Virus record (IMG/VR): IMGVR_UViG_3300025005_000002
Span: 32,001 to 96,000 of that record
Origin: a virus
Direction: 5' to 3' (one strand)
Length of the DNA stretch: 64,000 nucleotides
The notes below the pieces were generated by a model. The model saw only the letters and a program-made list of their open reading frames with translations, searched no databases and was not told where the DNA came from. Position numbers and translations under genes: made by a program. Every line of letters starts with the position of its first letter. Positions within the stretch are counted from its first letter, which is position 1. Positions 1 through 64,000 of the stretch are shown one piece after another.

Positions 1-75
1 GAAGAACCAGAACATCCACGTGGGCAAGGTGGTAAATTTACCAATAAACCTGATATATCGGTTAGATCACAACAT

Positions 76-1503
76 GTGAAGGATGAAGCCTTAAAGGATG
101 TGCCATTAAAGCTTACTAAACCATTACAAACTAAAATGTCCATACAAAAACATATGGCAAAGCGTGCTGGTGAACATAGAGATTTACGTATACAGGTTGG
201 AGATAAGGCAGTTAGTTGGGCTGTCCCAAAGGATTTACCTAAAGTGCCAGGTAAGCCTCGTCTAGCCATACAGCAACCAGTACATCAAGCAGATTATATG
301 GGGTATAGTGGAGATATAAAAAGTGGGTATGGCAAAGGGAAGATTGTTATTGATACGTGGGGATCGATAGATATATTGAAATGGACCCCTGATGAGAAGA
401 AGATTCATGTATTAGGTGGTAAAAAGAAGGGTGTTTATACACTAAAGCGTACCGATGGTAATAATTGGATGGTAATCAAACATAAAGAAGGGAAGAATAT
501 GACACACCATAAATTAGTTAAGATTACACGCAAATTGAAGAAGGTGATGTGGGATGATCCCAATATGGTTGCTGAGCTTAAACGCGATGGTGCTAGATAT
601 GCGTTAGAATTAGGCGAAGATGGGACTAAAGTTATTTCGGTACGTAAATCAGTATCTGGTAAGGTATTAGACAAGTCAGCCAACGTTCCCCAGATATCAC
701 ATGATTTAAAGAGTAAGGAATATGCTGGTACGGTATTGGACGCAGAGATTTTTCATGACAAGGGCCATAATAAACTTGGGGGTATCATGAATAGTCTCCC
801 AGATAAAGCACGGGAGACACAAAAACAAATTGGTAATGCTAAATATGAGGTATTTGACATATTAAAATATAAGGGTGTTGATGTGACCGATAAGCCCTAT
901 AGTGAACGTAGGGCACTTTTAGAGAAATTAAATAAAGAGATTGATCTGCCAATTACCCAAAAGTTTGAGACAAATAAATATGAAAAGTATAAAGAATTAA
1001 TTGCTAAAGGTGAAGAGGGAGTGGTTTTAAAGAATAAGAATAGTCCATATTATGCGGGTGATTGGGTAAAGGCTAAGAAGGATGAGACAGTTGAACGTGC
1101 CATTATAGGGTTTGAGAAGGTTGCAGATACTGCTAAAGCACACGGTGGCAAGGTGGGGGCTATTAAGGTTGCATCATATGAAGATGGTAAATGGGTGTAT
1201 GCAGGCAAAGTTACTAGTGGTCTTACAGATGAACTTAGAGACGATATGACAAAATTTCCAAATAGATATTTAGGTAAGATTATAGAAATAAAAGGGATGG
1301 GTGTATATCCGGGCACCTCTAAGATGAGGCAACCCACATTAAGTGGGTTAATAAAGGCTACTGCAGCAGATAAATATAAGTATGAAGTGAATGAGAAACA
1401 CCCAAATAACCAGAAATTTGTCAGAGAGAGGTGGGATAGGATACAGAGTGATATGAAAGCCGGGAAATCTAAATCTGATAAATTGTTTAAGCCTGTGAAG
1501 TAA
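76..1503 (+). CDS. LigD-type 3'-phosphoesterase domain fused to ATP-dependent DNA ligase
   Basis: N-terminal KHMAKRAGEHRDLR..SWAVPKDLP..RLAI..H..Y..GYGKG matches the LigD PE domain; ligase motifs ELKRDG (KxDG), LDAEIF, YEVFDIL, EEGVVLK, WVKAKK. The true start may be the ATG at 136. Confidence 0.9.
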   Translation: MKDEALKDVPLKLTKPLQTKMSIQKHMAKRAGEHRDLRIQVGDKAVSWAVPKDLPKVPGKPRLAIQQPVHQADYMGYSGDIKSGYGKGKIVIDTWGSIDILKWTPDEKKIHVLGGKKKGVYTLKRTDGNNWMVIKHKEGKNMTHHKLVKITRKLKKVMWDDPNMVAELKRDGARYALELGEDGTKVISVRKSVSGKVLDKSANVPQISHDLKSKEYAGTVLDAEIFHDKGHNKLGGIMNSLPDKARETQKQIGNAKYEVFDILKYKGVDVTDKPYSERRALLEKLNKEIDLPITQKFETNKYEKYKELIAKGEEGVVLKNKNSPYYAGDWVKAKKDETVERAIIGFEKVADTAKAHGGKVGAIKVASYEDGKWVYAGKVTSGLTDELRDDMTKFPNRYLGKIIEIKGMGVYPGTSKMRQPTLSGLIKATAADKYKYEVNEKHPNNQKFVRERWDRIQSDMKAGKSKSDKLFKPVK

Positions 1504-1726
1504 TACTAGTTTATATTAAAACATTTATTTAGGAGTATCCAATGACATTTGGTGTATTTAGGTTAATGTGTAAGATATATGAGAGTGCCAGTTCTTGTGA
1601 CTTTCCGACTATTGCTGGGCCTATTCCTATGAATAAAAGGCCTATTAGGGGTGCTAGAGAGGTTCTGAATCAAAGGAAGAGGGTAAGAAGGCTCAAAAAA
1701 ATTAGTTTAAAAATAGGGAATTAAAT

Positions 1727-2479
1727 ATGACCCAATATCCTGGTGAGAAATATGGTAAACATAAAACGTCTTTAAAACGAGTACAATCTATAATCAATAA
1801 GTCATATAAAGATATGGGTGGGAAAGGTATAACCCCTCGTGCGCGTACAACTACACAATTGCCTTCGTATGCTGGTGGTATGTATAATCCGGCTACAAAT
1901 AAGATATTGTTCCATGGAACGAAAGATAAAAAGGATATTGATATTGATAAACACATGAAAAATTTTGACACCAGATTTAAAGACAAAACAATAAAAGATA
2001 CATTAAAAGGTTTAGGCCGTAGGGTAAAAGTTGCTATGAATACAAATACTTCAAGAATGGGGACACCAAAAACTAGATTACATCATATATATCATGAAAC
2101 TGGGCATGCTGTAGACTCAAGTACAGGGATACAGAAAATATTTAATGCGCATAGGTTTGTGGCACCACTTGTTGGAGTTCCCGTAGGTATTAAGAAAGCC
2201 TCTAATAAAGAAGACAAACATGGAGTCGCTAAAGGAGCTGCTATTGCTGGGGCGTCTACAAGTGGTACATTCGTACAAGAAATATCCCCAGAGGTTAGAA
2301 TGTATAAGATGTTAAGAAAAAAGGGGATTGCACGTAAGAAGGTATTGTCATTTATGGCCCCTAATATGGCAGAAAATCTAGGGGTTAGGGCAATAAAGCC
2401 ATTATTAGTTGCAGGTGGTGTCTCTGCTATTGGTAAATACTATAAAAATAGGCCAAAGAAAATAGGCCAAAGAAAATAG
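1727..2479 (+). CDS. Basic hypothetical protein with HExxH (zincin-like) motif
   Basis: Lys-rich ORF containing YHETGH and Gly/Ala-rich hydrophobic segments. Confidence 0.6.
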   Translation: MTQYPGEKYGKHKTSLKRVQSIINKSYKDMGGKGITPRARTTTQLPSYAGGMYNPATNKILFHGTKDKKDIDIDKHMKNFDTRFKDKTIKDTLKGLGRRVKVAMNTNTSRMGTPKTRLHHIYHETGHAVDSSTGIQKIFNAHRFVAPLVGVPVGIKKASNKEDKHGVAKGAAIAGASTSGTFVQEISPEVRMYKMLRKKGIARKKVLSFMAPNMAENLGVRAIKPLLVAGGVSAIGKYYKNRPKKIGQRK

Positions 2480-2489
2480 GGGATTAAAC

Positions 2490-2924
2490 ATGGCTAATGA
2501 AATCGCAAAAGTAGAAGTTGTGGCTTCAGATTTACCAGACTCAATTTTGAGAAGTGAAAAGTTAATTGAAAGACATAATATGTTACATAATATTTGTGAT
2601 TACACTGATGAATTAAAAAATTACACTGTTCCTGAAAAAGACAATTCGGGGTCGTTAGTTGGTTCGCCAATTTCTGTTAAAGAATCAGTTCTAGATAAAA
2701 TAATTCGTGAGCATAAAAATGCCCATGATGATGTGTCAGTTTATCCAGAGGCTGCAGATTCTTTTTATACAGGAGATCTTGATAATACCCTTGAGACTAT
2801 GGATAGGGCAGTATTTAAAATTGCTAAGGCCCAGGCACGTAGGGCCGAAAATGATAGATGTGATGAAGCAAAGAATGACAATTTGCTTAATAAATTGATT
2901 GGTGCATTCAAAGGAGAGGGATAA
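2490..2924 (+). CDS. Acidic hypothetical protein
   Basis: 144-aa ORF with upstream GGGA; stop overlaps next start. Confidence 0.6.
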   Translation: MANEIAKVEVVASDLPDSILRSEKLIERHNMLHNICDYTDELKNYTVPEKDNSGSLVGSPISVKESVLDKIIREHKNAHDDVSVYPEAADSFYTGDLDNTLETMDRAVFKIAKAQARRAENDRCDEAKNDNLLNKLIGAFKGEG

Positions 2925-3250
2925 TGCCATTTCGTAGTAAGGCCCAGCAACGTTTTATGTTCGCGGTCCATTCAGGCATAGCTAAAAGATGGGCAGATGA
3001 GACACCCAATATAAAGAGTTTGCCTAAAAAGGTTAAGAAAAAGAAACTTTCTGAGGGTGTATTTTCTAAATTGGCAGAGAGCATGACTAAGTTTAAGGTA
3101 TTAACAGAGGTATTTCAAGCTAGGGTAAACCCTGCTGTTCAGAGATTACGTAGATTCAGACAAACTAGGCAACATAATTTCGCTAGAAAAGGGCTTAGTG
3201 CACAGGGACGTGATTTAAGAAGCGCATTGAGAAAAAAGATATCAACATAA
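2924..3250 (+). CDS. Basic phage hypothetical protein (MPFRSKAQ..RW motif)
   Basis: N-terminus MPFRSKAQQRFMFA..AKRWADET resembles a recurrent small phage protein motif; RBS GGAGAGGG. Confidence 0.65.
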   Translation: MPFRSKAQQRFMFAVHSGIAKRWADETPNIKSLPKKVKKKKLSEGVFSKLAESMTKFKVLTEVFQARVNPAVQRLRRFRQTRQHNFARKGLSAQGRDLRSALRKKIST

Positions 3251-3299
3251 ACGCGTGGACATTAGGAGTATTAGAAAGGAAATACGGGATAATTAATAA

Positions 3300-3560
3300 A
3301 TGACTATTCGTATAACAAGGGAACAATATGTAAAGGATCTTGCTAAGATCATTAAGTCTGATCCATTGGAAATTGATCCGGTTGAATATTGTGAATATAA
3401 GAGATTAATGAAATATAAGTTTATGGTTTATGTACCAGAAGGATACAAAGGGATAGAAAATATAGTTACTTTGGATGAAATCTTTGATCAGATGATAGCA
3501 ATTACTCCTCAATTTACAAGAGCCGATGTCTCTGAGGCTGTACAAAGGATTATAATCTAG
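3300..3560 (+). CDS. Hypothetical protein
   Basis: 86-aa ORF in co-oriented gene run. Confidence 0.5.
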   Translation: MTIRITREQYVKDLAKIIKSDPLEIDPVEYCEYKRLMKYKFMVYVPEGYKGIENIVTLDEIFDQMIAITPQFTRADVSEAVQRIII

Positions 3561-3568
3561 GAGGGGAT

Positions 3569-4036
3569 ATGACAAGTACTAATATCACAAACTCGACAAA
3601 TAATTCAAGTATCTATTTGCCTATTTCACAACAAATTTATGGTGGGATTCTCAATAATTCTTGGCCAGCAAATACATCAACATGGACCCAGTCTAATCTA
3701 ATTTTTGATGAAAATGGGTCTAAAATAGTATCCCAAATAAGTAAAATGCAAATGTTTATCATGAAATATGAAGCTTTGATAAATGGTGTTATATATAAAG
3801 AGCTTGTCGAAAAATTAAATGCTTTATTATGCAAACTAAATTGTGTGTGGGGGTTTAGTAGCTTTGTAGGTTATTCTAGTATTCCTTGGACCACTACAAC
3901 TACTACAACTACTTCAATTCAACCATCAACTTATATATACCAATCGAATAATCAATATATTATTGATGGTAGTTCTTGGGCAATATTGAATAATTCAACC
4001 ACTGCTCCTATTGCAAGCATAACATATTCATATTGA
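3569..4036 (+). CDS. Ser/Thr/Asn-rich hypothetical protein
   Basis: RBS GGAGGGG; poly-Thr tract. Confidence 0.55.
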   Translation: MTSTNITNSTNNSSIYLPISQQIYGGILNNSWPANTSTWTQSNLIFDENGSKIVSQISKMQMFIMKYEALINGVIYKELVEKLNALLCKLNCVWGFSSFVGYSSIPWTTTTTTTTSIQPSTYIYQSNNQYIIDGSSWAILNNSTTAPIASITYSY

Positions 4037-4065
4037 TTGTTCTAAAATTATTTGGGGGATAAATA

Positions 4066-4671
4066 ATGGATATATTGCGTATATTAATAGAAGCTAAACC
4101 AATTAAGCCAAAGTCTGATTTTAAGACTCCTGCTAAAGTTGTTGGTAAAAATGTATTACATGATGCTATAGCTGGTGGTTTGTTTGGTGCATCACTCATG
4201 GGATATCGAAATAGAGCGAAAATGCTTGGTAAGGGGGCCCTTATTGGAGCTGGTGTAGGTGCAGCTTCTGGGTTGGGTGAAGGTCTATTAAAATATAAAA
4301 TCCTTAAAAATAAATCTGAGACTGGTATTAAAAAGACTGTAAGTAGACCAGCATATAAGGGTTTAAATGTTGGGTTAACTAGTGGATATCATACAGCCAT
4401 AAATGCTGGTGTTAATAGAGTTTTAGGCGAAAAGATGGGCTTGAAGGGTACAGCTGCTGCAGCAGCTATTGGTGCCATAGAAGACATAGCTAGTACAGCT
4501 AATGAAGCAAAAGTTTATGGGCCAGATGCACCTGATGTTGTGGGTGCCTCTAAATTGTTCACTAAACATTCATTAAAAACTGGTATGTTTTCCAAAAAGA
4601 AATATAAATATGGGGGACTGGGACCTGCCATATCATCGAAAAAGAGTAGGAAAACAAATAAAACAGTATGA
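4066..4671 (+). CDS. Basic Gly/Ala-rich protein, candidate virion-internal protein
   Basis: Begins MDILRILIE; Lys-rich with GxxxG glycine-zipper stretches. Confidence 0.6.
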   Translation: MDILRILIEAKPIKPKSDFKTPAKVVGKNVLHDAIAGGLFGASLMGYRNRAKMLGKGALIGAGVGAASGLGEGLLKYKILKNKSETGIKKTVSRPAYKGLNVGLTSGYHTAINAGVNRVLGEKMGLKGTAAAAAIGAIEDIASTANEAKVYGPDAPDVVGASKLFTKHSLKTGMFSKKKYKYGGLGPAISSKKSRKTNKTV

Positions 4672-4922
4672 TAAAAGTATGGTATGCTGGTAATACAGAG
4701 GCTGGTAAAGAAAGACTATTTAACAAGATAAACGCTGGGCTTAAGGATATACTTAATAAAGATTCAAAGGAGTCACTCCATAATAAGGGAGCAAAAGACA
4801 TAGCAACAACAATGATGAGTAAGAAGGTTGGTAAAAACCTATATGTATCACCAAGTGGACGTAAATATAGGAGGGTATCATTAAATGGCCAAAAAGCCAG
4901 CAAAGGTAAGTTACAGTACTAA
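4668..4922 (+). CDS. Basic hypothetical protein
   Basis: ATGA overlap with upstream stop. Confidence 0.5.
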   Translation: MIKVWYAGNTEAGKERLFNKINAGLKDILNKDSKESLHNKGAKDIATTMMSKKVGKNLYVSPSGRKYRRVSLNGQKASKGKLQY

Positions 4923-5057
4923 GAGTAAGACTCAAAAAAAGAAGACTAAAATATGTTTTGTATGCCAAGGTATAATGGAATGGGCTAAATTGGTAGGTAG
5001 GGGTGGTAATGGGATGGCATTTGTTTGTAATAAATGTGGCCAAATAGAGGGATAGCC

Positions 5058-5477
5058 ATGGACGTTATGAGATATTTATTAATAGAATCAGCAGTACCAG
5101 CAATAGTAAAAGAACAGAAACCTAAACCTGTGAAAAGTGATTCCATAACTAAAACTATGGCTGGTATGGGTACTGGGCTCGCTGCTACAACTGAGCGTTT
5201 TGGTGTTGGTAAGTCAATAAATGCATTACATAAAAGTACTAAGGCCAAAGTGTTACCCAAGTTAATAAGTAAACTTGGTAGACTGGGTAAGACCGGTGTT
5301 GGTAAAGCTATTGCTAAGGGTGGAGCTTGGACCGCAGGTGCAGGATTGGCTTATGGATTAGCGGATTCACTTGTATTTGGTGCTGGAAATACCGTTGGAC
5401 GTGGGTTAGCTGGTGCTGGAGAAAAAATTAAGGGTATGTTTAAAAAGAAACCAAAGGTTGGGATACCAAATGTATAG
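5058..5477 (+). CDS. Basic Gly/Ala-rich protein, candidate virion-internal protein
   Basis: RBS GAGGGA before ATG 5058; begins MDVMRYLLIE; KPKPVKSD resembles KPIKPKSD of 4066..4671. Confidence 0.6.
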   Translation: MDVMRYLLIESAVPAIVKEQKPKPVKSDSITKTMAGMGTGLAATTERFGVGKSINALHKSTKAKVLPKLISKLGRLGKTGVGKAIAKGGAWTAGAGLAYGLADSLVFGAGNTVGRGLAGAGEKIKGMFKKKPKVGIPNV

Positions 5478-5742
5478 TTTTTTTGAATTATTGTTGGAGG
5501 AACTTGTTTTTGGGCGTAAAAAAGCACCCAAGGCTAGGTTAATGGCTATGCCAAAAAGGACTGCCAGATCTACTTGGCGTGTAATGAGTATTAAGCAAAG
5601 GCGTAAGAAACTTATATCTAAAAAGTTATCAATGATAGGCAATAGAAAATTAATTAATGATACAAATAGAACACGTAGTGTGTGGGACCCTAAAGGATAT
5701 GCAGAGCAAAAATATTATGACAATGTGTACAAGACATTATGA
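5470..5742 (+). CDS. Arg/Lys-rich hypothetical protein
   Basis: Likely start ATG 5470, MYSFFELLLEE. Confidence 0.5.
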   Translation: MYSFFELLLEELVFGRKKAPKARLMAMPKRTARSTWRVMSIKQRRKKLISKKLSMIGNRKLINDTNRTRSVWDPKGYAEQKYYDNVYKTL

Positions 5743-6149
5743 GTAAAAATATAATTACTATAGAGGTAGACTCAGACACCAAGGTAATAATAATAAAGTG
5801 TGATGGTAAAGAGTATGTATTTGAATCAGTGGCATTATTTGCAGGTGACGCAGAACATAAAGAAATTTTTATTAAGATGTTTGGTGCATCAGCTGATGCT
5901 GCTTGGGCATATGCTCAGGGGTATAGAATGGCACAAGACAAACCAGGTACAGCATTTAATAGTTTTTATAAACAATGTGCAGCGCATATATGTCAGATGA
6001 TAGATCCCAATGCATTCAAAAATGAAGTTGGAGCAGATGAGATAATTAATAAATGGGAATGTCCCGATCAAACTAAGTGGGCTGGGTGGGATACTGAGGA
6101 TGTACTTATTGATAAACAAAAATCTGAAGCAAAAAAGAAATGGAATTAA
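5739..6149 (+). CDS. Hypothetical protein
   Basis: 136-aa ORF, ATGA-coupled. Confidence 0.6.
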   Translation: MSKNIITIEVDSDTKVIIIKCDGKEYVFESVALFAGDAEHKEIFIKMFGASADAAWAYAQGYRMAQDKPGTAFNSFYKQCAAHICQMIDPNAFKNEVGADEIINKWECPDQTKWAGWDTEDVLIDKQKSEAKKKWN

Positions 6150-6159
6150 GGAGTATAAT

Positions 6160-6684
6160 ATGGATCTTATGGAGGCTTTATTAAGTTCAAAAAAATATTA
6201 TAAAACGGATCGTAATTATGTATTTACAATTCAAAAACCTTCTACAACTAAGGCTGCAGTACTAGGTGGTGTACTGGGTGGTGTCAAAGGTGCATTTACT
6301 GGACTTGGTGGTGCACATCTTGGTAAGTGGGGTGGGAAGAAGTTAACTGATAAAGCTGGTACGATTGTTGGCACTAGTACTAAGAAAAGAGTGTTAGAAT
6401 TAGCCGGTAAAGCAGTTTCTAAGTTTGGTGGGTTTGCAGCTAATAAAACTGGTAAAATGGCTGTTGTTGGGGCTGCTGCTGGAGCTGGTATCCCATTGGG
6501 TGCTGTAATTGGGCATGCAATGGCGAAAAGGAAACTTAAGTATGCTGATCCTTATGTGCAGGGTATACTTGATAAGGTAAAGGGTCAAGAGATTAAGAGA
6601 AAGCAATATAAGAATTTACTGAAGGGGCAACAGGCAATCGCAGTTTCTGCTCATAGGCTTTATCCAACTTCTAGAGGAAAATAA
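6160..6684 (+). CDS. Basic glycine-zipper protein, candidate virion-internal protein
   Basis: RBS AGGAG before ATG 6160; MDLMEALL start; AVLGGVLGGVKGA and VGAAAGAG segments. Confidence 0.6.
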   Translation: MDLMEALLSSKKYYKTDRNYVFTIQKPSTTKAAVLGGVLGGVKGAFTGLGGAHLGKWGGKKLTDKAGTIVGTSTKKRVLELAGKAVSKFGGFAANKTGKMAVVGAAAGAGIPLGAVIGHAMAKRKLKYADPYVQGILDKVKGQEIKRKQYKNLLKGQQAIAVSAHRLYPTSRGK

Positions 6685-6789
6685 AGTGGCTAAAAAGAGG
6701 GCAGTAAAGAAGAAGAACCCCAATAAAAGAGATCCAATGTTGCCTGAACGTGTGCAAAAGAAAAAAGGTAAAAAGAAAGGCAAGTAATT

Positions 6790-7056
6790 ATGGGTACTCA
6801 GAAAGAAAAGAAACGTGGTGCAATTGGATTGGGTGCGATGTCTGCATTACTTGGGGTCACATCTAAGGGTGCACATAATTATGCAAAAAAGACACTAGCA
6901 TCAGAAATCCCACATTTAAAGAATATGAGCAGAGTACCTTTAGTTGTAAAGGATACCAAGCTTGTTAGGAATATACTTGGTACTGGTGCTGTTGGTGCTG
7001 GGTTGGGTTCGGCAATATTGGCTACCAAATATTTTAAAAATAAGAAAAGGGTATAA
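6790..7056 (+). CDS. Small basic protein with two Gly-rich hydrophobic segments
   Basis: GAIGLGAMSALLG and LGTGAVGAGLG. Confidence 0.5.
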   Translation: MGTQKEKKRGAIGLGAMSALLGVTSKGAHNYAKKTLASEIPHLKNMSRVPLVVKDTKLVRNILGTGAVGAGLGSAILATKYFKNKKRV

Positions 7057-7057
7057 A

Positions 7058-7573
7058 ATGAAGGTAACTGATAAATTACTCGCCATTATCAAAGACAATG
7101 CGGCAGCTTGGATACTACCGGGACACTTTGTTTATTCTTTTGATAAATCAGTTCCCGTTGATCCAGTTAGATTTTTAGCTGCCATATCATTATGCGAATC
7201 AAGTGGTGGGATACATCGTGTGCCCAGGTTTGAAAGAGGATATGCACCAGGTGGGAGATATTATAATCAAAATTTGTATAATAAATGGGGAGCTTGGGCT
7301 TGTTGTAGTTATTCCTCATTTCAAATAATGTTCGCTACAGCAGTAGAGTTGGGATATGATTCAAACCCTGTTGAACTTTATCTTAAAGATGAAGTTGCCA
7401 TTATTTGGGTTAAAAAATATTTTGAAAAAAGATGTTTCAATAAGACAAGCAAGTTTATAACCTTAAATAATGCGGCGGATGCCTATAACAGTGGATCATT
7501 TTTAGACAATAACATCCCCCAACAATATATAACTCATCTATATACTTACTATAATGAGGTAGAAATTGCGTAA
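7058..7573 (+). CDS. Lysozyme-like / lytic transglycosylase (SLT-fold) protein
   Basis: AISLCESS (catalytic Glu), SSFQIM and AYNSG correspond to SLT motifs I-III; likely start ATG 7058. Confidence 0.75.
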   Translation: MKVTDKLLAIIKDNAAAWILPGHFVYSFDKSVPVDPVRFLAAISLCESSGGIHRVPRFERGYAPGGRYYNQNLYNKWGAWACCSYSSFQIMFATAVELGYDSNPVELYLKDEVAIIWVKKYFEKRCFNKTSKFITLNNAADAYNSGSFLDNNIPQQYITHLYTYYNEVEIA

Positions 7574-7608
7574 ATGCAATTTATGTAAATGCAAAGGGGT
7601 ATAATATA

Positions 7609-8763
7609 ATGGCCCATAATTTTAATCGTACTCCATCAAAAGAAGAAAAAGATATAATTACTAAAGACTTAATAAGACATGAGCGTAGACGTTATATTGG
7701 AAATGCTGCCAAATTAGGCGTTGGTTCTGGTACACTTATGTATGCTGGATGGGGCAAAGATCCAGTCAAGAGTTTGACTGAAAAAAAGATAAAAAAGAGT
7801 GAACAAGCCATACATATGGTTCGTAAAGACTGGCATAAACCATTAAAGGATATCATTAATAGATATCGTGGTGAGAGAAATTATCATAGAGGGAATAAAC
7901 CAGTAGTAGATACATGGGGAATACCAAAACATAGTTTAAAGGTATTACCAGGCCCAGTTGGTACTGAGCCAGTCCCGTCACATACGCTTATTATCAAGAA
8001 AAAACCAGAAGATTTTGATAGATTTGTAAAGGGTGTAAAAGACGCCAGAAACAAAATGGAAAATGGAAAAATTAAAGTTATGAAGATACAATTAAATAAC
8101 ATTAAAAGTCAATTAAATAGACCAAATAGACCAAATTTAATTAGAGATGCTGCGAGAATGCGATCAAAAGTATATGGGGGTATTGGTGCAGCATTAACTC
8201 CTGTAGCTGGGTATGCTGCATATAAATATCATAAAGCAGCACAGAAAAAATTAAATGAAAGCGTACTTCAGGGTGGTAAATATTATTATAAAAATAATAG
8301 TGGACATACATATAAAATTCATCAACGTAATCCTATAATAGCTGGGGCTACTGGTGCAGCAATGGTTGGTGGTGGTGGAGTAGCTGCCAGAGAAGGCATT
8401 AAAAATGCCGCCAAGAAAAGCCATAAAATAGCATCTGTAAAGGATTATTTATTAAAACCATTGTCGGCTAAGAATATCGCAATAGCAGCAGTGGCAACTG
8501 GCACTGCTGCAGCAGGCAAACATTTATATAGAAATGTACAAAATAAAAAATATCTTCCCATGTATTTAGGTGGTATGAAGGATATAACTAAAAAAGAGTA
8601 TAAAAAGAATAAGACAATTAATCCTATTGATATCTATACTCCTGGTAGCACTATTCATGAGAGATTAAAAACTCCACTAGGTAAGAGTTTGGAAGATAAA
8701 CTGCCATGGGGGTTCTATAAAATGGTGGTAGAGCCTATGGTTGCGAAAGGGAAAAAGAAATGA
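7609..8763 (+). CDS. Large basic Gly/Ala-rich protein
   Basis: 384 aa; the C-terminal half after LNES resembles 6160..6684. Confidence 0.65.
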   Translation: MAHNFNRTPSKEEKDIITKDLIRHERRRYIGNAAKLGVGSGTLMYAGWGKDPVKSLTEKKIKKSEQAIHMVRKDWHKPLKDIINRYRGERNYHRGNKPVVDTWGIPKHSLKVLPGPVGTEPVPSHTLIIKKKPEDFDRFVKGVKDARNKMENGKIKVMKIQLNNIKSQLNRPNRPNLIRDAARMRSKVYGGIGAALTPVAGYAAYKYHKAAQKKLNESVLQGGKYYYKNNSGHTYKIHQRNPIIAGATGAAMVGGGGVAAREGIKNAAKKSHKIASVKDYLLKPLSAKNIAIAAVATGTAAAGKHLYRNVQNKKYLPMYLGGMKDITKKEYKKNKTINPIDIYTPGSTIHERLKTPLGKSLEDKLPWGFYKMVVEPMVAKGKKK

Positions 8764-9065
8764 TAGGCCAGATATTATTTTATAATAAGTTAATAGAAGT
8801 TAGTCCAGAATATGTCGTTAATACAGTTATGAATTCTAAGAAAAAATTTAGCCCTGAGGCTATTGCAAGAACTACCAAAATATTATATCAAATGGGGCTT
8901 AATACAGCTAAAAAGAAAGGTGTTAAAGCTGGCGTTAATAAGGAGATAAATGCAGTAGTACATGCATCAAGACATCCCAAAGCGGTAAAAGCTCTTAAAG
9001 CTGTACAATTTGGTGGGCCAGAAGGAGCTACTTATCCTTATCCTTGGCATGTGTGGATGAGATGA
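8760..9065 (+). CDS. Basic hypothetical protein
   Basis: LIEVSPEYV shared with LEEISPGYV in 10041..10343. Confidence 0.55.
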   Translation: MIGQILFYNKLIEVSPEYVVNTVMNSKKKFSPEAIARTTKILYQMGLNTAKKKGVKAGVNKEINAVVHASRHPKAVKALKAVQFGGPEGATYPYPWHVWMR

Positions 9066-9111
9066 TGAAAATTTGTCCATTAAATATTTGGAGAAGTCAT
9101 AGGAGTATAAT

Positions 9112-9345
9112 ATGAATGTTATGAAATATTTATTAGAGTCTGCTGGATTTGCAGGCAGGGTTGTAGGAAAAGCAGGCAAAATTATTAAAGAGATGGATGG
9201 ACAATCTAAAACGCTTAGGTATATTCCATCGGGGCAGTTTACTCCACTCATACTTAAAAAATTACGTGTTGAGGGTGATGCTATTAAACACTATGGAAAA
9301 AGAGGTAAATTGGGCAAATTTTTGGTAGGCAAATTTAATGTTTAA
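9112..9345 (+). CDS. Small basic hypothetical protein
   Basis: RBS AGGAG; begins MNVMKYLLE. Confidence 0.55.
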   Translation: MNVMKYLLESAGFAGRVVGKAGKIIKEMDGQSKTLRYIPSGQFTPLILKKLRVEGDAIKHYGKRGKLGKFLVGKFNV

Positions 9346-10051
9346 TTATGTCACTTGGCTTTTAGAAAACAAACTCAATCGTATGATTGAATTAGGTAAG
9401 TTAAGCAAGAGAAGTATAGTTAGAGCAGGTAAGGCTAGTATGTTTAAGTCATATAGAACATGGAAAACAGGGTTTGACAGGGGCACCAAGAATATAATAA
9501 AAAATAAAGGATATGAAATTAAAAAACGACTAGTGCATCCAATGTTTAGTAATACGAATGCTATGAATAAAACTGTTAATATGGCTGATCCTAGAACAAT
9601 TAAAGTGAATACACGTGGTATGGCATCATTAATAGCAAGGCATGAAGCAGATGAGGTCAAGGCAATATCACATTTATTACCCACCAAAAATAAAGCGCGA
9701 TTGTTTGCGATTGGTGGTATGGATGCACCGATTAATAGATCATATTTATATAAAGGACATGCAAGTCCTACAGTATTACAATCAGAAAAAAGGTACACCA
9801 ATTTTTCTAGTAGTGTATATGGTAAAAAATCTGGAGGGCATGTTATACAGAACAACAGGGATATACTTGGGGCATATAAAGATTTGGGTAATAAAAGTGA
9901 TATTAAAAAATTTTTAGTTCAACAACATAATGATATTAATAAGGCAATTAATGTTGGTACCAATATACCGAAGAATAAAAAATTAATATTAATGAAGAAG
10001 ATTAATAAATCTATAAAATATAAAGAAAGATTTTCGAAATTTGATGGGTGA
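9338..10051 (+). CDS. Basic hypothetical protein
   Basis: Begins MFNYVTWLLE; contains RHEADE..GHASP. Confidence 0.6.
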   Translation: MFNYVTWLLENKLNRMIELGKLSKRSIVRAGKASMFKSYRTWKTGFDRGTKNIIKNKGYEIKKRLVHPMFSNTNAMNKTVNMADPRTIKVNTRGMASLIARHEADEVKAISHLLPTKNKARLFAIGGMDAPINRSYLYKGHASPTVLQSEKRYTNFSSSVYGKKSGGHVIQNNRDILGAYKDLGNKSDIKKFLVQQHNDINKAINVGTNIPKNKKLILMKKINKSIKYKERFSKFDG

Positions 10052-10343
10052 TAGACCAATGAAGCATAAAATAGATAGGCTTGTTGAAGTATATATACAA
10101 TTAGAGGAAATTAGTCCTGGGTATGTCTATAAAACTATGATGGCTGTTCCAGTTGCGAGATCAAATGAATTTGGGGCAAAATTGCTCACAAAAAATCCAA
10201 GATTATTAGCCAAGGTTTCAAAAATTATGGGTAGAGCAAAACCAGGGTATAAGAAATATACTGATATGACTAGGAAACAAATTATTCCAGGGATACTTGG
10301 GAAAAACCAAAATATACTGAAATCATTAGGTATTATAAAATAA
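10041..10343 (+). CDS. Basic hypothetical protein
   Basis: Resembles 8760..9065 around LEEISPGYV. Confidence 0.55.
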   Translation: MMGDRPMKHKIDRLVEVYIQLEEISPGYVYKTMMAVPVARSNEFGAKLLTKNPRLLAKVSKIMGRAKPGYKKYTDMTRKQIIPGILGKNQNILKSLGIIK

Positions 10344-10544
10344 ATGTGCAAATTTTGGCCCAACAATAAGGCTGATCAGCCAAATGTATTCCCTGCACAG
10401 ATAGTATATGACTGTTTCCAATGTGACGAGGCTTTTATTGGAAATATTACGCATTGCCCTAAATGTGGGGCTAAATTATATCAATTATATCCATTCCATG
10501 GTACTGGTATAAGTGAGTGTTTAGAAGCAATGAAAACACGATAA
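10344..10544 (+). CDS. Small zinc-ribbon protein
   Basis: CFQC..CPKC. Confidence 0.5.
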   Translation: MCKFWPNNKADQPNVFPAQIVYDCFQCDEAFIGNITHCPKCGAKLYQLYPFHGTGISECLEAMKTR

Positions 10545-10571
10545 AAACGTAAAATTAGGAGGTTTAATAGC

Positions 10572-11039
10572 ATGGGAATGTATGATAATGTAAATTTAGA
10601 ATTGACCACACCATTACCAGAATTTGAAGGTGACCCAGCTTTAGTAGAATGGCAGACTAAGGATATCCATCATGATCCATGTTTAGATACCTATATTATT
10701 AAGGGCAATAGACTAGTTAAAATTTGCCATGAATGGGAAGAAGTACCTATGGGGGAACGTGTAAATATTATGGGTCTAAATGTTCCACTAATTAGGCCCA
10801 AGAAGACATGGGAGGAGGATACTGAGTATCATGGAAAGTTTAATTTCTATACAAATATAGATACTAAAGATAAGGATGGTAAGGAAATTCAAATTTGGTA
10901 TGAATATATAGCGAAATTTACAGATGGAGAATTGGTTAATATTAGTATAGTTGCTAAGAATAGTGAATATTCACATAGTATCGTATTACCCCCAGAAAAG
11001 GACATAATATTAACACATGAATATGGGAAGAGGGATTAA
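10572..11039 (+). CDS. Conserved-looking phage hypothetical protein
   Basis: RBS AGGAGG; MGMYD..WQTKD..AKFTDGELV pattern. Confidence 0.7.
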   Translation: MGMYDNVNLELTTPLPEFEGDPALVEWQTKDIHHDPCLDTYIIKGNRLVKICHEWEEVPMGERVNIMGLNVPLIRPKKTWEEDTEYHGKFNFYTNIDTKDKDGKEIQIWYEYIAKFTDGELVNISIVAKNSEYSHSIVLPPEKDIILTHEYGKRD

Positions 11040-12237
11040 ATAATGCAACACAAAGGATGTAATCATGCAAAACAAAAAAGGTCCTGTTGTCCGAGCTGCC
11101 CAATTAAAGAATATAGTCAAGAAGGAAATCCCAATGGAGATACAAATTTGTCACGAGATATCCAATGGGTTCGCAGAGATAATAAATGAGATACGCGAAC
11201 AGGAGAAAAAGACACTAAATAATTACACAGAGAATTAATTTGAATGTCTTAAAGAAAGATAATATATATTACGTAAATTCTGCTATTAGTGATAAAGAAA
11301 TAGCTAGTGTATCAATTGTATGGCAAATGGTTGGTGCGATTAGTATAACCAATGATATAAATATTCCAGTGATACATCAAAAATTGCATGATGTTTATAA
11401 CAGTATAACAAATATTTTCTATAGTAATGCCGAAAGAATGTAATTCCTACATATCGAATAGGGAACAAACTATATTTCTTATGCTTATACATCACATATT
11501 GACTATGGTATCTATCCAATACGAACCAATAATCTCGATAAAATTGAATAATTTAATTATTAATTTGGCTGAGGATTTACAGAGATTACCAATAGCTCAT
11601 ACACGATGAGACTTAAATCTATAGATCAATTAATTAAAGATAGAGAACCACTTAGTCAGGTTATAATATTAGTATCAACTGCTAGGTTGATGATATCCCC
11701 AATTAATTATGTAAATCCTTACATAATGAAACATTTTTCTGATAATAAGGAAGTAGGAGAGATATTTAGACGACTATGGTCATTATATGGAAAATTGCGT
11801 TATCTTAGGGGTACTATCGACCCATTTATATAAACCTATCATTAAACGATAAACAAATTATGGATAATGACATCGAGTATTGGCAGAAGTATCAAGTTAG
11901 TGAAAAATTAACTCAGTTTTTACATTGGATAATGAAAGCACAAATAAAAGGTAATACCTTTGAGCATTTAATAATAATTAGGGTTATAGGTATAAGAGAT
12001 ACAATATTTGACCAAGAATATGTAAGACATAATATGGAGCAATATCATAATGGAAATGACAGAATTAATAAACAAAATTAAAGCAGAATTATATATCGCA
12101 GAACATTTTATTAAATTATTTGGCATACCAAGGGATAGTGTTATCTGTGATATGTTATTAGATATTCGATGTAAATTAAATAATTTATATAAATATGAGG
12201 AAGTAAATAATATTACAAGTAAAGCACGTATTTCAAT

Positions 12238-12648
12238 ATGAAGGAGGTTATTGATATGGCATTAATAGCCCCAAAGCCTTGGCCAATACCAATTAATACA
12301 CAAAGTTGTATGATAACAGCTGGTGTAATGTATAGTGCGTCAATTAAGGGTACTGAAATAAATAGTTTGATATGTGAAGCATATGATTTAATCCATAAGT
12401 ATGAAAATTTTTATGGTGATACAAACATGAGAAGTGAGTGTAATGATAGGTTAGATAGGGTAAGAAATTTGGTAATACTGCAATGGCCAAAATATCAAGG
12501 TATGACAGGACAGAGTACACTGACTGGTTCATTGATATATGGTAGTAAGGAAGATTATTCGTTAAAGTCAAAAAATCCTTGGTATAAACCTATTGAGGAA
12601 TTAGCCAAGGCAATAGCATGGAATTTAGGTTTATATAAGATATCATGA
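12238..12648 (+). CDS. Hypothetical protein
   Basis: 136-aa ORF inside the microprotein array, ATGA overlaps at both ends. Confidence 0.55.
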   Translation: MKEVIDMALIAPKPWPIPINTQSCMITAGVMYSASIKGTEINSLICEAYDLIHKYENFYGDTNMRSECNDRLDRVRNLVILQWPKYQGMTGQSTLTGSLIYGSKEDYSLKSKNPWYKPIEELAKAIAWNLGLYKIS

Positions 12649-14186
12649 CAAAGGATCAAAAACAATTTAGTATGTTGTATTGTCTTAGAATAAATTTATT
12701 TTATGGTATGGATATGTGTGACAAGGCAGGTTTGTCATATATATTGATAAATAAGATTGAACATGTTAAGGACGATATTACTAAGTTGAGTAATTATTTT
12801 GGTGATATGGGGTTAAGATGACAGATATAGTTTACCAAAATGAGGTTGATGATGCAACTTGGTTGTTATATCATGCTTATATTTATATTAAAAAATATAA
12901 TGAAATACCAGAATTTCAAATACCACCATTTAGAGTAGGTTTAGCAGGTAGAATGAAGGATTTATTAAGGATGTGGGGTAATATGAATTGGCGTGAGGAG
13001 GTTTAGCAATGAAAGTAAATTGGTGGGGTGTTTTGGGTATGGTTTTAATAATAATATCAGCATGTATTATGATTAAGGTGATTATATTATTGTTAGTTTG
13101 AGTGGGTTTAGTTGTGTAACGCCCATTAATGTAACGTTCAATTTACCTATAAAAATTTGCATTTATTTGTAGGAGTATACACATGGCAATACCACCAGGA
13201 TATGATAAAGATTGGTTGATAACTACCAGGTATTGGATATCACAGACTATTAAGAATATAAACCAAGCTAATTTACCCAGGGAATTGGTCATTAAGATGC
13301 ACACTATTAATGAATCAATAGATGATATAATGTTTAATTCAGAAAATGGTTATACAAAATGGGCAAGATCATTAATACCAGAGAAGCCCCTTAATGATGT
13401 CAAAAGATAAGGTAGGAGACAGTATTGATATGTGGGAGGTACAAGATCGTTTGGATTATGCTTACGTGAATTTAATTAAGTTGTATTATATGGATTTGGC
13501 TAGAAGGGTAAGGGAATTAGCAAATAGTGTAGTCAGTGTGGCGTATGACGGATGACAAGAGTAAATATGGTTGAGTGTATTACTAGTTTAACATTTGAAC
13601 ATAATGCTAATATTATGAAAGTAGTGAATATGTTACGTGATGTGTATAATTTGGTAGATATTATTAATGTTAGGGATAAAATACAAAAGGTAGATGTAAA
13701 ATTAGTAAGACGATTAAAGTACACGGGGTAATGGGTAAGGTAGGTCATATTGCCCAGGTATGTACGCACATTACAAAAGTGCCATATAACTTAGATTTGA
13801 GGGATGTTCAGTACAGGATAATGATATTGCGCCTTGATCTTTTAATATTATTGCAAGACATTAGAGATAAATGCCAAAATCACAGGTAAGCACATTGGGC
13901 ATGATTAAGGAAGATATAGAGAAGTTAAACCATTCAATTAGGTTATATAAAGTTGTAAGTAAGTTAGAAGATACATTATACCCTTTCCCAGAGTTTTTAG
14001 TAATAAATAAAAGGACCATTGTGTTAATGAATAATATAAGGAAGTTAATAAACGATAAGAAATGATGTTACATAAGGAAATTAAGTTATGGGGATATTTA
14101 CATGGTATTAAATGATTTATTTTTATTATGTAATAGGTTAAGTATGGAAGAAATATGTAAAAAGATAGAGAGTGTAGAATATAAAT

Positions 14187-14277
14187 TGCAACAAAATGTT
14201 GCGTTACTGGATAACCCATGCAACATTTTGTTGCACCCCCATGCAACATTTTGTTGCACCCATGCAACATTTTGTTG
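14187..14277. repeat. Four copies of the palindrome TGCAACA-N3-TGTTGC(A)
   Basis: One copy with AAA spacer at 14187-14202; three tandem CCCATGCAACATTTTGTTG copies at about 14215, 14238 and 14259. Confidence 0.9.
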
Positions 14278-14290
14278 TATATAATATTTT

Positions 14291-14590
14291 AAATATATCC
14301 TTAGTTTTATTTTAATACCCCTAAAAATATATCCTTAGTTTTATTTTAATACCCCTAAAAATATATCCTTAGTTTTATTTTAATACCCCTAAAAATATAT
14401 CCTTAGTTTTATTTTAATACCCCTAAAAATATATCCTTAGTTTTATTTTAATACCCCTAAAAATATATCCTTAGTTTTATTTTAATACCCCTAAAAATAT
14501 ATCCTTAGTTTTATTTTAATACCCCTAAAAATATATCCTTAGTTTTATTTTAATACCCCTAAAAATATATCCTTAGTTTTATTTTAATAC
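14291..14590. repeat. Perfect 34-bp tandem repeat, 8 full copies plus 1 partial
   Basis: Unit AAATATATCCTTAGTTTTATTTTAATACCCCTAA with period 34 from 14291 and no spacers. Confidence 0.97.
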
Positions 14591-14666
14591 ATCATAGGGG
14601 GAATGAAGGGGTAGAAATAAATATACCCCTACCATATGCCCTATACGGGCAACAGGAGGCAATAGA

Positions 14667-14837
14667 ATGACCGAATCTACCGGGCAGGAAGAGAAGCGCG
14701 ACTACACCAAGATGGCAAAGGGCATTGGTGACGAGGCTCTCAAGGCTGTCAGGGACGTGGTTTGTGTGGCGGTCGGCGTCGCCCTGTACGCCTGGATCAG
14801 CGCCCTGGGCACCAAGAACGAGACGCCCCAGGCGTAA
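14667..14837 (+). CDS. GC-rich 56-aa protein with a hydrophobic segment
   Basis: Hand-translated MTESTGQEEKRDYTKMAKGIGDEALKAVRDVVCVAVGVALYAWISALGTKNETPQA; RBS AGGAGG; below the track length cutoff. Confidence 0.65.
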   Translation: MTESTGQEEKRDYTKMAKGIGDEALKAVRDVVCVAVGVALYAWISALGTKNETPQA

Positions 14838-14844
14838 CAGGTAT

Positions 14845-15086
14845 GCTTTGGGAGGGCAGGTTGTTAATACTGCCCTCCCAAAGCGTAAAAAAATTTGTCT
14901 CATATAGATTTATAGAAATTAGTATTTGGGGGGATAATATGAAATGGACACCTAAAAAGGCAATATGCTTTGGGGTAGGATTAATTATATTTGGTGTTTG
15001 GTGGTTACGGAAACAGATCATAGGATAAGATTACTTTTGGGGTAGCGCTAATATTAGGCTACCCCAAAGCGTAAAAAAATTTGTCT
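14845..15086. repeat. Two hairpin-plus-conserved-tail elements
   Basis: 15-bp stem 14845-59/14870-84 and 11-bp stem 15036-46/15058-68; both contain the identical CCCAAAGCGTAAAAAAATTTGTCT. Confidence 0.85.
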
Positions 15087-15153
15087 TGTGTAAATTTCCG
15101 GAAATTAGTATTGAAAAAATATTTTTGGTAAGAGTACCAAAACCTGCTCATTA

Positions 15154-15284
15154 TCGCATTAGTATCTAATGATACTAATGTTAGTTAATCTAATAATAAT
15201 AATTTGACAGTATATTTTGTGGTTTACTTGGTGTCGCATTAGTATCTAATGATACTAATGTTAGTTAATCTAATAATAATAATT
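15154..15284. repeat. 51-bp direct repeat containing a palindrome
   Basis: TCGCATTAGTATCTAATGATACTAATGTTAGTTAATCTAATAATAATAATT at 15154-15204 and 15234-15284; CATTAGTATC/GATACTAATG inverted arms. Confidence 0.92.
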
Positions 15285-15541
15285 AACCTTGTCTCTCGAT
15301 CTAAGGGAAAGGATATCTTGATAAAGATATATAAAATGAATAGACATAAGGTTGATATATACCATGATTAAAACACAAATAGAAAAGGAAGAGGAAGTAA
15401 GAAAGACATTAATACAAGCATATCATATGTTACGTTTATATGATATAAATAAACAGTTAATTATAAGGGTGTATAATGTGTCTGTGAAAATTAGACTGTT
15501 GCCCATATACATAAAGTATGTGGGCAACAGGAGGCAATAGA

Positions 15542-15730
15542 ATGACCGAACCTACCGGTTATCTATTTACAACACATAAAGATAAAGTTAAATTGTGCGC
15601 TAAAGTTTATATACGCTGTTATTTATTAGAAGTATTTACAACACCATATATAAGTATAGAGTTAAAAATAAAATTAAAAAAGTTTATGCTAAATTATATA
15701 GCATATAGAGACATACACCACACAAGGTAA
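15542..15730 (+). CDS. Microprotein sharing RBS and first codons with 14667..14837
   Basis: 37-bp near-identical leader at 15522-15558 and 14647-14683. Confidence 0.5.
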   Translation: MTEPTGYLFTTHKDKVKLCAKVYIRCYLLEVFTTPYISIELKIKLKKFMLNYIAYRDIHHTR

Positions 15731-16568
15731 TTATATATAGAGAGTCTGGTCGTGTACAAGGTCATAATATACTATATATTATAATACGGAGGGGGCCCAA
15801 TTTGGATATACACATATTTTTCACGGAAATAATATAGATTCATGGATAGTGATATAGATTCACGTCTCAGATTATTGTGCGAGGCCATTTTTGCTCTGCC
15901 GTGGTCCTTTGGTGGTAAAAGTAAGATGGACAAAGTTTGGAGTAGATTAGTATATGCTGGATATCTAATTAAGAATTACCAGGAAGTAGTGAAGGTCCAT
16001 ATTTAGTCATGATGTACTTGTGCACGTGTAATAATAATGAAGGTGGAAAGGGTATAAACAAATATATCACCAAATGGGAGGTATGGAGAGCCCTTAGGAA
16101 CGCAGAAATAGCAATGTTAAAATACAAAACAAAAGGAGATAACAAATGATTAAGATCATGATAATCATCTTCGTTTTAATATTTGCCCTATACATTTTAC
16201 GAAAAGTTGCCGAGTACAATTATAAACGGTGGGGTAGATTCGATGAATAAGAAATATCTAAAGTATGATCCGTTACACCAGCAAGGAAAGAGAGGAAGGG
16301 GAAAAAAGGAATGATGACGAAAGAAGCGCCGCCGCGCCAGCGGCGAGGGGAGGGAAGGATGAAGCCGATCAAGGCGTGGGCGATAGGAACATTTTCGGGC
16401 GGTAAACTGTTGGGCATCGTTAGATACCAACTCAAAATGAAGACGAGGGAACCGTGTCTATACCATACCAAGGCTGACGCGCTCCGTGATGTCGAAATTG
16501 CCCTGCCGGAGGATATAACCGCTCGCCCCGTCCGCGTGACGATCACGGTGGAGGAATAGGGGGGAGAG

Positions 16569-17213
16569 ATGATGGAAAGATGCGGCAAATGCGGGATGGT
16601 AGAGGAAAGTTCAATCCACGACATCAACAGTCCAGATACAGAAATACGAAGGGTGGCGCATCACTTCGAGTTGGTAGCCCCATGCCCTCGATGCGCCATA
16701 AAGGACGCCGCCCTCGCCGCCGCCAACGCCGAGAAGGACTTCTGGAAGTCGCACGATAAAGATGCCGACATTGTACGCGATTCCTACAACAAGGCCATTG
16801 AGGAAAGCGATCTTATTCGCGCTGACCTCGCCATCGCCAAGGCCGAGCTGACACGGCTGCGGGAGGCGATTGGGTGGGCAGAGTCTCACGCCCAAATATA
16901 CGCCACTGTCGGCGGATATAGATACGTTGATTTCGCATCCGAACTACGTCGCCGCGCCGGCGGCGAGGGGGAGGGCGGAATGATGTGGTGGTGCTGTTCC
17001 GCAGACTATCCCGATCACGATGAGAATTGCAAAGGAGGTGAGGGAAGGATGACGAGTGATCTTACTTGTGAGGATTGCGGGAGGGAGTTGCAGTTTGGCG
17101 TGGATGGGGTTTGTCGGTGTGGGAAACAACTATGCTTTGACTGTCACGAAAAGAATCACAAACGTTGCTATGAGATACCGGTACCTGGTGTGAAGGTCCC
17201 GGTGGGGGAATAG
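16569..17213 (+). CDS. Cys-rich / coiled-coil phage hypothetical protein
   Basis: RBS GGGGAG; modules AALAAANAEK, AELTRLREAIGWA, SELRRRAGG. Confidence 0.6.
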   Translation: MMERCGKCGMVEESSIHDINSPDTEIRRVAHHFELVAPCPRCAIKDAALAAANAEKDFWKSHDKDADIVRDSYNKAIEESDLIRADLAIAKAELTRLREAIGWAESHAQIYATVGGYRYVDFASELRRRAGGEGEGGMMWWCCSADYPDHDENCKGGEGRMTSDLTCEDCGRELQFGVDGVCRCGKQLCFDCHEKNHKRCYEIPVPGVKVPVGE

Positions 17214-17221
17214 GAGGGGAC

Positions 17222-17458
17222 GTGGACACTATAAGTTGTCAGCATGGCAATCTCGCCCGGTCCTGCGAAATCTGTGCATTGATCGCCGAGCGGGACGCGC
17301 TGAGGGAGGAAAACACCCGGTTCCGAGAGAAGCTGGACCGGGAGAAGATGGCGAAGATATTATGCGGCGGCAGAATGCGATGGAACGGGCTGTTCGAACT
17401 CACCCGCGACGGGTACAGAAGCGATGCCGACGTCCTGATCGCCTATCTTACCGAGTAG
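17222..17458 (+). CDS. Small phage hypothetical protein
   Basis: RBS AGGAGGGG; FREKLDREKM..YLTE module. Confidence 0.6.
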   Translation: MDTISCQHGNLARSCEICALIAERDALREENTRFREKLDREKMAKILCGGRMRWNGLFELTRDGYRSDADVLIAYLTE

Positions 17459-17469
17459 GAGGGGAACAT

Positions 17470-17778
17470 ATGTTACACCCGAACACAGGAATTGATCTCG
17501 GCAGGGAGGCTGACGAGGTTCGCAAGGAGAACGCCTCCTTTCGCGCCGCCCTCGCCGCCGCCGACGCGGAGCTGACGCGGCTGCGGGAGAGTAACGCGAG
17601 TCTGCTTGAAGGACTAAAATGCGTTGCCGACTTCGCATCCATGCCGCCCCGCGTAAGCCATGGCGCAAGTAACGGGAAGGATGAAATAGACAAACTGATC
17701 GCGGACATCGCCCTCGATTTATTGAAGCGGGTTGAATATAGATTGAGCCGCGCCGACGGCGAGGGGAGGGAAGGATGA
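17470..17778 (+). CDS. Coiled-coil phage hypothetical protein
   Basis: Likely start ATG 17470; RAALAAADAELTRLRE module. Confidence 0.55.
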   Translation: MLHPNTGIDLGREADEVRKENASFRAALAAADAELTRLRESNASLLEGLKCVADFASMPPRVSHGASNGKDEIDKLIADIALDLLKRVEYRLSRADGEGREG

Positions 17779-18023
17779 GCATTAATTGTGGATCGTGCGG
17801 AACGCCGTTGTACCACATTGACGAAGCCTGCCCGAATTGTTTGGCCGGGTCTCGGCTTGTCGATAGGCCACCAACACACCATATTCTCCCATGCCCCCAA
17901 TGCGCCCGCTTCCGAGAGAAGTTGGACAGGGAGAAGATGATTGAAACGGTGCTCGCGGGAACGAAAGGGGTATGGACATACGATACCCTTACCGATTTCC
18001 TTATTAAATATCTCACCGAGTAG
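17775..18023 (+). CDS. Zinc-finger phage hypothetical protein
   Basis: CGSC, CPNC, CPQC; FREKLDREKM..YLTE module. Confidence 0.6.
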   Translation: MSINCGSCGTPLYHIDEACPNCLAGSRLVDRPPTHHILPCPQCARFREKLDREKMIETVLAGTKGVWTYDTLTDFLIKYLTE

Positions 18024-18032
18024 GAGGAAACA

Positions 18033-18917
18033 ATGTACCAAGTATGCACGTGCCCGCAGTCGAATCTTACGGACGGGGATCCACATTGTTCCGTTCATGG
18101 GCAACCGTCGGAGTATAAGACTTATTCGTATTGCGAATCCTGTGTCGCCCTCCGCGCCGACCTCGCCGCCGCCAACGCCGCCAAAGAGGAAGAACAGAAG
18201 CGAAAGGAGTATTACCAAAATATCGTCTATGCGGTATGCAACGTACTCGATAAAATAAACGGATCGGCAATATGTTGCGGTACGAAAGACACTCCAACAA
18301 ATGAAGTCCAGGAAGCGATGTGCAGTCTGCAATCGAGATTGGCGGAACACACTCGCTGGGTATTACTAAATGCTGTTGATAAGAACGCATTACAGGAAGC
18401 GGAGGCCCACGCCAAGCGCCTTGAGGAATATATGCTCAAGGGCGTCGCGTTCAGGGATGAACTGCAGGCCCGCGTGAAAGAGTTGGAGTGCCAGAAGAAA
18501 GCACTCCAGCAAGTGAACGGGGAAACGGAATACAGGTTGTGCATGATACGGGAGGCGATAAAACGGAATGTAATAGACGCGCCAGACTTGCAGGCGGGAA
18601 ATATGAACGAAGCATATTTGGCATCTCTTGAATTGCAGCGTAGGAAAGAAGCCCTTACTGAAGCATACACCTCTTCCCCCCCATGCCGACACGAAGAGGA
18701 AGCGAAGCGGCTGAGGGAGGAATCACAAAGTGGGTTGGCGATGACTTCCTGCCCAGTCTGTGAGAGTGATGGCGCAAACACAAATGAATACAGGATCAAC
18801 AAGGAAATACACCGGCTACGGGAGGCGGTGGAATGGGCGCTTGGCATGTTGGATGACAATTGCGATCGGAGGTATATCCAATCCGAACTCCGCCGCCGCG
18901 CAGGGGGTGTCGAATGA
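18033..18917 (+). CDS. Coiled-coil phage hypothetical protein
   Basis: RBS AGGAGG; RADLAAANA, RLREAVEWA and SELRRRAGG modules. Confidence 0.65.
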   Translation: MYQVCTCPQSNLTDGDPHCSVHGQPSEYKTYSYCESCVALRADLAAANAAKEEEQKRKEYYQNIVYAVCNVLDKINGSAICCGTKDTPTNEVQEAMCSLQSRLAEHTRWVLLNAVDKNALQEAEAHAKRLEEYMLKGVAFRDELQARVKELECQKKALQQVNGETEYRLCMIREAIKRNVIDAPDLQAGNMNEAYLASLELQRRKEALTEAYTSSPPCRHEEEAKRLREESQSGLAMTSCPVCESDGANTNEYRINKEIHRLREAVEWALGMLDDNCDRRYIQSELRRRAGGVE

Positions 18918-18942
18918 TCGCCGCCTACCTGAAGGAGGGAAA

Positions 18943-19242
18943 ATGATGACGAAAACCGAGTGGAAGGATTTCGAGCGGGTTGAGCATCTGGCTGATGCCG
19001 TGGATAACCATGGCGTCGGATTCGGGAACCCACCAATGGATGACCAGATGGCTAGAACTATCCTCGCCGCCTATCGGGAACTGAAGGAACGCCGGGAGGA
19101 CGAAGAGTGGCTGAAAAAGCATTACGCTGATCTTATCTATCGTAATGACGGTGCGGTCAGTCTCCATGCGGCAGGAATAATCGGCAGGGCTATAGGACCC
19201 ACCCTCCACGACGCTGTGGACGTCGCCCGGGGAGGAAAATGA
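18943..19242 (+). CDS. Hypothetical protein
   Basis: RBS AGGAGG before ATG 18943. Confidence 0.55.
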   Translation: MMTKTEWKDFERVEHLADAVDNHGVGFGNPPMDDQMARTILAAYRELKERREDEEWLKKHYADLIYRNDGAVSLHAAGIIGRAIGPTLHDAVDVARGGK

Positions 19243-19354
19243 TGACGTTGCAGATGCTGTGGCTAACCGTTGTTGTCATAGTGGGGTTCGCATATGTGAT
19301 TTACTTATTGTGTAGGATATTTGATGCGATCAACGCCGCACGGGGGAAATAAAG

Positions 19355-19639
19355 ATGCTGAAGGAAGAGAGAGTATTCCGCCTGCGACTCAAGAAATTGT
19401 GCGGTATTGCCAACTGCGACCCACGCCCCATTCTTCGAGAACTAACATGGGTCGTGAAAGCCGTCCGGGAGGACGATGCGAAAGTGGTTGAAGGATGCGG
19501 AAACGACGAATTATATGAAGCCATCTCTGATGCTGTCCGGAAGGGGAAGCCGGTGCAACAGTGTACGTATTGCGGCTTAATGAAAGAAAATATTACGTCC
19601 AATGGTGAATGCAGAACGTGCCGCGCTGCGCATATATAA
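19355..19639 (+). CDS. Hypothetical protein with C-terminal CxxC pairs
   Basis: CTYC..CRTC. Confidence 0.5.
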   Translation: MLKEERVFRLRLKKLCGIANCDPRPILRELTWVVKAVREDDAKVVEGCGNDELYEAISDAVRKGKPVQQCTYCGLMKENITSNGECRTCRAAHI

Positions 19640-19848
19640 CCGTCTTCCGCGTTAAAGGAGAATGGGGATGTCTGAAATAAAGATTAGTTGTAATCAACAA
19701 GTTACGGCATTCCTTTACCAAGCCATGATGTATTTGAATCGTCGGCGGCATATGTCCCTTGCTCTGACAACCAATTTTCGCATAAGGGTAAGGCTACACA
19801 ATTTGTGGCAAAGGGTACACGGGTTATCATAACATGAGAGGAGAAAAT

Positions 19849-20103
19849 ATGAAAATAAGAAAGGGTGATATATATGAGGATTGTGCGTTTCACCCGGTGA
19901 GGTGCGAGTATATAAATGGCGATGATATCGAAGGGGTGTCATTACTTGATGGGTCCCGACCGCGCAGATGCAGTATACGGCATTGTGGGGTACGCAAAAT
20001 GACCAAGGATGAAGCGGCAGGTACAATTGCGATTTATGGGCAAGGAGGGGAGCAGGGTTTGTGGGAATATAAAAAACAACAAAGGAGTAACAAAGTAAAA
20101 TGA
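19849..20103 (+). CDS. Hypothetical protein
   Basis: RBS GAGGAG; coupled to next gene. Confidence 0.55.
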   Translation: MKIRKGDIYEDCAFHPVRCEYINGDDIEGVSLLDGSRPRRCSIRHCGVRKMTKDEAAGTIAIYGQGGEQGLWEYKKQQRSNKVK

Positions 20104-20336
20104 GAAAATTTGGTCCAAAATCGGCAGATCACCCTAGTGTAGGAGAGATATGTAGGGCCTGTCATAAACCGTTTGTTGCAGGAGATTTCACAACCCTAAT
20201 TGCACTTGGACCTGGGGATGATCCTGAGGCACAGACCAGCGCAAGAGAAGGAAGACCATATAATGCGGTCGCCATTGAGGTGCATTTTGCTTGCGCGGGT
20301 GGTACGATAAAGAGGTATGGGAAAAATAATGCCTGA
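20100..20336 (+). CDS. Hypothetical protein
   Basis: CRAC..HFAC; ATGA overlap. Confidence 0.55.
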   Translation: MRKFGPKSADHPSVGEICRACHKPFVAGDFTTLIALGPGDDPEAQTSAREGRPYNAVAIEVHFACAGGTIKRYGKNNA

Positions 20337-20652
20337 TATCGATGGGTACCCAATGGATGCAGAATTAAAAAAGATTAATGAATGGCCAATCAGTGATAAT
20401 TATACAGAATTCTTCGCATTTGTTAAATCCTGTTGGCATTACGCAGACTGGGGATGGAGAGAAGAAGATACTACGGATGAATTATTTGATCGGCCAGTGC
20501 ATCGGTATAGTATATCAACTGGTGGGTGGTCTGGGAATGAGGATATCATACAGGCCATGGAGGGAAATCAATTAGTATGGGCAATGACGTGGGTGCAGTC
20601 GAGACGCGGAGGGCATTTTATTTTCCAGGAATGGAGGGTAAATGAAAAATAA
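20329..20652 (+). CDS. Trp-rich phage hypothetical protein
   Basis: DGYP..STGGWSGNEDII..W..SRRGGH pattern. Confidence 0.65.
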   Translation: MPDIDGYPMDAELKKINEWPISDNYTEFFAFVKSCWHYADWGWREEDTTDELFDRPVHRYSISTGGWSGNEDIIQAMEGNQLVWAMTWVQSRRGGHFIFQEWRVNEK

Positions 20653-20890
20653 GACAAAAAAGGTACTTGATGAATTTTATTATCATGAAGCACTTGATCG
20701 AACCCATCTTATCTTAGAAATATTCACAGATTTTGTTGTAGAGCATCCAACAATAACAAGTAATATAGATCTTCATGGTTTAGCAGAAACTATCGGGGAT
20801 GATCTTGCAGAATTATACCAAAGGATTGGTGCGAAAAGGTTTGAGATTTTCCCGTCTCCAATCACCAAAAAGGTAAAGAAAAAGAAGTAA
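20642..20890 (+). CDS. Hypothetical protein
   Basis: RBS GGAGGG; FYYHEALDR. Confidence 0.55.
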   Translation: MKNKTKKVLDEFYYHEALDRTHLILEIFTDFVVEHPTITSNIDLHGLAETIGDDLAELYQRIGAKRFEIFPSPITKKVKKKK

Positions 20891-20943
20891 AAATATTGGA
20901 AATCACTAGTAGTACTTCGAATTAATTCTGTGAGGGTACCTTA

Positions 20944-22513
20944 GTGCATAAATCAATAGTAAAAAGGCATAATTTACTTAGGGTAATACAAATGGTATAT
21001 TCGGGCTTATTTGCCATATACAAAAATCAAAGATTATTTAGTAAAAGTGTATATATGAAAATATTGATGGCAGATTGGGAGCTTAGTAAGCTGAGGGCCA
21101 GTATTGGTAAGAGAGGAAAAGATGCCTAGAGATATAAAGAAACGCCAATATATGGTACAAGTATTAGATAATATTAGTTTTACAATGCGATATTATCAAT
21201 ATTTATATTGGGACTCAATGGGTACACGCGAATTACATAGTAGATTAGCACGTGTGTATAATTCTGTAATTATTATGTTATGGGAATAAAATTAATCGTA
21301 AAACAAGGTGATGTATTATATCAAGTACAAAACGCAACAATTATTTCTAATGAGGAAGATATTATAATATTTTCAGATGTATTGTTTGATAAATGTTATG
21401 ATTTATATGGGTGTATATTTTATATATTATATCCAATAGGAACAGGTAGGATTAAATGATATATAAACACCATTATTTAGAAGCAGTTATAATACAAATA
21501 AACGCATGCAAACGTAATTTGGAAGGATTTAATCACCCCAATGATAATAAAGGTATACCATATAAGCGATTGATGAAACTTTATGGTAAGATATTATGTA
21601 TAATTTATAGGTGAAATATGCCAGATATTAAGGTAACAAAATATCACATTAAAATAGCAGTAACGTTTTTAATGTTTCAATATTTGCGTGATGTGAAAGA
21701 GGCCATTAAAAGCAAACATACCAGAAACAAGATAGACAAATTAATACAAAATCTATGGGACATACAAAAGGATACAAATAATAATATCCACCGAGGAAAT
21801 GATGAGCAAATCTAATGATATTCGGCAATTTTATTTATTTGACGCAGGGCTTAGTATTATCGAAGCCCGTACCCTGTACGTGGTAGTTAAAATAATTATA
21901 GTAATTATTTATATGTGCGGATGACTATATTGATAAGTGATATATCCCAATTGGCCACAACAAAATAATGTCACATTTAATTACTTTGGTTAGGAAATGG
22001 GAAGATATGGCGAATAAATGGAATAAAATGATACAAGATAAAAATATAGAAGAAGGGAGTGAAAAAAGGGTGTACCTTTTTGTTAGGTTTGCTAGTTTGG
22101 TGGGTAATTATTTACATCGGGCCCAAAAACTATGAATCATTTAAAGCATGATGCGATTAACAAATTAACATGGGAAATGGTATATGCTAATGAGGCATGC
22201 ATAAAGTGTGACTTGATGGATTTGTTTAAAAAGATTGGCGCACTGAGGTGGGAAATTTGGAGAACAACTGCGTTGGTATATAATAACCACAGGGATAAAA
22301 TAGATCATGAATAATAATAAAAATTTCAACTCGGTTCAGTGGTTTTCATTTGGGCAGATGATGGGTGAACTAATACGAGTAGTAGAGTTTATAGAATTGG
22401 TTATTAATAATAAAGCATTAAGTAAAAAAATTCAAAATTTGGCAAACTATTCTTATGAACTAGCACACGAGGTTCAAGATGAGCGGCAAAATAATAAAAG
22501 AAAGGTGGTGTGA
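20944..22513 (+). other. Second microprotein array
   Basis: ORFs 20944, 21104, 21618, 22132 and 22307 of 55-68 aa, AT-rich and co-oriented. Confidence 0.55.
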
Positions 22514-23440
22514 ATGCAGGAATTACCGGCAGAAAAGATTGCCCAGTTAAGAGAGCATTTTATTAAGATAAGCTGTCAACCAAGGCAAGAAATAATTAAT
22601 AAGATCGCTAGACAAATGTCAAATTTGGATATTGAAATTTTGGAGTGCCAGAAGGCATTAGTAGCCCGAATAAGAGAGCTGGAGGTTAAGAAATTTGAGT
22701 ATGACGCAATGCAGATCAAACCATCGGCAGAACTTAAGGGTGCGGAATTTGACAATTTGCTCCTTCATCCTGATATTGAAAATATTGAATTTGAGGGGTA
22801 TGGGATTATAGTAACCACAAAGCCAATCAAGATTGAGTATGGCGGGGAAATATATTTTATTGGTCGATTTAATATATATCTTGAAACAAATGGTGGTATT
22901 GGGTGGTTGTTAAGGTTTAAGAATTTAGATCAAAATATATTTGGTCATCCCCATCCGCATATGCAAACAAATGGGGTACCATGTCTGGGGAATATTAAGG
23001 AATGTATGCCCCATATGATAGGTGCCAATCAGTTTGCTGCGGCGATTAATGTTGCCATTCAATATTTAAAGTCATATTCAGATTCAGATCAATATGGGAA
23101 ACCTTATGTTATATTGGAAAACTGGCCCAAAATAAAACGAGAAAAGGAGAAAGTCGATGAAGTTAGCCGAGGCGTTGATCGAGCGGAAGGGATTACAGAA
23201 GAAGATCGAGCGATTATCGGAGCGGTTGGTGAACAATGCCAAGACTCAGGAGGGGGAAACGCCCTCCGAGAATCCCCTGGAGTTGATCAAAGAGATCAAC
23301 GGGACGAACGAGGAACTGACGCATCTGATCATAGAGATCAACAAGACGAACGCCCTGGTATACTTGAACCCAGCGCAAATGCCGGTGGTGACGCTGGCCG
23401 ATGCGTTGGCCAAGAGGGATGGGATCGCGAAGAAGCGTAA
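22514..23440 (+). CDS. Coiled-coil plus E2/UBC-like domain protein (paralog of 31042 and 31946)
   Basis: HPHMQTNGVPCLGN..QFAAAINVAIQYLKS..NWP; the last ~95 codons overlap the next gene in another frame. Confidence 0.7.
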   Translation: MQELPAEKIAQLREHFIKISCQPRQEIINKIARQMSNLDIEILECQKALVARIRELEVKKFEYDAMQIKPSAELKGAEFDNLLLHPDIENIEFEGYGIIVTTKPIKIEYGGEIYFIGRFNIYLETNGGIGWLLRFKNLDQNIFGHPHPHMQTNGVPCLGNIKECMPHMIGANQFAAAINVAIQYLKSYSDSDQYGKPYVILENWPKIKREKEKVDEVSRGVDRAEGITEEDRAIIGAVGEQCQDSGGGNALRESPGVDQRDQRDERGTDASDHRDQQDERPGILEPSANAGGDAGRCVGQEGWDREEA

Positions 23441-23630
23441 TATACTGGCGAAGTTCGCGGAAGCAGCGACAGAACCAGTGAGGGCGTATGGACGGTTGGA
23501 AGTGAAATATATCCGTACGATGAATATACCGGCGATTCAGAAAGAGATCGATGCTCTCGCCGCCGAGTATAATGCGTTAGATGCGAAGATCCAGGGAAAG
23601 AATTGGGAGATTGACCTGGTAGTGGACTGA
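23157..23630 (+). CDS. DIP1984-like protein
   Basis: MKLAEALIER..LQKKIERL..NNAKTQEGETPSENP..TLADALAKRD; GC-rich. Confidence 0.75.
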   Translation: MKLAEALIERKGLQKKIERLSERLVNNAKTQEGETPSENPLELIKEINGTNEELTHLIIEINKTNALVYLNPAQMPVVTLADALAKRDGIAKKRNILAKFAEAATEPVRAYGRLEVKYIRTMNIPAIQKEIDALAAEYNALDAKIQGKNWEIDLVVD

Positions 23631-23632
23631 TA

Positions 23633-23824
23633 ATGGAAAAGTTGTTACCGTGCCCATTTTGTGGAGGGAAAGGGTTGATGGGTGAATTTCCAGTGTCCGG
23701 GCGTGACGAAAAACAATATTCCATTCGCTGTCGTTCGTGTGCTTGTGAGGGTGGATGGGGTAAAAGTAAGACTGGGGCCATAAAGTGGTGGAATATGCGC
23801 ACTCCATTGAAAGGAGATGAGTAA
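23633..23824 (+). CDS. Lar-like (restriction alleviation family) zinc-ribbon protein
   Basis: LLPCPFCGG..CRSC..AIKWWNMR. Confidence 0.7.
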   Translation: MEKLLPCPFCGGKGLMGEFPVSGRDEKQYSIRCRSCACEGGWGKSKTGAIKWWNMRTPLKGDE

Positions 23825-24057
23825 TGACATTTCCATGCAAAGAATGCGGGCTATTAAAGAGTCGATCGACAGCAAAGTGGCCTGAATTGGAGATTGCGTT
23901 CAAGAATGAAGTTCATGACCGGGCAAGAGAGATCGACCCTGAGCAGGAACGAGACTGGTTTAATATAACAATGGGGTGGTGCATAGCAAAGGGCGAACCA
24001 CCTGCAGGTGCGTATGCTTTTGCGTGCCACATTCGGTATCACACGGATTTAGGATAA
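23824..24057 (+). CDS. Hypothetical protein
   Basis: TAATG overlap; RBS AGGAG. Confidence 0.55.
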   Translation: MTFPCKECGLLKSRSTAKWPELEIAFKNEVHDRAREIDPEQERDWFNITMGWCIAKGEPPAGAYAFACHIRYHTDLG

Positions 24058-24063
24058 TACAAA

Positions 24064-24138
24064 TATGAGAGGACAGCGACAGGTGCGGTTGTCGTGCGTG
24101 GATCGAACCGCAAATTCTTGCCACGCAGTCCTCTCATA
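24064..24138. ncRNA. Candidate pseudoknotted structured element
   Basis: Perfect stems 24064-74/24128-38 (11 bp), 24084-90/24106-12 (7 bp) and 24095-101/24121-27 (7 bp); the last two cross. Confidence 0.5.
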
Positions 24139-24146
24139 GAGTAGCA

Positions 24147-24335
24147 CCAAGAAGGTAGCCTTAATGTTACACACAACGGGAATGTACCCAACACTCTGGT
24201 GGGCAAAGGGAGGCCCTGACGGAACCGAAATCCGTTTACTGTTTCTCCCAGTACGATCTCACATCTTTACAGCTTAAAGGGTCACTGTCACTTTCCCAAC
24301 GTGTATAATATTCAAGGTGAGGGCGGGTATGGGGG
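24147..24335 (+). ncRNA. Structured non-coding element, copy 1
   Basis: Shares GGTAGCCTTAATGTT, AAATCCG.TTACT, TACGATCTCACAT, TTCCCAACG and TATAATATTCAAGGTGAGGG with 24948-25140. Confidence 0.6.
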
Positions 24336-24396
24336 ACTCTTGCTTCGATGAGGAACAAAGAAACAAGGGTCGCTTGGTGCTATAAAAGGGGTTGAT

Positions 24397-24945
24397 ATGA
24401 AAATTTGTTCTCATTGTAAAATTGAAAAACCTAGGAGTGAATTTCATAAACACAAAGCAAATAAAGATGGGTTAAACTATTGGTGTAAACCCTGCAATCG
24501 CACAGCAATTGGACAGTACCGGGCCACACCAAAGGGGGAAGAAGTAAAGAGAAAAATCAAGAAGAAGTACCGGACTACACCAAAGGGGAAAGAAGAAAAG
24601 AAAAAATCAGACAAGAAATACTGGGTTACACCAAATGGGAAATTATCTAAAAGAAAAGGAAAACTAAAACAAAAGTATAATATTACTCTTAAGGATTACG
24701 ATAAGATGTTAGAGACTCAAGGTGGGGTTTGCGCCATTTGTGGTACTGATAAACCAGGAGTTGGGTTTAATCATTTTCTTGTAGATCACGACCATAAAAC
24801 TGGTAAAGTTAGAGGTTTGCTTTGCAATATATGTAATATAATATTAGAGTATCCAAATGGACCTATTATGGATGGCATTCGATCCGCTTCTGTTGATTTA
24901 ACTGAGAGATATCTAAATATTATTAAGTATTTAAATAACAGATAA
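24397..24945 (+). CDS. Endonuclease VII / HNH-type homing endonuclease
   Basis: N-terminal CSHC..CKPC; YNITLKDY..QGGVCAICG..VDHDHKTGKVRGLLCNICN. Confidence 0.9.
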   Translation: MKICSHCKIEKPRSEFHKHKANKDGLNYWCKPCNRTAIGQYRATPKGEEVKRKIKKKYRTTPKGKEEKKKSDKKYWVTPNGKLSKRKGKLKQKYNITLKDYDKMLETQGGVCAICGTDKPGVGFNHFLVDHDHKTGKVRGLLCNICNIILEYPNGPIMDGIRSASVDLTERYLNIIKYLNNR

Positions 24946-24947
24946 CG

Positions 24948-25140
24948 CCAAGCAGGTAGCCTTAATGTTGTATGTGATAAGGGATAAAAACTTGACAGGG
25001 GAAAAGGGGAGCCCATGCGGGCCTTAAATCCGCTTACTATAATTCCCTATACGATCTCACATGTCACAGTTTAACCCTAGGGTATGTCATTGTTATCTTC
25101 CCAACGCATATAATATTCAAGGTGAGGGTGGGGCAGGGGG
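24948..25140 (+). ncRNA. Structured non-coding element, copy 2
   Basis: Diverged copy of 24147-24335 starting 3 nt after the HNH stop; stem changes are compensatory or G-U. Confidence 0.6.
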
Positions 25141-25175
25141 CTGGCGCTGCAAAATAAATAAGGAGGGGAAAAATA

Positions 25176-25466
25176 ATGCAACCCAGTGATTGGACTTTTG
25201 ATGTAAGGGATATGGGGCAATTTGCATATATTATTTTCGCCCATAAGATTGACAAAGCAAAAGTGTTTGGGGCAGAAGGACTCAAGATGGTAAGAGACCT
25301 ACTTGGTCCAGTATCAGAATTGGTCGAAAATGTTATTTCAATACAGATGATTGAAAAGGTGGTTCCAATTCTTGAGTTTCATGGATTTCAACAAGGTGGA
25401 AATGCTACTAAGTTGATGTATTATTTTGAAGGTGAAGGATATTTTTTACCACCAGGTGAAGAATGA
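25176..25466 (+). CDS. Hypothetical protein
   Basis: RBS AGGAGGGG. Confidence 0.6.
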   Translation: MQPSDWTFDVRDMGQFAYIIFAHKIDKAKVFGAEGLKMVRDLLGPVSELVENVISIQMIEKVVPILEFHGFQQGGNATKLMYYFEGEGYFLPPGEE

Positions 25467-25693
25467 GATACCCAACGCTGATAGAGGTAGAACTTGCTAA
25501 CCATGAACAGATTTGCGAGTGGTGGAGGTTTCTGGAGTCACCAGGAATGAGTGCAATTGATCTGGGTAGAGAAGAATTTAAGATTGTTGGTGAAAAAGAA
25601 TTAGCGATAATGACCAGGATTGGGGAAAGATTAAAGGAATTTGGTGGGTTTACTCCTAAAATATCAAAAAGTATTGGATGGATAAAAAGATAA
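25463..25693 (+). CDS. Hypothetical protein
   Basis: ATGA overlap; YP...EQICEWWRFLESPG pattern. Confidence 0.6.
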   Translation: MRYPTLIEVELANHEQICEWWRFLESPGMSAIDLGREEFKIVGEKELAIMTRIGERLKEFGGFTPKISKSIGWIKR

Positions 25694-26087
25694 ATATTTC
25701 CGTTTAAAAAGAGGAAATAATGTGCACTAAACGTTTACAAGCTATAGAGGTTAGGAATCAATTATCAAATTTTTTAACATATCTTACATATTATCACAGC
25801 ACAGGGTCTTTTCTACTTGCAAAAAGAGCTATGGATTTGTGGGGGTTTCTCTTTAGGGATGTAGTATTGGGTGGTAGATATAAAATCTACATAAGGATAC
25901 AAAATCTTGAGAGATAGATATATGTCCTGGGTTACCCTCTGTTTATTAAGTCTTTACCAAGCAGAGGACAAATTATTACAGATAAGAGAGATAACCCATA
26001 TAAGGATTAAGATTGCCAAATTACGGACAGCGATGTGGGATTTGAAACAGGGGTAAAATAATCATAGACCCAGCGGGTTAGGGAGGG

Positions 26088-26444
26088 ATGATGAGAGAGG
26101 AATTAAAAGGTAAGGGTGTAGAATTGACGCTAAAACACCCAAAGGTGGATGGTGGAGTTCAGACATATCGCACTGAAGATGGTTGGGAGATGATAGTAAT
26201 GCTTGGCAAGAAAGAGGGTGAGAGTTATCAAATGCATCGAATGATGATGACTGGGCCAGCTTTGGTTGAAGAATTAATAACTAGCTTCATAAAAGAATGT
26301 CCAGAAATGGCAATGCCGATAGTTGGCAAAGCATTGTTGGGGCAGTTGAAAGAACATGTGGGTCAGGTATTGGCTGGCGACGAGCCCAATGACAAATCAT
26401 CTATGAGTAATAATGAACCTCCCCCAGGAACGAAATTTAATTAA
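26088..26444 (+). CDS. Hypothetical protein
   Basis: RBS GGGAGGG; ends resemble those of 28368..28763 (KGKG.., ..KFN/TFN). Confidence 0.6.
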   Translation: MMREELKGKGVELTLKHPKVDGGVQTYRTEDGWEMIVMLGKKEGESYQMHRMMMTGPALVEELITSFIKECPEMAMPIVGKALLGQLKEHVGQVLAGDEPNDKSSMSNNEPPPGTKFN

Positions 26445-26913
26445 GGAGGATACAATGACGCATACCACTTTTGGTGATGTAGTCGGGGCATTTTCGATTG
26501 TAGTACTTGCGTGGTTGTTGTTTCATTGTTAAATGAAAGATTTTGTGGGTATTAATGACAAATTTATGTTTAAAGTGCAAACACAGTTATATACTAAAAA
26601 TAAAGTACAAGCCAATGCAAGGGGTGATATTTTAGACAAAATTGGTTGGGTATTACAGCCAGATAACCAACCATATATATCACGAAGATTATTTAAAAAA
26701 ATAGCCACGTTGTATTTCTCTTTATGATCAAATCTAAAATGATGTATGATATTCAAGAATTACTTGGTTGTGTAATACGGAACTATAAGATGTATCATCA
26801 ACGTAATACCGGTATATATCTATATAATGAATATAGTAAATTATGGAGTAGACTGGCACATTTAAGAATGTTTATGTTTGGAAAATATAAAGATTATGAA
26901 GAAGAGGAAATTA

Positions 26914-27348
26914 ATGACAAAAACAAATAAGGAACTAGGATATCATCAGTGTCCTGGTGTGCCAGAATTAATGCACAAGTGTTGTGCAAGATTAAGGTCT
27001 CGTATACACTGTGAACGATGTGAGAAAATAATTAAAGATGGGAAGGTGACAGTTGTTAGGCGTAGGAGATGCCCTGGGGTACCGGCTGTGGGTCATTCGT
27101 GTAACACTATGACCATCAAACCGCGTTGTCGTATATGTGATGGGATATATAATAAGCATCAGACATATCTAAAAAAGATTAGCAAAGAAAAGATCGAAAG
27201 GGTTTGTTTAAAATGTGATAGAAAATTTATTGCCAAAAATCGTTTCCTTCGTTTATGTGATGGTTGCCGTAGTGTTAATCGTTCATCTGAACATAGGGGG
27301 ATGGATGAAACTAGGTATTCCATAAGTTTTGGAGGGAGGGGAGGATGA
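26914..27348 (+). CDS. Cys-rich zinc-finger protein with internal repeat
   Basis: CPGVPELMHKC / CPGVPAVGHSC repeat; CLKCDRKF..RLCDGC. Confidence 0.6.
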   Translation: MTKTNKELGYHQCPGVPELMHKCCARLRSRIHCERCEKIIKDGKVTVVRRRRCPGVPAVGHSCNTMTIKPRCRICDGIYNKHQTYLKKISKEKIERVCLKCDRKFIAKNRFLRLCDGCRSVNRSSEHRGMDETRYSISFGGRGG

Positions 27349-27734
27349 TATGGCTAGTCCAGATGACATTAAGCGCGAAATAAAATATAATTATGAAGTA
27401 ATGAAGGAGCGGGTAAGGCTCAGGCAAATTAATGAATCTTGTATTTATCGAATTATTGAGGCACAGGCAAGAGCCGGGGCTAGTCTTTCAGGAATCCATG
27501 ATTATTGGGATGAGTATATGCCAGACGAATTATGGATAAAATATCATAGTGAAGGAGGTAGGTACTAGTGGAAAAAGAAGCACACATTAAGCGTCATAAA
27601 GAATTACACAAGGCTTTTGATGAATTACTTGCGGATTTTATTTTGCATATAGAAAAATTTTCTTTAGAAATATCTATCATGGAGTTGATGCAGTGGTCGC
27701 ATCAACAAACCATAAATCCTACGATAAAGGAGGA

Positions 27735-28124
27735 ATGATGTCATTCGAAGGTAGAGAGATAAAGATTTGTGATAATGGGCATTTAATAATCATTGAATGT
27801 AATTTATTTGCTGGTCCAGAACAGTGTTATTGTGGGGCCGAGATAAAATGGACTCGCATAATAGATGATACGAATTGTGAGGCGTATGGTTACTTCCCAA
27901 TTGAGTTCTTCAAGGTAAAGACACCGGTTGTCGAAGAAGTTTGCCCAACATGCAAACATGTGAAATTGATAGAGAATATGGGGTATGAAATCCCCACTTG
28001 TGTAAATTGTGGATCTCAAGAAATAAGAAGTGGTTTACATCAACCAGCTTATGGTGGGACGCCATTTGTTGGAGAGATCAAATGCGAAGCATGCGGGACC
28101 GTATTATTTAGCAGCCAACCCTAA
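27735..28124 (+). CDS. Cys-rich hypothetical protein
   Basis: RBS AGGAGG; several CxxC pairs. Confidence 0.6.
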   Translation: MMSFEGREIKICDNGHLIIIECNLFAGPEQCYCGAEIKWTRIIDDTNCEAYGYFPIEFFKVKTPVVEEVCPTCKHVKLIENMGYEIPTCVNCGSQEIRSGLHQPAYGGTPFVGEIKCEACGTVLFSSQP

Positions 28125-28155
28125 ATGCCCGTGCGGCAGAAAGTGAGGCTTACGG

Positions 28156-28368
28156 ATGGAAGAATGGCCGTCTAATGGGGCCAGGCCCAAAAGAATGGCA
28201 CAACGCAAATGTCTTAAATGTGATGTAGAATTTCAAGCAAAAGATAGGTTCCATCGTTTATGTGATCCATGCAAGTGTATAAACGCTGGTATTGCTGATG
28301 TTGAGATTGAACTCCCTGAGGAGTTGCTAAAAAAATTACGCTTTCATCACTACTATAGGAGGAAGTAA
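28156..28368 (+). CDS. Small zinc-finger protein
   Basis: RKCLKCDVEFQAKDRFHRLCDPC matches the C-terminal finger of 26914..27348. Confidence 0.55.
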   Translation: MEEWPSNGARPKRMAQRKCLKCDVEFQAKDRFHRLCDPCKCINAGIADVEIELPEELLKKLRFHHYYRRK

Positions 28369-28763
28369 TGGGGAAAGAATATAAAGATGAGAAGATGGAT
28401 AAGGGAAAGGGGACAGACCTGGTAATATCTGTTCGCAATAAACTTACCAATGAAACGATTACGATGGACGCCGGAGAAGCTAACGAGCAATTTATTCTTA
28501 CTATGGTAAAAGCAAATGCGGATCGTGTGTTTATGGCAAAATCTTGTAGTTCGAAACTCTTGGTTGATCATCTCTTAAATGTTGTACAGGATAACAAGGA
28601 AGAGTTTATGATAGCCCTTGTTATTGCTACCACAACTGGAATGATTAATTTAAAAGAGATGAGTAAAAATATTAAGGTTCTTTCTATACCAATTGGTGAA
28701 GATGGCACTCCTAATTTCCCGAGCTTTGGCAACGATGACAAAAAGAAACCAACCTTTAACTAG
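28368..28763 (+). CDS. Hypothetical protein
   Basis: RBS AGGAGG; TAATG overlap. Confidence 0.6.
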   Translation: MGKEYKDEKMDKGKGTDLVISVRNKLTNETITMDAGEANEQFILTMVKANADRVFMAKSCSSKLLVDHLLNVVQDNKEEFMIALVIATTTGMINLKEMSKNIKVLSIPIGEDGTPNFPSFGNDDKKKPTFN

Positions 28764-28782
28764 AAAGGGGAGGAAGCGTAGG

Positions 28783-30462
28783 ATGGATGATAATGCAAAA
28801 CTGATGGAGGCCTTGGAGGTTATGAAGAAAAACCTCATTGAGGCCAAAAAAGTTATTATGGCACAAGAAGAGGTTTTGGATCAATTTCGTACCCCCCCCT
28901 TTCTTCAAGGTATCGTTATTGGTGGCGTTACTGGGCAGATAGAGTGGTCTAAGTTTGTTAAGGGTTTAAAGGTAAAACTTCGTAGGGATTCCAGTTTTGC
29001 CCATCAGAGTACAGTCCCCGGAGTAATACAAAAGATTGATGAGAGTGGTTGGGCTCAAGTCTTGTGGGATAACGGTAGTTCTAATTCGTATCGTACCGGT
29101 AAACCTGGGACTGACGAAGGTGTATGTGACCTTGAATTTGCTGAAAATTCACTTGGTGAAGAAATTTGTGTGCTTGAGGGTTCGTCGGTGCATTATGCCC
29201 AAAAGCCATATATTAGGGTAGAATTAGGCGATACGGTAACTCTAAATCCGATGACGAAGCAGGTAATTGGTGTCGTGGCTCCGGTGATATCTGGGGAGAT
29301 CCGATATGTTAATAAGGTGATATCAGATGAATTGGTGGAAGTCTCTCACCAGGATGCATCCAAAGTAGTACTCACTGGGAAATTTGCCAAAAAGATGGAA
29401 AAAGGGGACCGTGTTATTGTCGATAATACTGCAACAATTGTCCTGAACAACCTGGGAAAGGACGAGACAAAGTTTGAGGTTAAAACTTCATCAATGTCAA
29501 TCAACTGGGATGATATTGGTGGGTTGGAAGATGCAAAGAGAGAGATGGTCGAAATTGTGGAACTTCCTCATAAGTATAGCAATTTATATAAGTTTTATAA
29601 CAAGAAACCGGCAAAAGGGATCTTGTTGTGGGGCCCTCCTGGTTGTGGTAAGACCATGCTTGGAAAAGCAGCAGCTACTGCAATGGCTGCTATTCATAAG
29701 CAGAATGGCAATGGAAGCGGATTTCACTATATCAAGGGACCCGAGATCCTGGACAAATATGTGGGTGTGGCAGAGGCCACAATTCGCAGGATCTTCGAAA
29801 ATGCCAAAAAACACAAGGCTAAGAACGGGTTCCCTGCTGTAGTATTTATTGACGAAGCCGACGCCATCCTAGCTAGGCGTGGTTCTGGTATCAGTTCGGA
29901 CATAAATAATACCATCGTCCCGATGTTTTTGGCGGAGATGGATGGTATGGAAGAGTCTGGTGCACTGGTATTGCTTGCGACCAATAGGGCCGATGTACTT
30001 GATCCCGCAGTAACACGTGATGGGCGAATTGACAGGAAGATAAAAGTCACAAGGCCTACAGTGAAGTCTGCTGCTGAGATTTTTATGATCGCCTTAAAGG
30101 GCGTTCCCACCAATAAGGATATACCTAAGGTGGTACTCTCACAGAAGGCTTCTGAATCATTGTTTTCCGATACCAGAATATTATATGAGATTCGTACTAA
30201 AAGGGGTGGCATGATTCCGTTCACACTTAAGCAATTGGTGAATGGGGGGATGGTGGTCGGTATTGTGGATCAAGCGATTTCAATCGCTATCCACAAAGAC
30301 ATTAAGAGGTCAGCAAAGACTGGGGTATGTGAAGAGGATATAATGATGGCGATTGACAAGATTGAGGCACAGAACTGTGGGCTCAATCATAACACTGAAT
30401 TGGAAGAAGTTGTTGCTGGTTTTCGTGAAGATGTTACAAATATTATTCCTATAAGGAGGTAA
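28783..30462 (+). CDS. arc: ARC/Mpa-type proteasomal AAA+ ATPase
   Basis: N-terminal coiled coil ending TPP; WDDIGGL; Walker A GPPGCGKT; IKGPEILDKYVG; Walker B FIDE; RGSGISSDINNTIVPMFLAEMDG closely follows the ARC/Mpa consensus; RDGRID. Likely start ATG 28783. Confidence 0.88.
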   Translation: MDDNAKLMEALEVMKKNLIEAKKVIMAQEEVLDQFRTPPFLQGIVIGGVTGQIEWSKFVKGLKVKLRRDSSFAHQSTVPGVIQKIDESGWAQVLWDNGSSNSYRTGKPGTDEGVCDLEFAENSLGEEICVLEGSSVHYAQKPYIRVELGDTVTLNPMTKQVIGVVAPVISGEIRYVNKVISDELVEVSHQDASKVVLTGKFAKKMEKGDRVIVDNTATIVLNNLGKDETKFEVKTSSMSINWDDIGGLEDAKREMVEIVELPHKYSNLYKFYNKKPAKGILLWGPPGCGKTMLGKAAATAMAAIHKQNGNGSGFHYIKGPEILDKYVGVAEATIRRIFENAKKHKAKNGFPAVVFIDEADAILARRGSGISSDINNTIVPMFLAEMDGMEESGALVLLATNRADVLDPAVTRDGRIDRKIKVTRPTVKSAAEIFMIALKGVPTNKDIPKVVLSQKASESLFSDTRILYEIRTKRGGMIPFTLKQLVNGGMVVGIVDQAISIAIHKDIKRSAKTGVCEEDIMMAIDKIEAQNCGLNHNTELEEVVAGFREDVTNIIPIRR

Positions 30463-30465
30463 GTT

Positions 30466-30693
30466 GTGAGTGCACAGGAGCAGATTAAGAAGAGGTCGCA
30501 TAAAGGCGGTGGGGGGGGCGGTTCTAATGATTTTGACGGTCTTGGGCTTGAAATGGCCGTTATCCCCGGCGTTGATGAAGTGTTACGCAATTTAGATAGT
30601 GATATTAAGAATGTTGGTGGGTTGATTAATAGGACACAGGAAAGGATTAATCAGAGACAGGACCGGCGTCCTTCGCATAATTGTGAATGTTAA
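30466..30693 (+). CDS. Pup-like small protein (no C-terminal GGE/Q; ends CEC)
   Basis: MSAQEQIKKRSHKGGGGGGSNDFD versus Pup MAQEQTKRGGGGGDDDD; VDEVLRNLDSDI versus TDDLLDEIDDVL; RBS AGGAGGT directly after arc. Confidence 0.6.
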   Translation: MSAQEQIKKRSHKGGGGGGSNDFDGLGLEMAVIPGVDEVLRNLDSDIKNVGGLINRTQERINQRQDRRPSHNCEC

Positions 30694-30709
30694 TTTTGGA
30701 GGTGGCACA

Positions 30710-31045
30710 ATGTTTAATGGGCTGCTTGTTTGTTTAATACTGGCTGGTGCGGTGGCATCAATTTCTTGCTCCATTAGTAAGGCTGGGGTTATGAGACCCA
30801 TCAGGCAATGGGTCCGTAAAAAGAATGCATGGCTTGGTAAACTTGTGTCCTGTGTATATTGTACTAGCCACTGGATATCAGCGATATTAGTTATAATTTA
30901 TAGGCCAATCCCGTTGCGTTTAGTACAACCAATTGATTCAATAGTTGCCATATTTTTGATAGTGACTATGGCAGCTGGGATGATTTATTGGATTGATTGG
31001 TCTATTGGTTTTCAACCAGATCCACCACAAGAGGGTAATCAATGA
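30710..31045 (+). CDS. DUF1360-like membrane protein
   Basis: Hydrophobic helices with LVSCVYCTSHW (CxxC-x-x-x-W); RBS GGAGG before ATG 30710. Confidence 0.6.
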   Translation: MFNGLLVCLILAGAVASISCSISKAGVMRPIRQWVRKKNAWLGKLVSCVYCTSHWISAILVIIYRPIPLRLVQPIDSIVAIFLIVTMAAGMIYWIDWSIGFQPDPPQEGNQ

Positions 31046-31911
31046 GGGTACATCCAGATTCGGTGGTTGCTTTAAAAGAGGCCTATTTCAAGAATAAACC
31101 CGAATTATCTAGGTTTGTGGCTGGTCGTTTAAAGGTCAACAAACAAACCGTTGTTGGTGTACATGCCAAGCATTTTAAGGAGGTATGTAAGGTACTAAAA
31201 TTACCAATAAGTAAGTTAAAAAGTAGTCGTACTGTATATCGTGGAGTGTATATGGCTACAGTAGACGAATCATTTAAGTCAAAACTGAAAGATAAAAGAC
31301 AAGAAATGCGGCAAAAATATATTGAAATAGCTAGTGGTTTAAGGTCAAAAAAAGCAGTGGAACACCTAAAACATGCGATACATGATCAAGAAGCACGCAT
31401 CCACGCGATTCAAATAGATTTGGTAAATAACCTAAAAAATCTTGAGGGGAAAAATAGAGAATATAAAGTAATTTGTGAAGGTGATCAGGGTACCACAGAA
31501 AACAAAGGTGTTGAATTTGATAAGTTAATGGCTAATCCTGATATAGTAAGGATATTTATAGATGATAATTATTTTACTGTATGGACTAGACCTATTTATA
31601 TTAAGTATAATAATAAGATATATGATGTTGGTGAATTTAAAATAGTATTAGCAATTAACCCTACGGAATTTATAGTAAAAATGCGTAATTTGACCAGAAA
31701 GATTAAAGGTTATGCTCATCCACACATACGTAATAATGGGCGGCCATGTCTTGGTAATATCCAAGAATGTTTACCTCAAATGATTGCAGCACGGCAATTT
31801 GCAGCCGCTATTTTTGTATGTATTCAATATTTAAAATCAGTTAATGATAGTGGATATTATGTAAATATTCACAATTGGCCTTTAAAAATGGCAAAGAGAA
31901 GAGGGAAATAG
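31042..31911 (+). CDS. Coiled-coil plus prokaryotic E2/UBC-like conjugating domain
   Basis: HPHIRNNGRPCLG has the UBC spacing HP(N/H)I-x3-G-x2-CL including the catalytic Cys; upstream GEFKIVL strand. Confidence 0.75.
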   Translation: MRVHPDSVVALKEAYFKNKPELSRFVAGRLKVNKQTVVGVHAKHFKEVCKVLKLPISKLKSSRTVYRGVYMATVDESFKSKLKDKRQEMRQKYIEIASGLRSKKAVEHLKHAIHDQEARIHAIQIDLVNNLKNLEGKNREYKVICEGDQGTTENKGVEFDKLMANPDIVRIFIDDNYFTVWTRPIYIKYNNKIYDVGEFKIVLAINPTEFIVKMRNLTRKIKGYAHPHIRNNGRPCLGNIQECLPQMIAARQFAAAIFVCIQYLKSVNDSGYYVNIHNWPLKMAKRRGK

Positions 31912-31945
31912 GAAAGAGATATCAAGGTAAGATTGGGGTATATTA

Positions 31946-32578
31946 ATGGATACAATTCTAATGCGTCGAAAATATATAGATCTAGTTAGTGGTAATAGAT
32001 TAAATAAGATAAAGAAGCTGGAACGGTTAATGCGTGATAAAGAAGAGCACGTTGTTGCGGCCCAAATTGATTTGGTAAATTATATTAGAGATCTTGAGGA
32101 AACAAGGACTGAATACCAGGTAGCCCGTATTGATACACCAGAGTTTGCGGAAATTAAAGGTATAGAATTTGATAGATTAATGACCCATCCAGACATAGAA
32201 GGTTTATTAATAGATGAAAATTATATTACTATATTTACTGGGCCAATTTATATTGAATATCACAATAAAGTGTATGATATTGGTAAATTTAAAATTGTTT
32301 TATCAATTAATCCGAGGAATTTTATTGTAAAAATGCAAAATTTGACCAGGTCATTAAATGGTACAGCTCATCCACATGTGTATGAAAATGGAGATCCATG
32401 TCTTGGTAATATCCAAGAATGTTTACCTCAAATGATTGCAGGGTATCAATATGCAGCAGCGATTTCAGTGTGTATCCAATATTTGAAATCAGTTAATGAG
32501 GATGGTGGACATCGTTCAAAGATCACAAATTGGCCTTTAAAAAAGGCTAAGAAAGAAGAGGAAAATGACAAAAAGTAG
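31946..32578 (+). CDS. Coiled-coil plus prokaryotic E2/UBC-like conjugating domain (tandem paralog)
   Basis: HPHVYENGDPCLGNIQECLPQMIA; near-identical blocks to 31042..31911. Confidence 0.75.
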   Translation: MDTILMRRKYIDLVSGNRLNKIKKLERLMRDKEEHVVAAQIDLVNYIRDLEETRTEYQVARIDTPEFAEIKGIEFDRLMTHPDIEGLLIDENYITIFTGPIYIEYHNKVYDIGKFKIVLSINPRNFIVKMQNLTRSLNGTAHPHVYENGDPCLGNIQECLPQMIAGYQYAAAISVCIQYLKSVNEDGGHRSKITNWPLKKAKKEEENDKK

Positions 32579-33308
32579 ATATTATGATGGGTATTTAAAT
32601 GGAGATTATGGGGGTGGTTGGGATGGTATGTATGTACACACACCTGCTCCGGCCAGGCCCTTGGTACCACACGTAGCAGAAACAAAAGTGGAACGTCTGG
32701 GTGCAAATGAAATCCCAAATATCCTTATTTCTATAGAGGCCCTTCGTGATATGAATTATATCATGCAGGAGAGTGGTACTGAAGAAATATCATGGCTTGG
32801 GTCTGTGAAAGAGACTGAGAATGGTGGGTATTTAATCGAGAAAGTATTTTTATTTAAGCAATCAGTAAGTTATGAACATACCGAAATTGATCAGAACAGT
32901 GTCAGCCAATTTTATATTGACATGCTCAAGGCCAACCCAAACAACAAGGCTATGTTGAATCGTATTCTCTTCTGGGGACATGTTCATCCTGGTAGTTGGG
33001 TTGGACCATCTGCACAGGATGAGAATCAGATGGATCTGTTTGCGCACAATAAATATTTTATCCGTGGGATATTTTCCAGAGAAGGGCACTGTTCTTTCAC
33101 GTTCTTCGATTACGAACGTAAGTTGAAGATTGTTGATTGCCCATGGCAAATCGATGTTAAGGTTGGCCATGATGAAAACCGCAGGAAAGAAATCGCCAAA
33201 GAGATTAAAAAGAAGGTAACTCATGGAGGAGGGTATATATGGCAAGGGACAAAGGGGGAAGGCTGGTGGAAGGAAAAGGACAAGAGCCTGATTTCTGGCG
33301 ACAGTTAG
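32565..33308 (+). CDS. JAB/MPN+ (JAMM) metalloisopeptidase
   Basis: EEISWLG..HVHPGSWVGPSAQD fits E-x(n)-HxH-x7-S-x2-D. Confidence 0.88.
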   Translation: MTKSRYYDGYLNGDYGGGWDGMYVHTPAPARPLVPHVAETKVERLGANEIPNILISIEALRDMNYIMQESGTEEISWLGSVKETENGGYLIEKVFLFKQSVSYEHTEIDQNSVSQFYIDMLKANPNNKAMLNRILFWGHVHPGSWVGPSAQDENQMDLFAHNKYFIRGIFSREGHCSFTFFDYERKLKIVDCPWQIDVKVGHDENRRKEIAKEIKKKVTHGGGYIWQGTKGEGWWKEKDKSLISGDS

Positions 33309-33940
33309 ATATCTTTTCGCCAACGAAGTTTAAGACGCCAGTTACTGTAATTGGCGCGGGTGCTACGGGCTCATACATCACTATGCTCCTTGCCAAAATG
33401 GGATGTAAGGATATTACAGTGTATGATGATGATGGAGTAGAGAATTACAATCTACCGAATCAAATATTTAGGATTAAGGATATTGGGGCCAAAAAAGTCC
33501 ATGCTATAGCTGAAATGGTGTTGGATGCAACCGGTGTTAAGATCAAAGCAATCCCCAAAAAATTCACTGGAGGACCGTTAAAGGGAATCGTTTTTGTTCT
33601 TACTGATACTATGAAAAGTCGGAAACAGATATGGGATAAGTCAGTGAAATATCAACTAGCCGTTGATCTATTAATTGAAACCAGGATGGAGGCTGAGGGA
33701 GGGAGGATATACGTAGTTAAGCCAACAATTCCTGCGCAAGTGGAGGCGTATGAAAAAACACTCTATTCAGACGAGGAGGCTGAAGAATCTGTGTGTACAC
33801 GTCGCGCTATTGCTCCTACAGTAGACACAATCGCTGGGATGGCAGTATTCTCTATGCTCAATTTCGTTAACAACAAACCATTTCCAAATGAAATAATTTT
33901 GTCGTTGTCTCCGATGTTAATCATCAATAAAAAATTCTAA
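33239..33940 (+). CDS. E1-like ThiF/MoeB-family activating enzyme
   Basis: WRQ, VIGAGATG, VYDDD, NLPNQ, TDTMKSR and the Cys in ESVCT; no Zn-binding CxxC pairs. The true start may be slightly downstream. Confidence 0.9.
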   Translation: MARDKGGRLVEGKGQEPDFWRQLDIFSPTKFKTPVTVIGAGATGSYITMLLAKMGCKDITVYDDDGVENYNLPNQIFRIKDIGAKKVHAIAEMVLDATGVKIKAIPKKFTGGPLKGIVFVLTDTMKSRKQIWDKSVKYQLAVDLLIETRMEAEGGRIYVVKPTIPAQVEAYEKTLYSDEEAEESVCTRRAIAPTVDTIAGMAVFSMLNFVNNKPFPNEIILSLSPMLIINKKF

Positions 33941-33954
33941 GGAGGATTAGAACA

Positions 33955-34185
33955 ATGACTGAGTCTAACAAGGGTGAGAATATTATTACCATCGGCAAGA
34001 TCCCAGGTCAGCTGCATGAACTGGCAATTGATGGGAAGAAGAAGATCTGCGAGTTATTTGGTCTGATTGGGATTAAGGATTTGGGTAGCTGCGAGATCCA
34101 GAAGAACGGGAACAGCGCCGAAGTTAACGAATACGTCGAGGCCGGGGATACGGTTTTGGCGGTGGCCAAGATTCGTGGAAACTAA
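33955..34185 (+). CDS. Ubiquitin-like (beta-grasp) protein
   Basis: 76 aa; pattern IITIGKIPG..EIQKNG..VEAGDTVLAVAKIRGN; RBS AGGAGG; directly after E1. Confidence 0.8.
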   Translation: MTESNKGENIITIGKIPGQLHELAIDGKKKICELFGLIGIKDLGSCEIQKNGNSAEVNEYVEAGDTVLAVAKIRGN

Positions 34186-34909
34186 AACTGCGACGCACCC
34201 TACTAAGAGAGATAAATATGGGGTATATATAGAACTTGCTAACAATGTAGTAGAAGATTGGATAGCAAGAAAATATATCCCAACCATAAAAGAATTTGCG
34301 CCATATACAAGTAGGGATATTAAAAATATGCTGTCTGTAATTGCTTTCAGGTCTATATATGTTAAAAATATTTCGTGGGCGATTATAACCTGCGAAATAA
34401 TCCAGGATTTTGTATATGTGTGCAGAAAGCTTGGGGTAACCACATTGGTTGATGCTGGATGTGGGCATGGTGTATTGGCCCACGCATTGCGAGAAAAAGG
34501 TCTCGCGGTTGACGCTATAAACGCGGACAAAGATAAGTATCATGAAATCTACCGGTCATGGGGTAATGTTATAAGGGGGGATGCTGTTAAATTTATTGAA
34601 GAAAACGTCAATAAATTTGATGGTGTAATTTTATCATGGCCCCCATATGATGAATCTTTTGCGACAGAGGTAGTAAATGTAATGCGTACTGGTCAGTTAT
34701 TGTTTTATTGTGGTGAAGGAAGAGGTGGGTGTACTGGGGACAAATATTTTCATGGTGCTCTTGATGATTGGTATGATTGGGGCGATGATAAGGTGGAGCC
34801 TCCTCCAATAACATTTGCTTTCTTAAAAGAAGAGTCTGAGCGTATAAATAAGCATTTCTTACAATTTCTTAATATACATGATCGTTGGAGGGTTTATATT
34901 AAGAAATAA
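34175..34909 (+). CDS. Class I SAM-dependent methyltransferase-like protein
   Basis: LVDAGCGHG motif I, VILSWPPY, YCGEGRGGCTG; GTG 34175 overlaps the Ubl end. Confidence 0.75.
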   Translation: METKTATHPTKRDKYGVYIELANNVVEDWIARKYIPTIKEFAPYTSRDIKNMLSVIAFRSIYVKNISWAIITCEIIQDFVYVCRKLGVTTLVDAGCGHGVLAHALREKGLAVDAINADKDKYHEIYRSWGNVIRGDAVKFIEENVNKFDGVILSWPPYDESFATEVVNVMRTGQLLFYCGEGRGGCTGDKYFHGALDDWYDWGDDKVEPPPITFAFLKEESERINKHFLQFLNIHDRWRVYIKK

Positions 34910-35004
34910 GGAGGAGATAATGAGTGAATTGTTTTGGTATGACTTGACCTTTGTAGCAGTCATGTTGTTGGTTAATATCGGTTTATCGTACTTCTAATTT
35001 TAAC

Positions 35005-35165
35005 CCCAGTCCAAGCGCCTCCTTTCGAAGTAGGTAGCAGACGGCCTATGAGCGACCCTCCGTGGCTTGGACTGGGTGCCGTGCAATTATGGGCGGCATG
35101 CTTGTGGTGCACGGAAAGGGCGTAGTCGAAGGAGGGGTGGTGGGGTTGCCATCCCCCACCCCTCC
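35005..35165. ncRNA. Candidate GC-rich structured RNA
   Basis: Stems 35005-16/35065-76 (12 bp), 35079-85/35108-14 and 35131-40/35156-65 in an intergenic gap. Confidence 0.5.
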
Positions 35166-35183
35166 CGGTTAAATTGAAAGGAG

Positions 35184-35897
35184 ATGATAATGGCACTAGT
35201 ACTTGGGGATGTTCATGGTAGGTATGATAAGGCCAAAGCCTTTTTAGAATATAAACCAGAGATTTTACACGTTTTTGCTGGTGATTATGTCGATTCCTTT
35301 AATCAGCCCGATGCAATTATTTACGGAACATTAAAGTTGGTAATTGAGTCAGACGCAAAGTTATTGCTTGGTAATCACGATATTCATTATCTGGATGGAT
35401 CGCCATTTAGATGTTCAGGATATAGACAACACACGGCCAAATCACTTAATCAGATTTTTGAATCGTTCATCGAACGATTTGTGCCAGCTTTTGTAGAGGA
35501 TGGGTTTGTTATTATCCATGGTGGGATTTCTAATGGGTTGGGGAATAGCCTATTTAAAACAACAAACGTTACCAATATTTTAGATATAATCAATTCTGAA
35601 TGGGATTTTTTTTTAAAGAATAGAAGACACCATTACCCACAACAGAGTAGAATATTTTATATACCAAAATCTCGTGGTGGTTCTAATGGATATGGGGGGA
35701 TATTTTGGGCAGATTATCGAGATGAAGAATTTTATGGTGTCCCACAGGTATTTGGTCATTCTAAAACATCTAACGGAGTAACCCAAGTATTGTCAAACCA
35801 TTGGGCTCTTGGATGTGATGACGAGAAGTTTGAATGTTTTAATACGGCCACAAAAGAGGTGGAATATTTTGGACCCACCATTCAAGATGCAGCCTAA
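35184..35897 (+). CDS. Calcineurin-like metallophosphoesterase
   Basis: GDVHG, GDYVD, GNHD, HGG and GHS motifs. Confidence 0.9.
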   Translation: MIMALVLGDVHGRYDKAKAFLEYKPEILHVFAGDYVDSFNQPDAIIYGTLKLVIESDAKLLLGNHDIHYLDGSPFRCSGYRQHTAKSLNQIFESFIERFVPAFVEDGFVIIHGGISNGLGNSLFKTTNVTNILDIINSEWDFFLKNRRHHYPQQSRIFYIPKSRGGSNGYGGIFWADYRDEEFYGVPQVFGHSKTSNGVTQVLSNHWALGCDDEKFECFNTATKEVEYFGPTIQDAA

Positions 35898-36110
35898 GTA
35901 TAAGTTATATTTAACTAATGCGCAATTCAGTAAGTTTCAAACCAATAGAAACCAGTGTATTTATGGAACAGTATTAAGAGACGAAACAGAAACATATTAT
36001 ACTGGGATGCATATTATTACGTGCCCAATTATTAAAAAATGTGATAAACACATTTATGAAAGTAATACGATGGTATATATAATAGTAGATAAATCACTCT
36101 AGGGGGGTAT

Positions 36111-36374
36111 GTGATGGAATTTGTGTGGGAGGAAGTGTTGAATGAGATTTTATATTTGCCAGAATCTACACGATTTATGGAAATGCATGAGTTTCTGCAT
36201 CGATGGATGGAAGGTGCAGCTACCAAGATGTACGAAGAAGGATTAGGTATGAAAAAAGTACTTGATCTGCCAATTACCCAAAACGAAATTGATAATATCT
36301 TTGAAAATAGCGGATATATAATATGTAAAATATGCCGCAAGATAACAGAGGACGACCATAAATGCCAAATTTGA
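36111..36374 (+). CDS. Hypothetical protein
   Basis: RBS GGGGGG; 87 aa. Confidence 0.5.
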   Translation: MMEFVWEEVLNEILYLPESTRFMEMHEFLHRWMEGAATKMYEEGLGMKKVLDLPITQNEIDNIFENSGYIICKICRKITEDDHKCQI

Positions 36375-36568
36375 ACCCCACGGAGATGTGGCAGGTAGCC
36401 ATAGAGGTTGATACTGAGGGTACAATGGAGGATGAGGCCGCACTATTAATATTCCATATAGAAGAGATGTTGTTAAAACAAAAAATAATTACACAAAGTT
36501 TTAAAATCACCAGGGTATCTGTGGTAGATATTAATAGAATAGGGGGATAATATAACAAAGGAGGTAGC

Positions 36569-37063
36569 ATGTCTACCAGACCAATTCTAAGATCAGTTAT
36601 ATTATTAATTAGTACTGTATGTCTTAGTTGGTCTATCTATGGATTTATGACCTCAATCCCACAACCAGTGACACGAGTAGCAGCGATTAATAGAGCGCAA
36701 CTTGCTTTATATAAGGTCAAAGCGCCACCAGGTAAAATAAATGACCTAAGTAAAGCAGTGACAAACGCATCAGCCATGACTGATCTTTCTCCGGAATTAA
36801 TTGTGGCATTAATGAAAACAGAATCCGAATTTAATTATAAAGCAGTATCGAATAAGGGATATAAGGGATTAATGCAAACACCATGGGCTACGTTTAAGTG
36901 GGCTAGTGTGGACACATTGCATGGTGCTGAGATTTTGCGTGAGAAGTTGCGGTATAGTAGAGGCGATTTAAAGCTTGCACTTGCCTTATATAAAGGCGGG
37001 AATAACGAAGCAGCAAGAGCATATGCAACAGAAACTTTTGCTTTGTATAAGAGGTTACTTTGA
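36569..37063 (+). CDS. Lytic transglycosylase (SLT) with N-terminal membrane anchor
   Basis: ALMKTESEFN..AVSNKGYKGLMQ..ALALYKGG; hydrophobic N-terminus; RBS AGGAGG. Confidence 0.85.
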   Translation: MSTRPILRSVILLISTVCLSWSIYGFMTSIPQPVTRVAAINRAQLALYKVKAPPGKINDLSKAVTNASAMTDLSPELIVALMKTESEFNYKAVSNKGYKGLMQTPWATFKWASVDTLHGAEILREKLRYSRGDLKLALALYKGGNNEAARAYATETFALYKRLL

Positions 37064-37234
37064 CAAGGAGGATGAGGTAAATGAATACCCCTAAACCGTG
37101 TGACACATGCAGAAATTTGTATGTAGATGTAATGGCGGAGGATGATCCCAGTTACGAAGCGGAATGCAAATTGGATATCCCGTTGGGGTACATGAATTGT
37201 CCAAAATATTATAAAGATAAGAGAGAGGGATCAA

Positions 37235-37453
37235 ATGAAGTCAATTAGCGGGGAAGATATACAGATACAAGCTCATAATGTGTGGACCAAAATACAGAAG
37301 GTTGGATTTTGGTGGTTGATTGTCTTTATGCTTGGTGCTGCTAGTGGATTCAAAATTGCAGAGCATCTATATTCAACAAAATTCGATGATGCTATTAAGT
37401 TAGGAGGTGTTATTCATAAGACATTCGTATATGACATAAAATTGCGTCCATAA
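37235..37453 (+). CDS. Small membrane protein
   Basis: FWWLIVFMLGAASG. Confidence 0.5.
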   Translation: MKSISGEDIQIQAHNVWTKIQKVGFWWLIVFMLGAASGFKIAEHLYSTKFDDAIKLGGVIHKTFVYDIKLRP

Positions 37454-37678
37454 TGTTGTAATTGTGGCAACCCTCAACAATAAATGGAGGACAGCGCACA
37501 TGGCCAAAACCGTTTTAGAATTTGCATTTAGGGATATGATTGGTAAGGAACGATCCAAGAATATCAGAAAATGGCCAGAAGGGGATGTGCGTAGGACGAT
37601 TACGGTTGCACTGTGGAACATCAAAGAAGCAAGGAAAAAACAGTTCATGATTAAAAATAGTGAGGAGGTAATGCGGTA

Positions 37679-38587
37679 ATGGCAGCCAAAGAAATCATAC
37701 CTTTGTATGATCTGATGGTTCAGTTATTTGTGGTTTCTATGCCACAATGTAAAATACCAGTCCAGTTGTTGGGGCACATAATGAATATACCACCCGGTAC
37801 TATGGTTAAGGTGGTAAATGGTTGTCCATTTCCAAGCGGGGCAAAATTAACCCGTGGTGGGCATCGTGGGTTAGAAGTATTCATAACACAACCTTTATTT
37901 GTCTCACGAGTTGATCGTGCAGCGGCAGTACAAATAGTAAAAGATAAGCCTGAATGGGGGCCATACGGGGTCGTGCTACCTGTTTTGGCTGATGATATCA
38001 TAGCCCAGGTTGAGAAGGTGATTGAAAATATTATGAAATTGAAGGGTGGGAATATTAAGAAGGCAGCCATTATTAAGAATGGTTGTCCCGAGGTATATAG
38101 ATTATCATGGTTTGTTAAAGACCCGATCCAAGGTGAATTTTACAAAACGGTACAGGAAGCAATGGGGAAAGTCCCCAGCAAAAAAGACAAATTTCCAGTG
38201 GTCGTACCAGTACCAATGTTACAAATGCCGAAACTGGCTCCAAGTACCCCGGAACAAATGGCTACATACAGGGCGAAGCATCATGTGTCACCGCTTGACA
38301 ACTACAGTCTCATCAACTTTGTCACTGATATCCAAGGACTAATCACCTCTAAGGACGAATATATCGCGGTGATTAAGCGGATGGAAAACAAGATTAATCG
38401 TGAGTATCCTGCCTTGATTGCATTAAAGGAAGCTGAGAAAGTTGCTGCAGAAAAGAATGCCGGAAAATTGAAGGATCGGGTTGTTGTATTAGAACACACG
38501 AATAGTCAGTTGCACGAAGAGATCAAGAATTTGAAAAAGCATCCTAAGTTTGCTGGGTTTGTCAGGATAAGTGAGATAAAGAAATAA
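37679..38587 (+). CDS. Hypothetical protein with C-terminal coiled coil
   Basis: 302-aa ORF, TAATG overlap. Confidence 0.65.
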   Translation: MAAKEIIPLYDLMVQLFVVSMPQCKIPVQLLGHIMNIPPGTMVKVVNGCPFPSGAKLTRGGHRGLEVFITQPLFVSRVDRAAAVQIVKDKPEWGPYGVVLPVLADDIIAQVEKVIENIMKLKGGNIKKAAIIKNGCPEVYRLSWFVKDPIQGEFYKTVQEAMGKVPSKKDKFPVVVPVPMLQMPKLAPSTPEQMATYRAKHHVSPLDNYSLINFVTDIQGLITSKDEYIAVIKRMENKINREYPALIALKEAEKVAAEKNAGKLKDRVVVLEHTNSQLHEEIKNLKKHPKFAGFVRISEIKK

Positions 38588-38681
38588 GGTGGATGACTAT
38601 GAGCTTGTGCTTCGGTTGTTAATTGGGGTACCATGTGCTATATATCTTTTCAAGAAAATATTTCTCTAGTGAGGAGAAAGT

Positions 38682-39062
38682 ATGATTCCCATACCGCCTG
38701 TACAATACCTGCGTGACCAGTTTAATATTATTGATGTAACGATTACAGGAATGAAACTGGACGATGGGCGAGTAGCGTTTGGATTCGCCTATCGGTCGCC
38801 CAAGGATCCCCCTGACAAGGCAATTGGTGGGTATCTATCTATTAAGAGAGCAATTGGGATGGTTCATGCCGCCCAGAATGGCGTATCACACACGTTGGCT
38901 AGGATAGATTCAACTCCGAAAAGAGGTGATGTGCTGAAATCGTTTCTTGGTCCAAAAGACAAGCTCGTTGACGTTTTATGGAGTATGAATAATGAGTATC
39001 AACAGGCTCTCTCTGCGAGGGTTGGAAAAATACTTATTGGGATGGAAAGACAGAAGAAATGA
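38682..39062 (+). CDS. Phage hypothetical protein
   Basis: GFAYRSPKDPPDKAIG..KRA pattern; RBS GAGGAG. Confidence 0.6.
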   Translation: MIPIPPVQYLRDQFNIIDVTITGMKLDDGRVAFGFAYRSPKDPPDKAIGGYLSIKRAIGMVHAAQNGVSHTLARIDSTPKRGDVLKSFLGPKDKLVDVLWSMNNEYQQALSARVGKILIGMERQKK

Positions 39063-39479
39063 TCAACAGATGTCAAGGAGGAGTAAGATGCCTGACGATA
39101 TGGGATTTTTGGAAAAAAAGATTCTAGATCGTTTACAAAAAAATACGCCCAAAGAATATTGTCATAATTGTGGGTGTGATAACTGTATCAAAAGACGGAT
39201 TGAATTTGATGAACAACATAATAAAATGACAATGGCCGCAGTAATATCGGCAGCATTATGACCAAGTCAAAAGGGGTACACAAATCACCTGCCAAGTTGT
39301 TGGAGGAAAAGAAGAAACTTGTGCAAGAGACCCTCATTGGGTTAAAATCTAGTGCAGAGGCTATTGGCGCAACAAATGTAAGTGCCAAGTTTAAGGATGG
39401 AGCGATTTGGGTTGAGTTTGACCTATCAAAGGCAATTTCTGGTAGGAAAGAAGTTGGCCAGAAGGCCAAGGGAGGTCGG

Positions 39480-40293
39480 CATGGCGAAGGTTGTAGTGTG
39501 GACGTGGCTCGAAACCCTGACCAAGGCACTGCAGAAAATCGGCGCAAGACTCAAGGTGGTGAACAGAAGGGGAAGCCGAAACCTCTTGCGGTTCAACGTG
39601 GGGACCGATCGGCAGGGGGAGTTTTTCACGCTCTCGGTAAACGAAGAGTCCGAGGATGCGGATGTGCGGATTGTCGGGGTGAATCCGGATCTCGCGCAAG
39701 CGCTGATCCTAGTGGTGACCAAGGATGAAAAGGGAAAGGAGCAAAAGGAGAAACTCCTTCTGGGTCACGACGAGCGCCATTGGTTCGTGGCGGGTGTGCC
39801 CGAAAAAGCGCGTAACATCAAGGATGCATTCAAGCTCCTAAAGCCTGAGGCTGCGCGGCTTTCTCAGGAGAGGGCCGGGGTTGGTGGTAAGGCTCTGGAC
39901 AAGCGGAGGAACAAGGGATTCATCCGTCAGGGTGAGTGGTTCTTCGTGCCGGTGCAGTTCGAGCCAGACAAGACCCAGCACATTTATAAGAACGAACCCA
40001 TTCAGAGGAGCGCTGGGTCCACTCCGCATATCGTGGAGAAGCTGGTACGAATGGGCGGTCAGCAGGTGTATTTATTGCGTGGCAAGATCTATACTCAGGG
40101 TCAGCGTGATGCGTACGTTACCCTCAACGGCAATACCAATTTTCAGGTCAGGACCCAGAATGCGCAAGTCTTCGTGACCGGGAGGGTGTCCCACAAGGAC
40201 CACAAGACCATTCATCTGCAGGGCTGGCATGAAGTGCACCTGTCCCGTGAATCCGGGAATATGGGACGCAGTGCCCAGGGTTTCCTGGATTAA
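39480..40293 (+). CDS. GC-rich hypothetical protein
   Basis: RBS GGAGG before ATG 39480; LLGHDERHWFVA..FIRQGEWFFVP; GC-ending codons. Confidence 0.7.
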
Positions 40294-40302
40294 CTATTAA
40301 TA

Positions 40303-40380
40303 GCCTCCATAGCTCAATTGGGTAGAGCATTCGCCTTATAAGCGAAAGGTTGGTTGGTTCAATTCCACCTGGAGGCACCA
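40303..40380 (+). tRNA. tRNA-Ile(UAU)
   Basis: Acceptor GCCTCCA/TGGAGGC, D arm AGCTC..GAGC, anticodon stem TTCGC/GCGAA with loop CTTATAA, T loop TTCAATT, encoded CCA. Confidence 0.88.
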
Positions 40381-40393
40381 ATATCGCTGGGAG

Positions 40394-40645
40394 ATGCTCT
40401 ATCCTAATTGTGGGGTTGATAGTATCTCCTCTGCTACCATGGGTAACATCTCCCAGCGATACCAAAAGAAAGGAGTATCAGAAGATAAATGCTACAAATG
40501 TGGTGTAACAGATTGGATGGGAGAGCCATTAAGCAAACATCTTCATCATAAAGATGGTAATAATGAAAATAACGTAAGAGAGAATCTAGAAAATCATTGT
40601 CTAAAAACATATGCCAAGATAAAGGGGGAGTGGCGGAATTCGTAG
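40394..40645 (+). pseudogene. Degenerate HNH endonuclease remnant
   Basis: CYKCGVTDWMGEPL..HHKDGNNENN..NL, lacking the final CPNCH. Confidence 0.55.
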
Positions 40646-40710
40646 ACGCAAGGGCCTTAAAAGCCCTTGGCCTTAGGGCCGTGAGAGTTCAATTCTCTCC
40701 TTCCACACCA
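40624..40710 (+). tRNA. tRNA-Leu(UAA)
   Basis: TGGCGGAAT..AGACGC D arm, AGGGC-CTTAAAA-GCCCT anticodon arm, long variable arm, GAGAG-TTCAATT-CTCTC, CCA end; one acceptor mismatch (G2:A71). Confidence 0.8.
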
Positions 40711-40923
40711 CATTTTTTTAGGAGGATTTGATGACCCGAGAACGAGCTACTGAATTAAAATATTTCAAATGATTTCGATGCAATGTTAATTTAGGTCCTG
40801 CTGAATCAGATATAATTGACGATATGAACCAACGATTTATGAATAAAACAGGGAAGAATATCCCAAAAGGTTGGAACTTTTCGCAAGATGGCGAGACTCT
40901 TTTGGATCAAGAATAGGGAGGTA

Positions 40924-41169
40924 ATGATGTCAGAAGAAGTATCGTTTTGGTTGCATTGTAAGAAATGTTTGGATGAACGTCCAGGTGGCATTTCGCCAAA
41001 GGATTATGCCAGACAACAGATTGGTGTTACCCCTTTTGGTGAGACCATTGTATGGTGCAATAGACATAATATGGAGGTTGCAAGACTTGAAATGTCCAAT
41101 GATCAAGCCGCAAAATTTGAAACATGTACCTGTGGTGAGTGTAATTTAATGGCACCAAAAAGTAATTAA
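40924..41169 (+). CDS. Cys/His-rich phage hypothetical protein
   Basis: HCKKC..VWCNRH; RBS GGAGG. Confidence 0.6.
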   Translation: MMSEEVSFWLHCKKCLDERPGGISPKDYARQQIGVTPFGETIVWCNRHNMEVARLEMSNDQAAKFETCTCGECNLMAPKSN

Positions 41170-41417
41170 GGAGGAGTAATGAGAAAACCAAAGGTAACCG
41201 AAGAACCACGACTTGGGTTAATTGATCCAACAAAGCTTACATCAGTAGTGGATTTAGATGTGGAGAAAGAAGTGCAGGTATGGCTAAACAAGGTAAGCAA
41301 ACTTTCGAATCATACATTATCCAGTGTAATTACAGTGTTACTGTCTGTGCAGTGTATTAATTTTGAGTCAGTGGTAAGAGCTAAGGCCAAGAAGAAGACA
41401 GTGAAAATAAAATTATA

Positions 41418-41708
41418 ATGGATCAATACTCTGGCGGTAACTGTCCTAAATGTGGTGGAATATTAAAAGATGTATTTGTATCAATAGAGTATGAGGAGGC
41501 GATAGAACGTGTCTGTACGAACTGCCAATATAGTTTTGATGAACGTCCGTTGGACTGGGTGGATATCAAGGAAGTAAAAATTCGTTCGATAGGAGAGCCC
41601 TATGGACACGGAAAAGCAGCTGTGCAAGTATTGCAAGAAGCGGGTGGACAAGTGGTGCCAGGTGGAGAAGAAGTTCGTACCAAAGAAGTTCTCATGCCAA
41701 GAATTTAA
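41418..41708 (+). CDS. Zinc-ribbon protein
   Basis: CPKCGG..CTNC. Confidence 0.5.
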   Translation: MDQYSGGNCPKCGGILKDVFVSIEYEEAIERVCTNCQYSFDERPLDWVDIKEVKIRSIGEPYGHGKAAVQVLQEAGGQVVPGGEEVRTKEVLMPRI

Positions 41709-41725
41709 AAAGAAATAAGAGGAGA

Positions 41726-42235
41726 ATGACCATGGATAATAAGTGGCATAAGATGCTGCTTGCTGTCATCGGTGGATTTCTCTTGGGATTGTGTTTTATG
41801 TGGGGTTTTGATTCATACGGTGGGGAATACATGACATACACGGACCCCAAGACTGGGGTGAAGTACTTCGGTGATGCGTTACCACCGAGTATCCCAGCTA
41901 ATGCCCGGGTTGAAGTACGGGAACATGAGTGTGTATCAATAGTTGGTAACAACTGGACTGCCACAGAAAGAAATAAGGTAGTGATATTGAGGGTCAATAC
42001 TCCAAAACCGGTAACTAAGGTAGAAACGCAACCATTACATATGCAAATATCAAATTTGCCATCAAGTAATTCAGTTTATGATGAATTGATATATGAATCC
42101 GAACGACCAATCAGACCCGGTAATTCAATATATGAAAGAGACTTTAATCGAGCCACAAATGCATGGGGTCGATATAAAGATAAAATGTTTGATTGGAGAG
42201 CGAAAGGGTATGGTATGGGTTTAAGATCTAGATGA
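41726..42235 (+). CDS. Membrane-anchored DUF4124-like protein
   Basis: N-terminal hydrophobic helix followed by YTDPKTGVKYFGDALPP. Confidence 0.6.
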   Translation: MTMDNKWHKMLLAVIGGFLLGLCFMWGFDSYGGEYMTYTDPKTGVKYFGDALPPSIPANARVEVREHECVSIVGNNWTATERNKVVILRVNTPKPVTKVETQPLHMQISNLPSSNSVYDELIYESERPIRPGNSIYERDFNRATNAWGRYKDKMFDWRAKGYGMGLRSR

Positions 42236-42550
42236 TTAAACATCCCGCACTGGATGATCCGGTGGGGCTCTGTTTTGGACTTACTACAGGTAGATGTTTT
42301 ACAGTAATTGGTTTATATTACCCACATCATAAAGGCTGTGGGTACACAGGGGGCCGGATGGAATCCTGCTGTGGAAGTGTAGTGCCGAAACATAGCAACA
42401 ATGAAGTATCTGTCCAGCACTTAAACGTATAATCCTGTATTTTGGTCAAATTTCGAGGAGGTGGTATAAATTTAAAAGATTTTCTTTTCTTTTCGTCGTC
42501 TATGCTTAGATGGCCCAAATTAATCAGTACTATTTACTCTGGAGGTAATA

Positions 42551-42817
42551 ATGGGGTTTGATGGGTCTAGTTTGGAGGTTATTCAACGAGAATATGTAAT
42601 GAGGGTTTTGCGAGAATTAGAATGGATCGATAAAACAGTAAAGGAGGTTTGTAGTTTTACAGAAGACCATAGGAAGAAGATCCGCCGTCGAGTAGAAGAC
42701 TACTTACGGAAATGCCCTCCTGAGGAATTGGCTATAGTGGTTGCAGTATGTGGTATTAAGACAACCGTTGAGGAGGGGAAGACAAAAGCTTATGGGGAGG
42801 AGTCCAGAGAAAAATAA
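42551..42817 (+). CDS. Hypothetical protein
   Basis: RBS GGAGG; KIRRRVEDYLRK. Confidence 0.55.
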   Translation: MGFDGSSLEVIQREYVMRVLRELEWIDKTVKEVCSFTEDHRKKIRRRVEDYLRKCPPEELAIVVAVCGIKTTVEEGKTKAYGEESREK

Positions 42818-43734
42818 AGAATATAAAGAGGTATTCTCTATGGGACCTTAATGGGTTATGTTTATGAGCGAGTAACCTGTGTACTCCTTGAGAGTACGAG
42901 GCTCTATATATTATGAGATTTATATGTTAGCTTATTGTATTGCAGTTATTAACTGCACCCTAGATTGGGTTTGCCCTGATCAGGCTCTGATTACTATAGT
43001 TGTTTTATTGTGGTGGATGGGGATATAGGACCATGGTCCTATATCCCCAAATTTGTTAAGGGGGTGATGATGGTAAAACTATCCCCAAGGTATGTAATAG
43101 TGACCATAGGGAATATTATTTTTAGAAACAATACAACATGTATTAAATGTAGTATCTGTGGGGCAATTTGTGATGGAGAGACACAACAAGATCAAATTAA
43201 TAAACTTTTTGAATGCCTTGGTAAACATATCCCCGCAGAGCATTTATATGAGGTATATGAAACAGAAGGCAATAAAGTTATTACACAAATAAACAAGGAG
43301 GTTTGGGATAAAGCAAAAAAATCCACAAAATATCGGGGGTAAATGATGCGATGTCACAAATGTAAGAGTCGTTGGTTCCATATTCATCACCAAGGTGGAG
43401 AAGCAACATGTGAAACTTGTGGTAAGAATCGTCGGATTAAACGGGCCCACATATGTCGTATGAGGGTTAAAAAAGAAGATATAGTGTAAATAACAACCCA
43501 GGTTTGCCTATCCTGGTAGAAAGGAGGCGTATATAAAATAGGTAATATGAAGTGGGGGTATATATGAGTAAGTGTAGTCATGGTACAGTTTTTGAACAAG
43601 ATCGTAAATATGTTGAACTGTTGTTTGTATTGAGGCTTGTCACTAACAAGCTACTGGATTTATTTAAACTGTAGTAGTGGCTGTGCATTGCACACACACA
43701 AGGGTCTTAGACCCACAAAAGGAGGAATATTACC

Positions 43735-44088
43735 ATGTTGGCAGAAGTGACATGCGTGGACCAGAAAGACCTGAGGTTTGCAACTTCCAAGCGAATGCTG
43801 GTCCGGGTGATGAAGCTCTTGAACGTGAGGCCGAAGTTGGGCAAGTTCCATACACCTCATGTCAAGGAAGGTAAGTGGGTATGGATGTTAATCACCCGGA
43901 GCAACGACCCGCAGAAGAAGGTGCCCATCTACTTTTCGGTGGATCAGGGGACCATGGACGCGCAACTGTCAGTAACTCACAGGAGTCAAGATAAGCTCTG
44001 GACACACAGATTGCCTCTTCCACTCGATTTAAAGAACATCAGCCCTGATGAAGTCTTCAAACAGCTGGGGTTCTTTTCGGATTATTAA
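43735..44088 (+). CDS. GC-rich hypothetical protein
   Basis: RBS AGGAGG; GC-ending codons. Confidence 0.6.
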   Translation: MLAEVTCVDQKDLRFATSKRMLVRVMKLLNVRPKLGKFHTPHVKEGKWVWMLITRSNDPQKKVPIYFSVDQGTMDAQLSVTHRSQDKLWTHRLPLPLDLKNISPDEVFKQLGFFSDY

Positions 44089-44111
44089 GTAGAAAGTAAC
44101 AAATAAGATTA

Positions 44112-44210
44112 CGCCGCCTGGGCCGGGGCGGATGAAATACCGGCCATTGCCCACCTGCACCGCTGCGCAATGCGGCATACAATCGGGCAGCATAGGCATC
44201 CTAGCCTATG
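44112..44210. ncRNA. Candidate pseudoknotted GC-rich structured RNA
   Basis: Hairpin 44114-18/44127-31 whose loop GGCCGG complements CCGGCC at 44140-45; stems 44148-52/44185-89, 44160-63/44172-75 and 44191-97/44204-10. Confidence 0.45.
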
Positions 44211-44597
44211 GTATTAAACTTTTCCCCAAGAAATTATAATGGAGTTGTTAATGGTAAAACTTCAAAATTTATATTTTGTGTATCAAGCCCAAGATCTGTA
44301 TGTTTAAACCACACGAAGGTGCTGTGCCAATTCCATATTTTAATACATCAGAAAAAACATATATTAATAATGCATTACGGATGTATCGACACATTGCTCA
44401 TGGTAGTGATGCTGATCATATAGACACCATTGCTGTGGTGGTATCTAGGGACGGTATATTATATGAATTTCAATTTTGGATACTTTGGCGAGCAGTATTA
44501 CTTTACAAATTAAATTTCCCAACCAATCCTATATGTGCAAATTCAGAACTAGTGGTAAGTCGTATATTTACCAAGATTAAGGAGACAATTAACCGTT

Positions 44598-45029
44598 ATG
44601 GATTGGATAACGATAATGAAGGTAAAGGAACAATTAGATAATTCAATTATACCATTTGATGAATTGGCAGCATTAGTTGGTGGTATTGGTAGTTATGTGC
44701 AGGTTAAACCAGATCAAAAAGAATTTCTGGAAGTTGCGATAGAGAAATTAAAACGTCAAAGACAGTCTGCAATGAATGTTGTTATCCAAGGCTCAATGGT
44801 AAATGCCAACATTAAGGATTGTATCTTAACTAAAAAAGAAATTGATGGTATATCAAAGGCATTTTCGTTATATAGGATGACTGTTGATAATATTGAATGG
44901 GGCCCAAGAGCAGTCGGTATTACTGATCATCTTGCCGAAATGAATAAATGTTTTAAGGAAGCAGTTCGTACACTCATTGACGAAGAGATGAAAGATTCTG
45001 ATGAGGAGGGAAAATGTGACAAGGTGTGA
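44598..45029 (+). CDS. Hypothetical protein
   Basis: 143-aa ORF in co-oriented run. Confidence 0.5.
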   Translation: MDWITIMKVKEQLDNSIIPFDELAALVGGIGSYVQVKPDQKEFLEVAIEKLKRQRQSAMNVVIQGSMVNANIKDCILTKKEIDGISKAFSLYRMTVDNIEWGPRAVGITDHLAEMNKCFKEAVRTLIDEEMKDSDEEGKCDKV

Positions 45030-45239
45030 GTGTGGACATGGGAAAATAGACCATTTTACGGTATCACCAGTAGGGGCTGGGTGTGGGAAATTGGGTGTTG
45101 ATGGTTTCCCATGTAAATGCGAAGGGTTTATACCAAATAAAGATGACATTATCACAGCAATAGAAAATAGATGTAAACAAGGTGGTAGTGTCCCATGTGA
45201 AAGCATATTGTCAATTATCCGCAATGTGGGGAAATAAAA

Positions 45240-45611
45240 ATGATAAAAATACCACTCAAAATGCTCGACAAATTTAAAGATCCAATAAAATATATTGAGT
45301 ATTTACATAAGTTAATATGGTTATCTAGTAGGAACGTAGTATTTTGGGGTAGCTATAATGAGAAGACAGATAAGTGGGATGAAGATGCTCATCCATTTAT
45401 AAACTGTAATGATACATTTTATTTTGCGACTGCAGACGGGGAGGATTTTGAAGAAAAAGATATGGATTTAATTATAGAGGCCTACAAAAAATTTGGGTAT
45501 TCAGGAGTTGATGCGTGGATTGCTTTGAAAAGGGGGATCGATGTTTTGGAACAGCGTATTACACCAGAATATTTAAAAGCTAAGAAATGGTTACAAGATG
45601 AGTCTAGATAA
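45240..45611 (+). CDS. Phage hypothetical protein
   Basis: NCNDTFYFATADGE pattern. Confidence 0.65.
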   Translation: MIKIPLKMLDKFKDPIKYIEYLHKLIWLSSRNVVFWGSYNEKTDKWDEDAHPFINCNDTFYFATADGEDFEEKDMDLIIEAYKKFGYSGVDAWIALKRGIDVLEQRITPEYLKAKKWLQDESR

Positions 45612-46629
45612 GGCGATTAAGCATGGTAAAGAAAAACGCAAACCATACAGAAAGGCAAAAGCAATCGATGCATCATGTAGAAATCATGGGGGGTGTCCAT
45701 GGTGTGAGGCGAATAGAACACACAAATCAAAAGTACATAAAAAAGATATAGATGAGGATATAAATGAATCTGATTAAACATGCATATTTGGCTGATATTC
45801 AAACATCATTAAATATCTTGTGTGATTCATTATATATTAAACTTGGACCTGAGTTTGTATTTATTGGGCGTTTATATATTTTACATAAATATATTAAATG
45901 GAATATTATTGAAGCTATACATACATGGGTTTACAGGGGGGATAAAGATGTGGAGTAATATACCAAAGGGACGTGTTGTGGTACATCCTACTAAAGAAGA
46001 ATATGAATATATGGACGGGCTAAGATTCCCATTCATACATAATAAAGAAAATCAAGAAAAGGAGAAACGATATAAAAGATTTTGTGTACTTAAAGATAAG
46101 CGATTAGGTGGCAAAGAATATAAAAAATTAGAAGAACGTATTCAAAAATTGATATTTGAAAATAAAGAAAGATTTTTCGATCCAAGGATTGGTGAAGAAA
46201 TCAAACCAATTTGTAAACGAAATAAAGGAGGATGGAGTAATGTCAGTCGAAGAACTTAAAAAGAAAATTGATGGGATGAGTTATGAACAATTATTAAGAC
46301 ATAATAGGTTTGCGCCCGCTGGTGATTCAATGTTTATAGGCGAGATTGGTAGATATTATATGAAAGTGATGGCTGAAAAGAGAAAGATTATTGGTGATGA
46401 AGAACATACCGCTACCAGTAAATTAATAGGTTGGGAGCAAAAATAATGTTTAAAACAGATGGACCAACATTACCCCCAAATGATCCAATTTGGTTAACTA
46501 CTAGGCAAGTATGTGCAAAGTGTGGTAAGGAATATTGTGTTTGTAATCTTAATCCTTCACTAGAGGAAGAAATAAAAAAGATGAACAAAAAACTAGACGT
46601 TATTTTGACAATCCTAGATCGGAGAAAAC

Positions 46630-47016
46630 ATGATCGTAAAGAGAGATGAACCATTTTATAAGCGCATATATTTTACTTTTATTAATGAGTGGGCGCAATT
46701 TTTTGGGCATTATAATTGGAAAAACTGGGATTGGTGTTTAATCCAGGTTATGTATGAGAATGATATTATCTTGGGTGCATATGAAATTCAGATTGTCATA
46801 TTTGGGCTTGGATTTTGTATACGATTTACTAAATCCATTAAAACTAAAGAAATGCTTGATATAGAGGAGCAATTGAAAAAGATTGAATCTGGGGAAGCTG
46901 CTAAAAATTGGAAAGATTGGGAAGAAGTAAAAAAGGAATTATTTGGAAATTGTTGTCCCAGGTGTTATTATAAACTGGATGGATCGGAGGACAAAGATGA
47001 CAAAGATAAAAATTAA
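46630..47016 (+). CDS. Hypothetical protein
   Basis: 128-aa ORF with RBS GGAG. Confidence 0.55.
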   Translation: MIVKRDEPFYKRIYFTFINEWAQFFGHYNWKNWDWCLIQVMYENDIILGAYEIQIVIFGLGFCIRFTKSIKTKEMLDIEEQLKKIESGEAAKNWKDWEEVKKELFGNCCPRCYYKLDGSEDKDDKDKN

Positions 47017-47516
47017 AGGTAATGTGCGTGTAAATACATATGCTATTATTAGCCGTGCAATAGAAGAGGGGCTTGAGTATGGATGGAACCGAGCTCACAA
47101 ACATACTAATACCCCGTCTAAAGAAACAATATTAATAGAGCAGGAAAATGCTGTTATGCTTAATCTTGATGAAGTATTAATATATGATTCTATAGAGGAT
47201 AAAGATGAAGATACACCTAAAATTCCATGATTCTAACGAACGGCATACAAAAACAACTATATTTATAAAAGCACAATGGACACCAAGTAACGAAATTAGA
47301 ATGGAATAATCAATCAATTTATATCTTCCTTCATGAAGAATTATTAAAGATTAAAAAAGCAGATGGTAATGTGGTACCACTTCTTGTATCAGAAGCTGAT
47401 ATGGTTGGTACTGATTGGGTAGTAGTATCACCACAAGAAACAATAAATACAGAATTTATGGAGGTAGCAGAATCTAAAGGCAATACTGACTTGATTATAA
47501 AACCGGAGGAGATAGA

Positions 47517-47927
47517 ATGAAGGCTGTTCTTGAACATGTGGTGGTGGATTCGTTGGCAGAATTTGGTATCCCAGAAATAGATGTAAAATTTACTGCTGCT
47601 GAATGGCAGTTAATGAGAAAGTTTGTCCGGATGGCCAAGGAACACCTTGATGTTATTGAGTCCGATTTATCCCCATATGAGCAACTGGTGTACAAAAAGA
47701 TGGTGCCATTTTTTATGGAAATAGATGAGCAGGTTGCAAAATCGTTAGAAGATATTAAGAGTAAACATGAGAATGTCAATATGGATGCAGTAAAGGATTT
47801 TCACCGTTATGATTGGTCTGAGGAACTCGCTAAAAATGTGGCTACAGATGAGGAAATAGCGGCGATGCGGAAAGAGGAGGAGGAAGCAGCCCAAATAACT
47901 ACAGGAGGTACTCCCCAATTACCATAG
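47517..47927 (+). CDS. Acidic hypothetical protein
   Basis: RBS GGAGGAG. Confidence 0.6.
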   Translation: MKAVLEHVVVDSLAEFGIPEIDVKFTAAEWQLMRKFVRMAKEHLDVIESDLSPYEQLVYKKMVPFFMEIDEQVAKSLEDIKSKHENVNMDAVKDFHRYDWSEELAKNVATDEEIAAMRKEEEEAAQITTGGTPQLP

Positions 47928-48470
47928 AACACGCCTTAAAAGAAGCCGTGAAAAAATGGTCAGATGCTACATATTATGGTATTGGATCACAAGCTGAGGC
48001 TGCACAGGCCATACTTGATGTAGTATCACTCCTTCAAAAAGAAGATCCTATTTTAATTGGATGGAAAGAATACGAACCACCAGTTAAAGCAATAGCCACG
48101 GGGCTTCCTGCCGAAGATGGTGATTGGCTTGGTGGTGATGAAGATGATGCATCATTTGCAATTGAATGGTTATGTGGGCAGTTAAATGTTCCTTATGAAG
48201 AGGAGGAAATACTGTAATGCAAACCTGTGTTAAAGATGGTAAGATAACAATGGTTATGTCATATGAAGAGTGGCAAGATTTGTATCCCATAATTGACAAA
48301 GATCGATTATCCAAACCAATGGTTGTAGAAATTAATAATACTCAGCAGTTGTTTAGTGAAATGTTGGACAAAGAGATAACAAAGGTACCTGATTACTTGC
48401 GGCGCGTAATTGAAATGAATACAATTGTATATCCTAATATTATCCCTATCAAAAAGGAGATGGTAAGGTA

Positions 48471-48755
48471 ATGTCTGCTCACAAGAATTTAATGAAAGAT
48501 GTATTTGAGAAAGTTGGACTCCTTACAAAAGCAACAGAATGTCTGGAGTCTGCAAGAAATATCTACCATGAACATTTTGCGGATGAAATTGGTTCAGATG
48601 AAAAATATAAACATATTGCTGTGGAATTAGATGAGATTATGGAACTTTTAAAGAAGGAATGTTTAGCATTTACTGGTAAGGTTGAGAGTCTTGAGATCTT
48701 TAAGGAAAATACCAAGAAAGGTAAGAAGGATAAGGCAATAACAAAGGAGGGATAA
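48471..48755 (+). CDS. Coiled-coil hypothetical protein
   Basis: TAATG overlap. Confidence 0.55.
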   Translation: MSAHKNLMKDVFEKVGLLTKATECLESARNIYHEHFADEIGSDEKYKHIAVELDEIMELLKKECLAFTGKVESLEIFKENTKKGKKDKAITKEG

Positions 48756-48758
48756 ATC

Positions 48759-49022
48759 ATGCCTACCTCTAAAATTTGTGGATATTGTGCGGCGTGTGGA
48801 AAAATATTGCAACCCGGGGAAATTGCAATATTTTTTGGGACTATAAGAGTAACTAAAGATAAGCCAGAGCCAGGGGTCATAGCATGTGTCTATAATACTG
48901 GGGTGGTATGTCGTGCATCACATCTCCAAGGTGAAGAACGATGTGCGATATGTCAAAAATGTTGGGCCCTGATCAAAATAGGGTACTTTAGATCAGATGC
49001 AAATTATATGGAGACCGCATGA
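48759..49022 (+). CDS. Cys-rich hypothetical protein
   Basis: CAAC..CAICQKC; ATGA-coupled to the deaminase. Confidence 0.55.
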   Translation: MPTSKICGYCAACGKILQPGEIAIFFGTIRVTKDKPEPGVIACVYNTGVVCRASHLQGEERCAICQKCWALIKIGYFRSDANYMETA

Positions 49023-49963
49023 TTGAATTACATCAGCACATGGATGGTTCTATACCGCCAGGATTTATGTGGGAAAGATTAAAAAAACATGGGTTACAAC
49101 CATGCGAAACATTTGAGTTATTTCAGGAAATGGTATACGCCACAGATAATGAAACATTGTTAGATTATTTGAATCGATTTCATGTCCCTATGTGGGTTAC
49201 GCAGTTTTATGGGAATGTTAAGGATGCGATATATATAATAGCGCGTGATGCATACAATACTGGAGTTCGTACGTTGGAATTGCGATGGTCGCCCATTATA
49301 CATACCTTCGCAGGGATGACCGTCAGGCAGACAATAAGGGCCATATTAGATGGTATGAACCATTTTGTATCAGAATATAAAGATATGAAGATGGGGTTAA
49401 TAATCATATCCATGAAACACCATGGACCACATATTGCCAAAATCATGGCTCGTGCTGCGTTGTCTGAGGCGCAGCACCTTCATACGGGATGTGGAGTAGT
49501 TGGTTTTGACCTGGCGGGAGCAGAACGGCTATTCCCACCCCGGCTTTTTAAAGAGGCCTTTGATTTGGCTAGGGCTGGTAAATTACATTTAACATGTCAC
49601 GCAGGTGAAGACGGGTCACCACAAAATATATGGGAAGCCATTGATATTCTTGGTGTCGAACGCATTGGCCATGGATGTACTGCAATCCACGATAAAGAAT
49701 TAATGAGGAGAATTGCACGAGACCAAATATTGGTAGAATGTTGTGTGAGTAGTAATTACCATACTGGGGCTGTAAAACAAGGCGTAGAACATCCAATCAA
49801 AGAGTTCTTGGAACATTTAATGCCAGTTAGTATCTGTACAGACAACCCGATTATAAGTAAAACAGATATATTAAGAGAATGTAGGATAGTGAATGACCTT
49901 TGTGGGCCAGTATCCGACCACATAATGAATCGTGCACAGAATTTCTGTTTTATAGGGAGATAA
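49019..49963 (+). CDS. add: Adenosine/adenine deaminase
   Basis: ELHQHMDGS, LELRWSP, GFDLAG.E, HAGE, RIGHG, SNYHTG and CTDNP motifs. Confidence 0.92.
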   Translation: MIELHQHMDGSIPPGFMWERLKKHGLQPCETFELFQEMVYATDNETLLDYLNRFHVPMWVTQFYGNVKDAIYIIARDAYNTGVRTLELRWSPIIHTFAGMTVRQTIRAILDGMNHFVSEYKDMKMGLIIISMKHHGPHIAKIMARAALSEAQHLHTGCGVVGFDLAGAERLFPPRLFKEAFDLARAGKLHLTCHAGEDGSPQNIWEAIDILGVERIGHGCTAIHDKELMRRIARDQILVECCVSSNYHTGAVKQGVEHPIKEFLEHLMPVSICTDNPIISKTDILRECRIVNDLCGPVSDHIMNRAQNFCFIGR

Positions 49964-50423
49964 AATGACAATAGTCCACTATATTATAATGATTTTACTG
50001 ATTTTGCTAAGTATTGCATTTACATGGGTAGCTACTAGATATTATTATTTAAGGATAATTAATATTATGACCGAAAAGAACCAGCACCTTACAGAAAGGG
50101 TAAAGAAGGCAGAGAATATTATACTGCATGATTTATTACAACTTTCTCCAGACGATGTTGCTTTGTTGAAAAGGAATATGGAAGGGGATATAATTAAACC
50201 TGTTACTAGGGAGTAATGATGAATGTAGTGGTTTTTATAGGGATGTGGGTATTGTGCGGCTGTGCAATGAGTTATTTAGTATACCAAGTAGATGAGAATA
50301 AACATGACAGGCAAGAAATATACCATACTAATCTATATATAATTTTTATGATCATATTCTGGCCAATATCTGTTTATTTTTTCCTTCGATTCTTTATCAC
50401 GGCTGTCTTAAGGAAACCAGGAG

Positions 50424-51428
50424 GTGGCAATGGTCGATGAATTTGTGGCACGAGTGCGCAAACAATTTGAAGGCTTTGGTGGGACATCTCTTGGTAGGGC
50501 CATGGGAAGTCTAGATCCGGAAAGGCTAGATAAATTGTCTAATATTGTTGATATATATGGATATGCGTGGTATATTATAATGACTTGTACGTATAATATA
50601 CAATTAGACATTCAAATAAAAAGGTTTTATTCTGATATACCGGAGAAACCATTACTTGATGATACATCACTACAATCATTAGTTAAATATTTACAAAGCG
50701 ATTTAAATAGATTTAACGGCATATCTGGTTCTTGGGATCACAGCAAGGTATCAGTGGATGATATTGCACGCTTATTTATGCAGACTGTAAGTGGTGTTAA
50801 ATTTGAATTTGATGGTTGGTTGCGTAGTGGGGCCAGCACTAATCAAATATACCAACCACTTGGGCTTATAGCCGACAAATTTCTTGAACCAGAATTTTTT
50901 GGTAGACACGCGTCTAATATAGGTGCTATATTAAACTGGGATGCTAGTTTTATGGATGCGGACGATAGTAAATATAAGTTAATGGTAATTGATAGATGGC
51001 CTGACATTATAGGAAGAATTAAGCGTAGATTTGCTCCAGAAGATAAGAAATTGCCTAGATTTTGTTATGGATTCAATGATTTTTATTTGCTACGACCAGT
51101 TGCGGTATCAATTTTAAGGGGGAAACAGGTCCCAGATGAAATCTTTAACTGGTTTGCTTTGTGGCATTTCAGAAGAAGATGGGGATCAACACCTAGTGAT
51201 GTATTATATGCTAAGGCTATATGTAAAGGATGGGAAAGGTTTCGTGAGGTAATTTATAGTTTGGATTATAAACGAAATCATCTTTTTAATTGTTTTATGA
51301 GGATATTGCACGAATTAAAAACAGTGCCGTTAACTAGGGAACAACTTGGCGATGTTTACCCATCCTTAATAAGGGCAGCTTTGAAAAGAAATGATACGAT
51401 AGCAGCGGAGTTCATACAAATTATATGA
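50424..51428 (+). CDS. Large hypothetical protein
   Basis: 334-aa ORF, RBS AGGAGG, no motif recognised. Confidence 0.65.
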   Translation: MAMVDEFVARVRKQFEGFGGTSLGRAMGSLDPERLDKLSNIVDIYGYAWYIIMTCTYNIQLDIQIKRFYSDIPEKPLLDDTSLQSLVKYLQSDLNRFNGISGSWDHSKVSVDDIARLFMQTVSGVKFEFDGWLRSGASTNQIYQPLGLIADKFLEPEFFGRHASNIGAILNWDASFMDADDSKYKLMVIDRWPDIIGRIKRRFAPEDKKLPRFCYGFNDFYLLRPVAVSILRGKQVPDEIFNWFALWHFRRRWGSTPSDVLYAKAICKGWERFREVIYSLDYKRNHLFNCFMRILHELKTVPLTREQLGDVYPSLIRAALKRNDTIAAEFIQII

Positions 51429-52078
51429 CCATAGATCCAAAATTGATAGAAGCTGCGATTCTTAATAAAAATATCGGGATCGATGGTATCTGTAAGTATA
51501 TTTTAGATGTTGCAGTCCTTAGAGTTAGAGGGATATGTTTTCCATCTTCGTTTGTTAATATACCAAAATTACGTAATTTTATAGAGGAAGCTAGCTACAA
51601 ACATGACTTTGAAATAATTGGTGTAGTTGGATACCCAAACGGTGATACATCTACTCTATCAAAACTCACAGAAATATCAGATCTCTGTGGATTTGCTAGT
51701 ACACTAGATATTGTATTAAATCCGGTATATATTCAGAGTGGAATGTGGCAATTTGTACGTGGGGAAATGATTGAGATGTTTTTATCAACGAATGCAAATA
51801 TACGGTGGATAATTGAAACACCAACATTGACAGACGAGCAAATTATAACTGTGACAAAATTAATATTAGAGACAGGTGGTAACATTAAAACGGCCACAGG
51901 GGTAAAAGGCAGCACAAAGCTTGATCATATAAAAATGATTCATAATGTTATTGTTGAGAGTGGTAAGCACATCGTATTAAAAGCAGCTAGTGGTATAAAA
52001 ACACCAGAAGTTGCTATGGCAGCACTATTTGTTGGAGCAGACATATTGGGTTGTAGTAACCCCATAGCGATTCTTTAA
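51425..52078 (+). CDS. deoC: Deoxyribose-phosphate aldolase
   Basis: GVVGYPNG, LDIVLN, IIET, IKTATG (Schiff-base Lys), KAASGIKT, ILGCS. Confidence 0.85.
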   Translation: MTIDPKLIEAAILNKNIGIDGICKYILDVAVLRVRGICFPSSFVNIPKLRNFIEEASYKHDFEIIGVVGYPNGDTSTLSKLTEISDLCGFASTLDIVLNPVYIQSGMWQFVRGEMIEMFLSTNANIRWIIETPTLTDEQIITVTKLILETGGNIKTATGVKGSTKLDHIKMIHNVIVESGKHIVLKAASGIKTPEVAMAALFVGADILGCSNPIAIL

Positions 52079-52115
52079 TTGATCCTGACATCTAGGTAGA
52101 AAAGGAGAATAGGGG

Positions 52116-52520
52116 ATGATTGTATTTGGAACCTTGTCCAAAAAGGTACAGGGTATTATAAGAAAATATTCATTATCCAAAAGAGCAGTAGACAAAGCAG
52201 AAGCGATAAACAAAAAGTGCAGAGAAGATTTGATAAAAGAGATATGTGAGAGTAAGGGACTCACATCAGAAACGATTTTTATGGGTGGAGAAGAAGATAT
52301 TGTTGAATTAGTAATAAAGGGTGCTCCACGTTCAGATACATCTTGGACTGGGGCGTGGAAAGAATTTGATAAATTATTTTACCCTTTGATAGAGAAGGAT
52401 GAGCGTTTATCTGCAGAATATTTACGGGTTAGGCGCACAGCAGAGATTAATAACAAAAAATCTCCGTATATGCGTTGGGAGATTAGACAAAAAGATGCAA
52501 GGGAGAATAATACTATTTAA
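52116..52520 (+). CDS. Hypothetical protein
   Basis: 134-aa ORF with RBS. Confidence 0.6.
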   Translation: MIVFGTLSKKVQGIIRKYSLSKRAVDKAEAINKKCREDLIKEICESKGLTSETIFMGGEEDIVELVIKGAPRSDTSWTGAWKEFDKLFYPLIEKDERLSAEYLRVRRTAEINNKKSPYMRWEIRQKDARENNTI

Positions 52521-52724
52521 AAGAACAGAGGTGGATAATGGATCGTAATCAAGTATTCAATGTTAAAATGAATGTGGACTTATTCGTTAAGGTTAAAGCA
52601 CAAGCTGGTAATGACGCAGAATATTCTGCTATGCAAATTATTATAGACAAATTACTTAAGTCCGGTGTGGTTTATAAAATTGATCCAAGAGTGATATCAT
52701 CAGAGTCCATTAGGGAGGAGATAG

Positions 52725-54104
52725 ATGGCGTCAAACATTGATGCGTGTATTTTTTTACCTGGGCATATAGCCAACGGGGATGAAGAAATTAATATCCCGT
52801 TACTTGGTATGGAACAAATAGAGCGATTAATGGATTTATATAGAGACCGTCATTATGCACCATTCTTTCCATACATTGCGGAAGCCATTACACTAATTCG
52901 ATCTAAACACCAATGTGAAAGAACTCCATTAGTAAATAGGTGGATTGAAATATTGACTATTGGTGAACACAAGTATATTGATCATATATTGTGTATATTA
53001 TTATTAAAGTATGGGTGGGACATACCACAGAATATTTTTAAACGTTGCGTTCAGTATGCCAAGTTTATTATGTCTGAGTGTGGTGACGGTCATACTTCAT
53101 ATTATAGAGCAGATAGATTTATTGCTCAAAGGACAGTAGATGAGGCAGGTTTCGAAATGTCACGGATCTTGTATCAATTAGGGCAACCACATTGCATGGA
53201 TCATTTAGTCTATATAGCGGAATATTGTATTGGTGTAATAAGGTCGATCCCTAGACTAGATGTTGGTAATTTAATGGTTATGGTATCCAATACTGACGAC
53301 ATACCATCAAAGTTAAAATTGTATCATGAGTGTGTCAAAACACTCGTTAATATGTGTGTTATGTGTTCATATGTAGGGATAACAACAGATGTACCAGATT
53401 CAATATTAGAATCCAATATATTCAGAACATGTTTATTACAACAACCACTTGATTTATTGACTTATTTCTGCGGTGATATGTCAATAGCTAAACGATTTGA
53501 ATTAGGGATTGGTAGAAGGATTCCAGAATATGCCGATAAAAAAACTTTGGCTGTGCTTATGGAAAAGACGGCAACAAATCGAGCCCATAATACTGACCTG
53601 TCGTTAATTGGTATACCAGAAATGCATACCCAAAGTAAGTTGGGTATATACGGGAAGAGTGTGCTCGGCATGAATCCATCAGTTAGAGACTATACAGATA
53701 TTGCAAAAGGAATATGGATTGCACCACAGGCGTGGTATTGTGGAGGATTATCAATTGGTGATTCATTAACCCCCACAAATAAACATTTAATATATAAATC
53801 ACTTGTGGGTATTTGGCGTATGCATGCTGGTAATTATACACATACACCGATTGGGTATATAGCGGAAGTAGCAAAACGTTTAGATGCTAATACAGATGAT
53901 ATATTAGGGGCATCATTTACAATTAGGATGTCAAATATTGCTTGGGCAATAAAAGACATGCCAGAATTGTACGATATGGGTATGAAGATTGGCCCACTTA
54001 CAGTAAATATGATTAATATATACGCTATCAAGCATGCAAAACAATCTCAGTCAATCACTGGACTACAAAAAATGGTGGAGGTCATTAATAATGGCGACAA
54101 ATAA
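52725..54104 (+). CDS. Large hypothetical protein
   Basis: 459-aa ORF, RBS GGAGGAG. Confidence 0.65.
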   Translation: MASNIDACIFLPGHIANGDEEINIPLLGMEQIERLMDLYRDRHYAPFFPYIAEAITLIRSKHQCERTPLVNRWIEILTIGEHKYIDHILCILLLKYGWDIPQNIFKRCVQYAKFIMSECGDGHTSYYRADRFIAQRTVDEAGFEMSRILYQLGQPHCMDHLVYIAEYCIGVIRSIPRLDVGNLMVMVSNTDDIPSKLKLYHECVKTLVNMCVMCSYVGITTDVPDSILESNIFRTCLLQQPLDLLTYFCGDMSIAKRFELGIGRRIPEYADKKTLAVLMEKTATNRAHNTDLSLIGIPEMHTQSKLGIYGKSVLGMNPSVRDYTDIAKGIWIAPQAWYCGGLSIGDSLTPTNKHLIYKSLVGIWRMHAGNYTHTPIGYIAEVAKRLDANTDDILGASFTIRMSNIAWAIKDMPELYDMGMKIGPLTVNMINIYAIKHAKQSQSITGLQKMVEVINNGDK

Positions 54105-54454
54105 AAAATCACCAGATCCAGTTGCAGAGATTAAACGCACATTACCAGAGATAGCACCATGGGTAATGTTAGCTGCAAATATGATTGCGGCTACGGCAGT
54201 ACTTTTCGCGCATTATAAGAAAAAGACTGATGAGGCCTTTATGGTCCCATACACACACGTACACTATATAGATAAAGAAAGTAAACATATTTGTGGCGAC
54301 AAATATATTAACAAACAACATATATGTGACGGCAGATTCTTACTTGTTCGGGCCGAAAAACCAACATTAGACGAATTTCTAAAACTAGGATTAACGAATG
54401 AACAATGGGATGCTACACAAAAAGTACTGAAGCAATTTCAGTGCGAGGGCCCCG

Positions 54455-55549
54455 ATGAAAAAGGAACTTGATAATTTTTTATTACAAGTGGCACAAAGTT
54501 TATCCAGATATAACATCCACAAAGATTTAAAAATTTTATTGACAGATATAAATGCCCTATATACCACCATAGAACATATTAGGGATACTGAAAATATCTA
54601 TATAGGGCCATTTCATTCACAGATTGTATATAGGTATACACTCTCTAGTCCATTTTTTATAATTATGGATGCACTGGCAAATAATGAAATGAGGATTTAT
54701 GAAAATCCTTTATATGTTGAGGATTTAATGTCTGCAAGTTTTAAATTAATGCGTAATAGAGAGGCTATTGGGTTAGTGTTATGTTTGGGATTTTTATTGG
54801 GAGAGAAAGTATTTACTCACGAAGGATTAATGTATAGATTACAACATATTGATGATGCTGGATTACTCCATATTGCTGATTATGGTGAACCGATATTTGG
54901 GATTAAAACACTGAGTATTACTGAACACATTGGGCCAATGTTAAGGAGGGTGTTTGAATTATTAAACTTAGCCCCAAATGTGGAACATAGTGAGTATCAT
55001 AGGGCGTATGGTGTGGCAGACATTTTTATAGATGTCCACGCAGACGTAGGATTACCTGTTAAAATACCACTGGATTTTGCATTTTATCCTTCAATCAAGA
55101 AAGCCTATTTGCGTTATATTATGCATCATCCAGAAGATAGTAGATATTTAGATGCGTTTATTAATATAAGGAATAATGCTGATAGGTCTATGAAACAAGC
55201 CTTGTATTATTTTGCGCATACAATTGGTGGGGTGTATACACCACCAAAGGGGGTATTCTCAACACCGTTATCCAAATGGTACGACAGGGAAATCAATGAA
55301 AAGCAGTTAGATGAAATTTTTGATGATATTATTAAAAATGAAAGGAGAACTTTTGAAGAACTGGTACAACTTGGTATTGGAATATCATTAGAAGCGAACC
55401 TAAGATTAACTAAAAAGAGATTTGCAAAGATACAAAAATTAGTAGAAAGTCACTATATAAAAGAGTATAAAGAATTAGCTGGGCCATTCTTGATTAAGGA
55501 TTCATCAATGTTAAGTATCAAAATATTACGGAGGCAGATCAATGACTAA
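54455..55549 (+). CDS. Large hypothetical protein
   Basis: 364-aa ORF. Confidence 0.65.
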   Translation: MKKELDNFLLQVAQSLSRYNIHKDLKILLTDINALYTTIEHIRDTENIYIGPFHSQIVYRYTLSSPFFIIMDALANNEMRIYENPLYVEDLMSASFKLMRNREAIGLVLCLGFLLGEKVFTHEGLMYRLQHIDDAGLLHIADYGEPIFGIKTLSITEHIGPMLRRVFELLNLAPNVEHSEYHRAYGVADIFIDVHADVGLPVKIPLDFAFYPSIKKAYLRYIMHHPEDSRYLDAFINIRNNADRSMKQALYYFAHTIGGVYTPPKGVFSTPLSKWYDREINEKQLDEIFDDIIKNERRTFEELVQLGIGISLEANLRLTKKRFAKIQKLVESHYIKEYKELAGPFLIKDSSMLSIKILRRQIND

Positions 55550-56762
55550 TGTTGATATTGCCCTATTAACGGGCCATGATTTGAGGAATGACAATATTAG
55601 ATTAATGCGACTAATAGGTACTAACGATAAAACCGCACCACACCCACAATTATTGACATTGTTTGAACACTACAAATTTTTATTAACCTCTGATTGCCCA
55701 CCAAAGGATGATATATTATACAAGGCTTCTATGGCATATGCATATAGTACGTTTTTTAAATTATATGGTGAGCGTATAATATATAGAGAGCCAGTAAATC
55801 TCCATATTAGTACTAATGAGACGTTTTTTAAGAAATATTTATTACAAGTGGACCCGTTATTAATTGCATTATCATTTAATAGTATCGCATATTTGTGGTT
55901 TTGTACCGAGGAATATAGTTTGGTTAAACGTGTAGTTAAAAGGCTTATATATTTATCTTCAGTATGGGAAGAATTTCTTGGTGATGGAGCATATAGGCAG
56001 TCAATAACGGTATGTACAAATTCTGGGGATGAAGTTTTGGAGTCTCACTGGGTTAAGTATATGCCATCATTTAATATTATGAGTACAAGGGATAATGGTA
56101 TTGATTTAAGAATCTATAGATTATTACCACCAGGGTTTAATAAGTGCATAATAGACGTATTTACAGCGTTTAATTTATTTAAACGTGATTATAGTGCATA
56201 TAATACCATCCCAGATGATATTAATTGGAGTGTCTTTGTTAAGATTTGTCTTAATGCTGACAAGTCAATCCAACGATTAATAGACACGATCAAAAAGATC
56301 GAATCAGTATTTTTTGATCCAGAATTCATGTTTGATGGATTAAAATGGCAATGTACACACGAAGAATTAAAGACTTTATTGAGGTCTGATCAGCGTGGGT
56401 TTAATAATGCCAATGTTTGGTTATTGCTTTGTTATTTAAATCGCCGTGGTCAATTTATAATTAATTTTGGTAATGTACCACCACAACACACAAAACATAA
56501 TTGGAGTACATCAGACATTATACTTGGTCAGGCAATGTTTGCCTATTGTGTATACCATAATCCTGATAGTATAATGTCTTTTTTGCATACGATTCAATTT
56601 AAACGTAATCGGAAACATTTTGATGAGAAGATCATGATTAAATTGATACAGAAATATAGAGAGTTTGGGTTGACATTAGACCCAAAGAAATTGGGGATTA
56701 AACGTGGAGTATTAATTAATCTCTTATCGGCTGGATTTGGTGATATATTCTGTGTGTCATGA
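55542..56762 (+). CDS. Large hypothetical protein
   Basis: 406-aa ORF, RBS GGAGG. Confidence 0.65.
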   Translation: MTNVDIALLTGHDLRNDNIRLMRLIGTNDKTAPHPQLLTLFEHYKFLLTSDCPPKDDILYKASMAYAYSTFFKLYGERIIYREPVNLHISTNETFFKKYLLQVDPLLIALSFNSIAYLWFCTEEYSLVKRVVKRLIYLSSVWEEFLGDGAYRQSITVCTNSGDEVLESHWVKYMPSFNIMSTRDNGIDLRIYRLLPPGFNKCIIDVFTAFNLFKRDYSAYNTIPDDINWSVFVKICLNADKSIQRLIDTIKKIESVFFDPEFMFDGLKWQCTHEELKTLLRSDQRGFNNANVWLLLCYLNRRGQFIINFGNVPPQHTKHNWSTSDIILGQAMFAYCVYHNPDSIMSFLHTIQFKRNRKHFDEKIMIKLIQKYREFGLTLDPKKLGIKRGVLINLLSAGFGDIFCVS

Positions 56763-57338
56763 TAAAATGTAAAGCACTTGCAGAGGTTCATGATTTATTA
56801 CATCAGGTATGTGATTTATTACCACCAGATACTTCAGATTTTATATGGCACCGCACATGGAGTTTGCAATCAATTATTGGTGCTATAGTTAATAAAGATA
56901 TATGGTCGAGATTTCCAGATTTCCATGAAGGGTATGAAGGGGAGGTGATATGATTGAAATTTTTCTGTTTTTATTGTAAAATTATATGTGAAACCGAAAA
57001 ATGTGAATCATGTGGACATAGTGCAAAGGAATATAAAAATATTATATCATTAACACCATTACGCAGACATAAAACACCAGGTGTACCAATGATACAAAAG
57101 GAGGAGGTAGAAAATATACGTGATGGCCCAATTATAGGTGTGTCAGCTGTTATCAAATTTCATGGAAATGGGTTAATCCCAAAAGAAACCCTTATAGTAT
57201 TTTACCCAAGTGGTATTAATGCACTTAATTACCCGATTTTGTTAGAATTTATAGCATTAGAGTATGATGTATGCGTTATGTATTATGATAGCTCGTCCAG
57301 CCAATACTTTTGATACCCACATCCTAGGAGGATAGTCT

Positions 57339-59540
57339 ATGCCAACGATTGGTAAGGTAAAAGAGTTAATTAAAACAGTAATCATAAATTCACCACATGT
57401 TTCTATAGGTTTGTGGGGTCCGCCAGGAGTTGGAAAATGTATAGAACAAGATTCATTAATTCTCGATGCCACCACTGGAGAATTGATATCGATTAAGGAT
57501 TTTGACATTACTCATCAAGTGATAGCATTTGTAAATGGAGATATGGTACGCGTGACCCCGACTAATAAGTTTAAACAGGGAATGCAGGAAGTTTATCGTT
57601 TGCGTACTCAAACTGGTAGGGAAATACTCGCTACGGCAAATCACCCATTCCTCGTGTTAACACAAGGTGCAAAAGGTAAGTTTACTGATTTGATGTGGAA
57701 AGAGCTTACTAATTTAGATATAGGTATGGATGTTATTGCTACAGCCAACAATATACCTGTATTTGGTAGCGAAGAAGCATCAGATGATATATTGAAATTA
57801 ATAGGGTATTTGTTGGGGAATGGGTATATGAATAAACTTCCAGCTACTATATCATTCACATCAACTGATGTTGAACAATTGGCCGAATTTACTGTAATCG
57901 CCAATAATCTTGGTATGGCAGTACGGCACGATGAACGCCCCACTAAAACTATGGGGATTCCTGTTGGTATGTTAAGACTAAAAAATAAGACATTCACATG
58001 GTCTGGTTTGGGCAGTGATGTGGTGAGGTTATTGGAAGAATATGATGTTAAATTTTCTAGGGCTGGGGAGAAGGAAATTCCAGCATTTGTATTTAGACAG
58101 ACCAAGAAGAAGGTTGCATTATTTTTAAACCGTTTATTTTCAACAGATGGATGTGTAGAGATATATAAGGCTATCCATAAATACACTGGTCCAATGGTAA
58201 CAGGCAAGATATCATACAGTTCTAAGTCAAAGAAAATGATATATCAGATCCAACATCTGTTGGACAGATTTGGTATTACATCATATATGAGATGCAAAGA
58301 AGTGAAACAATATGCCCCATATTATGAACTTCAGATCATGGATACTCAATCTATTTGTGCATTCAACGAGATTGGGTTTTATGGAGTGAAAGCTACAAAA
58401 TTTGCTGAAGTATTAAAAGCAACAAAGGCTTCAGCCAAAATCTCTCATCGTACTGGTAATGGGGTATATAGATTTGGGATATTATTTGACAAGGTGGTAC
58501 ATATTGAAAGCCTTGGAGAACGTATGACATATGATTTAGAGATTCCAGTTGCACATAATTTTATTGCTAGTGGGTTGGTTGTACATAATTCGTCGATTAT
58601 AGCTCAAATTGCTAAAGAGCAAAAAATGAAATTTGTAGATATCCGGCTGGCTCAATTTGAACCATCTGAGATACGTGGCATTCCGCAGGTGTCTGGGGGG
58701 GTGACCAAGTGGGCCCGTGCAGATTTTTTACCTAGCATTAATGAACCTACAATATTAATGTTTGATGAATTTTCATGTGCAGAACCATCAGTACAGAATG
58801 CGGCTCTACGTATTGTATTGGATAGGAGCCTAGATAATTGGGAAGCCCCACCCCAGTGCCGTATTATTTTGGCCGGTAATAGGAGAGAAGATTTTGCCTA
58901 TATTAACGAACCATCAGTACCGTTCAAAACACGATTAGTAAACTTTATAGTTCAAGAGAACCTACAGGATTGGAAGATATATGCAAAGGAAATTGGGTGT
59001 GCTACTCAGATTATATCATTTTTGGATTACCAACCGGACCTGCTCTTAAAGTTAATGCCAGACCAATACGCATCTCCAACACCTCGTACGTGGATTATGT
59101 TATCAGATGTGCTCACTGGTGCGTTGGGTGATAAATGGATGAACGTTGATAAACGTTCTCTTCTGACGGTCAATGATCTTGCGTATGCATGTGTTGGTGA
59201 GGGTGCTGCTGTCAGTTTTGTAGCATACTTTGAGACATTTGCCAAGGTAGATGTGAAGGCCATTGTGGAAGATGGTAAAATACCCGATAGTTTTAAGAGT
59301 ATGGAACTATCAAGCCAATATGCCACAGTATATGCAGTTTTGCATTATGCCAATAAGCAGACCATGTCTCATAAGATTGCCAAGAATCTAGTTATGTTCC
59401 TTGAAGCCATACCTCCTGAATTTCAAATGAAGTTTATTGTTGATATTAAATCCACATTCTTGGATAAGGTGGTAGAGATTCAAGAAGAGAAATTTAAGCC
59501 CATCATCAAGAAAATTATGAGTTTGCTTCAACAGAAATAA
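57339..59540 (+). CDS. MoxR/CbbQ-family AAA+ ATPase interrupted by an intein
   Basis: Spliced Walker A GPPGVGK|S; DIRLAQFEPSEIRGIP, LMFDEF, LAGNRRED, KTRL, PTPRTW. Confidence 0.9.
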   Translation: MPTIGKVKELIKTVIINSPHVSIGLWGPPGVGKCIEQDSLILDATTGELISIKDFDITHQVIAFVNGDMVRVTPTNKFKQGMQEVYRLRTQTGREILATANHPFLVLTQGAKGKFTDLMWKELTNLDIGMDVIATANNIPVFGSEEASDDILKLIGYLLGNGYMNKLPATISFTSTDVEQLAEFTVIANNLGMAVRHDERPTKTMGIPVGMLRLKNKTFTWSGLGSDVVRLLEEYDVKFSRAGEKEIPAFVFRQTKKKVALFLNRLFSTDGCVEIYKAIHKYTGPMVTGKISYSSKSKKMIYQIQHLLDRFGITSYMRCKEVKQYAPYYELQIMDTQSICAFNEIGFYGVKATKFAEVLKATKASAKISHRTGNGVYRFGILFDKVVHIESLGERMTYDLEIPVAHNFIASGLVVHNSSIIAQIAKEQKMKFVDIRLAQFEPSEIRGIPQVSGGVTKWARADFLPSINEPTILMFDEFSCAEPSVQNAALRIVLDRSLDNWEAPPQCRIILAGNRREDFAYINEPSVPFKTRLVNFIVQENLQDWKIYAKEIGCATQIISFLDYQPDLLLKLMPDQYASPTPRTWIMLSDVLTGALGDKWMNVDKRSLLTVNDLAYACVGEGAAVSFVAYFETFAKVDVKAIVEDGKIPDSFKSMELSSQYATVYAVLHYANKQTMSHKIAKNLVMFLEAIPPEFQMKFIVDIKSTFLDKVVEIQEEKFKPIIKKIMSLLQQK
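57438..58589 (+). mobile_element. Intein with LAGLIDADG homing endonuclease (384 aa)
   Basis: Starts CIEQDSLI, block B ATANHPF, LAGLIDADG-like LIGYLLGNG and LNRLFSTDG, ends HNFIASGLVVHN followed by Ser. Confidence 0.93.
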
Positions 59541-59555
59541 TAACTGGGAGGATAT

Positions 59556-60797
59556 ATGGCAGTGACTGATTCTAGCGAGATGATGAGTGCAGCTAAAATA
59601 CAGTTGCTCAGAGATCATCCATTCTGGGCAACTATCCTTTTGTCTCTACCGGTTGTAGAAACGGAAAGTGTACCTATTATGGGAACTGATGGATATAATC
59701 TGTATTGGAATACAGACGGGGTAAAGTTATTGGGATCTATTGAGAACATTAAATTTGCATTGTGTCACGAAATTGTACACGTTATTATGGACCATATGCA
59801 ACGTGGTGTAAATAAAGATAAGAGATTATTCAATATCGCAGCTGATATTGTAGATAACCATCTCCTTGAGAGAAATAGTATAGCGTTTAATCAAAGAGAT
59901 ACAGAGATTTCATTGTGGAACGCGGCTGCATTAGCAAAAATCCAGTCTATGAAGGATATAAAACTTGATGAAGTAGTTGCTGAGGAAATATATAGGATTT
60001 TATTAGAAAAAGCAAAGAAAGTGAAATGTAATTGTAATAGTGGTGGTAGTGGTGGTGATAGGGATGGAAATGGTAGTAATGGTGAGAATGAAGATTGCCC
60101 TGTTCATGGTGATCCATCGGGGTTTGATACACATGTGCAAAGACCACGGGAAGATCACGAAAATACAAAAGTAAAACATGCCATCGTTAAGGCTGCGCAG
60201 ACAGCACAAGCATCTGGACAAGGTAAACTCCCTGCTGGTCTTGATCGATTAATTAAGGATATTCTTGAACCACAAGTAGATTGGTGGGTGAAGCTTAAGA
60301 ATCTCATGGAGTCTAAGTGTCGTGGATATCAACGCACAAGATTATACCCATCTAAAAAATCCCATGCTCTTGGGTTTTTTATGCCATCATCTTATGGAAC
60401 ACAGGTTGGGGATATTGTTGCGGCAATTGATACTAGTGGATCAATTGGGGATGAAACTTTACGTAGATTTCTTGCCGAATTGATGAGTATGTCACATCTA
60501 TCTAAACGTACATATATTATGACATGTGATGCTGATGTCCATGAATTTATTGAGGCCAATTCATTGAACGTGTGGCAGATCCCAAGTAGACTTAGGTTTA
60601 AAGGAGGCGGTGGTACTGATTTTAGACCAATATTTAAGCGTGTAGCAAAGGAACGGATTAAGCCAAAGGTATTGGTATATCTTACTGATACCTATGGGAC
60701 CTTTCCAACCAAGAAGCCAGATTATCCAGTATTGTGGGTAGTCGTGGGTGGATCGAAGGCAGTACCATGGGGGGAACTTATCCCCATTAAGGGATAA
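59556..60797 (+). CDS. DUF2201-type metallopeptidase-like plus VWA domain protein (MoxR partner)
   Basis: MGTDG, CHEIVH (HExxH), IDTSGSI (MIDAS), GGGTDF, YLTDTYG. Confidence 0.88.
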   Translation: MAVTDSSEMMSAAKIQLLRDHPFWATILLSLPVVETESVPIMGTDGYNLYWNTDGVKLLGSIENIKFALCHEIVHVIMDHMQRGVNKDKRLFNIAADIVDNHLLERNSIAFNQRDTEISLWNAAALAKIQSMKDIKLDEVVAEEIYRILLEKAKKVKCNCNSGGSGGDRDGNGSNGENEDCPVHGDPSGFDTHVQRPREDHENTKVKHAIVKAAQTAQASGQGKLPAGLDRLIKDILEPQVDWWVKLKNLMESKCRGYQRTRLYPSKKSHALGFFMPSSYGTQVGDIVAAIDTSGSIGDETLRRFLAELMSMSHLSKRTYIMTCDADVHEFIEANSLNVWQIPSRLRFKGGGGTDFRPIFKRVAKERIKPKVLVYLTDTYGTFPTKKPDYPVLWVVVGGSKAVPWGELIPIKG

Positions 60798-60799
60798 AC

Positions 60800-61135
60800 A
60801 TGGGGCAGAATAACTATGCGGTTTATATGTTAGCTGGTGAGCCAAATGTATTTGTGTATACATCAACTAAGCGTCAAAATACCTTGGCACTTTTAGAGGA
60901 TTTAGGGTTTAAACATCAATATACTGCATATACTTATGGGTGGTCATGTACGGCTGGATGCCTATATAGTGTACCACAATATTTTAATATGTCGGATACA
61001 GCAAAAAGTAGAATGGTAAGGTTGGTCAGAATTAATAATGGTACAGATATTAAAATAAGAGAAATTTATAAGGCGATTATGGATACCAAAGTAAAGGTTG
61101 GGAATAGGTGGTGGGAATACTATATCCATGAATAA
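60800..61135 (+). CDS. Hypothetical protein (LxxLGF family)
   Basis: LLEDLGFK..RINNGTD. Confidence 0.55.
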   Translation: MGQNNYAVYMLAGEPNVFVYTSTKRQNTLALLEDLGFKHQYTAYTYGWSCTAGCLYSVPQYFNMSDTAKSRMVRLVRINNGTDIKIREIYKAIMDTKVKVGNRWWEYYIHE

Positions 61136-61146
61136 GAAAATGGAGG

Positions 61147-61803
61147 GTGTATATGCTGAAAGTGTGGTTAGGTAAGGATGGTGGGAGTATCATAGTATCA
61201 AAATCAGACCCACAACACGAGATGATGAATGCATTGGGGTTTAAATTTGTTACTGGGTTTAAATATGGTAGTATGGATCGTCTTGAACCTGGTGATTTTA
61301 TTATCTATAGGGCAGCAGATTATTTGGGTAATGATTCTATTTACCGATGTATGCGCATAAATGACAATACAGATACTAAATATATTGCCCTTAGAAAAGA
61401 CAAGTATTTTCGTTCTAAGGTTAGACAGCAGAATAAAATTATTTTGTCTATGAATGAGGTAATATCTGTTTCAACAGAGGATAGGGGATTATTGGCTTGT
61501 GCAGCGTGTAAACGCATATTTAGACTTGGGAATTTTAATCAGTATTTGCCAACAATTATTATTGACGATGCACCAACTGGAGCAAAATTGGAATGGGAAT
61601 ATAAAAATATAGCGTGTTGCGATAAGCATTACGCTATTGGAACTGATCCACATAATAAGGGTAATTGGCTTGCATTTTGTGTTGATAATCAAGTATTTAA
61701 ATGGGGATATAAGCCAGGAGAAGCAGCCAATGATAACGAGAAATTGATAGTTGGTTATCTTGTTGGGAGAAAGGAGGCTAAAAAAGTCAGGAGAGAAAAA
61801 TGA
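61147..61803 (+). CDS. Hypothetical protein (LxxLGF family)
   Basis: MMNALGFK..RINDNTD; RBS GGAGGG. Confidence 0.6.
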   Translation: MYMLKVWLGKDGGSIIVSKSDPQHEMMNALGFKFVTGFKYGSMDRLEPGDFIIYRAADYLGNDSIYRCMRINDNTDTKYIALRKDKYFRSKVRQQNKIILSMNEVISVSTEDRGLLACAACKRIFRLGNFNQYLPTIIIDDAPTGAKLEWEYKNIACCDKHYAIGTDPHNKGNWLAFCVDNQVFKWGYKPGEAANDNEKLIVGYLVGRKEAKKVRREK

Positions 61804-62479
61804 AGATTTGTATTAAATGTGGGGCCAATAAGCCCGAAGATAGGTTTTATAAAAGGAAAAATAGCAAAGACGGATTACGTTCTGAATGCAAAGATTGTAG
61901 ATCAAAATCTGATAACCGGCGATATTTGTCTAGGAGGGATATAGTATTAAAACAATCAAAACAACGGCACATAATTAACAAAGATAAGATATCAAAACAA
62001 CACAAACAACGGCATTTAGCTAGAAGGAGTGAGATATTAGAAAAGAAAAACAACGGTACCTATCCAATAAAAGTAAAGCAACAGAGTATAGTAAGCAACG
62101 GTATTTAGTTAAAAGGGCCGAAATATTGAAATACCAAAAACAATATCACAAAGACAAGCGTAATAATGATCCCGGATTTAAATTACTTACCAATCTAAGA
62201 ATTGGAATCTACCATGCCTTACAAAATAATCAAAAATCTGGCCATACTACGGACCTTCTTGGCTGTTCTATTGAATTTTTTAAACAGTATTTGGAGAGTC
62301 AATTTCAACCTGGTATGTCGTGGGACAACCAGGGCAAATGGCACATAGATCATATTATACCTTGTTCTTCTTTTAATTTATTGGTCCCCGACCAACAGAG
62401 GCTTTGCTTTAATTATCATAATCTTCAACCACTTTGGGCTAGGGACAATATGAGTAAAAGTAATAAAATTATAGTTTGA
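61800..62479 (+). pseudogene. HNH endonuclease split by a -1 frameshift near 62046-62050
   Basis: N-part CIKC..CKDC (61800..62108) joins the frame of LLGCS..MSWDN.G.WHIDHIIP..NLQPLWA.DN (to 62479) if one A is added in GAAAAGAAAAAC. Confidence 0.75.
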
Positions 62480-62494
62480 AGGGAGGGATGTAAG

Positions 62495-62878
62495 TTGGTA
62501 GAGATAAATGAAGTTCTTGATCCACACAAGTACAGGTGCATTAGATGTAAGGCCCCAGCAGATATAATTTTTAAAGGGATGTTGCCGTATTGTTTCCTAC
62601 ACGAACCGGCTGAATCAAAAGCCGCAAGACAACTCAAGGAGGGTGAAATGGACGAAAGTGCAAAAGTTAGTGGTACTACCACAGAGGCATCTGTACCGGT
62701 GACACTTACTCCTATAGTTCCGCAGACTGTTTCTATTGGTGGGGGGTGGGTGGTGAAGGCTAAGGATGGTTCGGAACTTCACAATGGGTTTGCTTCCAAG
62801 AAAGAGGCTTCCAAGTGGGCGTCATTGGAAGTAGAACACAATCGGTTGAAGGCTGGTCAATACAAAATTACAAAATAA
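62495..62878 (+). CDS. Hypothetical protein
   Basis: CIRC..CFLH; 127 aa. Confidence 0.55.
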   Translation: MVEINEVLDPHKYRCIRCKAPADIIFKGMLPYCFLHEPAESKAARQLKEGEMDESAKVSGTTTEASVPVTLTPIVPQTVSIGGGWVVKAKDGSELHNGFASKKEASKWASLEVEHNRLKAGQYKITK

Positions 62879-62895
62879 ATCAATTGGGGATAAGC

Positions 62896-63381
62896 ATGAA
62901 TACATACACACACAAAATGCGTATATTGTCTGCATTTAATAAGCAAGATCTTGAAATCCTTAAATCTCCTTGTACTGAAATTAATATATCTCCTGCTTTT
63001 AAGGTCCTCATACGTGATATGCACCATACTTTAAGGAAAAGTAAAATTGGGGTTGGGTTGGCGGCTTCACAAGTAGGTGTAAATAAGCGTATTTTTATTA
63101 TCCAATACTATGAAGAGCATATGACCGTTATTAATCCGATAATACTGGACCGTAACACCGATATAAGAATAGAAAGTGAAGGGTGTTTATCAATACCACG
63201 GATTAATATTTTAATACCAAGGAGTGAGAGTATTAAGGTAGCATACACCAGGATGGATGGTGTTAGATTACACGAAGTTGAACTTAGAGGATTTGTTGCT
63301 AGAATATTTCAACATGAATATGATCATTTGGAGGGGAAATTGATAGTTGATATCGCGCAAAAACTTGGCTGTAGTTTATGA
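62896..63381 (+). CDS. def: Peptide deformylase
   Basis: GVGLAASQVG, EGCLSIP and QHEYDHLEG; likely start ATG 62896. Confidence 0.93.
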   Translation: MNTYTHKMRILSAFNKQDLEILKSPCTEINISPAFKVLIRDMHHTLRKSKIGVGLAASQVGVNKRIFIIQYYEEHMTVINPIILDRNTDIRIESEGCLSIPRINILIPRSESIKVAYTRMDGVRLHEVELRGFVARIFQHEYDHLEGKLIVDIAQKLGCSL

Positions 63382-63869
63382 CTTGGAACGGTTCACCATA
63401 TGTATATAAAAAAGATGATATTATAATAATTTCTCCAAGAAATTCTGTACATATTTTAGATGCACTTGGCTTTGAGGTATTATTTGAATTTTGTGGTGCC
63501 ATGAAACATGTTAGGTCCCTAAATAAAAAGGTTATGTATTATAAGGATATTTTTGGTGATACCCGTATGGCTAGGCTTCAGCGGATTGCTATGGACTTAG
63601 ATGTACCTTTGCAGGAATATTTAAAGAAAAGAGAATTAGAGAAGAGAGCTAGAGCTAAACAATATCGCAAAAAAAGAGTGGTTGCTGTTCAGGGGTTAGT
63701 AGTTGAGGAGGATAAGAAGCAACATATTGTATGTCCGTATCCTAGGTGTGGTCGTAGGTATACTTGGTCTTACACAAATGGCCGTTGCCCACGATGGGAT
63801 AGTAATATTGAGCTTGAAAAAATGGAAGATGGTAAATATTTGATTAAAAAACTTGAGTTTATAAAGTAA
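63378..63869 (+). CDS. Hypothetical protein (LxxLGF family) with C-terminal Cys cluster
   Basis: ILDALGFE..RLQRI; CPYPRCG. Confidence 0.55.
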   Translation: MTWNGSPYVYKKDDIIIISPRNSVHILDALGFEVLFEFCGAMKHVRSLNKKVMYYKDIFGDTRMARLQRIAMDLDVPLQEYLKKRELEKRARAKQYRKKRVVAVQGLVVEEDKKQHIVCPYPRCGRRYTWSYTNGRCPRWDSNIELEKMEDGKYLIKKLEFIK

Positions 63870-64000
63870 TTTGATATGATATAAGATTATTTTATTGGGT
63901 GGCATTAGAATCATATCATACCAAGGGGTACCAAAATGACTAGAGAAGGCGAGATCACAATATTCCGCACAGTGTACGTAGAACGGTTTAAGACTAATTC

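Follow-up and report, generated by a model that had tools for sequence, protein, structure and literature searches.

The 178-kb record of an uncultured phage (IMGVR_UViG_3300025005_000002) very probably encodes a complete ubiquitin-like conjugation cassette, as far as motifs and predicted folds can tell, with genes for E1, E2, a JAMM/JAB peptidase and a ubiquitin-like protein (Ubl). Directly upstream lies a trio of genes for an ARC-type AAA+ ATPase, a small Cys-x-Cys protein and a DUF1360 membrane protein. The reading that we favor, with modest confidence, is a self-sufficient phage Ubl pathway with the trio acting on its products; for the functional coupling of cassette and trio taken by itself, the chances appear about even. 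If they are coupled, the phage may carry a tagging kit and an unfolding motor that work together. A phage Ubl pathway could help to take over the host, to exclude rival phages or to counter defences, and the host takeover or counter-defence role proposed for the locus in a preliminary description is purely conjectural.

In the window, the 64,000-nucleotide stretch of the record that was analysed (positions 32,001 to 96,000), inspection of the nine genes between 28783 and 34909 confirmed genuine open reading frames, co-oriented on the + strand and mostly overlapping, in the order given in the preliminary description (Table 1). Intergenic distances ranged from -70 to +34 nt, being +3 nt from the AAA gene to the small gene, -11 nt from the latter to the DUF1360 gene and -4 nt from there to E2A. 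The genes are conserved in relatives and are therefore not chance reading frames. At the cluster, promoter and terminator signals did not rise above chance, so that no operon could be delimited by them. The genes of this phage are all on one strand and tightly packed, and adjacency alone is weak evidence in this setting. The catalytic motifs quoted earlier for the E2, JAMM and E1 proteins (GAGATG plus Cys in the E1) were all found in the translations.

Table 1. Genes of the cluster and the separate third E2 gene, with positions in the window
Product	Length (aa)	Positions	Strand	Start or supporting evidence
E2C, third E2 paralog	308	22514..23440	+	41% identical to E2B (4.8e-43)
ARC/Mpa-like AAA+ unfoldase	559	28783..30462	+	ATG after GGGGAGG
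Small partner protein	75	30466..30693	+	GTG after AAGGAGG, 3 nt past AAA stop
DUF1360 membrane protein	120	30683..31045	+	Pfam DUF1360 1.8e-7
E2A, putative long-form E2	289	31042..31911	+	E2B paralog, motif
E2B, putative short-form E2	210	31946..32578	+	AlphaFold model, Foldseek, motif
Putative JAMM/JAB metallopeptidase	247	32565..33308	+	Catalytic residues kept in relatives
ThiF/MoeB-type E1	233	33239..33940	+	Pfam ThiF 1.6e-23; true start possibly downstream of 33239
Ubl	76	33955..34185	+	AlphaFold beta-grasp
Probable class-I SAM methyltransferase		about 34175-34909	+	Weak profile matches

Models and motifs underlie the predicted identities of both the E2 and the JAB proteins. The E2s had no Pfam match, and PDB profile matches were absent or weak. 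The AlphaFold model of E2B (pLDDT 85.7) consists of a helix (residues 3-61) and a UBC core (64-200) with the catalytic Cys152; among the Foldseek matches listed almost all were E2 enzymes (E about 1e-2, with probabilities reaching 0.99), and VIA-align superposed about 116 residues on Ubc13, UBE2S and UbcH10 (Z scores of 6.0-6.6), in favor of a UBC fold for the E2-like proteins of the preliminary description. The E2B motif, HPH-VYEN-G-DP-C, has its HPH-x7-C spaced as in the canonical HPN-x7-C. E2A, a paralog 57% identical to E2B, carries one domain more at its N-terminus, then a long helix and the UBC core, whose motif is HPH-IRNN-G-RP-C (HPH...PCLGN). The last form is kept in E2C, which is encoded 5 kb upstream of the cluster and carries a long acidic Gly-rich C-terminal tail. 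The HPH...PC motif was invariant in a 34-sequence E2 alignment (A1), and all three paralogs would be classical HPx-x7-Cys UBC cores, each with a long N-terminal helix and differing appendages.

The JAB protein is a predicted Ubl-processing and deconjugating enzyme. Its motif (HVH-PGSWVGP-S-AQ-D) keeps the pattern E...HxH...S..D, and E74, H139, S149 and D152 are invariant, with H141 nearly so, in 52 relatives (family size, 3033 representatives). The phage protein itself had no Pfam match, and the Prok-JAB profile matched 5 of the 52 family members. Profile searches of the PDB found only BRCC36 and an Rpn11-like protein (deposited as 26S proteasome regulatory subunit N11-like), with the motif aligned (E 0.08-0.75). 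PADLOC gave only weak matches on this phage, to JAB (E 0.016) and to a Cap2-type E1.

The E1 consists of one adenylation domain, in which GAGATG is present and Cys186 is invariant; by comparison with MoeB/ThiF we take this cysteine to lie in the crossover loop, and we infer that it would form a thioester with Ubl. The protein is 62-72% identical to its CPR homologs, and its PDB profile matches were TcdA, MccB, ThiF and Uba1. The Ubl is modelled as a single beta-grasp (AlphaFold pLDDT 81.4), with Foldseek matches to Mth1743, MoaD, SAMP1, NEDD8 and ubiquitin (probability 1.00, TM 0.57-0.70). It ends in KIRG followed by one Asn; in 37 Ubl homologs Gly75 is nearly invariant and the variable residues after it number between 1 and about 16, extensions beyond the Gly-Asn reaching about 15. 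In one homolog, P0061, two Ubl units stand in tandem, joined at KIKGN-Q. Trimming at the Ubl Gly has been demonstrated experimentally for BilA/BilC (PMC10557695).

That the E1-Ubl pair is instead a sulfur-carrier system, with a ThiS/MoaD-like thiocarboxylate and no protein conjugation, is very improbable. The E1 is indeed of the minimal ThiF/MoeB type, its best NCBIfam matches being ThiF models scored under their cut-offs, and the Ubl model matches MoaD-related beta-grasp carriers as well as ubiquitin. However, the pair always occurs with one to about ten HPH...PC E2 paralogs and a JAMM peptidase, the Ubl would have to be trimmed at its C-terminus and, as in polyubiquitin, can occur in tandem, and no rhodanese, cysteine desulfurase or cofactor-synthesis gene was found among the Pfam matches of the surrounding genes.

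Read as a conjugation system, the cassette resembles BilABCD (Type I '6d' and Type II CEHH/'6c'; PMC10557695; Iyer 2006, PMC1779556) in its Ubl, E2, JAB and E1 components with E2-JAB-E1 adjacent, in a Ubl with a conserved Gly and, beyond it, a short variable tail, presumably cut off by the JAB, and in lacking an E3. It differs in the 233-aa E1 with one adenylation domain (in Bil, two domains, IAD+AAD, with a helical CYS insertion), in E2s with a long N-terminal helix and a classical HPx before the Cys (in Bil, CEHH or a His after the Cys), and in the multiplication of the E2s, of which there are three in the phage and about 10 in L004. Its carriers also differ, being CPR/DPANN genomes and large phages: the cassette represents a rare, so far unnamed family found in the former and in several lineages of the latter, and is kept as an E2-JAB-E1-Ubl unit in Saccharibacteria, other CPR MAGs and independent phage contigs.

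The ATPase matched Pfam AAA (2.3e-32), and its best NCBIfam model was TIGR03689, pup_AAA (4.1e-89, residues 146-541), with 299.6 bits under an equivalog cut-off of 504.75 bits, against 187 bits for CDC48 and 176 bits for PAN; its earlier identification as ARC-type was upheld, in the sense that pup_AAA is the closest family. Mpa (5kwa) was the best single-stretch PDB match (1.9e-57, residues 147-523). The protein is ordered as an N-terminal coiled coil, Pro-Pro, a MIB/HERC2-like small barrel, an OB domain and the AAA module, with N-terminal profile matches to the Mpa coiled-coil/OB fragment 3m9b at the coiled-coil-to-OB junction (1.8e-4) and to the MIB-HERC2 domains of HECTD1/MIB1 (1e-3). Walker A (GPPGCGKT), pore loop (KYVG) and Walker B (FIDEAD) are intact. 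With actinobacterial Mpa/ARC (TIGR03689; 3m9b, 5kwa, 7px9) the ATPase thus shares the best-scoring family, the layout of coiled coil, Pro, OB and single AAA module, a canonical aromatic pore loop, and a small, probably disordered or helical protein encoded beside it. It differs, apart from the score, in having the MIB/HERC2-like barrel in place of the first OB domain and a C-terminus (IPIRR) without the GQYL docking motif, in a genome where Pup, PafA, Dop and 20S were not detected and the partner protein ends in Cys-x-Cys.

This partner protein, which had been described as Pup-like, is basic and Gly-rich at the N-terminus, carries a [IV]D[DE][VI]L helix at its centre and closes with a conserved Cys-x-Cys. 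Its six close homologs are all encoded beside the same ATPase and DUF1360 genes, and in the Saccharibacteria contig L027 a 63-aa counterpart ending in SCGC lies between them. We consider it unlikely to be a true Pup homolog. Equally unlikely, and at the family level largely refuted, is a Ubl/Pup hybrid, in which a divergent 75-aa Pup would be attached to targets and deliver them to the ARC ATPase, beside Ubl. The small gene does follow the ARC-type ATPase gene immediately, and its product has a central helix that presumably recalls the Mpa-binding helix of Pup and an N-terminus resembling residues 2-19 of Mycobacterium tuberculosis Pup (M-x-AQEQ-basic-Gly run-acidic). However, this resemblance is confined to about 18 residues, the Gly run and internal GG are not conserved among homologs, and the end is Cys-x-Cys instead of GGQ/GGE. 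Pfam Pup, at E values up to 10, matched neither the small protein nor the six-frame translation of the whole genome, the small protein matched no NCBIfam model or PDB Pup chain, and a protein-atlas search was empty. BLASTP against Pup gave an E value of 0.65, and the hhalign probability against M. tuberculosis Pup, 59% in one comparison (E 9e-5), dropped to 15% when distant family members were added to the alignment. The absence of 20S, PafA and Dop genes, noted before for the window, extends to the 178-kb record, in which none was detected. Membership in the Pup family was rejected on these grounds, and since Pup, PafA/Dop and 20S were not detected, the locus would combine one tagging system with an ARC-like motor, rather than two fused tagging chemistries.

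The coupling of Ubl-conjugation to Pup-conjugation systems, which would favor such a hybrid, is mentioned in one sentence for Thermofonsia/Planctomycetes by Kaur et al. (2020, PMC7159879), who also described FtsH-ternary Ubl systems. The earlier statement that Ubl and Pup/ARC pathways are normally separate therefore needs qualification for bacteria, and no description of the phage form, a Ubl cassette with an ARC-like motor, was found in the literature searched. Those systems (PMC7159879) likewise have a prokaryotic E1/E2/JAB/Ubl set linked genomically with an AAA+ machine, an arrangement interpreted as tagging coupled to unfolding or degradation, but they are cellular and possess a RING-type E3, a fusion of Ubl with E2 and a genuine set of Pup-conjugation genes, whereas in the phage no PafA/Dop, RING or fusion was found.

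The third member of the trio, recognised before as a DUF1360-like membrane protein and confirmed by its Pfam match, also matches phrog_781 and has a conserved C-x-Y-C-x-S-x-W motif, of CxxC type. The arrangement of AAA, small protein, DUF1360 and cassette is kept in the related phage contigs L006, L009 and L010. The trio also adjoins the cassette in L027, a chromosomal contig of a tiny-genome Saccharibacteria bacterium, in the order E2-JAB-E1-Ubl-x-x-AAA-small(SCGC)-DUF1360 and with RNase Y, HU and AlaRS as flanking genes. The module order is reversed with respect to the phage and trio identity is 41-44% (41% for the DUF1360 protein, which again follows the small protein), so a single inherited arrangement is hard to invoke. 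The proposed linkage of the arc and small genes to the Ubl genes in relatives was borne out, L027 being the more telling case, but in two independent arrangements only, and the ARC-like ATPase is absent near most cassettes. Two cassette phages rated 100% complete (189.6 and 188.0 kb) have no ARC-like ATPase anywhere, only an unrelated AAA protein of 302-303 aa about 40 kb from the cassette, and in the CPR genomes G006, G008, G105 and G195 ATPase matches were confined to the AAA core. The Ubl pathway thus appears to work without the motor, whose linkage is facultative and not obligate.

A less probable, still plausible explanation is that two unrelated modules lie side by side, a working Ubl cassette and a separate phage module of ATPase, small protein and DUF1360 protein, which could, for instance, chaperone or remodel proteins of the membrane or virion, or inhibit host proteostasis. 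It would fit the cassettes without motor in the two complete phages and several CPR genomes, the lack of detectable operon boundaries, the ARC-like ATPases that occur alone in Saccharibacteria genomes, and the AAA gene near the E2 array of L004, which is of a different type and about 30% identical, in the AAA core only. Against it, overlapping start and stop codons join the reading frames all the way from the small gene via DUF1360 to E2A, and around two ARC-like paralogs that stand alone in genomes of this kind, neither DUF1360 nor a CxC protein is encoded within about 8 kb. The recurrence of the same trio beside the same cassette in L027, in another order, supports a facultative functional link, suggesting that tagging and unfolding may work together.

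In the favored pathway, the JAMM peptidase would cut the residue or residues after the conserved Ubl Gly (KIRG|N), and the minimal E1, presumably a homodimer, would adenylate this Gly and probably load Ubl on Cys186. One of the three E2 paralogs would then take over Ubl on its catalytic Cys; the E2s could attach it to target lysines without a recognisable E3 and probably determine target choice, and the JAB could also undo conjugation. The putatively translationally coupled trio, a predicted hexameric unfoldase with an adaptor-like Cys-x-Cys protein and the membrane protein, may recognise, unfold or extract Ubl-tagged proteins, and would act without a dedicated protease, given that 20S was undetected and the ATPase has no docking motif. 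This predicted logic of tagging followed by ring-ATPase unfolding is that of Cdc48-p97 and of the archaeal SAMP/Cdc48/proteasome pathways, and the E2 motif and JAMM peptidase resemble the classical eukaryotic or archaeal type. However, the phage ATPase is a single-ring ARC type, in contrast to the double-ring Cdc48, and Ufd1/Npl4-like adaptors are lacking.

The ninth gene of the cluster, previously listed as a methyltransferase, is adjacent as described, but has no conserved link to the cassette, no counterpart having been seen beside cellular or other phage cassettes. Its probable class-I assignment comes from weak Pfam and NCBIfam matches, to MetW at 6.7e-4, and it also matches phrog_19090 (5.9e-15).

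The phage record (178,008 bp, rated 92% complete in IMG/VR), of which the window covers bases 32001-96000, carries every sizeable ORF on the + strand. The nine co-oriented genes that the preliminary description placed at 28783-34909 were confirmed as nine tightly packed + strand ORFs, with overlaps of 4-14 nt between most adjoining genes. From the small gene through the DUF1360 gene to the first E2 gene (E2A), start and stop codons overlap. A scan for promoters and terminators gave no signal beyond the shuffled expectation, and the cluster is here called an operon because of its gene packing, not on the basis of such signals.

Genes of the cluster and related features; positions are in the window unless another contig is named
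Feature	Location	Length	Strand	Remarks
AAA ATPase		559 aa	+	ATG preceded by a GGGGAGG ribosome-binding site
MIB/HERC2-like barrel of the ATPase	28950-29170			ATPase residues ~57-128
Small protein		75 aa	+	start 3 nt past the ATPase stop, AAGGAGG ahead of the start
DUF1360 membrane protein	30683-31045	120 aa	+
Two E2-like proteins (E2A, E2B)		289 aa and 210 aa	+
JAB-like protein		247 aa	+
ThiF protein (E1)		233 aa	+
Ubl		76 aa	+
Methyltransferase-like protein		~244 aa	+	start probably GTG 34175
Third E2 paralog	22514-23440			outside the cluster
DUF1360 protein of a Saccharibacteria chromosomal contig	L027:8266-8631
Stand-alone ARC/Mpa-like ATPase	G007:C12:5803-7512			Saccharibacteria MAG, full-length
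Stand-alone ARC/Mpa-like ATPase	G009:C7:11245-12888			Saccharibacteria MAG, full-length

The putative conjugation proteins of the cluster (E1, E2, Ubl and JAB) are judged to be genuine. The E1 matched Pfam ThiF PF00899 (1.6e-23, 83.6 bits, cut-off 28.1) and consists of a single ThiF domain; its phage and CPR-MAG versions share 62-72% identity. Both E1 features read earlier from the sequence, GAGATG and a Cys, are present and invariant in the alignment; Cys186, within the motif EESxC[TS]RRAIAP, is the putative E1~Ubl thioester residue. The AlphaFold model of the Ubl is a beta-grasp fold (pLDDT 81.4), for which Foldseek returned Mth1743, MoaD, SAMP1, NEDD8 and ubiquitin (probability 1.00, TM 0.57-0.70). 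At least 90% of 37 homologs have Gly75, with a variable tail after it; most of these homologs end in K-I-R-G-N, sometimes with up to ~15 residues more, and Gly75 would be exposed by cleavage for adenylation. Within this Ubl family, a 136-aa protein (P0061) was found to be a head-to-tail di-Ubl of two beta-grasp units joined at KIKGN-Q, and is a predicted polyubiquitin-like precursor.

The family of the JAB protein is large, with 3033 representatives at E <= 1e-3. Four-sequence profiles of the JAB and Ubl proteins gave nothing useful against the PDB, and a deeper alignment was used for the JAB because its four-sequence profile was uninformative. E74, H139, S149 and D152 do not vary among 52 relatives, at least 90% of which keep H141 as well, so that the JAMM motif HxH-x7-S-x2-D of the preliminary description is borne out, in the form E...HxH-x7-S-x2-D. 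Against the PDB, the deeper profile reached only JAMM enzymes, namely BRCC36 and one protein deposited as 26S proteasome regulatory subunit N11-like, aligned at the motif with weak E values (0.08-0.75). Prok-JAB matched 5 of the 52 members (best E 0.0013) and the PADLOC JAB match was weak (E 0.016). The genome context of two more distant JAB relatives revealed little or nothing.

The E2-like proteins had no match in Pfam (E up to 10), PHROG, PADLOC or NCBIfam, and their family profile reached no E2 among PDB sequences, only coiled-coil noise; structure prediction was needed because these profile searches against the PDB failed. The family is small, with 33 clusters among 5.8 billion proteins. 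The HPH...C motif noticed earlier is present as an H-P-H ... P-C-L-G-N block (HPH-x7-C-L-G-N), invariant across 34 family members. The canonical E2 active site is HPN-x7-C with a central Asn-Gly, and E2B (HPH-VYENGDP-C) has the same spacing and central Asn-Gly. The AlphaFold model of E2B (pLDDT 85.7) has an N-terminal helix of 60 residues and, after it, a core that spans residues 64-200. Almost all of the Foldseek matches listed for this model were ubiquitin-conjugating enzymes (probability <=0.99, E ~1e-2), and VIA-align against Ubc13, UBE2S and UbcH10 gave moderate Z scores of 6.0-6.6, with an rmsd of ~4 A over ~116 of 147 residues. On both comparisons E2B does model as a UBC fold, as its E2-like naming had implied; because the VIA-align Z is moderate, the call leans also on the motif. 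The E2-like proteins are thus accepted as predicted members of the UBC/E2 superfamily, on the fold model and the motif spacing. Elsewhere, in the 1.17-Mb JGI contig Ga0606642_0000002 (L004:9227-20861), about ten near-tandem E2 paralogs follow JAB-E1-Ubl, with genes for another type of AAA ATPase and for a nucleotidyltransferase breaking up the array. The first paralog of this array, which has no catalytic Cys, may be UEV-like.

The cassette and the BilABCD system would work alike, yet they differ in the features that mark BilABCD membership. The BilABCD E1 is a multidomain protein, with inactive and active adenylation domains and a CYS insertion, whereas the phage E1 is a 233-aa protein with a single ThiF domain. 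The BilABCD E2 is of the CEHH type (PMC10557695), whereas the phage E2 has HPH ahead of the Cys. A parallel is seen in the Ubl, whose Gly and variable tail resemble those of BilA, where the JAB enzyme BilC cleaves to free a conserved Gly (PMC10557695). One sentence in PMC7159879 mentions a Ubl system joined to a Pup/AAA system in Thermofonsia and Planctomycetes, and the paper also describes FtsH-ternary Ubl systems with a RING E3. In the literature searched, no description was found of a complete phage-borne cascade or of a phage ARC-like ATPase.

The AAA ATPase had as its best NCBIfam model pup_AAA (TIGR03689; 4.1e-89, 299.6 bits, residues 146-541), ahead of CDC48 (187 bits) and PAN (176 bits), with a score below the equivalog cut-off of 504.75. 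The best PDB chain matched in a single stretch was Mpa. A profile of the first 240 residues matched the Mpa coiled-coil/OB fragment 3m9b (1.8e-4), in an alignment that runs from the coiled-coil end through the Pro-Pro into the first strand, with a second segment in the OB region; the ARC (2wfw) and PAN N-domains were also matched. The layout of a coiled coil, an OB region and a single AAA module agrees with Mpa/ARC, and Walker A, Walker B and the KYVG pore loop are preserved. A barrel similar to the MIB/HERC2 domains of HECTD1 and MIB1 (1e-3; Pfam 2.3e-4), with the common motif GW..V.WD.G..NSYR.G, separates the coiled coil from the OB region; this predicted insert takes the place of the first OB domain or interrupts it. 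MIB/HERC2 domains are otherwise typical of eukaryotic E3 ubiquitin ligases.

The GQYL docking motif is absent from the ATPase, which ends in IPIRR (relatives end in VAVRR or TPVRR). Profiles of Pup (PF05639), PafA/Dop (PF03136) and the proteasome (PF00227) had no match in the 178-kb record and did match the control genomes, which extends to the whole record the earlier remark that 20S subunits, PafA and Dop were not visible. Judged from its sequence, the phage ATPase is ARC/Mpa-like and not an ARC ortholog; the preliminary assignment to the ARC type holds for the best-matching family. The two stand-alone ATPases of Saccharibacteria MAGs are 37-48% identical to the phage enzyme and also have the MIB/HERC2-like insert. 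The AAA gene after the E2 array of L004 was considered as an ortholog of the phage ATPase and rejected, since the identity (~30%) is confined to the AAA core and the N-terminus differs.

The small protein, described earlier as Pup-like, is not Pup. Six close homologs were found, each at the same position in a related phage contig. Conservation extends to an N-terminus that is basic and rich in Gly, a helix of the form [IV]D[DE][VI]L and, at the C-terminus, Cys-x-Cys (CEC, CDC, CSC or CGC); the Gly run and the internal GG are not conserved. Against the M. tuberculosis Pup sequence (identical to PDB 7px9_G), the hhalign match was limited to residues 3-24 and Pup 2-19 (probability 59%), and this value dropped to 15% once more distant members were added. 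BLASTP against the same Pup gave an E of 0.65, and no match was obtained in Pfam, NCBIfam, the PDB profile search or the protein atlas. Membership of the Pup family was rejected: PF05639 did not match, the end is Cys-x-Cys in place of GG[QE], and no PafA/Dop match was obtained in the record. A hidden ubiquitin-like cleavage site at the internal GG was also dismissed, since NF or other residues occupy that position in more distant homologs. The DUF1360 proteins of the phage and of L027 have a common C-x-Y-C-x-S-x-W motif, and the adjoining small protein always ends in Cys-x-Cys; from these residue patterns, the two proteins may together build one metal or redox site.

Cellular contigs with the label Saccharibacteria, Parcubacteria or Patescibacteria also carry the E2-JAB-E1-Ubl cassette, and one Aenigmatarchaeota MAG has E1 and an E2 only. 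The cassette is rare, its E1 subfamily being present in 3 of 401 sampled genomes of the phylum of these labelled carriers. Searches of the GenBank phage collection at DNA and protein level, with the region and E2B, gave no match, and E2B peptide words found nothing in IMG/VR either; the E1 alignment succeeded there, recovering whole or partial related cassettes in six other contigs. One (L016) has the order E2-JAB-E1-Ubl-E2-E2, and two (L017 and L018) have E2-JAB-E1 with more E2 genes a few kb downstream.

No ARC-like ATPase was found within 10 kb of the cassette in any of these six contigs. Two of the six are complete genomes (189.6 and 188.0 kb); neither encodes such an ATPase at any position, and each has just an unrelated 302-303-aa AAA protein ~40 kb from the cassette. 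Several cassette-bearing CPR genomes are also without one. The Ubl pathway therefore does not require the motor. The Saccharibacteria contig L027, a chromosomal sequence in which genes for RNase Y, HU and alanyl-tRNA synthetase flank the locus, carries E2 (445 aa)-JAB-E1-Ubl, two small unknown genes, and then an ATPase, a small protein and DUF1360. Its ARC-like ATPase (587 aa) is 44% identical to the phage enzyme over the full length, the small protein (63 aa) ends in SCGC, and the DUF1360 protein is 41% identical to that of the phage. In a cellular genome, too, this trio thus adjoins this cassette, and the module order there is reversed. Neither stand-alone ARC-like gene has a DUF1360 or CxC protein gene within ~8 kb. 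Linkage of the ATPase and small gene to the Ubl genes holds in L027 and the related phage contigs. Because of the L027 trio, the stand-alone genes without these partners and the start/stop overlaps into E2A, we consider functional coupling of cassette and trio to be evenly balanced between true and false. The earlier interpretation is borne out in part, as a single tagging chemistry with a facultative ARC-like unfoldase trio and not as a hybrid of Pup and ubiquitin.

A full pathway can be proposed, although we think it unlikely in its entirety: CPR bacteria, and some large phages of theirs, would possess a proteasome-independent tag-and-extract pathway, complete with tag or target reading, membrane anchoring and phage use. 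Proteins marked by the cassette would be captured by the ARC-like unfoldase, whose MIB/HERC2-like entry domain would read the tag or the target. The small protein would be an adaptor holding the motor at the membrane, its central helix binding the coiled coil of the ATPase in the manner of Pup on Mpa, and its Cys-x-Cys sharing a metal or disulfide site with the DUF1360 CxxC motif. During infection, the phage copy would serve to strip or remodel proteins of the host or of rival phages.

To our knowledge, bacterial ubiquitin-like conjugation has so far been known as antiphage host defence (Bil, CBASS Cap2/Cap3, Bub). A phage with its own full cascade would show that bacterial viruses also use ubiquitin-style tagging, here with several classical HPx-Cys E2 paralogs and an E1 of the smallest kind. 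Its facultative junction with a protease-less ARC/Mpa-like unfoldase would offer a compact, testable prokaryotic model, and could reveal how unfolding came to be linked to tagging, a key step in the emergence of the ubiquitin-proteasome and Cdc48 pathways. Restriction of the cassette to CPR/DPANN episymbionts and large phages hints at the host range of the phages and at gene flow between the two groups.

At 16001-20000 of the window, a ~4-kb stretch has a GC content of 0.50-0.53, against about 0.31-0.43 in the genome. Its ORFs (16569-17213, 17236-17778 and 18033-18917) had no Pfam match and no tandem repeats were found in it; the stretch may be a recently acquired island. Further genes near the cluster (24397-24945, 35184-35897, 36569-37063 and 40303-40710) are those of endonuclease VII (1.6e-22), a calcineurin-like phosphoesterase (1.3e-11), an SLT lytic transglycosylase (9.4e-11), and tRNA-Ile(TAT) with tRNA-Leu(TAA).

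What the first reader, a model, noticed from the sequence alone, without database searches (positions are those of the whole stretch)
28963..29145. MIB/HERC2-like domain inserted in the ARC ATPase N-domain
Seen: between the coiled coil and the rest of the OB region lies GLKVKLRRD..GVIQKIDESGWAQVLWDNGSSNSYRTG..DLEF. Known: the Mib_herc2 SH3-like domain of eukaryotic E3 ligases (Mind bomb, HERC2) has, as I recall it, the pattern G.RV.RG.DW..GTV..GWV.V.WDNG..N.YR.G..YDL. Canonical ARC/Mpa has no such insert. Inference: a substrate- or tag-recognition module on the unfoldase, which is notable inside a ubiquitin-like operon.
Basis: partly seen in the sequence, partly recalled or inferred. Interest (0 to 1): 0.72.

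Follow-up and report, generated by a model that had tools for sequence, protein, structure and literature searches.

The report
Swappable MIB/HERC2-like domain in phage unfoldase
A phage-encoded protein-unfolding ATPase of the bacterial proteasome-ATPase type carries, spliced into its entry ring, a small binding domain otherwise known from eukaryotic ubiquitin ligases, and close relatives show that this position is a hot spot where alternative binding domains are exchanged like cassettes.

Summary
Gene 28783-30462 (+) encodes a 559-aa single-ring AAA+ ATPase built like Mpa/ARC: coiled coil, two OB domains, AAA module. Residues 48-127 (nt 28924-29163) interrupt the beta1-beta2 hairpin of OB1. 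They fold as a five-stranded SH3-like barrel. Pfam MIB_HERC2 scores below its cut-off (24.6 vs 33.5 bits). Homology is still well supported. A profile of the insert finds a eukaryotic ten-repeat MIB/HERC2 protein as best hit among 1.8 billion proteins (E 4.6e-26). hhalign gives 95% probability. The model superposes on the HECTD1 MIB/HERC2 domain (Z 9.1, 32% identity), while the rest superposes on Mpa (Z 11.4). The ATPase belongs to a large uncharacterised clade, named mostly from Patescibacteria genomes. It has no HbYX tail, and no 20S gene was found with it. In this clade the same loop holds nothing, KOW, tandem barrels, an unrelated ~100-aa domain, or MIB. Two loci about 93% identical in DNA differ only by this cassette. 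The insert is most likely a swappable target-recognition module; its ligand is unknown. It is probably neither the operon's Ubl nor the adjacent Pup-like protein. The scan noted the same insert only on an overlapping window of this genome.

The parts
28783..30462 (+). Gene for a 559-aa single-ring AAA+ ATPase of the Mpa/ARC/PAN type. The ATG at 28783 matches the N-termini of homologues.
   Evidence: ORF; alignment with P0002-P0004. The best NCBIfam hit is pup_AAA TIGR03689, E 4e-89 and 299.6 bits, below the 504.75 cut-off. PDB Mpa chains match at E 2e-57.
28783..28893 (+). N-terminal coiled-coil helix (residues 1-37), ending in the TPP hinge.
   Evidence: AF2 helix 2-36 with pLDDT 85-93. It aligns to the Mpa coiled coil in 3m9b_A, model 1-229 to Mpa 61-237, Z 11.4.
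28894..28923 (+). First strand of OB1 (residues 38-47, PPFLQGIVIG).
   Evidence: Strand 41-45. The motif is conserved as PPxxYATVV across the family.
28924..29163 (+). MIB/HERC2-like SH3-fold cassette (residues 48-127) inserted in the OB1 beta1-beta2 hairpin. The finding's 28963-29145 is its core.
   Evidence: Five strands with pLDDT 92-96. VIA Z 9.1, rmsd 2.9, 74 of 79 residues, 32% identity to HECTD1 3dkm; Z 7.8 to MIB1 4xi7. Foldseek TM 0.69. Profile hits. hhalign probability 95.1.
29164..29280 (+). Remainder of OB1 (residues 128-166).
   Evidence: Strands 129-165. Aligned to Mpa OB1. In relative P0067, Pfam Prot_ATP_ID_OB_N profile positions 14-62 follow the insert.
29281..29466 (+). OB2 (residues 167-228).
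   Evidence: Strands 172-225 with pLDDT about 90. Aligned to Mpa OB2. Weak Prot_ATP_ID_OB_C hit.
29500..30459 (+). AAA+ module and C-terminal helical domain. Walker A is at 29632-29655, pore loop KYVG at 29755-29766, Walker B at 29842-29862, and arginine fingers at 30016-30036. The C-terminus is ...IPIRR, with no HbYX/GQYL.
   Evidence: Pfam AAA E 2e-32; motif positions and C-termini.
30466..30693 (+). 75-aa small protein that always follows the ATPase. It has an N-terminal M..QE..K..GGGG stretch, an acidic helix and a C-terminal C-x-C. It is context, not part of the insert.
   Evidence: Conserved in 7 loci, phage and cellular. Present after the ATPase. No Pfam hit.
30683..31045 (+). DUF1360-like membrane protein, third member of the conserved triad (context).
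   Evidence: PF07098 on the neighbouring gene in L001, L002, L006, L008, L010, L017 and L018.

Best explanation
The gene encodes a hexameric, Mpa-like protein unfoldase: coiled coil, OB1, OB2, then an AAA+ motor with intact Walker A and B, pore loop and arginine fingers. A complete MIB/HERC2-type SH3-like barrel of about 80 residues has been spliced into the beta1-beta2 hairpin of OB1. The barrel is homologous to the peptide- and protein-binding domain of the eukaryotic E3 ligases Mind bomb, HERC2 and HECTD1. In the wider ATPase clade, found in Patescibacteria-type genomes, their mobile elements and phages, this hairpin is a cassette site. It can hold nothing, KOW, tandem barrels, an unrelated ~100-aa domain, MIB, or combinations. 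The cassettes are exchanged between otherwise near-identical genes. The insert therefore most likely acts as a modular recognition domain, with six copies on the substrate-entry side of the ring. It would select which protein or peptide is brought to the pore, and its ligand lies outside the conserved operon partners. Shown here: the sequence, the fold, the homology, the insertion topology, and the cassette exchange. Inferred: hexamer formation, the position next to the pore entrance, peptide or protein binding, and delivery of the bound target for unfolding.
For: Architecture and topology: the AF2 model has pLDDT 82.8. Mpa superposes at Z 11.4, rmsd 2.0, model 38-227 to Mpa 97-235 with the insert looped out. 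3m9b superposes including the coiled coil (Foldseek E 1e-6). Domain identity: HECTD1 MIB/HERC2 gives Z 9.1, 32% identity and TM 0.69. The PDB profile search gives HECTD1 and MIB1 as top hits. The exhaustive profile search gives 162 hits, and the best is the Kipferlia MIB/HERC2 protein at E 4.6e-26, with ten Pfam MIB_HERC2 repeats at 432.7 bits. Of 68 short hits, 37 are Pfam MIB_HERC2. hhalign gives probability 95.1 and E 3e-8 over 55 columns. Cassette site: the insert length spectrum runs from 13 to 259 residues at the same loop in 123 relatives, with 58 of 111 newly found relatives carrying MIB. KOW reaches the Pfam cut-off in P0204. A tree of the OB2+AAA part interleaves the insert types. 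P0166 (MIB) and P0219 (other cassette) are 95.9% identical over 394 aa. Their loci are about 93% identical in DNA through the upstream gene, ATPase, small protein and DUF1360, except for the cassette. The functional ATPase motifs are intact. The MZM (Mib-Herc2-ZZ-Mib-Herc2) module of MIB1 binds a short peptide epitope of Notch ligands (PMC11887331).
Against: No binding partner was identified, and no experiment or complex model supports binding. The position of the insert relative to the pore and coiled coils in a hexamer was not modelled; the monomer pTM is only 0.49. Pfam's MIB_HERC2 gathering threshold is not met. SH3-like barrels (KOW, Tudor) also give Z of about 7.8, so part of the structural signal is generic to the fold. 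Cassette exchange shows modularity, but not what the module does.
Confidence: 0.6

Rival explanations
1. The insert is a receptor for the operon's own ubiquitin-like protein (33955-34185). Ubl-conjugated proteins made by the adjacent E1/E2 enzymes would dock on the ATPase, analogous to ubiquitin receptors of the 26S proteasome.
For: The ATPase lies in or near E1 (ThiF), JAB and Ubl genes in the window and in L006, L007, L008 and L011. The Ubls share a C-terminal G-G/N end. Some eukaryotic SH3-fold domains are annotated as ubiquitin-binding; the Pfam family SH3-C_UBE2O appeared among hits.
Against: Cassette type does not track the Ubl genes. The insert-less P0254 (L011) sits next to ThiF and a Ubl. 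The MIB-bearing L009 and L017 have no E1 in the DNA read, about 8 kb on each side in L009 and the whole 4.8-kb contig for L017. MIB and a non-MIB cassette alternate in otherwise 93% identical loci.
Confidence: 0.14
2. The insert binds the adjacent Pup-like small protein (30466-30693), for example its C-terminal C-x-C tail, as a second contact besides the coiled coil.
For: The small protein is invariably encoded right after the ATPase. It is largely low-complexity or disordered-looking, the kind of ligand that the MZM module of MIB1 binds.
Against: The small proteins of L017 (MIB cassette) and L018 (unrelated cassette) are 57/62 identical. The small protein also follows ATPases with other cassettes, as in L010. 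Its partner site should therefore be in the conserved part of the ATPase.
Confidence: 0.07
3. The insert has a structural or regulatory role, such as stabilising the OB ring, gating the pore, or localising the enzyme at the membrane protein DUF1360, rather than selecting targets.
For: It sits in a ring-forming domain. A membrane protein is a constant neighbour. Insert-less relatives exist, so the insert is not needed for the core mechanism.
Against: Replacement by unrelated folds of very different size (13 to 259 residues) in near-identical ATPases is hard to reconcile with a fixed structural role. DUF1360 is 117/128 identical between loci with different cassettes.
Confidence: 0.12
4. The resemblance is chance, and the segment is only an extended OB loop.
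For: The Pfam score is under the gathering cut-off and aligns only 26 profile positions.
Against: Independent sequence-profile, profile-profile and structure comparisons all point to MIB/HERC2. The segment is modelled with pLDDT 92-96 as an autonomous five-stranded barrel.
Confidence: 0.02

Closest known systems
Mpa/ARC, the proteasome-associated AAA ATPase of Actinobacteria (PDB 3m9b, 5kwa, 7ljf, 7px9)
   Same: The domain order is the same: coiled coil, OB1, OB2, one AAA+ module. It is the best NCBIfam hit (TIGR03689, E 4e-89). The N-domain superposes at Z 11.4 and rmsd 2.0. A small, glycine-rich, largely unstructured-looking protein is encoded next to it, with an N-terminus that resembles Pup from my own recollection of the Pup sequence.
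   Different: It scores below the equivalog cut-off (299.6 vs 504.75 bits). OB1 carries an 80-aa insert. There is no GQYL/HbYX tail: 2 of 111 relatives have a penultimate Tyr. No 20S or PafA/Dop was found in the phage, and no 20S in five genomes with relatives. The neighbours are E1, E2-like, JAB and Ubl genes rather than pupylation genes.
MIB/HERC2 domain (Pfam PF06701) of the eukaryotic E3 ligases MIB1/2, HERC2 and HECTD1 (PDB 3dkm, 2dk3, 4xi6/4xi7)
   Same: It is a five-stranded SH3-like barrel. The shared motifs are G-x-[RK]-V, G-x-G-x-[VI], GW-x-x-V-x-[WF]-D-x-G-x-x-N-x-YR-x-G and DL. Identity is 32%, Z 9.1. hhalign probability is 95%. The known role is binding short peptide epitopes.
   Different: It is under Pfam's threshold. 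The DW-x-W..QDGG segment is replaced by R-x-DS-x-[FY]..Q. It is found in a phage or bacterial unfoldase instead of a RING or HECT ligase. It is inserted inside another domain rather than placed in tandem.
PAN and Rpt1-6 N-domains (PDB 2wg5, 3h43, 26S proteasome structures)
   Same: A coiled coil plus an OB ring in front of the AAA motor (Z about 8).
   Different: These have one OB domain only, no insert, and dock on a 20S core.
N-domains of Cdc48/p97/VAT
   Same: Conceptually similar: a substrate- or adaptor-binding module in front of the ring of a classical-clade AAA unfoldase. The AAA modules are closely related (E 1e-85 to VAT).
   Different: The N-domain fold differs (double-psi barrel, from textbook knowledge). 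They have two AAA rings, and no cassette variation is known.

Membership tests
MIB/HERC2 domain (Pfam PF06701) | Score at or above Pfam's gathering threshold (33.5 bits) | tested here: not met
   24.6 bits, E 2.4e-5, profile positions 34-59 only. All four close homologues hit, all below threshold. Relative P0067 matches profile positions 1-56 at 24 bits.
MIB/HERC2 domain (Pfam PF06701) | Reciprocal profile relationship with bona fide members | tested here: met
   The insert profile's best hit among 1.84 billion proteins is a Kipferlia protein with ten Pfam MIB_HERC2 repeats (E 4.6e-26; Pfam 432.7 bits). 37 of 68 short hits are Pfam MIB_HERC2. hhalign probability is 95.1.
MIB/HERC2 domain (Pfam PF06701) | Five-stranded SH3-like barrel superposable on solved MIB/HERC2 domains | tested here: met
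   3dkm: Z 9.1, rmsd 2.9, 74 of 79 residues, 32% identity. 2dk3: Z 8.0. 4xi7: Z 7.8. Foldseek TM 0.69. The model pLDDT is 92-96 in this part.
MIB/HERC2 domain (Pfam PF06701) | Binds a peptide or protein ligand | not testable with these tools
   Known for the MZM module of MIB1 with Notch-ligand N-box peptides (PMC11887331). No ligand is known here.
ARC/Mpa proteasome ATPase (NCBIfam TIGR03689) | Equivalog score cut-off (504.75 bits) | tested here: not met
   299.6 bits over residues 146-541. It is the top hit but below the cut-off.
ARC/Mpa proteasome ATPase (NCBIfam TIGR03689) | Coiled coil, tandem OB domains and a single AAA+ module | tested here: met
ARC/Mpa proteasome ATPase (NCBIfam TIGR03689) | C-terminal GQYL/HbYX motif for docking on 20S | tested here: not met
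   The protein ends IPIRR. The penultimate residue is Tyr in only 2 of 111 relatives.
ARC/Mpa proteasome ATPase (NCBIfam TIGR03689) | Co-occurrence with 20S proteasome and the Pup ligase PafA/Dop | tested here: not met
   No PF00227 or PF03136 match in the 178-kb virus record. No PF00227 match in five genomes that encode relatives. Incomplete genomes limit the weight of this result.
Classical-clade AAA+ unfoldase | Walker A and B, aromatic pore loop, sensor 1 and arginine fingers intact | tested here: met
   GPPGCGKT 284-291, FIDEAD 355-360, KYVG 325-328, ATNR, RDGRIDR 412-418. Pfam AAA E 2e-32.

The most novel reading that the evidence does not exclude
This ATPase clade is a programmable unfoldase of a so far undescribed system in Patescibacteria-type bacteria, their mobile elements and phages. 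The system comprises the ATPase, a Pup-like C-x-C protein and a DUF1360 membrane protein, often with E1/E2/JAB/Ubl genes. In it, the OB1 cassette (MIB, KOW or others) sets target specificity and is shuffled under conflict-driven diversifying selection. The MIB/HERC2 domain of eukaryotic E3 ligases would then have prokaryotic or viral relatives that already worked beside ubiquitin-like conjugation machinery.
Probability: 0.3. Interest if true: 0.82.

Novelty: new variant of a known kind. Interest (0 to 1): 0.66.

Why it matters
MIB/HERC2 domains are known to me only as substrate-binding modules of eukaryotic ubiquitin ligases. Here a clear relative sits inside the entry ring of a bacterial or phage Mpa-like unfoldase, encoded next to E1, E2-like, JAB and Ubl genes. 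This gives a prokaryotic and viral context for the domain. It also gives a new way to equip an AAA+ unfoldase with a receptor: a domain inserted into an OB loop. The cassette exchange between near-identical genes is a natural experiment that points to the insert as the specificity determinant, and it offers matched pairs for testing. I found no paper describing this clade or architecture in four full-text searches. There was no match in 50,697 deposited phage genomes.

Tried and rejected
- DUF4314 (PF14192) as the domain's identity. It gave a weak hit at 19.8 bits, but only 3 of 68 profile hits match it against 37 for MIB_HERC2, and no paper mentions it.
- First AF2 model from four close sequences. 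It was too poor overall (pLDDT 51), although its Foldseek top hit was already HECTD1. It was replaced by a model from 43 sequences.
- A container alignment of 96 full-length hits failed.
- The search for related loci with the N-domain alignment A9 found no searchable stretch. None of the 15 viral loci carries the MIB cassette, so the counts are lower bounds and not a census.
- PADLOC gave only generic AAA (IetA, TRIP13) and E1-E2 matches, so this is no known defence system.
- PHROGs gave generic AAA families and one weak hit of the insert to phrog_9469.
- The second AAA gene in L008 is not a paralogue with an OB N-domain. The phage has only one copy of the ATPase.
- Complex prediction was not used. 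The comparative data lowered the prior for either operon partner, and a pass would not have been decisive.
- Literature searches for a bacterial MIB/HERC2 domain, for DUF1360 with ubiquitin, and for a Patescibacteria proteasome-type ATPase found nothing relevant.

Full report
**The observation.** The window is part of a 178-kb IMG/VR virus record estimated 92% complete. The ORF at 28693-30462 (+) contains an ATG at 28783 that matches the N-termini of its closest homologues. Counted from that ATG the protein has 559 residues.

**The ATPase.**
- Pfam finds one AAA module (E 2e-32).
- The best NCBIfam family is the proteasome ATPase pup_AAA (TIGR03689). It scores E 4e-89 and 299.6 bits over residues 146-541, below the equivalog cut-off of 504.75.
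- PDB Mpa chains match from the OB region to the C-terminal domain.
- Walker A, Walker B, the KYVG pore loop, sensor 1 and the arginine fingers are intact.
- The protein ends IPIRR. Only 2 of 111 relatives have a Tyr at the penultimate position, so the HbYX/GQYL docking motif is absent from the clade.
- The virus record has no match to the 20S proteasome family or to the Pup ligase family. Five genomes that encode relatives have no 20S match either.
- The enzyme therefore works like Mpa but is not an ARC orthologue.

**What the insert is, by sequence.**
- Pfam MIB_HERC2 hits the segment in all four close homologues, but below threshold (24.6 vs 33.5 bits) and only over profile positions 34-59.
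- A profile of the segment from these four sequences (A2) finds the MIB/HERC2 domains of HECTD1 (E 3.6e-4) and MIB1 (E 2.7e-3) as the best PDB sequences.
- The same profile, scored against 1.84 billion representative proteins, gives 162 hits at E <= 1e-3.
- The top hit (E 4.6e-26) is a Kipferlia bialata protein named as MIB/HERC2 domain-containing. It carries ten Pfam MIB_HERC2 repeats at 432.7 bits.
- Of 68 short hits, 37 match Pfam MIB_HERC2 and only 3 match DUF4314.
- hhalign of a nine-sequence insert alignment against that eukaryotic protein gives probability 95.1% and E 3e-8 over 55 columns, covering strands 1-4.

**What the insert is, by structure.**
- With a 43-sequence alignment, AF2 gives an N-domain model of mean pLDDT 82.8. 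The insert has pLDDT 92-96 and forms five strands.
- VIA-align gives Z 9.1, rmsd 2.9, 74 of 79 residues and 32% identity to the HECTD1 domain (3dkm) for model residues 48-125. It gives Z 7.8 to MIB1.
- Foldseek gives TM 0.69.
- Generic SH3-like barrels such as KOW reach Z of about 7.8, so the MIB/HERC2 match stands only modestly above them. It is the one backed by sequence.

**That it is an insertion.**
- In the model one OB1 strand (41-45) precedes the barrel and the other OB1 strands (129-165) follow it. OB2 is residues 172-225.
- Mpa superposes at Z 11.4 and rmsd 2.0, model 38-227 on Mpa 97-235, with 115 aligned residues. The barrel is therefore looped out. 3m9b also aligns the coiled coil.
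- In relative P0067, Pfam places MIB_HERC2 at 152-203 and then positions 14-62 of the OB N-terminal domain profile at 231-281.
- Family member P0254 has 13 residues at this loop, where the phage protein has about 83.

**The family and the cassette site.**
- A profile of 14 ATPases finds 1,944 proteins at E <= 1e-60. The best 120 are 42-56% identical to the phage protein over its full length.
- Sources name them AAA family ATPase of Candidatus Kerfeldbacteria or Staskawiczbacteria. Related loci lie in Saccharibacteria and Patescibacteria MAGs.
- Of 111 newly retrieved members, 58 carry the MIB-like domain about 160 residues before Walker A.
- At the same loop others carry nothing, a 49-aa basic segment, a KOW-like barrel (Pfam KOW at its cut-off in P0204), a ~100-aa domain without a Pfam match, tandem barrels, or two KOW-like barrels plus MIB.
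- A tree of the OB2+AAA part interleaves these types.
- P0166 (MIB) and P0219 (the ~100-aa type) are 95.9% identical over 394 residues.
- Their loci, L017 and L018, are about 93% identical in DNA through the upstream gene, the ATPase, the small protein and DUF1360. The exceptions are the cassette, about 81 codons against about 100, and an N-terminal extension.
- This is a precise cassette exchange between alleles.

**Context.**
- The ATPase is always followed by a 59-78-aa protein with M..Q...K..GGGG, an acidic helix and a terminal C-x-C. A DUF1360 membrane protein usually follows that.
- E1 (ThiF), JAB and Ubl genes lie nearby in the window and in L006, L007, L008 and L011.
- No E1 was seen in the DNA read for L009, L010, L017 or L018.
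- The insert-less ATPase of L011 is next to ThiF and a Ubl.
- The small protein (57/62) and DUF1360 (117/128) are nearly identical between loci with different cassettes.
- The cassette's ligand is therefore unlikely to be one of these partners.
- Neighbours of cellular copies include restriction-modification genes, Fic, a reverse transcriptase, recombinases and ParA. This hints at mobile or conflict-related islands, but PADLOC knows no such system.

**Mechanism.**
- Shown: an intact Mpa-like unfoldase with a MIB/HERC2-type barrel inserted in the OB1 hairpin, at a site where alternative barrels are exchanged.
- Inferred from Mpa and PAN structures, and from the role of the MZM module in MIB1: six barrels sit on the entry side of the OB ring and recruit a peptide or protein, which the motor then unfolds.
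- I put 0.6 on this model.
- The rivals are a Ubl receptor at 0.14, a second site for the small protein at 0.07, a structural or regulatory role at 0.12, and chance at 0.02.

**Novelty.**
- No deposited phage genome has a similar N-domain.
- Fifteen other IMG/VR contigs encode related ATPases, none with this cassette.
- Four full-text searches found no paper describing the architecture or the clade.
- The scan had noted the same insert only on an overlapping window of this genome, and nothing on other DNA.
- I rate it a new variant of a known kind.

Noticed in passing
window 30466-30693; L001 7873-8109; L002 3611-3829; L006 11722-11904; L008 9694-9888; L009 9705-9893; L017 4025-4213; L018 4397-4585: The small protein after the ATPase is conserved from phage to cellular loci. 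It has an N-terminal M..Q(E)..K..K, then a glycine run, an acidic helix and an invariant terminal C-x-C (CEC, CSC, CTC, CRC, CDYC). From my recollection of the Pup sequence its N-terminus resembles Pup, but Pfam finds nothing and no Pup ligase is present.
   Followed up: partly
L017 2318-4009 versus L018 2543-4381: The alternative ~100-aa cassette (consensus around ...G.Y.[LV]GD.L.L...A.K..[IV]VGF...V[IV]Q[LI]D...) has no Pfam match. It occupies the same OB1 loop in at least 26 relatives. Its fold was not examined.
   Followed up: no
L009 7708-8004; L010 7708-8004; L011 7708-8001; L017 2031-2321; L018 2253-2546: A gene of about 97 aa overlaps the ATPase start in cellular loci and is 86/96 identical between L017 and L018. 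Whether the phage ORF at window 28368-28763 (131 aa) is related was not tested.
   Followed up: no
L008 11068-16603: In a 284-kb MAG contig the ATPase, small protein and DUF1360 triad is followed by a second, unrelated AAA protein (558 aa), two proteins of about 280 aa, an 86-aa Ubl-like protein, Prok-JAB and ThiF. This is a cellular counterpart of the phage operon's gene order.
   Followed up: partly
window 26878-27348 and 28156-28368: Two small cysteine-rich ORFs upstream of the ATPase share a repeated motif (C-L-K-C-D...F.A K.RF.RLCD.C), suggesting paralogous zinc-ribbon proteins.
   Followed up: no
L019-L033 (IMG/VR contigs up to 436 kb): At least 15 other viral contigs, several from very large phages, encode Mpa-like ATPases with OB domains but without the MIB cassette. 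Proteasome-type unfoldases may be more common in large phages than in deposited phage genomes, which gave no match.
   Followed up: partly
P0013, P0014, P0020, P0026, P0028 and other hits: Many stand-alone proteins of 70-190 aa and tandem-repeat proteins from metagenomes match the insert profile at 50-74 bits. This suggests a sizeable non-eukaryotic radiation of MIB/HERC2-like barrels that Pfam's model mostly misses.
   Followed up: partly

What the first reader, a model, noticed from the sequence alone, without database searches (positions are those of the whole stretch)
30466..30693. Pup look-alike with the conjugatable GGE/Q tail replaced by a Cys-x-Cys end
Seen: the N-terminus MSAQEQIKKRSHKGGGGGGSNDFD and the central VDEVLRNLDSDI track mycobacterial Pup (MAQEQTKRGGGGGDDDD..TDDLLDEIDDVL), directly after arc, but the protein ends RPSHNCEC. 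Known: Pup needs a C-terminal Glu for PafA ligation; its central helix binds the Mpa coiled coil and its disordered N-terminus is threaded into the pore. Inference: it could be a non-ligatable decoy that jams host ARC, an adaptor for the phage ATPase, or a tag attached through different Cys-based chemistry.
Basis: partly seen in the sequence, partly recalled or inferred. Interest (0 to 1): 0.8.

Follow-up and report, generated by a model that had tools for sequence, protein, structure and literature searches.

The report
Pup-like Cys-tailed partner of phage unfoldase
A small, strongly conserved phage gene encodes a protein laid out like the bacterial degradation tag Pup but ending in Cys-x-Cys; it always sits between a proteasome-type unfolding ATPase and a small membrane protein with a Cys-x-x-Cys site, which suggests Pup-like docking on the motor without any tagging enzyme.

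Summary
Window 30466-30693 (+) is a real 75-aa gene with a GTG start, an AGGAGG ribosome site and dN/dS of 0.06-0.15. It starts four bases after the stop codon of an ARC/Mpa-like AAA ATPase.

It is not a demonstrable Pup family member:
- No Pup HMM hit.
- No GG(Q/E) end.
- No PafA/Dop, 20S or ClpP in the 178-kb phage.

It is nevertheless colinear with Pup. The N-terminal QEQ-basic motif, the Gly-rich linker and an acidic heptad helix align with Pup's Mpa-binding helix (hhalign P 3e-4; 0 of 200 shuffled controls reach that score).

More than 40 ARC-like ATPase loci in phage and CPR-labelled contigs carry such a gene. The only invariant residues are Met1 and the two Cys.

A DUF1360 membrane protein with an invariant CxxC-x-SHW motif follows in 22 of 22 loci with a terminal CxC tail, against 3 of 13 loci with a longer three-Cys tail.

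Best reading: a ligase-free, Pup-like adaptor that docks on the phage's own ATPase and is coupled through its Cys tail to the membrane protein. A complex prediction gave only weak support.

The scan has found this module before on other DNA. I found no paper describing it.

The parts
28783..30462 (+). ARC/Mpa-like AAA+ ATPase, 559 aa. Parts in order: four-heptad N-terminal helix (residues about 5-35), an extra beta-rich domain, the OB region, an AAA domain with intact Walker A GPPGCGKT, Walker B FIDEAD and pore loop KYVG. It ends in IRR, with no GQYL/HbYX tail.
   Evidence: TIGR03689 2.5e-89, 300 bits, profile positions 83-492. PF00004 2.3e-32. Mpa 5kwa 1.9e-57 over residues 147-523. The start and the motifs come from the alignment with 559-aa homologues.
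30454..30459 (+). Shine-Dalgarno AGGAGG for the small gene, inside the last codons of the ATPase gene (translational coupling)
   Evidence: Read directly from the sequence.
30466..30693 (+). Pup-like Cys-tailed small protein, 75 aa, GTG start
   Evidence: dN/dS 0.06-0.15.
30466..30540 (+). N-terminal basic QEQIKKR motif plus Gly-rich/acidic linker (residues 1-25). Q4 is invariant in the close family.
   Evidence: Alignments A2 and A7. hhalign aligns residues 3-9 with Pup 2-8. Median net charge of the first 15 residues across the family is +2.
30565..30651 (+). Pro34 followed by an amphipathic heptad helix (residues 34-62; V36, L40, L43, I47, V50, I54, T57, I61 at a/d positions)
   Evidence: hhalign aligns residues 32-48 with Pup 33-49, score 22.6, against a maximum of 11.7 in 200 shuffles. 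The best weak PDB hit of the profile is a coiled coil. Helix onset has a median at residue 30 across the family.
30652..30690 (+). Basic tract (QRQDRRPSH) and terminal Cys73-Glu-Cys75
   Evidence: C73 and C75 are invariant in 41 of 41 family members. They are terminal or within 7 residues of the end in the class linked to DUF1360.
30710..31045 (+). DUF1360-type three-helix membrane protein, 111 aa
   Evidence: PF07098 1.8e-07, 31.5 bits, above the 21-bit cut-off. It follows the small gene in all loci with a terminal CxC tail.
30851..30874 (+). CVYCTSHW: the invariant CxxC-x-SHW motif of the membrane protein, after a basic loop and at the start of the second hydrophobic helix
   Evidence: Alignment of 30 DUF1360-like neighbours.
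31042..34185 (+). Clade-specific neighbours: two E2-like paralogues (31042-31911, 31946-32578), a JAB/JAMM peptidase (32565-33308), an E1/ThiF (33239-33940) and a 76-aa Ubl candidate (33955-34185). These are context, not part of the conserved core.
   Evidence: ThiF 1.6e-23. The JAMM HxH-x7-S-x2-D motif is read from the sequence. Weak PDB hits of E2b are mostly E2 enzymes. This cassette is absent from most other loci of the module.

Best explanation
The ORF encodes a ligase-free, Pup-like adaptor that belongs to a conserved three-gene module: an ARC/Mpa-like unfoldase, a Cys-tailed small protein and a DUF1360 membrane protein.

Shown here:
- It is a real gene under purifying selection.
- It always lies next to, and is translationally coupled with, its own ARC-like ATPase.
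- It is colinear with Pup: a basic N-terminus, a Gly-rich linker, then an acidic heptad helix starting near residue 30.
- Its only invariant residues are the start Met and a C-terminal Cys-x-Cys.
- A terminal CxC tail co-occurs strictly with a downstream membrane protein that has an invariant CxxC-x-SHW motif.

Inferred:
- The helix docks on the four-heptad N-terminal helix or coiled coil of the phage ATPase, as Pup's helix docks on Mpa, which places the flexible N-terminus at the pore.
- The basic tract and CxC end sit at the cytoplasmic membrane face and join the CxxC(H) site of the DUF1360 protein, through a shared metal (probably Zn) or a disulfide.
- The result would be an unfoldase tethered to, or pulling on, a membrane protein. 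No Pup ligase, depupylase or proteasome is involved.

Whether the small protein descends from Pup or converged on the same docking solution is open.
For: Gene reality.

Linkage to the ATPase: the small gene follows the ATPase in L001, L004, L008, L009 and L014-L016 and in about 35 of 80 IMG/VR loci with ARC-like ATPases. In a few loci an inserted gene or a tandem copy lies between.

ATPase type: TIGR03689 is the best family and Mpa 5kwa aligns from the OB region onwards. Walker motifs and the KYVG pore loop are intact.

Likeness to Pup:
- hhalign aligns the helix 32-48 with Pup 33-49, which lies within the stretch of Pup that forms a helix on the Mpa coiled coil (PMC8223512, read). P is 3.2e-4, and 0 of 200 shuffles reach the score.
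- The N-terminal heptapeptide matches.
- There is one colinear alignment, 1-58 against 1-61.
- Both the ATPase N-terminus and the small protein carry about four heptads (read).

Cys tail and DUF1360:
- C73 and C75 are invariant in 41 sequences.
- DUF1360 lies directly downstream in 22 of 22 non-redundant loci with a terminal CxC tail, against 3 of 13 loci with the long CxCGxxxCxIGPF-type tail.
- CxxC-x-SHW is invariant in 30 DUF1360 neighbours.

No PafA/Dop, Pup HMM match, 20S or ClpP in the 92%-complete phage genome.

Complex prediction (ATPase residues 1-240 in two copies plus the small protein) gave weak support. The ipSAE score was 0.32 against a best control of 0.01. That mark was reached by 58 of 80 solved complexes and 2 of 110 mismatched pairs. 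At 0.60 or under, however, it was reached by only 7 of those 80 and by both mismatches that passed. Partner pLDDT was at least 52, and the runs agreed in at least 57% of contacts. I used my own alignments and two copies, so the calibration holds only roughly. A Pup-Mpa complex is solved, so the pass may reflect likeness.
Against: - No Pup HMM hit for any of 41 members at E up to 10.
- The family profile finds no Pup chain in the PDB at E up to 10.
- hhalign probability is only 9-43%, and reversed Pup scores 14.8, so part of the signal is generic acidic amphipathic periodicity.
- The Pup profile used came only from Mycobacteriales. From my own knowledge, the MAQEQTKR-GGGG start is not general among Pups.
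- The poly-Gly run is lost in distant members.
- The complex score is only a weak pass and no interface was reported.
- An extra domain lies between the N-terminal helix and the OB ring, so the geometry may differ from Mpa.
- No structure prediction could be run.
- The Cys-Cys coupling to DUF1360 rests on co-occurrence among related, non-independent loci, not on any contact evidence.
- Some members have up to 7 residues after the CxC.
Confidence: 0.45

Rival explanations
1. A partner of the membrane protein only. The small protein is a metal-binding or redox subunit of the DUF1360 protein. Its resemblance to Pup is convergence of a disordered, acidic, helix-forming peptide, and it does not dock on the ATPase coiled coil. 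The ATPase would act on something else.
For: The strict CxC-DUF1360 pairing. No Pup HMM hit. Reversed Pup still scores 14.8. The PDB and Atlas look-alikes are generic coiled coils and SNARE-like proteins.
Against: The long-tail variants keep their position after the ATPase although they mostly lack DUF1360, so the linkage to the ATPase is the more general one. The alignment with Pup is colinear and the real score is far above the shuffled ones. The complex prediction gave a weak pass: 0.32 against a best control of 0.01, a mark reached by 58 of 80 solved complexes and 2 of 110 mismatched pairs, but at 0.60 or under by only 7 of those 80 and by both mismatches that passed.
Confidence: 0.2
2. 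A pseudo-substrate or regulator. The small protein engages the ATPase pore with its N-terminus and is itself threaded, or stalls on the Gly-rich stretch. It would gate or time the motor rather than recruit it to a membrane protein.
For: A basic N-terminus and a Gly-rich linker are conserved in outline. The ATPase pore loop is intact. From established knowledge, Mpa starts unfolding by engaging the tag's free N-terminus (Striebel et al. 2010, cited in PMC8223512), and Gly-rich tracts reduce the grip of AAA+ motors.
Against: It does not explain the invariant Cys pair or the obligatory DUF1360 neighbour. The poly-Gly run is variable.
Confidence: 0.15
3. A conjugatable tag with Cys chemistry. The CxC end would be covalently attached to target proteins, in this phage perhaps by the adjacent E1/E2-like enzymes, marking them for the ATPase.
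For: In this clade and in L015 the module lies next to an E2-like/JAB/E1/Ubl cassette. There are two E2-like paralogues but only one evident Ubl.
Against: Most loci of the family have no E1/E2 genes within reach, while DUF1360 is constant. From established knowledge, E1 enzymes adenylate a C-terminal Gly carboxylate of a beta-grasp protein, and this protein has neither. A separate 76-aa Ubl candidate is already present. Up to 7 residues may follow the CxC.
Confidence: 0.1
4. A decoy that blocks the host's own ARC/Mpa. The phage protein would occupy host coiled coils and stop degradation of pupylated proteins.
For: Its layout resembles Pup without the ligatable end.
Against: It is always encoded with its own ATPase and membrane protein. 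Relatives lie in contigs labelled as CPR bacteria, and the phage DNA comes from groundwater and aquifer samples. From my own knowledge, the Pup-proteasome system is confined mainly to Actinobacteria and Nitrospirae. The host is unknown.
Confidence: 0.05

Closest known systems
Pup and its recognition by Mpa/ARC in the actinobacterial Pup-proteasome system (Pfam PF05639; Mpa TIGR03689; PDB 5kwa)
   Same: A small protein of about 60-75 aa, encoded with an ARC/Mpa-type ATPase. Both have a flexible N-terminus with a QEQ-basic start, a Gly-rich/acidic linker and an acidic heptad helix at the same position as Pup's Mpa-binding helix.
   Different: No Pup HMM match. The ligase-binding C-terminal half and the GG(Q/E) end are replaced by a basic tract plus Cys-x-Cys. 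There is no PafA, Dop or 20S. The ATPase lacks the GQYL tail and has an extra N-terminal domain. A DUF1360 membrane protein is an obligatory third gene.
UBact, the Pup-like tag of several Gram-negative phyla
   Same: A short, disordered, Pup-like protein found outside Actinobacteria (from my own knowledge).
   Different: As far as I know, UBact ends in a ligatable Gln/Glu and is encoded with PafA/Dop-like enzymes and a proteasome. None of that is present here. No Pfam or NCBIfam model hit the ORF at E up to 1. I did not verify that a UBact model is in those libraries.
Membrane-tethering adaptors of AAA+ unfoldases (for example p97/Cdc48 recruiters such as UBX-domain membrane proteins) and the membrane-anchored FtsH
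   Same: This is a likeness in how it works, not family membership: a small factor that would bring a ring unfoldase to a membrane protein (inference).
   Different: There is no sequence relationship. Here the proposed tether is a Pup-like helix plus a Cys-x-Cys / CxxC-x-SHW junction, which is untested.
Bacterial and phage E1-E2-JAB-Ubl operons (Bil/Bub-type ubiquitin-like conjugation)
   Same: The genes directly downstream in this phage: ThiF E1, JAMM peptidase, E2-like proteins with an HPH...C motif, and a 76-aa Ubl candidate.
   Different: The small Cys-tailed protein has no recognised Ubl family match and its layout is Pup-like rather than Ubl-like. The cassette is absent from most loci that carry the three-gene module.

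Membership tests
Pup (PF05639 / TIGR03687) | Match to the family HMM | tested here: not met
   No hit at E up to 1 in Pfam or NCBIfam. No six-frame hit in the whole phage genome at E up to 10. None of 41 family members hits PF05639 at E up to 10.
Pup (PF05639 / TIGR03687) | C-terminal Gly-Gly-Gln/Glu for isopeptide ligation | tested here: not met
   The protein ends NCEC. Cys-x-Cys is invariant in the family.
Pup (PF05639 / TIGR03687) | PafA ligase / Dop deamidase encoded with it | tested here: not met
   PF03136 has no match in the 178-kb, 92%-complete genome; the control genome gave a hit.
Pup (PF05639 / TIGR03687) | Central helix that docks on the Mpa/ARC coiled coil, with a free N-terminus towards the pore | tested here: inconclusive
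   hhalign aligns 32-48 with Pup 33-49, P 3.2e-4, probability 39%; 0 of 200 shuffles reach the score. Complex prediction gave weak support only: 0.32 against a best control of 0.01, a mark reached by 58 of 80 solved complexes and 2 of 110 mismatched pairs, but at 0.60 or under by only 7 of those 80 and by both mismatches that passed.
ARC/Mpa proteasome ATPase (TIGR03689) - the neighbouring gene | Equivalog HMM score above the cut-off | tested here: not met
   300.3 bits against a cut-off of 504.75, although it is the best-scoring family.
ARC/Mpa proteasome ATPase (TIGR03689) - the neighbouring gene | OB region followed by a single AAA module with pore loop | tested here: met
   Profile positions 83-492 of 512 are aligned. 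Mpa 5kwa aligns over residues 147-523. Motifs are visible in the alignment.
ARC/Mpa proteasome ATPase (TIGR03689) - the neighbouring gene | C-terminal GQYL/HbYX tail and a 20S partner | tested here: not met
   The protein ends IRR. PF00227 is absent from the genome.
ARC/Mpa proteasome ATPase (TIGR03689) - the neighbouring gene | N-terminal coiled coil | tested here: inconclusive
   A 3-4 spaced hydrophobic repeat (L7, L11, M14, L18, A21, I25, Q28, L32, F35) is visible in the sequence. No structure prediction was possible.
DUF1360 (PF07098) - the downstream gene | Match to the family HMM above the cut-off | tested here: met
   31.5 bits against a cut-off of 21, E 1.8e-07.
UBact | Family HMM match, a ligatable end, and PafA/Dop-like neighbours | tested here: inconclusive
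   No Pfam or NCBIfam family hit, and no Pup-ligase family in the genome. I did not confirm that a UBact model is in those libraries.

The most novel reading that the evidence does not exclude
The Cys-tailed proteins are evolutionary relatives of Pup that work without any ligase. The CxC end would be locked, by metal or by a covalent Cys link, onto the CxxC-x-SHW site of a membrane protein (or onto other targets). The ARC-like motor then grips the Pup-like N-terminus and pulls, extracting or remodelling a membrane protein during infection. In this phage clade, and in L015, the module would be functionally wired to an adjacent ubiquitin-like E1/E2/JAB cassette. That would reveal an unknown branch, or a precursor, of pupylation that is widespread in phages and CPR bacteria.
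Probability: 0.25. Interest if true: 0.85.

Novelty: new variant of a known kind. Interest (0 to 1): 0.7.

Why it matters
Recognition of Pup by Mpa is known only as part of pupylation, with a ligase, a depupylase and a proteasome in Actinobacteria and a few other phyla. Here the recognition half (an ARC-like motor plus a Pup-like docking peptide) appears on its own, with a different coupling device: a Cys-x-Cys tail and a CxxC membrane protein. It occurs in many large phages and CPR-labelled contigs.

If the mechanism holds, three things follow:
- Pup-like targeting would be shown to work without enzymatic tagging.
- It would give a handle on how pupylation arose.
- It would add a new class of phage-encoded, membrane-directed unfoldase.

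The three small parts make it directly testable in vitro. I found no paper on it in the searchable library. The scan itself has flagged the same module at least six times on other DNA.

Tried and rejected
- **Family scans of the ORF.** Pfam, NCBIfam, PHROGs and PADLOC gave nothing.
- **Family profile against PDB sequences.** Only weak coiled-coil hits, no Pup.
- **ESM Atlas feature search.** SNARE-like and unnamed clusters at 0.77-0.87, below the level that counts as a lead, and no Pup.
- **The search for related loci with the small-protein alignment in viral contigs.** No relatives confirmed.
- **The search for related loci with the close ATPase alignment in genome contigs.** Only two unrelated AAA loci, because the patterns were clade-specific.
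- **Read-through fusion idea.** In the window the ATPase and the small ORF share a frame, separated by TAA plus one codon. In L001, L004 and L008 they are in different frames, so I rejected this as coincidence.
- **Upstream ORF as a fourth component.** The 131-aa ORF before the ATPase has relatives only in the close clade. L014 and L016 have an unrelated 98-aa ORF there.
- **Fusion of the small protein to DUF1360 in L047.** This was an artefact of the longest-ORF call; a separate 62-aa CxC gene lies there.
- **Sequencing runs.** No RNA holder listed; DNA holders are groundwater and aquifer metagenomes.
- **Promoter and terminator scan.** Counts did not exceed those in shuffled sequence.
- **Host identification.** PHROGs annotation of large ORFs and the tRNAs gave no host.
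- **Pup bait.** Only the fetched sequences went into the comparisons.

Full report
**1. The observation**

It starts MSAQEQIKKRSHKGGGGGGSNDFD, has VDEVLRNLDSDI in the middle and ends RPSHNCEC.

It begins with GTG, six bases after an AGGAGG that lies inside the last codons (Ile-Arg-Arg-stop) of the upstream gene. The two genes therefore look translationally coupled.

The upstream gene is best read from the ATG at 28783, giving 559 aa, the length of all its close homologues. It is an ARC/Mpa-type ATPase:
- Its best NCBIfam model is TIGR03689 'proteasome ATPase' (2.5e-89, 300 bits, profile positions 83-492). That score is below the equivalog cut-off of 504.75.
- It aligns with M. tuberculosis Mpa (PDB 5kwa) from the OB region to the end of the AAA module.
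- Walker A, Walker B and the KYVG pore loop are intact.
- Its N-terminus carries a four-heptad hydrophobic repeat.
- Its C-terminus ends IRR, not the GQYL proteasome-docking tail.

**2. The gene is real**

- Six homologues at 63-79% identity and four more at 32-51% were found in about 5.8 and 1.8 billion proteins respectively.
- dN/dS against the closer ones is 0.06-0.15.
- The genome is an IMG/VR virus record of 178 kb, 92% complete. It has one copy of the gene.

**3. Is it Pup?**

By the defining tests, no:
- The Pup HMM does not hit the ORF, any frame of the phage genome, or any of 41 family members.
- The end is Cys-x-Cys, not Gly-Gly-Gln/Glu.
- The genome has no PafA/Dop family gene, no 20S subunit and no ClpP.
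- A profile of the family finds no Pup chain among PDB sequences.

The resemblance is nevertheless not just composition. I fetched 14 database Pups (all carrying PF05639) and compared profiles:
- The close family matches Pup only in the N-terminal heptapeptide, AQEQIKK against AQEQTKR (P 0.0037).
- The wide family of 41 sequences matches residues 32-48 to Pup 33-49 (score 22.6, P 3.2e-4, probability 39%). That stretch lies within the part of Pup that becomes a helix on the Mpa coiled coil (PMC8223512).
- Two hundred column-shuffled Pup profiles gave a mean of 7.7 and a maximum of 11.7. Reversed Pup gave 14.8.
- With a permissive setting, one colinear alignment covers 1-58 against 1-61.

So the layout and register are Pup-like. 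Common descent is possible but unproven. Two caveats apply. My Pup profile came only from Mycobacteriales.

**4. The family is much wider than the ten sequence hits**

The ATPase has more than 2,000 relatives. Many are 42-56% identical over the full length and lie on large contigs, some labelled as CPR bacteria.

In three such contigs the gene right after the ATPase is a 59-64-aa protein. These start MLQD(R/K)-basic, contain PQIDDVL or PQLEDI, and end CRC, CTC or CTCCC.

In 80 IMG/VR loci with related ATPases, about 35 have the same kind of gene directly after the ATPase. Five more have it after an inserted gene or as tandem copies.

An alignment of 41 members keeps only Met1 and the two Cys invariant. 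All members share the same order of parts: a basic N-terminus (median net charge +2 in the first 15 residues), a Gly-rich linker, usually a Pro, a helix starting near residue 30, a basic tract, then the Cys tail.

**5. The third partner**

The gene after the small ORF (30710-31045) is a DUF1360 membrane protein (PF07098, 31.5 bits).
- A relative of it is present in 37 of my loci.
- Among non-redundant loci, it follows directly in 22 of 22 where the CxC is terminal or nearly so.
- It follows in only 3 of 13 where the tail is the longer CxCGxxxCxIGPF-like form.
- The five loci that first seemed to have DUF1360 without a small gene all turned out to have one just upstream.
- The 30 aligned DUF1360 neighbours share an invariant CxxC within G.L.SCPYC.SHW (CVYCTSHW here). 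The motif sits after a basic loop, at the start of the second hydrophobic helix.

These loci are related, so the counts are not independent events. Still, the pattern points to the Cys tail working with that motif. The long-tail forms, with a third Cys of their own, mostly do without the membrane protein.

**6. Mechanism**

I propose a ligase-free module. The helix docks on the N-terminal helix or coiled coil of the phage's own ATPase, as Pup does on Mpa. The flexible N-terminus then faces the pore. The basic tract plus CxC joins the CxxC(H) site of the DUF1360 protein at the inner membrane face, by a shared metal or a disulfide.

The first step has weak computational support:
- The complex was ATPase residues 1-240 in two copies plus the small protein. 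It scored ipSAE 0.32 against a best control of 0.01.
- That mark was reached by 58 of 80 solved complexes and 2 of 110 mismatched pairs.
- At 0.60 or under, it was reached by only 7 of those 80 and by both mismatches that passed.
- Partner pLDDT was at least 52, and the runs agreed in at least 57% of contacts.
- My own alignments were used, and the solved Pup-Mpa complex may be remembered by the model.

The second step is inference from co-occurrence only. What the motor does there is not known. It could extract the membrane protein, be held at the membrane, or be gated by the peptide.

**7.

- A decoy for host ARC is unlikely. The protein never occurs without its own ATPase. The phage DNA comes from groundwater and aquifer metagenomes, and relatives lie in CPR-labelled contigs.
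- A Cys-based conjugated tag is not excluded. However, E1/E2 genes are absent from most loci, and the constant neighbour is a membrane protein.

**8. The E1/E2 neighbourhood**

In this clade the module is followed by two E2-like paralogues, a JAMM peptidase, a ThiF E1 and a 76-aa Ubl candidate. A similar cassette lies 1.2 kb from the module in L015. This recurring neighbourhood is worth noting, but it is not part of the conserved core.

**9. Novelty**

I found no paper describing the module.

The scan has met it before on other DNA, and earlier follow-ups reached similar conclusions. I read those notes only after I had found the wider family and the DUF1360 link myself, and I checked the main claims here.

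This report adds:
- the shuffled-profile control;
- the tail-class against DUF1360 count;
- dN/dS;
- a controlled complex prediction;
- the adjacency to a Ubl cassette.

I could not run structure predictions.

Noticed in passing
window 16400-19600: A GC-rich island (51-59% GC) in a genome that is otherwise 28-42% GC. ORFs of 160-294 aa there have no Pfam match, and no Rfam family reaches its threshold.
   Followed up: partly
window 1-64000: Very strong and uniform G-over-C skew on the + strand (0.16-0.28 in every 4-kb bin). All the larger ORFs are on the + strand.
   Followed up: no
window 31042-34185; L015:11868-15600: An E2-like pair (HPH...C-L-G motif), a JAMM peptidase, a ThiF E1 and a small Ubl candidate directly follow the three-gene module. 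A similar set (E2-like 285 aa, Ubl 86 aa ending GGIQTS, JAB, ThiF, plus a second AAA) lies next to the module in a contig whose ATPase is only 46% identical. Weak PDB hits of E2b are mostly E2 enzymes.
   Followed up: partly
window 28915-29290 (ATPase residues about 45-170): An extra beta-rich domain lies between the N-terminal helix and the OB region. It gives weak MIB_HERC2 and DUF4314 hits (E 2.6e-4 and 4.7e-3, both below their cut-offs). Mpa has no such insert.
   Followed up: no
L031, L032, L036, L037, L048, L051, L027 (small ORF after the ATPase): A second tail class: longer proteins (76-115 aa) ending in C-x-C-G-x3-C-x-I-G-P-F-like motifs with three Cys. They mostly lack a DUF1360 neighbour.
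   Followed up: partly
L035:5515-5984, L044:5316-5818, L025:5286-6045: Tandem pairs of Pup-like small genes before DUF1360. In L035 and L044 one copy has a CxC...C...C..H cluster and the other ends CCCC; in L025 a longer first ORF with a similar N-terminus but no CxC precedes a CGC-tailed copy.
   Followed up: no
L014-L028 and others (ATPase C-termini): Many ATPase relatives end in small aliphatic pairs (-AA, -TA, -VA). The window's clade ends -IRR or -VRR. None shows a GQYL-type tail.
   Followed up: no
window 30460-30468: The ATPase and the small ORF are in the same frame here, separated only by TAA and one codon. In L001, L004 and L008 the frames differ, so a conserved read-through fusion is unlikely.
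   Followed up: yes
window 40303-40710: Two phage tRNA genes, tRNA-Ile(TAT) and tRNA-Leu(TAA).
   Followed up: no
window 28783-31042: The stretch is held, wholly or in part, by contigs of 24 groundwater and aquifer metagenome runs, 16 of them holding half its sampled words or more. Several may be the source sample or one campaign.
   Followed up: no

Follow-up and report, generated by a model that had tools for sequence, protein, structure and literature searches.

What might a Pup-like protein do if it ends in two cysteines, and not in the residues through which Pup is joined to its targets? This question is raised by a small phage gene in a stretch of 64,000 nucleotides (the window), which stems from a virus record of 178 kb that is 92% complete. 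The gene is part of a three-gene cassette, which by sequence and context encodes an ATPase sister to ARC/Mpa, the Cys-tailed protein itself and a DUF1360 membrane protein.

The gene (30466..30693, + strand) begins 3 nt past the stop of the ARC-like ATPase gene (28783-30462), directly after arc as the sequence-only reading had it, and has a GTG start and an AGGAGG ribosome site. Based on its sequence, the family alignment and the alignment to Pup, the 75-aa product comprises a basic, Gly-rich N-terminus (residues 1-20), an acidic linker, a Pup-like amphipathic helix (36-47), a basic spacer and C73-E-C75, within the C-terminal HNCEC. Protein searches yielded nine homologs with 39-79% identity, and comparison of the ORF with two close homologs showed most differences at third codon positions (16/8/32 and 13/5/34 by position). 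The ORF is a genuine conserved gene. When we looked up the nine homologs, each one checked had an ATPase gene before it and, where the contig was long enough, a DUF1360 gene after it. These homologs were found by sequence alone, and in their ten-row alignment with the 75-aa protein C73 and C75 never vary; of 8866 background ORFs with 45-100 aa, only 49 end in C-x-C. The earlier statement that a C-x-C end replaces Gly-Glu/Gln is thus borne out. The ORF had no match in Pfam, NCBIfam, PHROGs or PADLOC, including the Pup models (PF05639/TIGR03687), an ESM Atlas search with the protein returned only leads below 0.9, and scans of viral contigs with a close alignment or a single ATPase gave no match. 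Promoter and terminator counts were no better than chance.

We gathered the family of this protein by reading the gene after the ATPase in loci of ATPase relatives. It consists of about 90 distinct small proteins that start basic and Gly-rich, contain an acidic amphipathic helix and have a Cys-rich end, which takes the forms CxC, CxCW, CC..CC or finger-like; none of 92 members ends in G-E/Q. The seed was picked partly on the terminal Cys, which inflates the Cys frequency in the family, and a clean test comes from the nine homologs, which are free of this bias. With the phage's own clade left out, a family profile had the window ORF as its sole match among 2059 genome segments (E 1.3e-8), and the same was true after cutting the Cys tail from the model (E 1.9e-8). 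Carriers of the family are large phages and, patchily, Patescibacteria, and every member with upstream context accompanies its own ARC-like ATPase. In 401 Patescibacteria genomes the cassette had only 2 clear matches, both previously in hand and one of them the search center, for which reason we rejected the notion of a core Patescibacteria system. The cassette behaves as mobile DNA.

How close is this family to Pup? The sequence-only reading had likened both the N-terminus and the central helix to mycobacterial Pup. For the helix the comparison stands: V36-I47 aligns in register with Pup T36-L47, with D37, L40 and D44 identical and V39, L43 and I47 conservative, even though it is less acidic, R41, N42 and S45 standing where Pup has acidic residues. 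In contrast, the QEQ/poly-Gly start is partly lineage-specific, the N-terminal consensus of the family being a basic stretch, Pro and Gly-Gly. Also, the ORF alone matched no Pup model, whereas the family profile, compared to 177,635 PDB sequences, ranked Mtb Pup first with a borderline E-value of 0.012, aligning the N-terminus and helix T36-L47. Pup was the most frequent match of family members in Pfam (8 of 79) and NCBIfam (7 of 79), with none of these matches being strong; the best member reached E 0.0029 against the Pup model, and two members scored singly obtained 17.4 and 14.8 bits (cut-off 27). Since a reversed Nonomuraea Pup scores nearly as well with the Cys-free family profile as the native sequence (6.3 vs 7.6 bits), helix composition accounts for part of the Pup signal, and for UBact there was no clear gain over the reversed sequence (11.7 vs 10.8 bits). 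Judged by these comparisons, kinship of the Cys-tailed family with Pup is likely but borderline; the ATPase, through its family, clade and coiled coil, lends it separate support.

Pup is defined by a C-terminal G-[EQ] for isopeptide ligation and by a gene adjoining PafA/Dop (PMC2588565). As both this end and the PafA neighbor are absent, the Cys-tailed protein is not a Pup. It does not have the terminal carboxylate side chain required for attachment to target lysines and, going by its sequence, could presumably not be pupylated, because it is without terminal Glu/Gln and no PafA was found: neither PafA/Dop (PF03136) nor 20S had a match in the 92%-complete phage genome, and no gene for either was found in the tag-carrying genomes tested, which are incomplete. 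Within a set of 20 genomes, mostly of Patescibacteria and likewise incomplete, and 5 virus records, all holding the ATPase, PafA was present in one, whose ATPase has no tag, and one other had a short, weak match to PF00227.

The first gene of the cassette (28783..30462, + strand) encodes a 559-aa AAA+ ATPase, whose best family is TIGR03689 (E 2.5e-89); at 300 bits, obtained with a longer start, it lies below the equivalog cut-off of 504.75. An alternative start at 28693 was rejected, having no ribosome site and lying upstream of the homologs' starts. In a FastTree tree, its clade is sister to the Pup/UBact-associated ARC/Mpa proteins (support 97), and among named sequences those closest to the ATPase come from Patescibacteria and uncultured phages; no full-length relative was found in a cultured phage. 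The coiled coil of Mpa binds Pup, and Mpa has a GQYL proteasome tail (PMC8223512). The first 45 residues of the phage ATPase are in register with the Mpa coiled coil of Tsukamurella and Nonomuraea, with modest scores. Its C-terminus reads IPIRR, without GQYL/HbYX, and an HbYX ending was found in none of 104 ATPase loci, whereas actinobacterial controls end in GQYL. Since Walker A/B, the pore loop (KYVG) and the arginine finger are intact, while no 20S and no HbYX end were found, the ATPase is probably a stand-alone unfoldase. Residues ∼57-120, between the coiled coil and OB domains, form an SH3-like insert (weak MIB_HERC2/DUF4314 matches), which occurs in part of the clade.

An adaptor for the phage ATPase had been among the roles first suggested for the small protein, and the presence of an ATPase with a Pup-binding type of coiled coil beside each member that has upstream context agrees with it. 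Prediction of a complex of two coiled-coil chains and the peptide scored 0.45 against 0.01 for the best control, with runs sharing at least 75% of contacts and a partner pLDDT of at least 54. Of 80 solved pairs, 58 attained the pass mark, as did 2 of 110 mismatched ones; passes scoring 0.60 or under comprised 7 of the 80 solved pairs and 2 of the 110 mismatched ones, that is, both mismatches. The model lends weak support to binding of the peptide to the ATPase coiled coil, and its pass may reflect memory of Pup-Mpa. Given the profile match, the sister clade of the ATPase, its coiled coil and the complex model, we think that the Cys-tailed protein probably works like the docking half of Pup.

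The other half of the protein is an exchangeable module, since three loci join the docking half to another C-terminal domain, an unclassified alpha/beta domain that ends in Gly-Gly or has it close to the end (L112:3653-4024, L108:9802-10182, L118:9823-10206). In L112/L113 such a fusion directly follows the ATPase, replacing the Cys tag and DUF1360. A single-sequence fold of the L112 domain (pLDDT 63) had no clear match in a fold search, and we therefore withhold the name Ubl for it. The architecture is one of a constant ATPase-docking half and an exchangeable hook. We also observed that the fusion genes precede a conserved gene of ∼180 aa with an N-terminal C-D-C-x-x-C motif, that the Cys-tailed peptide occurs in a second copy or in tandem at some loci (L033:3313-3558, L035:3298-3540, L121:9469-9711 and L133), the L033 copy having the most Pup-like helix of all (Pfam Pup, E 0.0084), and that in one phage clade (L158-L162, L167) the tag ends in a conserved cluster of the type C-C-C-x4-C-x-I-G-P and DUF1360 is absent.

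What might the cysteines hook onto? The third gene of the cassette (30710..31045, + strand) encodes a DUF1360 protein of 111 aa with three hydrophobic helices (PF07098, 31.8 bits, cut-off 21); we found PF07098 in all 57 DUF1360 members. An upstream start at 30683 was rejected on the same grounds as for the ATPase, having no ribosome site and homologs that start later. In this family, C48-x-x-C51 and W55 are invariant and S53-H54 near-invariant. An AF2 model (pLDDT 93) has the CxxC motif at the start of helix 2, just past a Lys/Arg-rich loop, which by the positive-inside rule probably places it on the cytoplasmic face. A fold search gave no clear match (best Z-score 7.2, to unrelated transporters); VKOR/DsbB were absent among the matches listed, which is no evidence of differing folds, and the ESM Atlas yielded nothing of use.

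The gene is coupled to the tag strictly and in one direction. In 90 non-redundant ARC-clade loci with enough flank, we found both tag and DUF1360 in 58, the tag only in 13, neither in 19 and DUF1360 only in none; in viral loci anchored on DUF1360, those with the ATPase also have the tag. The residues that are (near-)invariant on either side are C48/C51 in the DUF1360 family and C73/C75 in the tag family. Of 62 tails that have DUF1360 nearby, 52 contain at most two Cys, nearly all in a CxC/CC pair, whereas without it 7 of 15 tails have three or four, finger-like, a comparison between related sequences that is suggestive only. There are exceptions in plain-CxC tags without DUF1360 nearby (L106, L109, L111), a tag without Cys (L127) and eight DUF1360-linked tails with four Cys. 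DUF1360, which the sequence-only reading overlooked, is the likely partner of the Cys pair of the tag. It also has other roles, since 37 of 54 viral loci have this type of DUF1360 but no ATPase, and almost all of the 37 are tagless. In 17 ATPase-free loci, mostly from one phage family, a thioredoxin-like gene precedes DUF1360 (Pfam Thioredoxin, E 2.5e-6 to 3.7e-14 in the five tested), which favors thiol chemistry and keeps alive a role of the peptide as a disulfide-linked tag.

Several other DUF1360 contexts were observed. In ATPase-free phages (L275, L282, L306, L280 and L298, in each upstream of position ∼3000), a run of genes encodes a ∼340-aa protein, a thioredoxin, DUF1360 and small helical proteins, which suggests a redox role for DUF1360; the ∼340-aa protein has a TAT-like start and a weak peptidase C39-like match, and some of these loci have a probable terminase. 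Genes ending in G-C-x-C lie directly upstream of DUF1360 in L263 (3-758) and L267 (2339-2986), and the flank retrieved gave no ATPase match. Distant DUF1360-like genes in Gordonia phage Phendrix and Actinomycetia phage DSL-LC01 (L310, L311, ∼3000-3290) are located just before the portal gene and downstream of terminase.

The reading that we tentatively prefer, short of calling it probable, is that the Cys-tailed protein acts as a non-ligated adaptor, whose helix docks onto the phage's own ATPase and whose CxC clasps the CxxC of DUF1360 through a shared Zn or a mixed disulfide. The acidic amphipathic helix would bind the N-terminal coiled coil of the ATPase in the way that Pup 21-51 binds Mpa, and the terminal CxC would pair with the CxxC(xxH) that DUF1360 has on its probable cytoplasmic side, the simplest form being an intermolecular Zn(Cys)4 clasp and the other a mixed disulfide. 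The ATPase, thereby tethered at the membrane, would thread the disordered N-terminus of the adaptor, and this threading would pull on or remodel DUF1360 or its attached cargo, with no need of a proteasome. We regard the adaptor role as moderately supported and infer the clasp between its tail and DUF1360. In the zinc clasp of CD4/CD8alpha with Lck, a CxC and a cysteine pair on the other chain share one Zn2+ at the membrane (PMC12198760). The analogy is mechanistic only, with no homology, and here the CxC is on the soluble partner.

The cysteines can also be read in other ways. The peptide could be a covalent thiol tag, in line with the Cys-based attachment suggested at first, DUF1360 being a small membrane thiol-disulfide oxidoreductase that oxidizes the CxC and moves the peptide onto client cysteines for unfolding by the ATPase, in effect a pupylation by way of disulfides. 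The retained disordered N-terminus, of the threading type, and the thioredoxin-like genes before the same type of DUF1360 in the 17 loci of ATPase-free phages speak for this, as does the CPYC-type motif at the start of a helix, which recalls VKOR/DsbB. Yet the thioredoxin link comes mostly from a single phage family, and the thioredoxins in it have N-terminal hydrophobic segments, whereas the CxxC of DUF1360 is at the probable cytoplasmic face and disulfides are unstable in the reducing cytoplasm; we consider such a tag unlikely. Somewhat less likely still is that the protein regulates or inhibits its own ATPase, sensing metal or redox state through the tail; the likeness to Pup would then be convergent and DUF1360 co-inherited without contact. 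This reading presupposes that acidic helices of any kind can bind coiled coils of this sort, and the near-equal score of reversed Pup, the limited spread of the QEQ/poly-Gly start and the several tails that are self-contained Cys clusters all fit, but it has to contend with the absence of DUF1360 without tag from ARC-clade loci and with an ATPase clade that is sister to the Pup receptors and retains their coiled coil. S-acylation of the Cys pair, with DUF1360 as a Cys/His transferase that would anchor peptide and ATPase to the membrane, seems improbable to us: the endings vary (CxC, CC, CxC+1-5) after a basic stretch with a mean net charge of +1.6, as in eukaryotic membrane-targeting tails, and DUF1360 has conserved Cys and His, but it is very small for an acyltransferase, and long tail extensions and finger-like clusters do not fit.

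Least credible is the decoy proposed in the sequence-only reading, which would jam host Mpa/ARC and so block the breakdown of pupylated proteins. A Pup-like helix could indeed cross-bind Mpa, but the probable stand-alone motor removes most of the ground for this role: an own ATPase is co-encoded wherever context is available, and the cassette also lies in Patescibacteria genomes that gave no match to PafA/Dop or 20S. A decoy, moreover, needs neither an invariant Cys pair nor a co-inherited membrane partner, and leaves both unexplained. A part in ubiquitin-like conjugation, which we rate as hardly more credible than the decoy, would have the Cys take a Ubl as thioester, or the peptide pass Ubl-tagged proteins to the ATPase, within an E2-JAB-E1-Ubl cascade. 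The cassette does run straight into such genes, tightly packed in the phage and its relatives, including a 118-kb contig that belongs to the same phage or a near-identical one; the ATPase has E1/JAB genes nearby on several separate branches, and fusions of the docking half to a GG-bearing domain occur. However, Ubl-type genes are within 9 kb of the ATPase in only 8-11 of 104 loci, the tag is absent from several loci with ATPase and Ubl genes (L030, L038, L143), and most tag loci have no Ubl genes.

In the window, these genes, all on the + strand, begin with a coiled-coil and putative E2-like protein (31042..31911), whose start overlaps the DUF1360 stop and which has an HPH-x4-G-x-PCLG motif; profiles did not confirm its E2 identity, with no Pfam E2 match and only a weak one to UBE2W (E 1.4). 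It is followed by a second putative E2-like paralog (31946..32578), 57% identical to the first, a JAB/JAMM-like peptidase with the motif HxH...S..D (32565..33308; PADLOC JAB, E 0.016), a ThiF/E1-like adenylating enzyme (33239..33940; PF00899, E 1.6e-23) and a putative small Ubl ending in R-G-N (33955..34185). The last had no family match of its own and is named for its position after E1 and its by-eye likeness to a gene of L091 that lies beside E1/JAB/E2 and has a weak ThiS match (E 0.02). A third E2-like paralog (22514-23440) is located 5 kb upstream of the ATPase, its frame overlapping a 157-aa ORF (23157-23630). Ubl-type genes are a recurring but optional neighbor, on several separate branches and sometimes without the tag; perhaps they supply this motor by another route, and they are unlikely to be the tag's own chemistry. 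Like the Bil/Bub operons for bacterial ubiquitination-like pathways (PMC11601596), the downstream phage genes encode E1, JAB, E2-like and Ubl-like proteins, but the Cys-tailed peptide is not a β-grasp protein and has no terminal Gly, and Bil/Bub as described include neither ARC nor DUF1360.

To our knowledge, Pup occurs only as a covalently ligated tag accompanied by PafA. We regard the Cys-tailed protein as a probable variant of Pup-ARC recognition that does without ligase and proteasome; neither of it nor of the cassette of tag, ATPase and DUF1360 did we find a description in the literature searched. With Pup/Mpa-ARC (PF05639, TIGR03687; TIGR03689; PDB 3m9d, 3m91, 7px9) it has in common a Gly-rich start, small size, a D-x-x-L-x-x-[IL]-D-x-x-L helix and the link to an ARC-type ATPase with a homologous coiled coil. 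In contrast to that system, the Cys-tailed family is without terminal G-[EQ], PafA/Dop and 20S, and its ATPase without GQYL, whereas the conserved Cys pair, the DUF1360 partner and the place of the gene directly after arc are its own features. UBact of Nitrospirae/Nitrospinae likewise resembles a small tag and is encoded outside Actinobacteria, at an ARC locus, but it ends in RTG[EQ] and accompanies Dop/PafA/20S, neither of which applies here. In Corynebacterium, too, an ARC unfoldase is found without 20S core, reportedly acting on pupylated ferritin without proteasome (Kuberl 2016), but there PafA ligation of a true Pup is retained.

It is possible, though doubtful, that the Pup-ARC recognition pair gave rise to this system, a mobile one, and that reversible cysteine chemistry (a Zn clasp or disulfide transfer by DUF1360) has replaced isopeptide ligation in it. 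If so, phages and ultra-small bacteria would gain ligase-free and proteasome-free targeting of an unfoldase to clients that lie in the membrane or bear Cys, and DUF1360, mentioned in the literature searched only as a domain of unknown function, would have its first function. In this family, recognition of an ATPase in the manner of Pup is set apart from ligation and proteasome and combined with a cysteine hook and a membrane family yet to be characterized, which makes the family a testable case for the evolution of tag/receptor pairs and their reuse by phages; three small genes are enough for reconstitution. Elsewhere in the window, positions 16001-20000 form a GC-rich stretch (50-53%, against about 37% GC in the window).
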